Shown here: positions 1 to 18,483 of the stretch, one piece after another
Layout: each line of letters begins with the position of its first letter
How positions within the stretch are numbered: position 1 is the first letter of the stretch
Source of the DNA: Thermoplasmatota archaeon
GTDB taxonomy: Archaea > Thermoplasmatota > Penumbrarchaeia > Penumbrarchaeales > Penumbrarchaeaceae
NCBI GenBank assembly: GCA_965234725.1
Contig: CBDDUX010000075.1
Location: 1 to 18,483 of the forward strand
DNA length: 18,483 nt
Direction: 5' to 3'
Notes under the pieces: model-generated
Seen by the model: the letters and a program-made list of their open reading frames with translations, nothing else
What the model was told of the DNA's origin: nothing
The model's database searches: none
Position numbers and translations under genes: made by a program

Positions 1-82
1 CCTTTGATGTTCCGTTCTTTCCCATGTTAGTGTATGGGCTTGAAAATATATAAATATTTCAGGGTCCAAACCGAAGTTAGGA

Positions 83-155
83 TGGGCCCGTCCGGATTTG
101 AACCGGAGTCTATGCGTCCCGAACGCACAAGTATACCAAGCTAACCCACGGGCCC
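83..155 (-). tRNA. tRNA-Pro(CGG), no intron, CCA not encoded
   Basis: Reverse complement folds as a cloverleaf: acceptor GGGCCCG/CGGGCCC, D-loop AGCTTGGTA, anticodon arm GTGCG-TTCGGGA-CGCAT, T-arm TCCGG-TTCAAAT-CCGGA, discriminator A. Confidence 0.96.
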
Positions 156-179
156 ATATACATGGTTGGCGAATGAAAT

Positions 180-287
180 GAGACAATCATGTCTCCTTAG
201 GACCCCCGGATAGCTCAGTATTCATCCACCACCCCTCGGGAGGTGTGGGGGTTCTACTGTACCCCAACTGCTTCGGTGAAGCAGTTG
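180..287. repeat. Cluster of short inverted repeats between tRNA-Pro and its duplicated 5' end
   Basis: GAGACA-atca-TGTCTC (180-195), imperfect stem 226-248, GGGGT-n8-ACCCC (248-265), perfect CAACTGCTTC-ggt-GAAGCAGTTG (265-287). Confidence 0.8.
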
Positions 288-316
288 AAGTATACCAAGC
301 TAACCCACGGGACCAT
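288..316 (-). repeat. Direct repeat of the tRNA-Pro 5' end (acceptor 5' strand plus D-arm)
   Basis: 288-316 matches 129-157 at 28/29 nt (a312 vs c153). The match stops exactly before the anticodon stem. Confidence 0.92.
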
Positions 317-411
317 GGCATTAATTGAGATCAAAGATCGCAAGCTCAAAGGTCCTGCAACCAGATATTAGGCCAAAGAGAACCGATTTATAAACATATC
401 CATGCAGGAAC

Positions 412-2664
412 CTACTTCCTCCCGTGATAGAGGGAATAAATCGCAGAAAGCAGGTGGTGGTCAACATCAACGTAAGGTAGCTCCTCTTTCAGTGTATCCT
501 TGTTTGATCCTGTCAACTCCATGATCCTCTGGAAGTTATCAGTTGCAACCTGTATCGATCCTTCTTCTGCACTCTTCAGAACATCAGTTATTGATTCCTT
601 TAACTTGACAGGTAGGTCCTGATTGTTAACAAGTGCATCAAGGAAAATCCTGTAGACCTCGGAAGCTCCCTTATGGTCTCCGATCTTGTACTTGAGGGAT
701 GCCTTTGTCACGAGGAAGTAGTATCTTAATCTTCCCTCGACAGTGTCCAGTCCCAGGTTCTCGATCGATTTCAGTGCTTCTTGGGGACCGTTCACCCTCT
801 CTTCCAGAAAAGGTCTCCATATTCGGGCACATTCCTTGATGGACATCAATGTCTCATTCCCATCATCGTTCATCCCTGAAAGTCTTACAAGTACCTTCAG
901 CGCCTTTTCATTGTTACTTTCGAGTATCTCCCACATCATATCTATGAGGTCCTTCTGGGCTTTCTCTACTGCTGAGAGAGGGGACCTCACATTCTCCTTC
1001 AATCCATTCCTGTGTTCCTTTAGAAGGTCCTTTGACGGGATCTGAAGGAAGGATTCGACCATCACAGGAAGTGCTTCCCTGGTCCTTCTCGCACCTATGA
1101 GATGATGAACCTCCTCGGTGACGTACAATGGAACAGGACCAAGACCGGATTCATCCTCGATACCGAATGGATACGGGGGAACGACACCTCCTCCCTCCTG
1201 GTGGAATCCAAGACCTGTCAGCTTATCGCTGAAAAGGTCCGCAAGCATCCCGTGGCATTCTTCCTTCTCTTCAATGGTCAGGACCTTTACCGCCTGGTCC
1301 TTTATCAGGTCATGTATCACATATCCCCCGGGGGTCTGGAAGATCAGGTGGAGGTCTATCAATTTCACCATGGTATCCTTGTCAACCTCCATCATGGACG
1401 AGAGATCGTTCTCCTCCAGCTGTAACCTTGATAACGAAAGGAGGCCCAGTACCTTCAATGAGGTCTTGTCTAGCTTGTTGAAGATCTCCTCTCTGAGGAA
1501 CTGATCGAAATCACCTACGTTGAAATTATAGCCCTCGCTTTCCACAAGTACCAGGGCCAGAGGATGTCCTCCGGTCCTGTCGATGATCGTATCGACCTCA
1601 CTGTCCCTGAATCCTCTTTCAAGGAGAAGCTTCCGCGATGTCGATCTGTCAAATCCCAGCAATTCCATCTCACCGATGAGGTTGTTGATCCTCACATCCC
1701 TTATATCATAAAAGGTGGCCCTCTTCCTCGAAAGGACGATCAGGTTGATGTTCTTTTTACCAGATATCCTGTCCTTCAGAGAAGAGAGGAACATATCGAT
1801 CTCATCAGGGGCCCTGTGGAGATCGTCAAAGATCAGAAGGACCGGTAGTGCTTGTGGAATCGTCCCGAGAAGATCAGAGAGTGTCTCAATATCAGGTTCT
1901 CTGTTGGTCTCGAGGAGTTCCTTGATCCCATCCCAGCCGGACCTTGTAAAGAAGCTGGAAAGCTCTTTCAGGACGTAGGATATGGATGTCCATTCCTTGA
2001 GGTCGATATAGAAAATGTTCATCTCAGAGGCCAGGATCTGGGTGATCTTCCATCCCAGTGTCGTCTTTCCAACACCGGCAATACCGTATACGACAGTTAC
2101 CCTTCTTTTCAATGATCTCATTGCTTCCGTGAGTTCCTTGATCTCCCTCTCCCTTCCAAGGAAGATCTCCGGTGGATTCAGGGAATGGATATAGGTTGTC
2201 CTTCCCTTAACATTGATCCCATCATCGCTGTCCCTTGATCTGTCCAGGTCAAGTTTACCTGATGAGAGGACATCAGAGATGTTCTTTAGGTCAACTTCCT
2301 TATCCAGAAGGAGGTCTCCTATGGTCTTTTCACCAGTTTCTCCTCCTTTCAAAACATCGATCGTTTCGGTGGATATGATATCTGAGAGCTCCCTGGACTT
2401 CATTATCCCCTCATCTGTGAGCATATAGACCTTTCTTCTTCTTGAAAGACCGCTGATATGGGCAAGGTTCTCCTCGACGTATCCCTTGTTCATCAGTGAT
2501 CCTACAGCCCGTGGTACCGCAGACCGGATGATCCCCAGATTGGTCGCAATTCCGTCCTGGGTGACATCGATGGGAGCCTGCAGCTCCCCCCTGAATCTGG
2601 TATAATGAATTAAAAGAAGAAGAATCCTGTCCCCTACGGTCATTCTTGAACCTTTGTATCCCAT
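412..2664 (-). CDS. Winged-HTH / STAND (NB-ARC-like) ATPase with helical C-terminus, putative regulator
   Basis: N-terminal wHTH (TQDGIATNLGIIRSAVPRAVGSL...RRKVYMLTDEG), FLGREREI, Walker A GIAGVGKTT, Walker B LLIFDDLH, GGHPLAL, MHD-like IHDLIK. Start uncertain (GTG 2691, ATG 2664 or ATG 2643). Confidence 0.85.
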   Translation of the reverse strand: MGYKGSRMTVGDRILLLLIHYTRFRGELQAPIDVTQDGIATNLGIIRSAVPRAVGSLMNKGYVEENLAHISGLSRRRKVYMLTDEGIMKSRELSDIISTETIDVLKGGETGEKTIGDLLLDKEVDLKNISDVLSSGKLDLDRSRDSDDGINVKGRTTYIHSLNPPEIFLGREREIKELTEAMRSLKRRVTVVYGIAGVGKTTLGWKITQILASEMNIFYIDLKEWTSISYVLKELSSFFTRSGWDGIKELLETNREPDIETLSDLLGTIPQALPVLLIFDDLHRAPDEIDMFLSSLKDRISGKKNINLIVLSRKRATFYDIRDVRINNLIGEMELLGFDRSTSRKLLLERGFRDSEVDTIIDRTGGHPLALVLVESEGYNFNVGDFDQFLREEIFNKLDKTSLKVLGLLSLSRLQLEENDLSSMMEVDKDTMVKLIDLHLIFQTPGGYVIHDLIKDQAVKVLTIEEKEECHGMLADLFSDKLTGLGFHQEGGGVVPPYPFGIEDESGLGPVPLYVTEEVHHLIGARRTREALPVMVESFLQIPSKDLLKEHRNGLKENVRSPLSAVEKAQKDLIDMMWEILESNNEKALKVLVRLSGMNDDGNETLMSIKECARIWRPFLEERVNGPQEALKSIENLGLDTVEGRLRYYFLVTKASLKYKIGDHKGASEVYRIFLDALVNNQDLPVKLKESITDVLKSAEEGSIQVATDNFQRIMELTGSNKDTLKEELPYVDVDHHLLSAIYSLYHGRK

Positions 2665-2740
2665 TCCCTTCTCTCCATCAAAATCTTGCACTTGTATTGA
2701 CTAATGACCCTATAAACCTGATCGTTAAAATACAGGATGA

Positions 2741-2748
2741 TTTAATAT
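2741..2748 (+). promoter_or_regulatory. Putative TATA box for the radical SAM gene (leaderless-type spacing)
   Basis: TTTAATAT 23-30 nt upstream of ATG 2771, in a divergent intergenic gap. Confidence 0.45.
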
Positions 2749-2770
2749 TCTCGTGGTCCATGAGAGATAG

Positions 2771-3934
2771 ATGCCCATCAAGTTCACCAGGGAATTGATC
2801 GAATCATGTACCGGTCCACCCCCCAAAGGATGCAGGTTCTGCGACAGGGGTTCCAAGATGGTGCTCTATATTACCGGTATCTGCTCCGAGGACTGTTTCT
2901 ACTGCCCCCTTTCAGAGAAGAAGAAGGGCAAGGATGTCATCTATGCAAATGAAAGGCTTGTGGAAGGGGAAAATTGGCTTGATGGGGTGGTGGAGGAAGC
3001 AAGAAGGATGGATGCGCTGGGAACGGGGATCACCGGTGGTGATCCGATGCTTGTCATCGATAGAACGGAAAAAGCCATTATCAGACTTAAGGAAGAGTTC
3101 GGCAGTCACCATCATATTCACCTCTATACAACGGGCCCTTTCGAAAAAGGAGCTCTCGGAATTTTGAAGAACGCAGGTCTGGATGAGATCAGGTTCCATC
3201 CGAAGATCGCATACTGGAAACAGTTCAGGTTCCTTGGCAGGGATTCGGAACCCGGTGACCCTGTGGATGCCCAATATTATCATGAACTTATTTTCGAGGC
3301 CAGGAGAATTTCTCTGTCCGTTGGTCTCGAGGTGCCGGCTGTTGTCAATTCCAAAGCTGGTGGAAGGCTTTACAGTGAAGGTCTTTTTGCACTTTTGGAC
3401 TATGCGGCCAGGGAAGGTATGGAATTCGTTAACATCAACGAACTTGAAGCATCCCATACCAACATGGACCACTTCCGGAAACTCGGTTATGGACTGGTTG
3501 GCGATTCAATGGCAGTCGAAGGTTCCATGGACCTTGCCGTGGAAACCATCGAGAAGGTCAAGGTCAAGAATCATGGATCACCGACCATTTTCCATATCTG
3601 CTCATCGATCTACAAGGATTCGGTCCAGCTCAGGAACAGATTGATAAGGACCTCCAAAAGGGTCGCAAGACCCTTCGAGATCCCAACAGAGGACGGGACC
3701 CTGCTTCGAGGTATTGTAGAGACGGATGACGTCCAGGCGGTTGTGGACCATCTCCTTGAAGTGTATGATGTCCCACGGGAACTCTTCGAGGAAGGACCCG
3801 GATCCCTTCTTGTCGCACCCTGGGTCCTTCAGGAGATCGGAAGGAAGCTACCTGGAAAATGTTACATTTCAGAGGTTTATCCGACCTGGGATGGACTGGA
3901 AGTGGAGAGGACCCCCATAGAATCCTATTCTTGA
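2771..3934 (+). CDS. Radical SAM protein, uncharacterised archaeal family (COG2108-like)
   Basis: CxxxCxxC motif CSEDCFYC, N-terminal PKGCRFC, GITGGDP, HIHLYT, LDEIRFHP. Confidence 0.88.
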   Translation: MPIKFTRELIESCTGPPPKGCRFCDRGSKMVLYITGICSEDCFYCPLSEKKKGKDVIYANERLVEGENWLDGVVEEARRMDALGTGITGGDPMLVIDRTEKAIIRLKEEFGSHHHIHLYTTGPFEKGALGILKNAGLDEIRFHPKIAYWKQFRFLGRDSEPGDPVDAQYYHELIFEARRISLSVGLEVPAVVNSKAGGRLYSEGLFALLDYAAREGMEFVNINELEASHTNMDHFRKLGYGLVGDSMAVEGSMDLAVETIEKVKVKNHGSPTIFHICSSIYKDSVQLRNRLIRTSKRVARPFEIPTEDGTLLRGIVETDDVQAVVDHLLEVYDVPRELFEEGPGSLLVAPWVLQEIGRKLPGKCYISEVYPTWDGLEVERTPIESYS

Positions 3935-3999
3935 TATTAACAATAGATCCATTCTCATTTTCCGGTCCCTTTATCTATTCCTTTGTGTTCAGGACCTTT

Positions 4000-4596
4000 A
4001 TGGACACCATGAGGATCGGTGTTATCGGCCTGCAGGGAGATGTGGAGGAGCATATCCATGCATTTGAAAAGGCCTTCTCCGACCTCGGTGTCAAGGGAGA
4101 AGCCTCGTGGGCCAGAAGACCTATGGACCTTGAAAAAGTGGATGGTCTATCCTTGCCTGGCGGGGAATCCACAACGATCTCCAAGTTATTGACAAAGTTC
4201 GATCTGAGGTCCAGGATCTCGGAGCTCAATGATAATAAAGCTCCAATACTGGGTACATGTGCGGGTTGCGTCCTTCTGGCGAAGGAGGGAGATGCCCTGG
4301 TGGAGAAGACCCAGACGGAACTCCTGGGCTTCATGGACATGGCGGTCGACCGTAATGCATTCGGTCCGCAGAGGGAATCCTTCGAAGCGAACGTCAACAT
4401 CGATGGGATCGGGGATTATCCCGGTATTTTCATAAGGGCCCCGTTGATAACAAGGGTATGGGGAAAATGCAAGGTCATTGGAGTGTTTGATAAGAGTATG
4501 GTCCTTGCAAGACAGGACAATCTGATCGCTGCATCATTCCATCCTGAACTAACGGAAGACAGCAGGTTCTATGAGCTTTTCTTCTCTCTATTCTGA
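4000..4596 (+). CDS. pdxT: Pyridoxal 5'-phosphate synthase glutaminase subunit
   Basis: IGVIGLQGDVEEH, PGGESTT, GTCAG (catalytic Cys), RNAFG.QRESF, FIRAP, FHPEL. Start moved from 3859 to ATG 4000 (4009 also possible). Confidence 0.95.
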   Translation: MDTMRIGVIGLQGDVEEHIHAFEKAFSDLGVKGEASWARRPMDLEKVDGLSLPGGESTTISKLLTKFDLRSRISELNDNKAPILGTCAGCVLLAKEGDALVEKTQTELLGFMDMAVDRNAFGPQRESFEANVNIDGIGDYPGIFIRAPLITRVWGKCKVIGVFDKSMVLARQDNLIAASFHPELTEDSRFYELFFSLF

Positions 4597-5057
4597 TCAT
4601 CGGAAGGACCTTTACTCAGCCAGATCCATGCAGCTACCGCCCCGAAGATCATCCCTCCCGCTCCGAATATGGACCAGAATATCAACTCATTTCTCCTGTT
4701 GTCGGGTTCATCGTTCCATCCCGGAGGAGGGATGGGATCGAGGGTCCTTGATACCTGGACGACACTCCCGTTCCCGTCATCGAGTACAACGGTCAGGTTG
4801 TGTCTGCCGGGATAGACATACCTTTGGATCGAGTTTCCACTTCCTATCTCCTCACCATCCAGAAGCCAGGTGGTGGTCACCTCATCTCCATCCGGATCCG
4901 TAAAGGTGACAGAAGCGTTCAAAGGATTCTCTATCCTGCCATCCGAGGGTATCCCTGTGATCTCAATATTTTCGGGGGGTGTATTCCCTTTAACACATAC
5001 TGTAAGGATAATGAAGCAGAATATGAAGGCCATGATCAGGGATGAAAACACCCTCAT
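4569..5057 (-). CDS. Small surface protein: signal peptide, one Ig/PKD-like domain, C-terminal TM anchor
   Basis: From ATG 5057: hydrophobic N-terminus, NTPP...TDPDGDEVTTTWLLDG...PGRHNLTVVLDDG, TM helix LIFWSIFGAGGMIFGAVAAWIWL. The longer start (5195) would overlap nadM. Confidence 0.72.
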   Translation of the reverse strand: MRVFSSLIMAFIFCFIILTVCVKGNTPPENIEITGIPSDGRIENPLNASVTFTDPDGDEVTTTWLLDGEEIGSGNSIQRYVYPGRHNLTVVLDDGNGSVVQVSRTLDPIPPPGWNDEPDNRRNELIFWSIFGAGGMIFGAVAAWIWLSKGPSDDQNREKKSS

Positions 5058-5133
5058 GGGTGTGGCAAGGTGAAAACTCCATTTATTGGTTTCCTTGGAA
5101 AAGATGAAATATGCACCCTTCCATCGATGTATC

Positions 5134-5652
5134 ATGAAGGGTCTGTTCGTTGGAAGGTTCCAGCCCCTCCACAAAGGCCACACGTCTATAATCAACAGTG
5201 CATTGAAGGAGGTTGGGACACTCTTTGTTGTGGTGGGTTCTGCTGAATGCTCTCACACTCCAAAGGACCCTTTCACAGCAGGGGAGAGGGTCCAGATGCT
5301 TCTACTTGCACGGAATGAGCTGGGTTGGGGCGATAAGGTGATCCCGATACCGGTAAGGGATGTCAACAGGTACTCTATCTGGGTGGACCATGTCCTCTCA
5401 TACGTTCCCGGTATAGATGTGGTATTCTCAAACAATCCACTGACCAGACTCCTTTTCACATCCCGTGGATTCGAGGTCAGATCCACACCTCTGGTGGACA
5501 GGACCGAGCTCAGTGGTGAGGCGATCCGAGCCAGAATGGTATCCGGAGAAGAATGGAGGTCCTCTGTACCCTCAAGTGTCGCTTTGATGATCGAGGAGAT
5601 GGGAGGAGTGGAAAGGATCAAGGATATCACTCTGAAGGGGGACAGGACCTGA
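5134..5652 (+). CDS. nadM: Nicotinamide-nucleotide adenylyltransferase
   Basis: MKGLFVGRFQPLHKGH (HxGH), GSA..SHT.KDPFTAGER, WVDHV, SNNPL, LSGEAIR. Confidence 0.95.
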   Translation: MKGLFVGRFQPLHKGHTSIINSALKEVGTLFVVVGSAECSHTPKDPFTAGERVQMLLLARNELGWGDKVIPIPVRDVNRYSIWVDHVLSYVPGIDVVFSNNPLTRLLFTSRGFEVRSTPLVDRTELSGEAIRARMVSGEEWRSSVPSSVALMIEEMGGVERIKDITLKGDRT

Positions 5653-6131
5653 AGGGAACTTATCAGGAACTTGTAACCCTATGCAAGGACAAGAGGATCA
5701 GGATAGCGACCGCCGAATCATGCACTGGTGGATACATTGCCTCCTCCATCACAGATGTTCCCGGATCTTCGGATTGCTTCCATGGAGGTATCGTTGCCTA
5801 TTCCAACGAGATCAAATCATCCCTCCTCAAAGTGAAAACGACCACTCTCGAAGAAATGGGAGCTGTTAGCAGAGAGACCGCAATGGAGATGGCCATCGGA
5901 TTGGAAGCATTATTGGGTGCAGACCTCTCCTTGTCAGTCACAGGGATCGCTGGCCCTGCAGGTGGAACATCGGAGAAACCGGTGGGAACCGTTTACATCG
6001 GAGTCAAGGAAAAGGGGAACCCTCCACATGTCGAAGGATTCCTCCTCCAGGGTCTGGATCGGTCCTCCTTCAAGGAGGAGGTATCCCGGCTCGCACTGGG
6101 AATGATGCTCGGGCATCTCTCTGAGATATAG
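5649..6131 (+). CDS. cinA: CinA C-terminal domain / PncC-type NMN deamidase
   Basis: IATAESCTGG, PGSS, YSN..K, GAVS, TGIAGPAGG..EKPVGTVYIG. Start uncertain: CTG 5649 overlapping the nadM stop, or ATG 5553. Confidence 0.9.
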   Translation: MKGTYQELVTLCKDKRIRIATAESCTGGYIASSITDVPGSSDCFHGGIVAYSNEIKSSLLKVKTTTLEEMGAVSRETAMEMAIGLEALLGADLSLSVTGIAGPAGGTSEKPVGTVYIGVKEKGNPPHVEGFLLQGLDRSSFKEEVSRLALGMMLGHLSEI

Positions 6132-6186
6132 GACCTGCGACAGTATTATGTGAAAGATGACCTTTCTCTAGTCAGGTGAGCCATTC

Positions 6187-7539
6187 ATGGAACCAGTCTG
6201 TCCCCTTGACCACAGGTATGGAAGAGAAGAGATGAAGAGGACCATGAGCCACGCCGCAAGGGTATCAAGATGCCTTGAGGTAGAAGCTGCCCTGGCCCGG
6301 GCTCATGCGGGGATAGGTAACATCCCACGGGAAGCTGCGGATGAGATAACCAGGAAAGCCTCCCTTGAATACGTTTCCCTGGACCGGGTCAATGAGATAG
6401 AGGCCGAGATCAGGCATGATATCATGGCCATCGTCCATGCCCATTCCGAGGCCTGCAGCGGGGACGCAGGGAATTATATCCATCTTGGAGCCACCTCGTA
6501 CGATATTGTGGATACGGCCCTGGCCCTCCAGATGAGGGATGGCCTTGATATTCTGTCAAAGGGAATGGACCAGCTTTCGGAGGCTCTGGCGGAAAAGGCC
6601 GAAAGATATCGTGACCTGGTAATGGTGGGGAGGACCCACGGTCAGTTTGCCATCCCAATAACCATGGGAATGAAATTGGCTGTCTGGCTTTCCGAGCTGC
6701 TTCGCCACAAGGAACGGATCCGACAATTGAGACCCCGTCTGCTTGTCGGAAAGATGTCCGGAGCCGTCGGTACCGGTGCAGCTCTTGGCGATAATGCCTT
6801 CGAGATAGAAAAAGCGGTAATGGATGACCTTGGTCTTGGAGTTGAGGAAGCTGCTACTCAGATAGTGCAGAGGGACCGGATGATAGAGCTCCTTTCAGTT
6901 CTATGCAACATTTCGGTCACCATTGAGAAGATGGCGACCGAGATAAGGACCCTTCAAAGACCTGAGATCGGGGAGCTTCAGGAATCCTTTGATACAAAGA
7001 AGCAGGTCGGTTCATCCACGATGTCTCATAAAAGGAATCCCATTGTCTGCGAGAATATTACAGGACTTGCAAGGACGCTCAGGGGATTCCTGATACCGGA
7101 ATTCGAGAATGGTATACAGTGGAATGAAAGGGACCTCTCCAATTCCTCATCCGAGAGGTTCATACTACCCCATATGATGATACTTGCCGATGATATCGTC
7201 TTCAAGATGTACGGTGTGATCCGCGATGTCTACGTAAACGAGGAGAAGATAGCGGAGAACCTTAGAAAGGCCGGTGATGTGATAATGGCAGAATCCGTGA
7301 TCATGGCCCTTTGTGAGAAGGGAATGGGCCGTCAAGAGGCCCATGAGGCCACAAGAAGGGCTGCAATGGTCCATTATCAGGGGAGACATTATCTTGAAGC
7401 CCTTCTGGAGGATCCGAACATATCATCCATCCTTACAGGATCGGAAATACGGGAAAGACTGGACCCATCTAACTATACAGGAGTGGCGGGGGCCAGGGTA
7501 GATGCCGTGATACGTCGGAGCAGATCACCAGAGAGGTGA
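6187..7539 (+). CDS. purB: Adenylosuccinate lyase
   Basis: PLDHRYG, RHDIMA, IHLGATSYDIVDTA, GRTHGQ, GAVGT, signature GSSTMSHKRNP, ERDLSNSSSER. Confidence 0.96.
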   Translation: MEPVCPLDHRYGREEMKRTMSHAARVSRCLEVEAALARAHAGIGNIPREAADEITRKASLEYVSLDRVNEIEAEIRHDIMAIVHAHSEACSGDAGNYIHLGATSYDIVDTALALQMRDGLDILSKGMDQLSEALAEKAERYRDLVMVGRTHGQFAIPITMGMKLAVWLSELLRHKERIRQLRPRLLVGKMSGAVGTGAALGDNAFEIEKAVMDDLGLGVEEAATQIVQRDRMIELLSVLCNISVTIEKMATEIRTLQRPEIGELQESFDTKKQVGSSTMSHKRNPIVCENITGLARTLRGFLIPEFENGIQWNERDLSNSSSERFILPHMMILADDIVFKMYGVIRDVYVNEEKIAENLRKAGDVIMAESVIMALCEKGMGRQEAHEATRRAAMVHYQGRHYLEALLEDPNISSILTGSEIRERLDPSNYTGVAGARVDAVIRRSRSPER

Positions 7540-10329
7540 TGGTGAACTGCCAGGCACCATTGACCATGTCTCACCCAGGGGGACCTCCTCATTGGCAGTG
7601 AAGTAGGAGAAACTTGCCTGGCCCAGAGGTGAGACATGTATTGTTGTCAATACATCTCCTGAGGTCATTCCACCCGGGACATGAATGGTCCAGGAAGGCG
7701 TGGTTTCCCACATTATCAGTTCCTCACCAATAGTGTCCGGGACCTTCATTCTCGATCCTGTGGTAAGGTCCAATATGATCTGGTCCAGGATATCCACCTT
7801 ATCGAGCTTGACAAGATCATCAGTTGAAAGAGAGGGGAAAACGATCATCCTCGAGAGGTCTGGCATTTTACCACCCTGGAATGATATATGGATCCCGATC
7901 GAAAGACCATTCTCCTCCGCATAGGGAACAATACTTCTGAAAACGGTTCCAAGGTCCTTCCCGTATACATCTGGTAGAGATCTGATAACGTCTCCAAGGT
8001 CCTCCCCTATCAAGAGTACGGAAGCGGATATTGATAGGTCATCATCGGATTCCGGATAGTCCCCGGAAAGATATGGGGATGGTCTTCTCATGATATCGAT
8101 GGATAGAGTTGGAGATGCAAGGTAGGCAGAGGATAGGAGCCTGGTAACGATCTCACCTGGTTGTTTAGGCATCGAGGAGCCTTCGTTGATATTGTACCCT
8201 GCGAAATTACCGTGAACAGTGAACGTTCCCATGTCCAGGTCCAATTCGATCCTGGTACCAGACCAGAGAGCAACCTCCCCCTGGACATTCATTTCACCTC
8301 CGGAAATGGGTCCTATTTCCAGGGTACATTTTCCCTGGGGAAGCATGGATACGATCTCCATCCTGTCCCTCGCAAGGGAATATGAGAATTGAAGGTTCTG
8401 ACCGTCAATTCTCAGAGGTCCCAGGTCATTTAGGTCTATGCCAGGGACCTTGATCTTGTTGTTATAGAAGATATGGAGGTCCTCCTGGGCATCGGTGGTC
8501 CTCAACCAGGAGTCAAGTGAAGAAAGTGCTGCCATCGATGATGAATGAATCGACTGCCTTGCTTCAAGCGGTCCCAACATCTCATCGGCCCATCCGGCAC
8601 TTCTTGAAAGAGAGGATAGAGTTCCGAAGGCTTCCCTGAGCTCCAGCCATGATCTTGATTCGAAATATTCGGTGGCGTTGGCCAATGATGTGATCAACCA
8701 TCCAGTGGATGTTGGTGTGTAGAACTGCTTTCCGGAATTGATATTCCTCAGATGCTCCTTGAAACCTTCATCAACCAATGTTCCGGTCCCAGAATAGATC
8801 CTGACAGGGAATGAGAATTCCAGTGTCCTTTCCATGCTTGATGGATCATAGGTGTTGCCGGCCCATCCCACAGAATCGGCTGACAGCAGGAAGGAGCCCT
8901 TAATATCGAGGTCCCACTGGATACGGTAATCATGGTTGGGAGGCTGGGGCGGAGGTGGTATGGCCCCGCATCTGGTCACTTTATTGATCTGGCTCCCGTT
9001 CCCGGTGGCTATTAGATTCTCATCAGTCAATGACAGGTTTGCATTGGTATACCAGGCATTGTAATCATGAATGCCCTTTACAATGAGGTCCTTCCCTAAA
9101 ACCAGGAAATCAGTATCCAAGGTTGGTTTGAGCGTCCCTGCGGTCACATTGCCTGAAAGTAGCGATCCTGTTGTGATGATCGGGATCCCTTTGTACGACG
9201 TAAAGGAAGGATGGTGTTCAAGTGAATATGGATCAAATGTTTTTGCCGGCAGTCTCGGATCAAGGAGCTGGTTCTCCTTAAGTGGTGATTGAAGGTCAAG
9301 TGCCTCTGTCCTTCCAAGTGTCTTTCCGGTTCTATCCAGGTAGAGGTATCTCATGAAAAGATCTGCAGTATCGGCATGTCCGAATGTCGTTACAAGGGAG
9401 AGAAGGTCCTCTGCAGATCTCCTGACGGGATCATTGCCAGCTGACCGGCCATAATCCCTGAAGTTATCGATCTCCGACATCCCCCAATACCTGTTCCCAG
9501 AAGGGTTCATGATAGTGGCGGGTTCAAGAAGTGAGAAATGAGAGTCTATTGAAGAAGCTAGAGATGGAGGAACGGTACCGGTCCATCTTGCCATTGCAAC
9601 TGCCAGGGCGAAATTGGTCGCAAGCTCCACATCACCGCCGTTCATCAAATGCAGATAGGAATCGGAGAAATCTGTTCCTACCCCATTGGCCGCTCTCAGC
9701 CTGACTATGGTGTTAAGTATGTACTCCACATCCCTTGCCATTCTTGAATACCAAGAATTGGTATCATCTTCCAGAAGATCGATCAGGACCGAAAGAGCTC
9801 TTTCCGGGTCCAGGGTCTCTGTGGAATACGAGATGGTCTCATATCTGATCTCCCCGCCGTTCTCGGGTTCCAGGGAGATCGTCAGAATGACATTTGTCCT
9901 CAGGGCCGGGACTGCGGAAAGAGCACCGGATGACCCGAACATTCTGCTATCAGGAGTAAGGGTTCCGTCATTTTTCTCGTATCCGGATGAAGGTAAGGGG
10001 AGTTCCATTGCAAGCTGGGTCTCTGTTACAAAAACATCTTGTGAGACCAGAACCACCCTGTGATCCGGTACAAGCATTTCAGAGTTGGAGACCCAGGTAG
10101 TGAGATTGGCTTCTATATCCTTGGAAACCTCATCAGCAGTGGAGGATCCCATCTCGGAAGCAAGTGTGCCCGTAAGTGACGACATTCTCTGGGTGAAGGG
10201 TCCCAGCTCAATGGTTGGGGATGGTCTATCGGTTTCTCCGTTTGACAGGAAATAGACAGCTCCGGCACCGGTCAGTCCGATGACAAGGGCGACAGCAAAC
10301 AGCGGTCCTGCAAGATTATTGGATGACAT
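7525..10329 (-). CDS. Large hypothetical membrane-anchored/exported protein (934 aa)
   Basis: Long ORF with N-terminal TM (LFAVALVIGLTGAGAVYFL), GGAGGT RBS at 10335-10340, 14-nt overlap with the upstream gene. Confidence 0.8.
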   Translation of the reverse strand: MSSNNLAGPLFAVALVIGLTGAGAVYFLSNGETDRPSPTIELGPFTQRMSSLTGTLASEMGSSTADEVSKDIEANLTTWVSNSEMLVPDHRVVLVSQDVFVTETQLAMELPLPSSGYEKNDGTLTPDSRMFGSSGALSAVPALRTNVILTISLEPENGGEIRYETISYSTETLDPERALSVLIDLLEDDTNSWYSRMARDVEYILNTIVRLRAANGVGTDFSDSYLHLMNGGDVELATNFALAVAMARWTGTVPPSLASSIDSHFSLLEPATIMNPSGNRYWGMSEIDNFRDYGRSAGNDPVRRSAEDLLSLVTTFGHADTADLFMRYLYLDRTGKTLGRTEALDLQSPLKENQLLDPRLPAKTFDPYSLEHHPSFTSYKGIPIITTGSLLSGNVTAGTLKPTLDTDFLVLGKDLIVKGIHDYNAWYTNANLSLTDENLIATGNGSQINKVTRCGAIPPPPQPPNHDYRIQWDLDIKGSFLLSADSVGWAGNTYDPSSMERTLEFSFPVRIYSGTGTLVDEGFKEHLRNINSGKQFYTPTSTGWLITSLANATEYFESRSWLELREAFGTLSSLSRSAGWADEMLGPLEARQSIHSSSMAALSSLDSWLRTTDAQEDLHIFYNNKIKVPGIDLNDLGPLRIDGQNLQFSYSLARDRMEIVSMLPQGKCTLEIGPISGGEMNVQGEVALWSGTRIELDLDMGTFTVHGNFAGYNINEGSSMPKQPGEIVTRLLSSAYLASPTLSIDIMRRPSPYLSGDYPESDDDLSISASVLLIGEDLGDVIRSLPDVYGKDLGTVFRSIVPYAEENGLSIGIHISFQGGKMPDLSRMIVFPSLSTDDLVKLDKVDILDQIILDLTTGSRMKVPDTIGEELIMWETTPSWTIHVPGGMTSGDVLTTIHVSPLGQASFSYFTANEEVPLGETWSMVPGSSPSPLW

Positions 10330-10864
10330 TTTCTACCTCCCATACCTTCAATTGGAAGTTGAGTGTGATCTCCTGACCATCCTTCAGATCAACTACAACG
10401 GTCTGACTGGTGGAGGTGGAACTCTTATCAATGTTATCAGAGCTGGAGACCACATGACTCCTTTCGGTGTCCCAGCCCTGTCCGGAACTGACAGTAAAGA
10501 TATATGGAGTATCATCTCCCAGCAGGAAGTCTATGTATCCGGACGTTATCGAATCTGTTCCTGACATGTTAGAAGAGGTCTCGGATAGGAGGATATAGTA
10601 AGCCACCGGGATCGAGAGGTCACTGTAATCCTTCTCGTTCACCTCGATCTGGTCCACGGTGGAAGAAAGGAGTATACTCAAAGGTGTGGAATAGGGGTCG
10701 TTCTCGGTGTTCGTTCCCTCTTTCAGGAGTTCTGGAAGGATGGCAGCGATCATGATCCCAGCCACAGAGAGGAAAACAGCTATGAGAATGGCAGTTCTCA
10801 TGGGAAGATGGAATGAACTTCTTCCCTCATCTTCAGAAGATAGGTCAAGTGGTCTATTCTCCAA
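10316..10864 (-). CDS. Hypothetical protein with N-terminal TM helix (possibly minor pilin-like)
   Basis: TTG start with GGAGGTGA RBS (10871-10878), hydrophobic segment AILIAVFLSVAGIMIAAIL, terminal strand ITLNFQLKVW. Confidence 0.75.
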   Translation of the reverse strand: MENRPLDLSSEDEGRSSFHLPMRTAILIAVFLSVAGIMIAAILPELLKEGTNTENDPYSTPLSILLSSTVDQIEVNEKDYSDLSIPVAYYILLSETSSNMSGTDSITSGYIDFLLGDDTPYIFTVSSGQGWDTERSHVVSSSDNIDKSSTSTSQTVVVDLKDGQEITLNFQLKVWEVENVIQ

Positions 10865-11312
10865 AAAGGGTCACCTCCAGTCTTGCCGGGAGGATCCTTC
10901 CGGTCGATGTCTCCACTGCCACATGTTCAATTTGCATTGTTTCCCTGTCCTTTGAATGGTCGTCATAGGATCTCGTATCGGGAACCTTTACAATTATCTC
11001 TGTCTGGTCGGCCAGGATGACCCGGACCAATGCGACCCTCCCATCGAAAGGGTCCATGTCCGATACCCTTCCGGGGTCGGTGGAAAGCTCCTCGATGGCG
11101 AGTGCACCTGATGCTCCGCTATATGTGGACATCAGTACCGGCACGGTCAATCGGGTCTTGGTTCCAAGTTCAGCGTCCCTGTCATTCTCATTGTCCAAAT
11201 AGACCGCGATGCTGCATCCTGCCAGGAATATTACGAGTCCTGTTGCGACAACTGCAAGGCTCCTGCCGTATTCCATTCCTATGGTGACCCTCCGTTTTGT
11301 TCTTATATTCAT
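10854..11312 (-). CDS. Hypothetical protein with N-terminal TM helix (possibly minor pilin-like)
   Basis: Basic N-terminus then SLAVVATGLVIFLAGCSIAVYL, C-terminus VAVETSTGRILPARLEVTLF. First gene of an overlapping operon. Start uncertain (11357, 11312 or 11276). Confidence 0.7.
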   Translation of the reverse strand: MNIRTKRRVTIGMEYGRSLAVVATGLVIFLAGCSIAVYLDNENDRDAELGTKTRLTVPVLMSTYSGASGALAIEELSTDPGRVSDMDPFDGRVALVRVILADQTEIIVKVPDTRSYDDHSKDRETMQIEHVAVETSTGRILPARLEVTLFGE

Positions 11313-11380
11313 TGATCCCGCCCCTTTTTGAATATTCCGGTACACCGGTGGACACATGTGATACCATATACTGAAACAAA

Positions 11381-11395
11381 AATTATATAAATATA
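11381..11395. promoter_or_regulatory. Putative TATA element in a divergent gap, possibly bidirectional
   Basis: AATTATATAAATATA preceded by an A-rich BRE-like tract, about 30 nt upstream of GTG 11418. Confidence 0.5.
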
Positions 11396-11417
11396 GGGAG
11401 GTGGTCGTTGTTCATAG

Positions 11418-13820
11418 GTGATCTTGTTGTCCAGAGGTACGATCTTAGCACCATTGATGTTTATTGCCCTGATGTTCTGTTCAGCCCTTTATGTCCAGGG
11501 AGCAGAAGATCCAGGGGAGGATCAGGGAAGATATTTCGGTTCTGAGAGGATCTACAATTCCACAAGGTCCTTGAGCGGTGGGATGGGAGCTGGAGATCTC
11601 GATGGTGACGGTGACATAGAGGTGGTGTTCTGCGATTTCTCCGGGAATGTGGTGATGCTCTCTCCCCAGAGCGATGGCAGTTTCAATGCCCTCCCCATCT
11701 GGGAGGAGGAAGGCCCACAGGGAACAGACAGGGGTCTTTTCGATCTAGTTGTTGCTGATGTCCTTGAAGACTTTCCCGGACCCGAGATCCTTGTTGGAGG
11801 ATATTCCGGTAATCTTTATGCGATCCATAGGGAAGGTGGTCTCTGGACCCACACGGTCCTCTATACGACCCCTATGTATGATGATGTTAAGAGGATAAGG
11901 ATATTCGACATAGAGGTTGCAGATGTAGATCCTGCCCCTGGACCGGAGATATTGATAGGATCGATGATAAACGATCAGTTGGAACCTGACAGGTATCTGA
12001 GGTATGTTTATAGGTCCGGATCCGACTGGGATTCCGTTGAGATAGAGGTCCCTGATGCGGTAAAGGTCATTGATGTGGGGGATGCCGATCCAACCCTTGA
12101 TGGAGATGAGATCTATATCACGACATCCGGATGGAACGAGGTGGGTGGAACCGATTCTTCTCTCGTTCAACTTCACAGGAACGGAACTAGTTGGGATCAA
12201 AGGACATTATTCCGAAATCCGGAGAACCTGATAGCAAATGTCAGAGTTGGAGAGTTCTGGTCCGGTCATGAGGGAAAGGAACTGATAACCGCAGGACTTT
12301 CAGGATGGTGTCGTGTTTTCTGGGAGAATGGTGGCACCTTCCAGAGAAAGGATGTGTTCCAGGCCAAGACCTCTGCGGGTGAAAGTTCTGCCATAGAAGG
12401 ACTTGCCATCGGAGATTTCAATCCCCGCCATGATGGTGATGAGGCGATGGTCACAGGTTACTACAATGTTGTGACCCAGGTATATGAGGTTGAAGGAGAG
12501 GTCGTGGGTGAAACAGCCTGGAAGACCGATGCCGAAAACATCAGGCTTGAATTCGCAGGAGTGGAGGTTGTCGACGTATCCGATAAATTCTCCGGGAACG
12601 AGGTCCTCGTGGCGAACCTGGCCGGGTGGATAGAGATGTTATACTATCAGGATGACGGTCTTTCCCTGATCCTTCCGGATGGCACATTGGAAGTGGATGT
12701 GGATTCCGTTGAACAGTTCAATATTGAGATCATACCGGAAGGAAGCGTTTCCGGTGACCTGGTAGTGGATATTACGGGAGGGGATATGGTAGATGTGATC
12801 TATGACAGGGATCATTCCCTCGTACAAGGGGAGAGATTGAACGTTCCTGTTGTGATCGATCCGATCTCAGGCGAGGAGAGGACCTTCAGGTTGAACGTTA
12901 CCGTTTCCGTGGGTGATATCTCAAGGTCCGGAGAGGTGACCGTGAGGATAGTCCCGGCTGGTGGTGGTTTCTCTATCCTGGTACAGCCATCCACTGTGAT
13001 CCTTTATGACAAAGGCGGGAATACCATGACATCGACGGTTTCCCTTGTTGGTGCCGAAGCTTACGATCAGATAGAACTTTCTGTCAATGAAGTAAATGGT
13101 CTTTCGATCATGGTCGATTCACCCATCAGACCAGGTGATACCAAGAACCTGATCATTCAGGCCAATCCCGGATTCATCGGTAGCAGGACCCTTACCCTGA
13201 CAGGTTCATACAATGGTGTTCCCATTGCACAGGCCAGCATCATGGTGGAGGTCAGATCCCTTTCACAGGAACTTGATTTCCAGCTTAAGAAGGATTCCAA
13301 TGACAGGTATTTCGTCAGGATCTTCCTGAATGGATCAGCTCCGGTCAAGGGAATGACCATAGCCATACAGATTGGTGACGAGGTGATCTACAGGACCACT
13401 CTTGATATGGAACCGAACTCTCAGGTGGACCTTCCTCCTCTTGCTCTCGAGAAAGGAGATAAAGGTCAGGTTTCTGTCAAGGCCACGAACGTGGCTGATG
13501 CTGATATAGAGATAATGAACCTGGGGCCTGTGGAGATCCCTGACGATGAAAAGGACAAGAGCAGCGGTTGGGAACTCCTTCTCGGAGTGGTGATCATTGT
13601 TATTGCCATAGTAGTGGTGATCGTCCTCTTCCTGTTCGTGAAACCCAAACAGGATCCAGGAGACGATGCTTCGATAGAGGGTATCGGAGGGAGGAGGAAA
13701 TATGATTACAGAACCGACGAGGAGCCTGTTAGGAGGGGCCGGATTTCTGAAAGGGAGATTCCCAGAAGGAGAGCTGAACCGAGAGGTCCTCCCAGAAGAC
13801 CCCGAGGACCGAGGTCCTAG
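11418..13820 (+). CDS. Cell-surface protein: FG-GAP-like beta-propeller, Ig-like stalk, TM anchor, Arg/Pro-rich tail
   Basis: Signal peptide and seven repeats (GDLDGDGDIEVV, ADVLEDFPGPEIL, ADVDPAPGPEIL, GDADPTLDGDEIY, GEFWSGHEGKELI, GDFNPRHDGDEAM, VDVSDKFSGNEVL). TM LLLGVVIIVIAIVVVIVLFLFV. Confidence 0.85.
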   Translation: MILLSRGTILAPLMFIALMFCSALYVQGAEDPGEDQGRYFGSERIYNSTRSLSGGMGAGDLDGDGDIEVVFCDFSGNVVMLSPQSDGSFNALPIWEEEGPQGTDRGLFDLVVADVLEDFPGPEILVGGYSGNLYAIHREGGLWTHTVLYTTPMYDDVKRIRIFDIEVADVDPAPGPEILIGSMINDQLEPDRYLRYVYRSGSDWDSVEIEVPDAVKVIDVGDADPTLDGDEIYITTSGWNEVGGTDSSLVQLHRNGTSWDQRTLFRNPENLIANVRVGEFWSGHEGKELITAGLSGWCRVFWENGGTFQRKDVFQAKTSAGESSAIEGLAIGDFNPRHDGDEAMVTGYYNVVTQVYEVEGEVVGETAWKTDAENIRLEFAGVEVVDVSDKFSGNEVLVANLAGWIEMLYYQDDGLSLILPDGTLEVDVDSVEQFNIEIIPEGSVSGDLVVDITGGDMVDVIYDRDHSLVQGERLNVPVVIDPISGEERTFRLNVTVSVGDISRSGEVTVRIVPAGGGFSILVQPSTVILYDKGGNTMTSTVSLVGAEAYDQIELSVNEVNGLSIMVDSPIRPGDTKNLIIQANPGFIGSRTLTLTGSYNGVPIAQASIMVEVRSLSQELDFQLKKDSNDRYFVRIFLNGSAPVKGMTIAIQIGDEVIYRTTLDMEPNSQVDLPPLALEKGDKGQVSVKATNVADADIEIMNLGPVEIPDDEKDKSSGWELLLGVVIIVIAIVVVIVLFLFVKPKQDPGDDASIEGIGGRRKYDYRTDEEPVRRGRISEREIPRRRAEPRGPPRRPRGPRS

Positions 13821-14233
13821 AGATCGATCCTGATCGGGTCCTCTAAAGTTCTCCTGTATTCCAGGTGATCATAGGTAGAGGTCTCCTTCACCTCGAAATA
13901 GATGATAAAGGAGATGTTTTCACCGGGGGAGATAGAAGGTTCGGAATCCCCTTCGTATCCTCTGCACCAGGTCTCTTCATCTCCTCTAATAAGGAAGAAT
14001 TGATATGCAGTTATCGGAACGGACCCTTTCTCGTTGTTGTTGGTAATGTTCAAATCAAGGAAGAGCCAGGTATTCCCGGTAGTGGGAAGGTAACCTTCCT
14101 CTGTCTCGTTCCTGAACTCTTTCTTGAGGACCGTGATCTCTAGGTCCGGTTTCAGCGTTTCACTGACCTCTTCCAGGCATCCGGAAATTGGAATAACCAA
14201 TATTATCAGAAGAGACAGATATCTGATTTTCAC
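13817..14233 (-). CDS. Lipoprotein, DUF4352-like Ig-fold
   Basis: GTG start, lipobox ISGC, P..GNTWLFLDLNITN...F.L...ISPGE....IYFEV pattern. Confidence 0.75.
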   Translation of the reverse strand: MKIRYLSLLIILVIPISGCLEEVSETLKPDLEITVLKKEFRNETEEGYLPTTGNTWLFLDLNITNNNEKGSVPITAYQFFLIRGDEETWCRGYEGDSEPSISPGENISFIIYFEVKETSTYDHLEYRRTLEDPIRIDL

Positions 14234-14280
14234 AGGCTTGAAGTGGGGTAGGGATTAATCAATCTTTGGAATATTGAAGG

Positions 14281-14332
14281 TGCATATGTTTTATGCAAGA
14301 TTATAAATATGCATATGTATTATAATCATTAT
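14281..14332 (+). promoter_or_regulatory. TA promoter with candidate autoregulatory palindromes
   Basis: TTATAAATA (14301-14309) about 25-30 nt before ATG 14333, flanked by TGCATA-n5-TATGCA (14281-14297) and ATATGCATAT (14307-14316). Confidence 0.55.
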
Positions 14333-14527
14333 ATGTCAGAAACAACGACAATACGCATCAGCACCGAGGTCAGGGATAGCCTGAAGGGACTTGGAAACAT
14401 AGGTGATGATTACGATGCGGTGATAGACAGATTGATCAGAGAACATAACAGAGAGAGTTTGGTCCAGTATTCAAGGAAGGTCGTAGAAGAGAGGAAGGAG
14501 GATTTTGTTGACATCGACGACCTTTAA
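14333..14527 (+). CDS. Ribbon-helix-helix-type antitoxin
   Basis: TTTIRISTEVRDSLKGLG..GDDYDAVIDRLI, acidic tail EDFVDIDDL, overlaps the downstream RelE-like gene. Confidence 0.82.
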   Translation: MSETTTIRISTEVRDSLKGLGNIGDDYDAVIDRLIREHNRESLVQYSRKVVEERKEDFVDIDDL

Positions 14528-14792
14528 GGTCCTTGTCCTCCCTGAACAACTTCGGGATATTCCCCCCTCAAGGGAGAGGGAGATCAAGGAGGCTATAAGG
14601 GAATTGAAGGAACCATATCCGGGTATTGGTAGGGGAGATAAGAAACTGATCAGAGGTTCCAGGGATGTAGTATACCGATTGCGTAGTGGTGAATACAGGA
14701 TCTTCTACAGGATCGAGAAGAGGATGAGGATCGTTTATGTATTTGACATTCTCAATCAGGATGCAGCTCATAAGAAATATGGAAGATTGTAG
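14508..14792 (+). CDS. relE: RelE/ParE family toxin
   Basis: About 94 aa, basic, with KEPYP..GDKKLIRG...YRLRSGEYRIFYRI....VYV. TTG start (14505 or 14508) after GGAGG. Confidence 0.88.
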   Translation: MTSTTFKVLVLPEQLRDIPPSREREIKEAIRELKEPYPGIGRGDKKLIRGSRDVVYRLRSGEYRIFYRIEKRMRIVYVFDILNQDAAHKKYGRL

Positions 14793-14886
14793 AGGTTTTT
14801 TCTGGCCAGGTTTGGTTTAAATAATCTTTAAGTAGAAAAAGGGTATCTCCCAGTTCAGAGGACCTGAGCCCAGTATTTTGATCCAT

Positions 14887-15003
14887 GTCGGGGTGGCTCA
14901 GCTTGGTGGAGCGCCGGACTCATAGGGGCCCTTGTGGCTATACGTGAGCTCCCAAGTACCCGGAGAAATCCGGAGGTCGCGGGTTCAAACCCCGTCCCCG
15001 ACA
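14887..15003 (+). tRNA. Elongator tRNA-Met(CAT) with a 43-nt intron at 37/38 (14925-14967)
   Basis: Acceptor GTCGGGG/CCCCGAC, D-arm GCTC..GAGC, anticodon arm CCGGA-CTCATA|A-TCCGG, T-arm GCGGG-TTCAAAC-CCCGT. BHB-like junction CTCA/GGAG with TAG and AAA bulges. Confidence 0.95.
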
Positions 15004-15051
15004 CCTTTTCTTAATAAGCCAGACACATCTCATTTTGTTGGTTTGTCCCCC

Positions 15052-15059
15052 TTTTTTTT
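15052..15059 (+). terminator. Oligo-T tract, possible archaeal terminator after tRNA-Met
   Basis: T8 run about 50 nt downstream of the tRNA. Confidence 0.4.
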
Positions 15060-15135
15060 AATACACTATTTATGACGATACAATTGCACACAGTTTACAG
15101 TTAATTACAAATAATGTTAACTCTGTACAACAATC

Positions 15136-15333
15136 ATGACATTGGCAACAAAGAGGATTCCTGTCACCGAAGAAACCCTTGATTTGATCAAAGGTTTAGG
15201 TCACAAAGGTCAGACCTATGATGATCTCCTACAGGAGATGGCAGAAGCCTATCGAAGAGAGAAATTCCTAAGGATGCTGAAAGAAAGGCGAGAAGAGGGG
15301 GATTTCGTGGACTTCGACGAGGCATTTGAATGA
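15136..15333 (+). CDS. Ribbon-helix-helix-type antitoxin (similar to 14333-14527)
   Basis: TKRIPVTEETLDLIKGLGHKGQTYDDLL, tail EGDFVDFDEAFE, ATGA overlap with the toxin. Confidence 0.83.
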   Translation: MTLATKRIPVTEETLDLIKGLGHKGQTYDDLLQEMAEAYRREKFLRMLKERREEGDFVDFDEAFE

Positions 15334-15602
15334 CCTATAGTCTTAAGGTTGAAAAAAGAGCAATCAAAGAAATGAATCTCCTTTCAAAGAACATTCAAGA
15401 TAGGATTAAAGAGAAGATCAAAGTAACACTAGTTGAAAACCCATTTCCAACAGGGGATAATGATATAAAGAAAATCAAGGGATCAAAATTCTGGAGATTG
15501 CGGATTGGAGAATATCGAGTATTCTTTGATATTGATCAAGAAGATAATATCGTTTATATCCTTTCAATAAGACATCGTTCTAAAGCCTATAGAGAATTGT
15601 AA
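15330..15602 (+). CDS. relE: RelE/ParE family toxin
   Basis: MTYSLKVEKRAIKEM...ENPFP...IKKIKG..FWRLRIGEYRVFFDI...IVYILSIRHRSKAY. Confidence 0.92.
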   Translation: MTYSLKVEKRAIKEMNLLSKNIQDRIKEKIKVTLVENPFPTGDNDIKKIKGSKFWRLRIGEYRVFFDIDQEDNIVYILSIRHRSKAYREL

Positions 15603-15614
15603 ATAGGTAAGTTG

Positions 15615-15795
15615 AGGCCCCCGAAGGGACCCTTTCTTCCTTTGCTCCTGTTCATCTCTCTTGAAGGCATCCAGAAGAGATAATATCATGTTGGGTATCG
15701 TTTTTGACATCTTGGAGGTCACTACCTCCAAGGTAAGGAAAATCTCTGATTTTCTGGAAGTTTTGAGTCTGTTTTCAAACCATGTCCCCGACACT
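15615..15795. repeat. Conserved ~180-bp non-coding element, copy 1, ending in a tRNA-Met 3'-end copy (19/21)
   Basis: Aligns to 18027-18205 with 35 substitutions and a 2-nt gap by hand count. The last 65 nt have only 4 mismatches. Confidence 0.92.
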
Positions 15796-15798
15796 TTA

Positions 15799-16001
15799 CT
15801 ACCATTGCTATGCAATGGTAGATAGTATTTGCTGGTGACGTAGGGGTCCTCCGAGTGGAAGATCGATGTGAAATTGGTCCAAGGCGAGGAGGCCTGAAAA
15901 ATCTTTGATTTTTCAAAGGTTGAACCCTTGGGTGGTTGAGCATTTGAAATGTGTAATCGACGATCTAAAATGCTCAACCTGAGCAAAACCGAAGGTTTTG
16001 C
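15799..16001. repeat. Gene-less cluster of perfect inverted repeats
   Basis: CTACCATTGC-tat-GCAATGGTAG (15799-15821), TGAAAAATC-ttt-GATTTTTCA (15895-15915), GGTTGAGCATTT..AAATGCTCAACC (15934-15979), GCAAAACC-gaa-GGTTTTGC (15983-16001). Confidence 0.88.
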
Positions 16002-16030
16002 GGAATCAAATTCTAATTAGAGTGAAAGAG

Positions 16031-16052
16031 AACCCCGTCCCCGACACCTTTT
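16031..16052 (+). repeat. att-like copy of the tRNA-Met 3' end plus downstream bases
   Basis: AACCCCGTCCCCGACACCTTTT identical to 14988-15009 (22/22). Confidence 0.92.
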
Positions 16053-16148
16053 GGTTTGATTACGGTACCATATAGTTAGACCCCGTCACCTCAGCGGTTG
16101 GAACCTACACCTCTACTTTAAGCAGGAATGAGTCTATTTTCGTAAATA

Positions 16149-17108
16149 TCAATTCGTATGTTTTTTCAACTGAGATAATCTCCATTTTACAACTGGATGA
16201 TCGACAAGATTGTTTTTAATATCAATATCCTCAAATAATAATTTCTGATCGAACTGGTGTTCATCATAGTATCTATCGAGAAACATCTTCTCATTATTAG
16301 AAAATGAAAGTATCATATCTACAGTTTCAACACATCTTTGTTTCATCTCATCAAGATCGATCCTGTGATCTCCTCTTTTCATCATCGGGATCAGGAAACG
16401 TTTGATATCTCTTTGGTCAATGCCTCGGATCAGATCTGAATTCATCTTTCTTACATCTTGAGGGGTCAAGCAAAGATTAAAGATTGTAAGTTTTCGATAG
16501 ATATCTTTATCGATTGATTCCTGATCCACTGAAAGATAATAGACATCAAAAAGATCTCTGGGTGTTGCACGAGTTATCAAAGCTCTGGTTTTCTGAGCTA
16601 CCAATTCATTATAGGAGAATGTTGAAAACTCAAAATCACCAAGAATATCAAAAGGATGGTTCACTCTTCTTTTTACAACTGGTAGAAAAGGAATTCTTTC
16701 GGAAAAATTGATCTCAACCTTCACTCTGTCTCTATTCCCTGTAACATCGTCATAAGCGATGATGTATTGTTCCATGGAGTGGTTTGATTCCTGCTTCTCA
16801 AGATCATAATGGAATTCTCTGAAGATCCTGTGGAGAAAGATGTCAATCTTCTCCCTATCTTCCATCATCTCATCTCTATCCAGACTTCCAATGTAGTTCA
16901 GGTCAATATCAACAGATAACCTTCTGATATCCTTGTACATTAATTGTAATGCGGTCCCGCCTTTCAAGAGGAATTTATCTTCAATTCCAGGACCTTTGGA
17001 GATCGTCTCAAGTATTTCAACAAGCCTGTATACCTTTTCAAGAGGGGACCTGATGAAATCTGTTTCCCGAGAAACATTTTCAATGTATTTTCTATCGGGT
17101 TCAGGCAA
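16149..17108 (-). CDS. abiEii: AbiEii-family nucleotidyltransferase (type IV TA toxin)
   Basis: LEKVYRL, LKGGTAL, RLSVDIDLN, KVEIN, K.RAL..R..PRDLFD. TTG start overlapping the antitoxin stop. Confidence 0.9.
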   Translation of the reverse strand: MPEPDRKYIENVSRETDFIRSPLEKVYRLVEILETISKGPGIEDKFLLKGGTALQLMYKDIRRLSVDIDLNYIGSLDRDEMMEDREKIDIFLHRIFREFHYDLEKQESNHSMEQYIIAYDDVTGNRDRVKVEINFSERIPFLPVVKRRVNHPFDILGDFEFSTFSYNELVAQKTRALITRATPRDLFDVYYLSVDQESIDKDIYRKLTIFNLCLTPQDVRKMNSDLIRGIDQRDIKRFLIPMMKRGDHRIDLDEMKQRCVETVDMILSFSNNEKMFLDRYYDEHQFDQKLLFEDIDIKNNLVDHPVVKWRLSQLKKHTN

Positions 17109-17916
17109 ATCTCCTCATCTCCTCGATATTCTTTGGCACTATCAGATTCCATTCCTTGTTTAATTCAACAGATGTCATTTTCAATCTGGGTTGCAGATAA
17201 TATGTCCTTTTCATCTCAGAAGACCTTAACTCGTCGAGAACTTCTATTGGAACATCCATGGTATCTTTTAGTATTGTAAGAATATATCCTGTTCTCCGGA
17301 TAAGGCTCTGTTCTTGAAAAGTATACAGATAATCTAGTAATTTCTTGAAATCCAACTTGTGGAATGTACTGATACTCTTGATCACCTCTTCGATCCCTCC
17401 TCCTTGATCAACAGATCTTATGCAATCCAGGCAAGTTCTCTCCCTATCAGTCACAGGGATCTTGATGCCTTCCCTCATGATCTCCTTTATTCCGAATAAA
17501 TTCTTATTGTTGATATAATAATATTCAACGTTCTGAAATTTAAAGTTCTTGTGACGAAATGAACTGATGAAATAAACCATGTTAAAATATGAATTGGCCA
17601 CGCCATGAAGTTCTAATGCAGAGTGGAAACCGAATGCTCCGTCAATACTCCCAACTTTATAACAAATTAAGTAACGATCAGGTTCAAATCTCGATCCCAG
17701 GTCATCTGGGGGAACACCTGCATAGGTTCCTCTGTATACTCTTATAGCATATCCCTTCTTGACCAGTCGAGTAAGTGTTGATCTTGTTGTATCATAGTTA
17801 TTGGATACCTTTGAGATCTCCTCCAATGAACTTACTTTCTTCTTCACAAGGTAAATATATATACGATGTTCATTTGGAGTAAGCATTACGTCATTTGTGT
17901 TGTATGTAGATGTCAT
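17101..17916 (-). CDS. abiEi: AbiEi-family antitoxin / transcriptional regulator
   Basis: N-terminal wHTH (LTRLVKKGYAIRVYRGTY), FHSALELHG, VTDRERTCLDC, GGIEEV, RRTGYIL, WNLIVP. Start ATG 17916 (17886 possible). Confidence 0.88.
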   Translation of the reverse strand: MTSTYNTNDVMLTPNEHRIYIYLVKKKVSSLEEISKVSNNYDTTRSTLTRLVKKGYAIRVYRGTYAGVPPDDLGSRFEPDRYLICYKVGSIDGAFGFHSALELHGVANSYFNMVYFISSFRHKNFKFQNVEYYYINNKNLFGIKEIMREGIKIPVTDRERTCLDCIRSVDQGGGIEEVIKSISTFHKLDFKKLLDYLYTFQEQSLIRRTGYILTILKDTMDVPIEVLDELRSSEMKRTYYLQPRLKMTSVELNKEWNLIVPKNIEEMRRFA

Positions 17917-18009
17917 GTATACAAATAGCACAATAAACGTAATGGATTAAATAATTTACTTCTCCGAATGTTCCGATTGCATCTGATTTGTATACAAATG
18001 GAACAATAA
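17916..18009 (-). promoter_or_regulatory. abiE promoter with two candidate operator repeats
   Basis: TGTATACAAATAGCACAATAA (17916-17936) and TGTATACAAATGGAACAATAA (17989-18009), 19/21 identical. Perfect palindrome ATTTGTATACAAAT (17986-17999). Minus-strand TATTTAAT at 17946-17953. Confidence 0.6.
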
Positions 18010-18026
18010 GAGAAATAATGAAGGTT

Positions 18027-18205
18027 AGGCCCCCGAAGGAGCCCTTTTCCTTTACTCCCGATCATCTCTCAGATCGGCATCTCAGAGAAATTCTTTCATT
18101 TTTTATACCTTTTTTGACATCTTTGAGGCGCATGCCTCGAAGGTAAGGAAAATCTTTGATTTTCTGGAAGTCTTGAGTCTGTTTTCAAACCCCGTCCCCG
18201 ACACT
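18027..18205. repeat. Conserved ~180-bp non-coding element, copy 2, ending in an exact tRNA-Met 3'-end copy
   Basis: TTCAAACCCCGTCCCCGACAC at 18184-18204 equals 14984-15004 (21/21). The remainder aligns to 15615-15773. Confidence 0.92.
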
Positions 18206-18286
18206 CATACATTATTTGGGTATTATATTAGATTATTAAGCTATTTCTCGATGTCGAGTACGAAACTCGAACCTGTCACCTTATTT

Positions 18287-18433
18287 TTAATTATGAATCT
18301 GCTCATATGCTTGCTTTTCTTCTTCACGAGGACCTGTTTCTTCTGGAGGAACTTCCTCTTTTTGTTTCATATCTTCAGGTTCTTGTTGTCCTTTCTTCAT
18401 CAAGAAAAGGATAGCTCCAATCCCAATTCCTAT
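18287..18433 (-). pseudogene. Possible C-terminal remnant of a membrane-anchored protein
   Basis: Reads IGIGIGAILFLMKKGQQEPEDMKQKEEVPPEETGPREEEKQAYEQIHN-stop (part of a TM helix plus charged tail). In-frame TGA at 18464-18466 and no start codon upstream of the hydrophobic stretch. Confidence 0.45.
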
Positions 18434-18483
18434 CTGGAAAGGCTCACAACATCGTTTACCTTTTCATTTTGATGTTTTTGGCT

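Follow-up and report, generated by a model that had tools for sequence, protein, structure and literature searches.

A candidate tandem array of small integrative cassettes anchored at a tRNA(CAU) 3' end in a Thermoplasmatota archaeon

Behind a tRNA gene of a Thermoplasmatota archaeon, copies of the tRNA 3' end divide the DNA into short units, two of which carry a ParE or an AbiE gene pair. The locus raises the question of how such a row was built: by small mobile cassettes, by the decay of larger elements, or by rearrangement among repeats. We analyzed the whole stretch of 18,483 nucleotides (the window). Low-GC DNA runs on past 18205 to the end of the window, so the array is cut by it. A sequence-only reading had proposed integron-like cassettes stacked at the tRNA. 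The answer that we favour, with a confidence slightly above even, is that small non-autonomous integrative cassettes have accumulated in tandem at the tRNA(CAU) 3' end through site-specific recombination.

A single scan of 185,579 species genomes with the junction pattern returned two contigs of Thermoplasmatales MAGs, L001 and L002. This narrow spread may mean that the family is limited to a single lineage, or that relatives escaped a pattern as exact as this one. The sequence covered comprises 3.5 kb downstream of the window tRNA, 15.6 kb of the 56-kb L002 and 4.4 kb of L001.

The tRNA anchor and the units behind it

The tRNA gene matches its Rfam family over the full length (Table 1). ARAGORN gave no call for it. 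The CAU anticodon would make it a tRNA for Met, or for Ile2 if modified. This gene is the anchor of the array, and its last 21-22 nt are the repeated core, which starts at the T-loop and stops 1-2 nt past the discriminator base. With up to three mismatches, the 16-nt 3' core of the tRNA occurs four times in the window, against 0.18 by chance; none of 200 shuffles got to four. One copy, at 14988, lies within the tRNA. The others, at 15778 (two mismatches), 16031 and 18188 (none), confirm the three downstream recurrences described before, and the start-to-start distances are 790, 253 and 2157 bp. The tRNA homology of both gene-bearing units opens at the T-loop motif TTCAAAC, also as described. 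That of unit 2 opens later, at AACCCC. An intact tRNA at one end, with an insert flanked by direct repeats of the tRNA 3' part, is a trait of tRNA-targeting integrative elements of the tyrosine-integrase type, and the array shows it.

Seven pairs of inverted repeats are present in 14500-18483, and none links the two ends of one unit. The units thus lack the terminal inverted repeats and target-site duplication of a MITE or insertion sequence; direct repeats of the tRNA core mark their limits instead.

Table 1. Features of the tRNA gene and of the units downstream of it in the window.
Feature	Position	Strand	Remarks
tRNA gene	14887-15003	+	anticodon CAU, 45-nt intron; Rfam RF00005, 54.1 bits, full length 1-71
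Core at the tRNA 3' end	14984-15005
Unit 1	15006-15796	+	791 bp, GC 0.377
Own upstream region, unit 1	15006-15135		130 nt
DUF7557 antitoxin, unit 1	15136-15333	+	Pfam
ParE_toxin (ParE/RelE fold), unit 1	15330-15602	+	Pfam
Arm, unit 1	15601-15795		covariance-model match 15605-15798, 200 bits
Core, unit 1	15776-15796		2 mismatches
Unit 2	15797-16048	+	252 bp, no gene
Two-hairpin insert, unit 2	15848-15919		72 nt, fold z = -3.6
Core, unit 2	16031-16048
Unit 3	16049-18205	+	2157 bp, GC 0.372
Type-A left end, unit 3	16049-16111
AbiEii, unit 3	16149-17108	-	Pfam, PADLOC
AbiEi, unit 3	17101-17931	-	Pfam, PADLOC
Direct repeats upstream of abiEi, unit 3	17916-17943 and 17989-18016
Arm, unit 3	18013-18205		covariance-model match 18017-18208, 212 bits
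Core, unit 3	18184-18205
Fourth unit, start only	18206-18483	+	GC 0.36; window ends
Type-B left end, fourth unit	18206-18288		77-79% identity to L001 979-1098 and L002 15408-15311
Degenerate tRNA-3'-like stretch, fourth unit	~18255-18285		fifth copy of repeat D2, 68%
Surface-type protein tail with C-terminal membrane anchor, fourth unit		-	in-frame stop; from translation

The units of the window and its relatives have a GC content of 0.36-0.47, against 0.496 over the 14.2 kb upstream. By base composition, they are foreign DNA. The pair of unit 1 had been labelled RelBE-type. More exactly, it is a toxin of the ParE/RelE fold with a DUF7557 antitoxin. AbiEi and AbiEii, identified by Pfam and PADLOC, both lie on the minus strand, opposite to the pair of unit 1, as had been noted. 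In unit 2, a different kind of end precedes the core. The motif CTTTT follows the core in both gene-bearing window units, as had been noted, and L001 shows TTTT. However, none of the eight left ends in L002 opens with CTTTT, so the motif does not define the family.

The enzyme that could move these units was searched for in the ORFs. No recombinase was found by Pfam in 20 window ORFs and 25 from L001 and L002, by PHROGs in 14 ORFs or by NCBIfam in 12. The 20 window ORFs are a long, mostly non-nested pick from 93 of at least 50 aa. Window ORFs of no assigned function gave no recombinase in PHROGs, NCBIfam, PDB sequences or Atlas. Likewise, neither the array nor the 14.9 kb upstream of the tRNA has an integrase among its scanned ORFs, and no scanned ORF of the three sequences has an integrase fragment. 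An autonomous relative with the arm described below was not found in the window, L001, L002 or phage and plasmid collections. The co-occurring tyrosine recombinase suggested earlier is thus missing from the ORFs scanned over 38 kb. We call the units non-autonomous because no unit examined has an integrase of its own.

These results bear on the comparison with integrons. Discrete units, each closed by an element similar to a recombination site (11 complete units and nine full arms, relatives included), would suit a true integron, with IntI, attI and cassettes bounded by attC. Integrons are also reported from archaeal MAGs (10.1101/2022.02.06.479319 / PMC9668308). However, IntI is absent from the scanned ORFs beside the tRNA. 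The attC signature GTTRRRY/RYYYAAC was found at 0 of 4 window boundaries (-60/+30 nt), and these boundaries are tRNA 3' cores. The cargo also departs from the mostly promoterless, co-oriented cassettes that a common promoter reads: it has its own upstream regions and lies in both orientations (130 nt in the plus-strand ParE unit, repeats in the minus-strand AbiE unit). Integron membership is rejected on these grounds, and we give it next to no credence. What stands of the earlier term "integron-like" is an analogy in outline: a fixed entry point, small cassettes, hairpin-bearing end elements and TA cargo. The crossover core, by contrast, is here the 3' end of a tRNA.

A structured arm closes the units

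Both gene-bearing window units end in the same element, in agreement with the first reading. This arm is ~190 nt long in units 1 and 3 and 130-195 nt across the family. The two window arms are 79.6% identical over 196 nt, and their last 52 nt show two differences. A covariance model (R1) was run over 38,459 bases (window, L001 and L002). It matches nine full arms with 127-212 bits, one divergent arm (22.6 bits) and one truncated arm (19.9 bits), which takes the family beyond two copies. Compared in pairs, the arms are 59-82% identical across 134-195 aligned columns; near the core, long stretches are exact. The inner boundary is a GC hairpin followed by a T-run in eight of the nine arms; its sequence changes and its pairing is kept. 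In plus-strand units, the cargo genes stop 10-100 nt ahead of this hairpin.

The three arm helices are 92.2% paired. Nine pairs are changed on both sides, compared with 3.3 +/- 1.2 in shuffles (0/500) and 0-2 in slid controls, in a sample of nine related sequences from which the structure itself was drawn. This covariation supports the three helices. The hairpin segments have fold z values of -3.1 to -4.2, and the G-U pairs of the helices occur in the plus strand sense only. Pairing, fold and strand sense would all be expected if the arm were chiefly a small structured RNA gene, or a single-stranded DNA structure with its own function, carried along beside the att core, and the repeats a by-product of array growth. 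Nevertheless, the arm has no Rfam match even at E up to 1, and no promoter-like box conserved among its copies was seen on reading the alignment. The two helices with the best support make up a 50-nt module that is optional, since three of the nine arms lack it, and the structure comes from few and related sequences. We consider this explanation very unlikely.

One arm copy is a hybrid that joins the 5' half of one palindrome variant to the 3' half of the other, and in L002 a piece of arm is located after a core. These mixed arms, the similarity between copies and the lack of a recombinase in the scanned ORFs might suggest that, after a few founding integrations, homologous recombination between the shared arms and cores gained, lost and reordered the units. 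However, the boundaries sit at the core and are not scattered along the much longer homology of the arms. The initial integration at the tRNA has just 21-22 nt of homology, and the intact, precisely restored tRNA favours conservative site-specific exchange. Shuffling without a dedicated site-specific enzyme seems highly improbable.

Related arrays, unit order and decay

The three sequences together contain 11 complete units of 0.18-5.4 kb and four partial ones. L002 has seven cores with up to three substitutions, all on one strand, and an eighth that is too degenerate for the core scan. L001 has one intact core and one interrupted. As cargo, the family carries AbiE pairs (three, divergent) and ParE pairs, along with DUF2202, a metalloprotease-like protein and surface proteins; in L002 the cargo lies in both orientations. 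The earlier description as TA and defence cargo therefore fits the AbiE and ParE pairs and not the remainder. Over the 38 kb visible, the arms close small units of unrelated cargo and not large integrase-bearing islands, as that description implied.

The unit ends are more alike than the cargo. In BLAST, the arm of the window AbiE unit and the one that follows a DUF2202 gene share 90% identity across 163 nt, and left ends of type A share 78-81%. Between AbiE units, AbiEii protein identity is just 23-29%. The left ends belong to about six types, and types A, B and C are each present in three units of different cargo.

Unit order and content vary between genomes, as had been anticipated, and none of the three outcomes that the first reading named as refuting it occurred. 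Unit 2 is 93-94% identical to L002 15593-15395, a gene-less unit of 180-252 bp in the two genomes; the two-hairpin insert is missing in the L002 copy. There, this unit and a type-B unit are neighbours; the window has the AbiE unit of 2157 bp exactly between the two, with a core on either side, an exact core-to-core insertion relative to L002. Like the foreign base composition, absence from the same site in a relative is a trait of tRNA-targeting integrative elements. The comparison is made within arrays, though, and two direct repeats of 17-22 nt would yield the same pattern if the DNA between them were deleted through homologous recombination or slippage. Nor is the difference a simple recent event, because the flanks diverge unequally (93-94% for unit 2, 79% for the type-B flank). 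In addition, ~290 bp of the tRNA-proximal ParE unit are found again at 92% in the seventh unit of L002.

Several units are decayed, so part of the array is a graveyard. Several cores are degenerate (1-3 or more mismatches), and one is split by a ~55-bp insert. The 5.4-kb unit of L002 is a run of short overlapping ORFs, like a frameshifted surface-protein gene. In the L002 ParE unit, an antitoxin like that of the window has a frameshift and forms a fusion with a further TA pair. The main rival explanation extends this decay to the whole array. Integrase-encoding elements of one family would have integrated serially at the tRNA and lost the integrase and most genes, leaving att sites and the loss-resistant TA and Abi genes. 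Such units would never have had a cassette form and would now be immobile. Besides the damaged cores, frameshifts and chimeric TA units, the variable left ends agree with it, and TA and Abi genes are over-represented, as addictive remnants should be. Tandem integration followed by decay to att-flanked CIMEs is described (PMC5704250), and a mention is made of archaeal elements that lose the integrase once integrated (PMC8371274).

Other observations count against it. Independent deletions should stop at different points, and the same hairpin starts eight of the nine arms; this shared boundary argues against random deletion end points. Left-end types are common to units with different cargo. The ends are 78-90% identical, whereas the cargo is unrelated or as divergent as the AbiEii proteins. 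The gene-less unit is well conserved between the window and L002. Finally, tycheposon islands contain scattered integrase fragments (10.1101/2020.12.28.424599), and the scanned ORFs here show none. We regard decay of the whole array as possible but doubtful.

A possible mechanism and its relation to known systems

In the reading that we favour, a circular cassette would carry one attP-like site and one or two cargo genes. Three parts would form this site: the arm of 130-195 nt, the core, whose 21-22 nt are the same as in the tRNA between T-loop and 3' end, and a left end of 60-130 nt. Lambda-type attP sites measure ~250-300 bp and are asymmetric; the three parts together would have this size and asymmetry. 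Integration at the tRNA would rebuild the gene, and the old 3' core, with the arm now before it, would move downstream. Repeated integrations would therefore stack the units with cores between them. Any unit could exit through recombination of its two flanking cores. The enzyme would be a tyrosine integrase encoded elsewhere, with accessory binding sites in the arm. We only infer this mobilization in trans. The first arm hairpin and its T-run may shield the arm from cargo transcription. Likewise, in units close to the tRNA, the T-run that follows the core may end transcription of the restored tRNA gene.

The covariation with plus-strand G-U pairs is unexpected for the double-strand arm sites of an integrase, and hints at an RNA or single-strand role outside this model. 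A more speculative view, which we hold with little confidence, is a dedicated gene-cassette platform in some Thermoplasmatales-type archaea, independently evolved and integron-like. The tRNA(CAU) 3' end would act as attI, and each cassette would consist of cargo, structured arm and 21-nt core. A recombinase would capture, stack, reorder and release them, reading the arm through its strand-specific hairpins as folded single-stranded DNA, like attC, or as RNA.

Small modules without a recombinase are known in bacteria. Staphylococcal SCC composite islands contain ccr-less pseudo-SCC units at rlmH, and Xer-dependent modules include IMEX elements and the pdif modules of Acinetobacter. They similarly have short recombination sites at their borders, are stacked at one site or shuffled, and depend for their movement on an enzyme that they do not encode; TA genes are frequent among their cargo. 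They differ in their sites (the rlmH end or dif-like), their enzymes and their bacterial hosts, and have no long conserved arm.

The CIMEs of Streptococcus are also close. They are flanked by att sites, lack recombination genes, lie in tandem at the 3' ends of tRNA and other genes, and rely on the integrase of another element (PMC5704250, citing Pavlovic 2004 and Bellanger 2011). As in the present units, attL and attR are kept with no integrase gene, and stacking occurs by integration into the att site that holds the target gene's end (PMC5704250). However, CIMEs are described as what decay leaves of ICEs or IMEs, and a site usually has one or two of them (PMC5704250). Here, there are at least eight compact units in one array with a defined 130-195-nt structured end, in an archaeal host, and no conjugative or integrase-bearing partner in the DNA examined.

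The tycheposon islands of Prochlorococcus share the tRNA anchoring, neighbours parted only by a partial tRNA copy, and adaptive or defensive cargo; newer arrivals shift older ones inward, and extra partial tRNAs mark older events (10.1101/2020.12.28.424599). Tycheposons encode an integrase and often replication genes (10.1101/2020.12.28.424599). These hallmarks, integrase and replication module, are absent from all units examined here, which are far smaller and have a conserved non-coding arm. In archaea, tyrosine-recombinase elements re-use one site and form arrays. The cases described are proviruses, casposons and plasmids that span several kb or more and have backbone genes that can be recognised (PMC6563490, PMC8371274), in contrast to the present rows of 0.2-5-kb cassettes with one common end.

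Neither tandem integration at tRNA genes nor remnants that lack an integrase are new. What sets this array apart is a row of at least eight compact cassettes with one structured end in common and unrelated cargo. The arm model would offer a search handle for the missing integrase, and the array would allow one to ask whether hairpin structure is important at an att site of the tRNA type. Should the array be no more than a graveyard, it shows the extent to which debris builds up at such sites, and that TA and Abi genes are the survivors. If active, it would be a simple archaeal means of collecting and exchanging defence, addiction and cell-surface genes at one safe site, and would give an archaeal lineage that is hard to work with a minimal natural vehicle made of attP and cargo.

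Cores and arms in the window and in related arrays

The 16-nt 3' end of the tRNA(CAU), or core, occurs four times in the window when up to three mismatches are allowed. The chance expectation is 0.18 copies, and none of 200 shuffled sequences reaches four. The cores are spaced by 790, 253 and 2157 bp. The arms, which are the structured ends preceding the core in units 1 and 3, are homologous (79.6% identity over 196 nt), and their final 52 nt differ at two positions only. The sequence-only reading, which took the recurring tRNA 3' end as a unit boundary, was correct on this point. The intron-containing tRNA was not called by ARAGORN. The GC content is 0.496 in the host DNA upstream and 0.37-0.44 in the window units. 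The last 278 bases of the window are GC-poor (0.36), which indicates that the array extends beyond the window end.

We scanned 185,579 species-representative genomes with a 22-letter pattern of the arm-core junction, leaving two positions free. This pattern demanded 20 exact bases, and diverged copies were thereby missed. It matched two contigs, each bearing the label of a Thermoplasmatales MAG. One is L001 (4.4 kb); the other, L002, comprises 15.6 kb at the end of a 56-kb contig. The window's own genome is absent among the matches. L002 shows seven cores with at most three substitutions, all on one strand, and an eighth more degenerate than this limit allows. One of its contig ends lies within a core. 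L001 has one intact core and another split by an insert of ~55 bp. Both loci lack any tRNA gene.

A covariance model of the arm (R1) was built on nine copies and searched unfiltered over the 38,459 bases of the window, L001 and L002. It recovered nine arms over their full length, at 127-212 bits. A divergent copy scored 22.6 bits, and a copy truncated at the locus end 19.9 bits. The other four matches (E 0.14-0.91) correspond to the tRNA itself or to pieces the size of a hairpin, and the window holds no additional arm copy by this search. Thus, the arm is not limited to the two copies first noticed. It has no blastn match in phage or plasmid collections, and it matches no Rfam family, whether the gathering score or a limit of E = 1 is applied.

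A second DUF7557/ParE pair, whose toxin shares 39% identity with the cassette toxin, stands outside the array in GC-poor DNA (0.41). R1 found no arm or core near this pair.

Positions of features in the window and in the two related loci (core copies from the window scan)
Feature	Locus	Position	Strand	Remark
tRNA-Pro (CGG)	window	80-156	-	left edge of window
STAND-type ATPase, 759 aa	window	412-2691	-	winged-helix region N-terminal; adjoins tRNA-Pro
Three successive ORFs (934, 182, 167 aa)	window	7525-11357	-	GC host-like
Second DUF7557/ParE pair	window	14309-14792		directly upstream of tRNA
tRNA, anticodon CAU, 45-nt intron	window	14887-15003	+	Rfam, full-length; its 3' end is a core copy
Core copy	window	15778		2 mismatches
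Core copy	window	16031		exact
Core copy	window	18188		exact
Unit 1 cargo: DUF7557 antitoxin, ParE-fold toxin	window		+	
Unit 3 cargo: AbiEii/AbiEi	window		-	
140-aa ORF	window	15564-15986	-	spans a core
28-nt direct repeats	window	17916-17943; 17989-18016		upstream of abiEi
Short core-like stretch	window	16081-16093		type-A left end
Degenerate copy of tRNA 3' part	window	18255-18285		type-B left end, 45-50 nt past core
Degenerate copy of tRNA 3' part	L001	~1068-1098		as above
Degenerate copy of tRNA 3' part	L002	~15347-15320		as above
Two-hairpin module	window	15848-15919		
Two-hairpin modules	window	~15706-15765; ~18116-18175		in arms
Two-hairpin module	L002	2268-2227		
Two-hairpin module	L001	3611-3665		
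3' end of another tRNA	L002	~6090-6120	-	in ninth arm
5.4-kb unit	L002	10142-15318		

Unit order, shared ends and decay

The gene-less unit 2 is 93-94% identical between the window and L002. In L002, it is followed by one core and then directly by type-B sequence, one of the kinds of left end found after a core. In the window, the type-B sequence comes after the last core. The 2157-bp AbiE unit lies exactly between unit 2 and this sequence, with a core on either side. Likewise, ~290 bp of the tRNA-proximal ParE unit are present at 92% identity in the seventh unit of L002. The order of units varies between genomes, as anticipated for cassettes: relative to L002, the AbiE unit is an insertion bounded by cores, and a segment of the ParE unit stands at another place. 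These differences fit a history in which integrase-less units were gained or lost one at a time at the cores. The exact presence or absence of the AbiE unit could also result from a deletion between two direct repeats of 17-22 nt. The divergence of the flanks is unequal (93-94% versus 79%), so the history is not one recent event.

The ends of the units resemble each other more than their cargo does. The arm of unit 3 matches the arm that follows the DUF2202 gene in L002 at 90% identity (163 nt), and the one that follows a second AbiE pair at 83%. The 60-nt left end following the core shows 78-81% identity among three units. The AbiEii proteins of the AbiE units share only 23-29% identity. Eight of the nine arms open with a GC-rich hairpin and then a T-run, variable in sequence and conserved in pairing. 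The ninth, in L002, carries the 3' end of another tRNA (T-loop of the TTCGAAT type) in place of the first hairpin. This fragment is preceded by 9 nt identical to those before the core of window unit 2, and it hints that related ends may once have been used at another tRNA.

In type-A and type-B left ends, a second degenerate core-like stretch is present 30-75 nt past the real core, with no match in Rfam; in type-B ends it covers a longer portion of the tRNA 3' part. Such stretches could be what is left of earlier att sites, or they could belong to the site itself.

Decay and mosaicism are evident in the arrays: several of the cores have degenerated, and an insert interrupts one. In the 5.4-kb unit of L002, the ORFs are short and overlap one another (DUF7948, SBBP propeller, He_PIG, fn3 and a membrane tail), a pattern expected of a large surface-protein gene broken by frameshifts. 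The fourth unit of the window opens with the tail of a similar surface-protein gene, with an in-frame stop. In the L002 ParE unit, a window-like antitoxin is frameshifted. Besides, the initial 15 codons of a window-like toxin are fused to another DUF7557/ParE pair; the toxin of this pair shares 33% identity with that of the window. The array could accordingly be read as a graveyard of decayed elements. Nevertheless, the units have a common inner boundary, which is not expected from independent deletions. From one core to the next, a unit has 60-130 nt, then one or two genes (taking up to ~5 kb in the largest unit) and finally an arm. Cargo genes on the + strand end 10-100 nt upstream of the first hairpin of the arm, so the units are compact.

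Structure of the arm

Three helices were drawn by hand on the alignment of nine arms, and 92.2% of their positions are paired; they derive from the sequences tested, and these copies are few and related. Pairs changed on both sides number nine, against 3.3 +/- 1.2 in 500 shuffles (none that high), and 0-2 when the partners are slid by 1-3 columns. Recurrent G-U pairs appear in the + strand sense only. A 50-nt module, with fold z of -3.1 to -4.2, comprises the two best-supported helices and is missing in three arms. For these few related copies and the structure drawn from them, the evidence speaks for part of the arm acting as a folded strand or as RNA.

Some presence/absence differences consist of two-hairpin modules, 50-72 nt in length. 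One kind occurs in six of the nine arms; a similar piece is found in window unit 2 and not in the L002 copy of this unit, and part of one lies directly past an L002 core. The insert splitting the L001 core is an unrelated two-hairpin piece. These modules may represent a very small element of their own, either mobile or prone to recombination.

We rejected the idea that the arm is what remains of a coding sequence, for instance a split SSV-type integrase. By our reading of the alignment, a stop at codon 6 ends its - strand mini-ORF in five of nine copies. The + strand frames are not conserved, and the 140-aa ORF spanning a core has no Pfam match.

Cargo, recombinase search and mechanism

There are 11 complete core-bounded units of 180-5395 bp (three in the window, one in L001 and seven in L002) and four partial ones. 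Their cargo consists of three AbiEi/AbiEii pairs, ParE/DUF7557 pairs, a DUF2202 protein, surface proteins with FG-GAP, beta-propeller, He_PIG and fn3, and two family-less repeat proteins, secreted or membrane. It also includes a metalloprotease-like protein of 598 aa, anchored in the membrane at its C-terminus; the Pfam matches of this protein are weak and all under curated cut-offs. Two units are gene-less. Across units, both strands are used.

AbiEi binds repeats within its own promoter. The two 28-nt repeats upstream of abiEi (82% identical, 73 bp apart) may be candidate operator sites for its autoregulation.

No recombinase domain was found by Pfam in 20 window ORFs and 25 ORFs of L001 and L002, by PHROGs in 14 ORFs, or by NCBIfam in 12. 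The 20 window ORFs are long, mostly non-nested ones out of 93 listed; the floors were at least 70 aa for L002 and at least 60 aa for L001. P0001 and P0002, two proteins of the units, were rejected as hidden recombinases, and both read as secreted or membrane repeat proteins. The 934-aa upstream ORF was also rejected, with no match in Pfam, PHROGs, NCBIfam, PDB sequences or the ESM Atlas. The two ORFs that follow it have no match in the first three collections. A sigma-70/terminator scan was set aside, being of little value for archaeal DNA.

Conservative site-specific recombination at the tRNA core is the most economical reading. The arm, core and left end would jointly form an attP of ~250-300 bp. 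Lambda-type sites have an attP of such size and asymmetry. Integration would restore the tRNA and displace the earlier core, and the flanking cores would let a unit excise as a circle. The recombining enzyme would be supplied from elsewhere, as an integrase acting in trans, and the units may still be mobile at present. The hairpin and T-run at the inner edge of the arm might insulate it from cargo transcription. In tRNA-proximal units, the T-run right past the core might terminate the restored tRNA gene; it is present in the window and L001, and in none of the eight L002 left ends.

The array can be compared with SCC composite islands, IMEX elements and pdif modules. In archaea, an integration site can be reused in tandem (PMC6563490, PMC8371274). 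CIMEs are att-flanked units without integrase that accrete alongside other elements (PMC5704250). The tRNA-anchored islands of Prochlorococcus contain tandem elements divided by partial tRNAs (tycheposon preprint). However, those elements encode integrases, with integrase fragments across the islands. Integrons have been reported in archaeal MAGs. The sequence-only reading called the array integron-like, which holds as an analogy. Membership does not hold: the ORFs scanned include no IntI, attC motifs occur at none of the four boundaries, and the cargo orientation is mixed. Passages found in a survey of genomic islands in acidophilic archaea make no mention of arrays of this kind. In our full-text literature search, no account turned up of small integrase-less cassettes that stand in rows at an archaeal tRNA and share a structured end.

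The comparative evidence supports the claim of a cassette family, and none of the outcomes named beforehand as contrary to it was found. It seems rather unlikely, with a minor share of the probability, that the array is a dedicated, structure-dependent cassette platform. If this were true, it would merit far more attention.

Follow-up and report, generated by a model that had tools for sequence, protein, structure and literature searches.

What maintains a group of small hairpins behind a transfer RNA gene when the letters of their stems are not maintained? This question is raised by an array of cassettes, mostly toxin-antitoxin modules, that an archaeon of the Thermoplasmata type carries behind its tRNA(CAU) gene. 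Within the window (the whole stretch of 18,483 nucleotides that was analysed), an end element of about 190 nt, here called RE, is found twice. The two copies line up as direct repeats, 79% identical across 159 nt and 80% across a further 35 nt (mean column identity 85% in alignment A1), and each terminates with a 21-nt duplicate of the 3' end of the tRNA gene, a claim of the initial annotation that the repeat and core searches confirmed. The reading favored here, at about even odds (probability near 0.5), is that RE is the cis-acting end, comparable to an attP arm or an attC site, of non-autonomous cassettes, and that it would act as a folded strand with an enzyme supplied in trans.

The tRNA gene is the anchor of the array, and its last 21 nt (14984-15004) are the core that is repeated downstream. 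Its intron-bearing form is missed by ARAGORN but found by Rfam. Four core copies, at 14988, 15778, 16031 and 18188, are present in the window, and both RE copies adjoin one of them. The features are listed in Table 1; RE was annotated on the minus strand because pairing is better there.

Table 1. Coordinates of the array and its components in the window
Feature	Position	Strand	Remarks
tRNA(CAU), Met by anticodon	14887-15003	+	45-nt intron; Rfam RF00005, 54.1 bits, E 2.1e-9
Cassette A (790 bp)	15005-15794	+	Antitoxin, toxin, RE copy 1, core
DUF7557-type antitoxin	15136-15333		Cassette A; Pfam
ParE-family toxin	15330-15602		Cassette A; Pfam
RE copy 1	15601-15794	-	Core at 15774-15794, differing from the tRNA core in 2 positions
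Hairpins of RE copy 1	H1 15615-15632; H2 15654-15681; H3 15711-15732; H4 15738-15754; H0 15765-15782		Plus-strand coordinates
Cargo-less "mid" mini-element (253 bp)	15795-16047	.	Ends with perfect 17-nt core copy 16031-16047
Cassette B (2157 bp)	16048-18204	-	LE-A, AbiEii, AbiEi, RE copy 2, core
Left-end module LE-A	~16053-16115		Cassette B; common to two L007 cassettes, 78% mean column identity
AbiEii	16149-17108	-	Cassette B; Pfam
AbiEi	17101-17931	-	Cassette B; Pfam
RE copy 2	18013-18204	-	Perfect core copy 18184-18204
Hairpins of RE copy 2	H1 18027-18044; H2 18064-18091; H3 18121-18142; H4 18148-18164; H0 18175-18192
Left-end module LE-B	18205-18300	+	Alignment A6, 70% mean column identity

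Comparison with related genomes revealed how these units arose. The contig L007 carries a 15.6-kb array with 7 detectable cores, whose cargo includes ParE/DUF7557, two AbiEi/AbiEii pairs, DUF2202 and unassigned proteins; a homologue of cassette A (92% over 291 nt) sits elsewhere in this array. In L007 the core of the mid mini-element joins directly to the sequence that follows RE copy 2 in the window, and cassette B is absent; the same two places are 2157 bp apart in the window. A second contig, L022, has the same tRNA with different units downstream. These comparisons show that the units between tRNA-end copies are insertions. Pairs of occupied and unoccupied sites are thus present in related genomes, each insert lies between direct repeats that match the tRNA 3' end, and the tRNA gene stays intact. 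The G+C content is 0.45-0.53 upstream of the tRNA and drops to 0.37-0.39 downstream. A casposon or a MITE with terminal inverted repeats and a target duplication was rejected, as the cassette ends are not mutual inverted repeats. In two of the MAGs, pieces of the array and the tRNA locus lie on separate contigs.

The opposite ends of the cassettes also contain conserved modules, which carry core-like half-sites. LE-B comes after a core copy in the window, L007 and L002 and contains a near-palindrome with such half-sites; as the window ends at 18483, LE-B may open either a further unit or the flank. If a cassette were circular, RE, the core and the left end would together make a composite site of about 290 bp. 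In one L007 cassette the terminal core (7835-7851) comes without RE, and nhmmer detected the core alone there.

A search with nhmmer gave 10 matches with E<=2e-10, which lie on the window, L007 and L002, and L019 was additionally found at 2.8e-8. The resulting set contains 11 copies from 4 genomes, nine of them beyond the window and from three related Thermoplasmatales MAG contigs. Three of the 11 are short forms without H3 and H4, which makes these two hairpins dispensable for persistence at a cassette end. Neither the short forms nor the cassette array and the mid mini-element had been noticed in the initial annotation. RE matched no RNA family in Rfam 15, a search that the initial annotation had called for: only the tRNA reached its gathering threshold, and the 10 other matches at E<=10 scored 12.7-21.7 bits against cut-offs of 37-80. 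The segment 15603-16060 had no match in the plasmid and phage collections.

RE is also non-coding. A 140-aa minus-strand frame (15564-15986) runs open through copy 1 and is interrupted by stops in copy 2, as had been noted earlier; among the 6 full RE copies no open reading frame is common, every frame being stopped in at least 4 of them. A coding role was therefore rejected, also in the form of a leftover piece of a split integrase gene of the SSV type; the changes, which are compensatory within stems and not codon-like, speak against it as well. Two readings based on the tRNA-derived sequence were likewise rejected. A retroelement primer-binding site does not agree with a repeat that ends short of the CCA complement. 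For a tRNA-like minihelix or the 3' half of a split tRNA, the required 5' acceptor strand is missing from copy 2, and its presence in copy 1 is due to chance. The tRNA sequence duplicated downstream amounts to 21 nt only, which also counts against a minihelix or a split-tRNA half.

The conserved property of RE is its structure. All four hairpins described in the initial annotation (H1 to H4) were located by reading of the sequence and by folding, and their reported differences between the two window copies held: a G-U wobble shifts within the cUUCGg hairpin according to the arm comparison; H2 exists as two different sequence versions, each of which folds; the closing pair of H3 changes from T-A to C-G, with one pair better on the plus strand, in the pair table; and H4 differs solely in the loop. 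Folded as minus strand, the two copies had z-scores of -3.46 and -2.14; for the plus strand the values were -0.99 and -1.77. Folding beyond chance in these two copies alone is modest evidence; the additional copies provide the stronger evidence. In alignment A2, 85.3% of 299 cells were paired, versus 33-51% when the partners were slid, and 11 pairs were altered on both sides, versus 2-6. None of 500 shuffles equalled the observed pairing or covariation score, although such controls overstate independence because copies of the same array are related and mosaic, and the sample comprises, besides the window genome, MAG contigs of only 3 other genomes.

The individual hairpins differ in how they are conserved. 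In H3, both sides have changed in 6 of 9 pairs, with 95% paired; RNAalifold independently predicted H3 and H2 and found no conserved long-range pairing. Every fold of RE consisted of 4-5 separate local stem-loops. Since MAFFT staggered the arms of H1, this hairpin was counted from arms extracted by script and from a 5-row subset (A4), in which 35 of 35 cells were paired. A hairpin of at least 7 bp was present at H1 in 10 of 11 copies, with 8 distinct stems among these 10, and arms swapped between copies gave full pairing in only 9.5% of 84 combinations. H4, by comparison, is a perfect palindrome conserved in sequence. The stretch of about 45 nt next to the core is conserved in sequence, whereas in the outer 4-5 hairpins the pairing is conserved and the sequence is not. 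The spacing between hairpins and core is fixed and gap-free in A2.

These patterns bear on an explanation in which the copies are decaying arms of integrated plasmids or viruses without integrase genes, and the hairpins are incidental inverted repeats or palindromes bound by proteins on double-stranded DNA. Neither decay nor binding by a sequence-specific protein would be expected to keep pairing despite sequence change, as seen in H3, H1 and the inner part of H2, while the perfect palindrome H4 is what a protein-binding site would look like. The units measure 0.25-2.2 kb and, among the ORFs tested in the window and L007, include no replication or virion genes; the same end module stands beside unrelated cargo. 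Archaeal elements are described in PMC8371274 as integrating in tandem and as losing their integrase genes, and according to PMC5861418 the integrase of the archaeal virus SNJ2 targets the 3' end of tRNA-Met; both facts agree with such an origin. On the whole, this explanation appears very improbable.

The sequence comparisons support selection for the folding of a single strand, preferably the minus strand. This part of the initial annotation stood, on the covariation in 11 copies of 4 genomes and on the excess of G.U pairs on the minus strand: 42 versus 16 on the plus strand, or 11 there without one doubtful outer pair. In H1 the ratio is 8:0 (minus to plus), and H3 is without strand bias (2:3). 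With RNA energy parameters, the minus strand had the lower energy in 7 of 9 copies; with DNA parameters both strands folded equally well and the asymmetry was gone.

This dependence on RNA parameters, together with the G.U excess, is in favor of an alternative, in which RE encodes a small minus-strand RNA. It would begin with a stretch antisense to the tRNA 3' end, continue with H0, H4, H3 and H2 and finish with H1 as a terminal cUUCGg hairpin. This RNA could be a regulator, or a guide and scaffold for a protein that recognizes the tRNA-end target, a layout that recalls the guide RNAs of mobile elements. The H1 loop is UUCG on the minus strand in 4 of 11 copies, a loop that is stabilising above all in RNA, and T-rich sequence is found beyond H1 on this strand in several copies. 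In addition, two copies (L7c and L2a) have a decayed core beside intact hairpins with compensatory changes of their own, suggesting a function in place, for example as RNA, that may exist besides recombination. The promoter, however, would need to be located beyond the right edge of the core and hence inside the following unit, where at least 3 unrelated sequence types occur, and TATA-like sequences within RE are found in only one of the two sequence variants (A2); the promoter scan, which looks for bacterial sigma-70 sites, is uninformative for an archaeon. The absence of an Rfam family and of a nuclease or recombinase partner gene among the cassette ORFs of the window and L007 is also unfavorable, and the antisense stretch is more simply explained as a duplicated att core. 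An RNA gene is an unlikely explanation of RE; the setting, with its unit end, tRNA-end core and insertion polymorphism, fits a recombination site better.

Hairpins that outlast a decayed core would also be accounted for by RNA punctuation, in which they are terminators, insulators or 3'-end stabilisers that travel with each cassette and shield its transcription from that of adjacent units, and recombination needs only the double-stranded core and its flanks. H1 is G+C-rich, and in all copies a conserved T-rich tract adjoins its plus-strand 3' side; a perfect hairpin at 15799-15821 was flagged as terminator-like. H1 itself, however, was flagged in neither window copy by the terminator scan, and in 5 of 10 copies its plus-strand form is short by 1-2 pairs. 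T tracts are the main determinant of termination in archaea, and 4-5 hairpins exceed what termination needs. The cargo reads toward RE in 5 of 10 cassettes, as punctuation would have it, and away from it in the other 5; from this even division it follows that RE is not an appendage of cargo expression. The fixed spacing points instead to coupling of the hairpins with the core, and punctuation as their main function seems quite improbable.

Under the preferred reading, that of a cis-acting recombination end, a cassette would consist of a short left-end module, cargo in either orientation, RE and a 17-21-nt core equal to the tRNA(CAU) 3' end. Site-specific recombination would insert it into the tRNA 3' end or into a pre-existing core copy, and each entry would regenerate the tRNA and extend the tandem array. 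The recombinase, encoded elsewhere, would be supplied in trans. Protein recognition may be the task of the core-adjacent stretch, judging from its sequence conservation, and RE probably works as a folded single strand, with better pairing on the strand antisense to the tRNA. It would then be a recombination site, or possibly a processing or replication site, once that strand is exposed, with a putative part for each hairpin. In this sense RE may be a functional analogue of the integron attC, though not an attC.

The analogy with attC, already drawn in the initial annotation, is favored by the setting of RE and not by its form. The site lies at the end of an insertion unit and next to a tRNA-end core, and its structure is conserved more than its sequence, with one strand favored, as in attC. 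As in integrons, the arrays consist of small units that lack a recombinase gene and have a single structured site, placed at one end, and toxin-antitoxin modules are prominent in the cargo. An attC site, however, folds into one long imperfect hairpin from its two halves, with the motifs RYYYAAC and GTTRRRY at opposite ends; this pair was found in none of 9 copies on either strand, and RE forms 4-5 separate stem-loops instead of a single long hairpin. Thus, attC proper was rejected. Unlike in integrons, the crossover would take place in a 17-21-nt stretch copied from the tRNA 3' end, a tRNA gene and not attI beside intI anchors the array, the cargo lies in both orientations, and no IntI-like gene was seen in the 14.8 kb upstream of the tRNA or in the L007 array.

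Tandem accretion without an integrase is known from cis-mobilizable elements beside streptococcal ICEs and from the Dehalococcoides islands at the tmRNA gene. There, too, direct repeats of a gene 3' end bracket the units, which build up in tandem with the integrase of another element. Those elements are bacterial and usually much larger, and to our knowledge a covarying multi-hairpin arm is not described for them. In the accessible text of the archaeal integron paper of Ghaly et al. 2022 (PMC9668308), neither tRNA nor Thermoplasm is mentioned. Closer in host and target are the pleolipovirus SNJ2, which targets tRNA-Met with its own integrase and accessory proteins (PMC5861418), and elements of the SSV/pTN3 type, in a group for which tandem integrations by tyrosine integrases are known (PMC8371274). 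Like the array, these have an archaeal host, an att core that is the 3'-distal part of tRNA(Met) and a regenerated tRNA; unlike the array, they carry their own integrase. The accessible text of the review PMC8371274 does not mention hairpins or single-stranded sites.

A recombinase was searched for by Pfam in 84 ORF submissions in total. No integrase-type domain was found in 20 ORFs of the window, covering 14.8 kb upstream of the tRNA; in 20 ORFs of L007; in 26 ORFs of L022, L019, L002, L016, L024 and L007; or in 18 tRNA-adjacent ORFs of 13 loci (12 of them new to the search), where the ORFs with Pfam matches were ordinary chromosomal genes and three were without match. Unassigned ORFs were blank in NCBIfam and PHROGs, and Atlas described two more as transporter-like and a possible beta-propeller, with no recombinase. 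Among the ORFs tested, an integrase gene was thus found neither whole nor split, nor did any excised circle or junction read come to light. As none of the tested cassettes codes for a recombinase, the enzyme has to be supplied in trans if the cassettes move as proposed.

Cassette arrays with structured recombination sites have so far been a hallmark of integrons, and archaeal integrative elements have been described with their own integrases and simple att cores. No description of arrays such as the present ones was found in the open-access literature searched. A wider proposal, tentative and on the doubtful side, is that some Thermoplasmata possess an integron-independent platform for cassette capture at tRNA(CAU), in which defence and toxin-antitoxin cassettes would bear a strand-specific site of several hairpins joined to the tRNA-end core, and an unlinked recombinase would insert, excise and shuffle them on the folded strand; in a variant, a minus-strand transcript with tRNA-antisense guide and scaffold would direct the reaction. 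A family of integrase-less cassettes with a covarying, strand-biased end at a tRNA gene would be a new archaeal route for collecting and shuffling defence and toxin-antitoxin genes, and it would set a concrete search problem, namely to find the recombinase that recognizes a folded strand together with a tRNA-end core. RE with its core is in any case a practical marker for delimiting cassettes in Thermoplasmata genomes, where such repeats break assemblies.

The cargo-less mini-elements recall another group of folded sites. The filamentous phage CTX and other elements that exploit Xer have a folded single-stranded attP; in the mini-elements, a core, a hairpin spacer and an inverted core-like copy are present, and folding of a single strand would rebuild the duplex core. 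The target here is a tRNA gene and not dif, and at the left ends of RE-bearing cassettes the inverted core was not seen (scores of 4-7 in most). Among all flanks, 6 of 28 scored 10-15 for such a copy, versus a shuffle maximum of 10. The mid mini-element of the window contains a perfect 10-bp hairpin, a truncated inverted core-like stretch and further hairpins, including one similar to H4; the perfect hairpin after the core of copy 1 (15799-15821) is the one with the terminator-like flag. Homologues are found in L007 at 15396-15574 (93%) and in L022 at 9569-9779 (70%). With folding z-scores of -5.39 on the plus and -7.16 on the minus strand, this mini-element is more strongly structured than the RE copies.

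The DNA upstream of the tRNA(CAU) gene has a chromosomal look (adenylosuccinate lyase, CinA, SNO amidotransferase, a radical-SAM protein and surface proteins) and is syntenic, at ~70% nucleotide identity, with the Thermoplasmatales MAG contig L022. G+C content passes from 0.45-0.53 before the tRNA to 0.37-0.39 after it, and the downstream DNA is a series of units, each closed by a core, a copy of the tRNA 3' end. The tRNA gene itself was missed by ARAGORN. Its last 21 nt recur as the final bases of each of the two end elements (copies 1 and 2, the former with two mismatches), and a further core closes the cargo-less unit, which brings the window total, tRNA included, to four.

Coordinates of the array, its relatives and neighbouring features
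Feature	Location	Details
tRNA gene, anticodon CAU	window 14887-15003	45-nt intron; Rfam 54.1 bits
Unit	window 15005-15794	DUF7557-type antitoxin and ParE-family toxin, then copy 1
End element copy 1	window ~15601-15794	direct repeat of copy 2; non-coding
Unit	window 15795-16047	cargo-less, very strongly structured (z -5.39 and -7.16)
Core of cargo-less unit	window 16031-16047	
Unit	window 16048-18204	AbiEii and AbiEi (minus strand), then copy 2
End element copy 2	window ~18013-18204	direct repeat of copy 1; non-coding
Left-end module type 1	window 16053-16115; L007 7757-7834, 5820-5897	78% mean column identity
Left-end module type 2	window 18205-18300; L007 15300-15395; L002 1023-1118	70% mean column identity
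Cargo-less segments	window 15795-16047; L007 15396-15574; L022 9569-10000; L016 10022-10234; L003 10022-10191; L004 9078-9196; L025 9854-10000	
Orphan H3-H4 module	L007 2268-2226	immediately after a core
C/G-rich hairpin	L007 6060-6100	14 bp, in place of H1
Off-tRNA array piece	L019 8070-10120	
Pre-core stretch TCTGGAAGTC	window 15750-15775, 18160-18185	
tRNA segment TCCGGAGGTC	window 14969-14985	anticodon stem/variable loop
Second DUF7557 and ParE pair	window 14309-14792	immediately upstream of tRNA(CAU)
28-nt direct repeat, 82%	window 17916-17943, 17989-18016	between AbiEi start and copy 2
29-nt repeat, 97%	window 129-157, 288-316	
tRNA-Pro(CGG) gene	window 80-156	minus strand
STAND-type ATPase gene	window 412-2691	

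The cassettes between tRNA-end cores are insertions. L007 is the end of contig CAWEDU010000013.1. There the cargo-less segment, with its core, passes directly into the sequence found after copy 2 in the window (alignment A6, of sequences following core copies); in the window the two are separated by 2157 bp, precisely the length of the AbiE unit with copy 2 and a single core. The same tRNA is followed in L022 by two different small units. Among tRNA-adjacent ORFs at 13 loci, those matching Pfam are ordinary chromosomal genes and three are unmatched. Far inside the L007 array, with a different neighbour and a short-form end, is a cassette homologous to the ParE cassette of the window (92% over 291 nt), and the nearest relative of copy 2 (90%) is an L007 copy with unrelated cargo. 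Because end-element similarity does not track cargo, the family of cassettes, which have the right-end element in common, is mosaic. The second toxin-antitoxin pair, upstream of the tRNA, also looks inserted, since L022 has only ~110 nt there against ~610 nt in the window; it has neither end element nor core copy.

A scan of genome contigs with the core as pattern gave 25 loci, of which nearly all carry the label Thermoplasmata or Thermoplasmatota and none is from the window's own genome; the relatives are MAG contigs throughout. The end-element profile gave 10 matches at E<=2e-10 (window, L007, L002) and one at 2.8e-8 (L019). The L007 array extends over 15.6 kb with seven detectable core copies, three full-length end elements, two short forms and one cut by the locus end, and it carries a homologue of the window's cargo-less segment. 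Its cargo comprises ParE/DUF7557, two AbiEi/AbiEii pairs, DUF2202, several unknown proteins and a surface-protein cluster, and one cassette ends in a core without an end element. Short forms (3 of 11 copies) are missing ~50 nt with hairpins H3 and H4 (columns 49-100 of A2, the ten-copy alignment). The piece absent from them is the orphan H3-H4 module of L007, whose left boundary, GACAT then CTTGGAGG, is identical to the boundary within full elements. Possible explanations are a separable H3-H4 block and a secondary crossover point at GACAT.

Copies 1 and 2 are 79% identical over 159 nt and 80% over 35 nt in the repeat search, with 85% mean column identity in pairwise alignment. The four hairpins described in the initial annotation were all found in both copies, by sequence and by folding, with the differences stated there; they are numbered H1 to H4 from the cargo side, and a fifth, H0, reaches into the beginning of the terminal repeat. 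The frame reported as open through copy 1 is indeed interrupted by stops in copy 2. A protein-coding role was rejected, as no frame is open across all six known full-length copies. By themselves, the two copies have folding energies that are only moderately unusual, with z-scores of -3.46 and -2.14 for the minus strand and -0.99 and -1.77 for the plus strand.

The structure of the end element is under selection. In A2, set in minus-strand orientation with analyst-specified helices H0, H4, H3 and H2, 85.3% of 299 cells are paired versus 33-51% with partners slid 1-3 columns, 11 pairs changed on both sides versus 2-6 after sliding, and the observed pairing or covariation score was reached in 0 of 500 shuffles, controls that overstate independence among related copies from four genomes. 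H3 is the clearest helix (both-side changes in six of nine pairs, 95% paired, five different stems in seven copies), and RNAalifold, given no structure, predicted H3 and H2 with 17 pairs, seven showing compensatory change. H1 could not be placed in a single alignment, and its arms were extracted by script. Ten of the 11 copies show, in the same position, a hairpin of 7 bp or more, with eight distinct stems; each of these 10 pairs 7/7 with its own partner arm, and of 84 cross-copy combinations of arms 9.5% are fully paired. In a five-copy alignment, 35/35 H1 cells are paired.

The preference for minus-strand folding proposed initially holds overall, with the non-Watson-Crick positions of the helices reading as G.U 42 times on the minus strand and 16 times on the plus strand (11 if one doubtful outer pair of H4 is excluded), and fails for H3 (2:3); the ratios are 18:3 in H0, 14:4 in H2 and 8:0 in H1. 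Strand-biased mutation could contribute to this asymmetry. With RNA parameters the minus strand is lower in energy in seven of nine copies, and its H1 loop is UUCG in 4 of 11; DNA parameters give no difference between the strands. The end element matches no family in Rfam. An end element acting as a minus-strand RNA appears unlikely. The outer hairpins are preserved as pairs only, and a single-stranded form is therefore implied. Our preferred reading, to which we give overall a probability of about one half, is that the exposed minus strand is a recombination, processing or replication signal; its single-stranded DNA part is more doubtful. That the cassettes carry the element as transcriptional punctuation seems somewhat less probable still than the RNA. 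Hairpins are intact beside decayed cores in two copies, which favours some function in place.

A recombinase encoded elsewhere would join a circular cassette to the tRNA 3' end or to an existing core of the array. Circularisation would bring end element, core and left end together as a single ~290-bp site. The ~45 nt adjoining the core are conserved in sequence and gap-free, as expected of a protein-binding arm. No integrase-type domain was found in the ORFs tested, and to that extent the cassettes are without a recombinase. Integron cassettes, one of the closest analogues, resemble this system in the logic of their arrays, in having structured, strand-specific sites and in their toxin-antitoxin cargo. 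Their attC sites have paired end motifs and form a single long hairpin. The end element was rejected as an attC: it has several local hairpins, and the paired motifs were found in 0 of 9 copies. The other closest analogues are the tandem accretion of integrase-less elements at bacterial tRNA/tmRNA genes and archaeal integrases targeting tRNA-Met, such as that of SNJ2 (PMC5861418). Neither tRNA nor Thermoplasmata is named in the main text of an archaeal integron paper (PMC9668308), and a review of archaeal tyrosine recombinases (PMC8371274) covers tandem integration and not hairpin or single-stranded sites. No account of a tRNA-anchored cassette array with a hairpin-rich end element turned up in the literature searched, and plasmid and phage collections gave no end-element match.

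Some cassettes also have left-end modules in common, which hold core-like half-sites. Both types follow core copies and carry a CCCGTCACC-like motif, in appearance the core with a deletion; type 2 is a near-palindrome of ~31 nt. In many Thermoplasmata-type loci, the tRNA 3' end is repeated 70-210 nt downstream of the tRNA(CAU) gene, and the cargo-less segment enclosed is very strongly structured, as measured by the z-scores in the window. Several cargo-less segments start with a perfect 10-15-bp hairpin, different in sequence in each genome, followed by an inverted core-like copy able to pair with the tRNA end (6 of 28 flanks score 10-15, where shuffles reach at most 10). The cargo-less unit of L016 is tandemly duplicated.

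The pre-core stretch of both end elements resembles a segment of the tRNA gene, and the end-element profile gives weak matches (E 0.003-0.01) to the part of tRNA genes at other loci that precedes the core; att homology may formerly have spanned the entire tRNA 3' half. The C/G-rich hairpin of L007 is followed by a tRNA T-arm-like sequence, GGGATTCGAACC, which hints at a former association with a different tRNA target. In two MAGs (L019 and L002), array pieces that include end elements are on different contigs from tRNA(CAU), in L019 as a short copy and core downstream of a histidine-kinase gene; these reflect either assembly breaks at repeats or use of secondary sites. The 28-nt repeat is plausibly the operator of the AbiE promoter, which is subject to autoregulation by AbiEi. 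The first copy of the 29-nt repeat overlaps the tRNA-Pro(CGG) gene in its 5' part and the second, 159 nt away, stands beside the STAND-type ATPase gene; this repeat may be the trace of another tRNA-gene integration.
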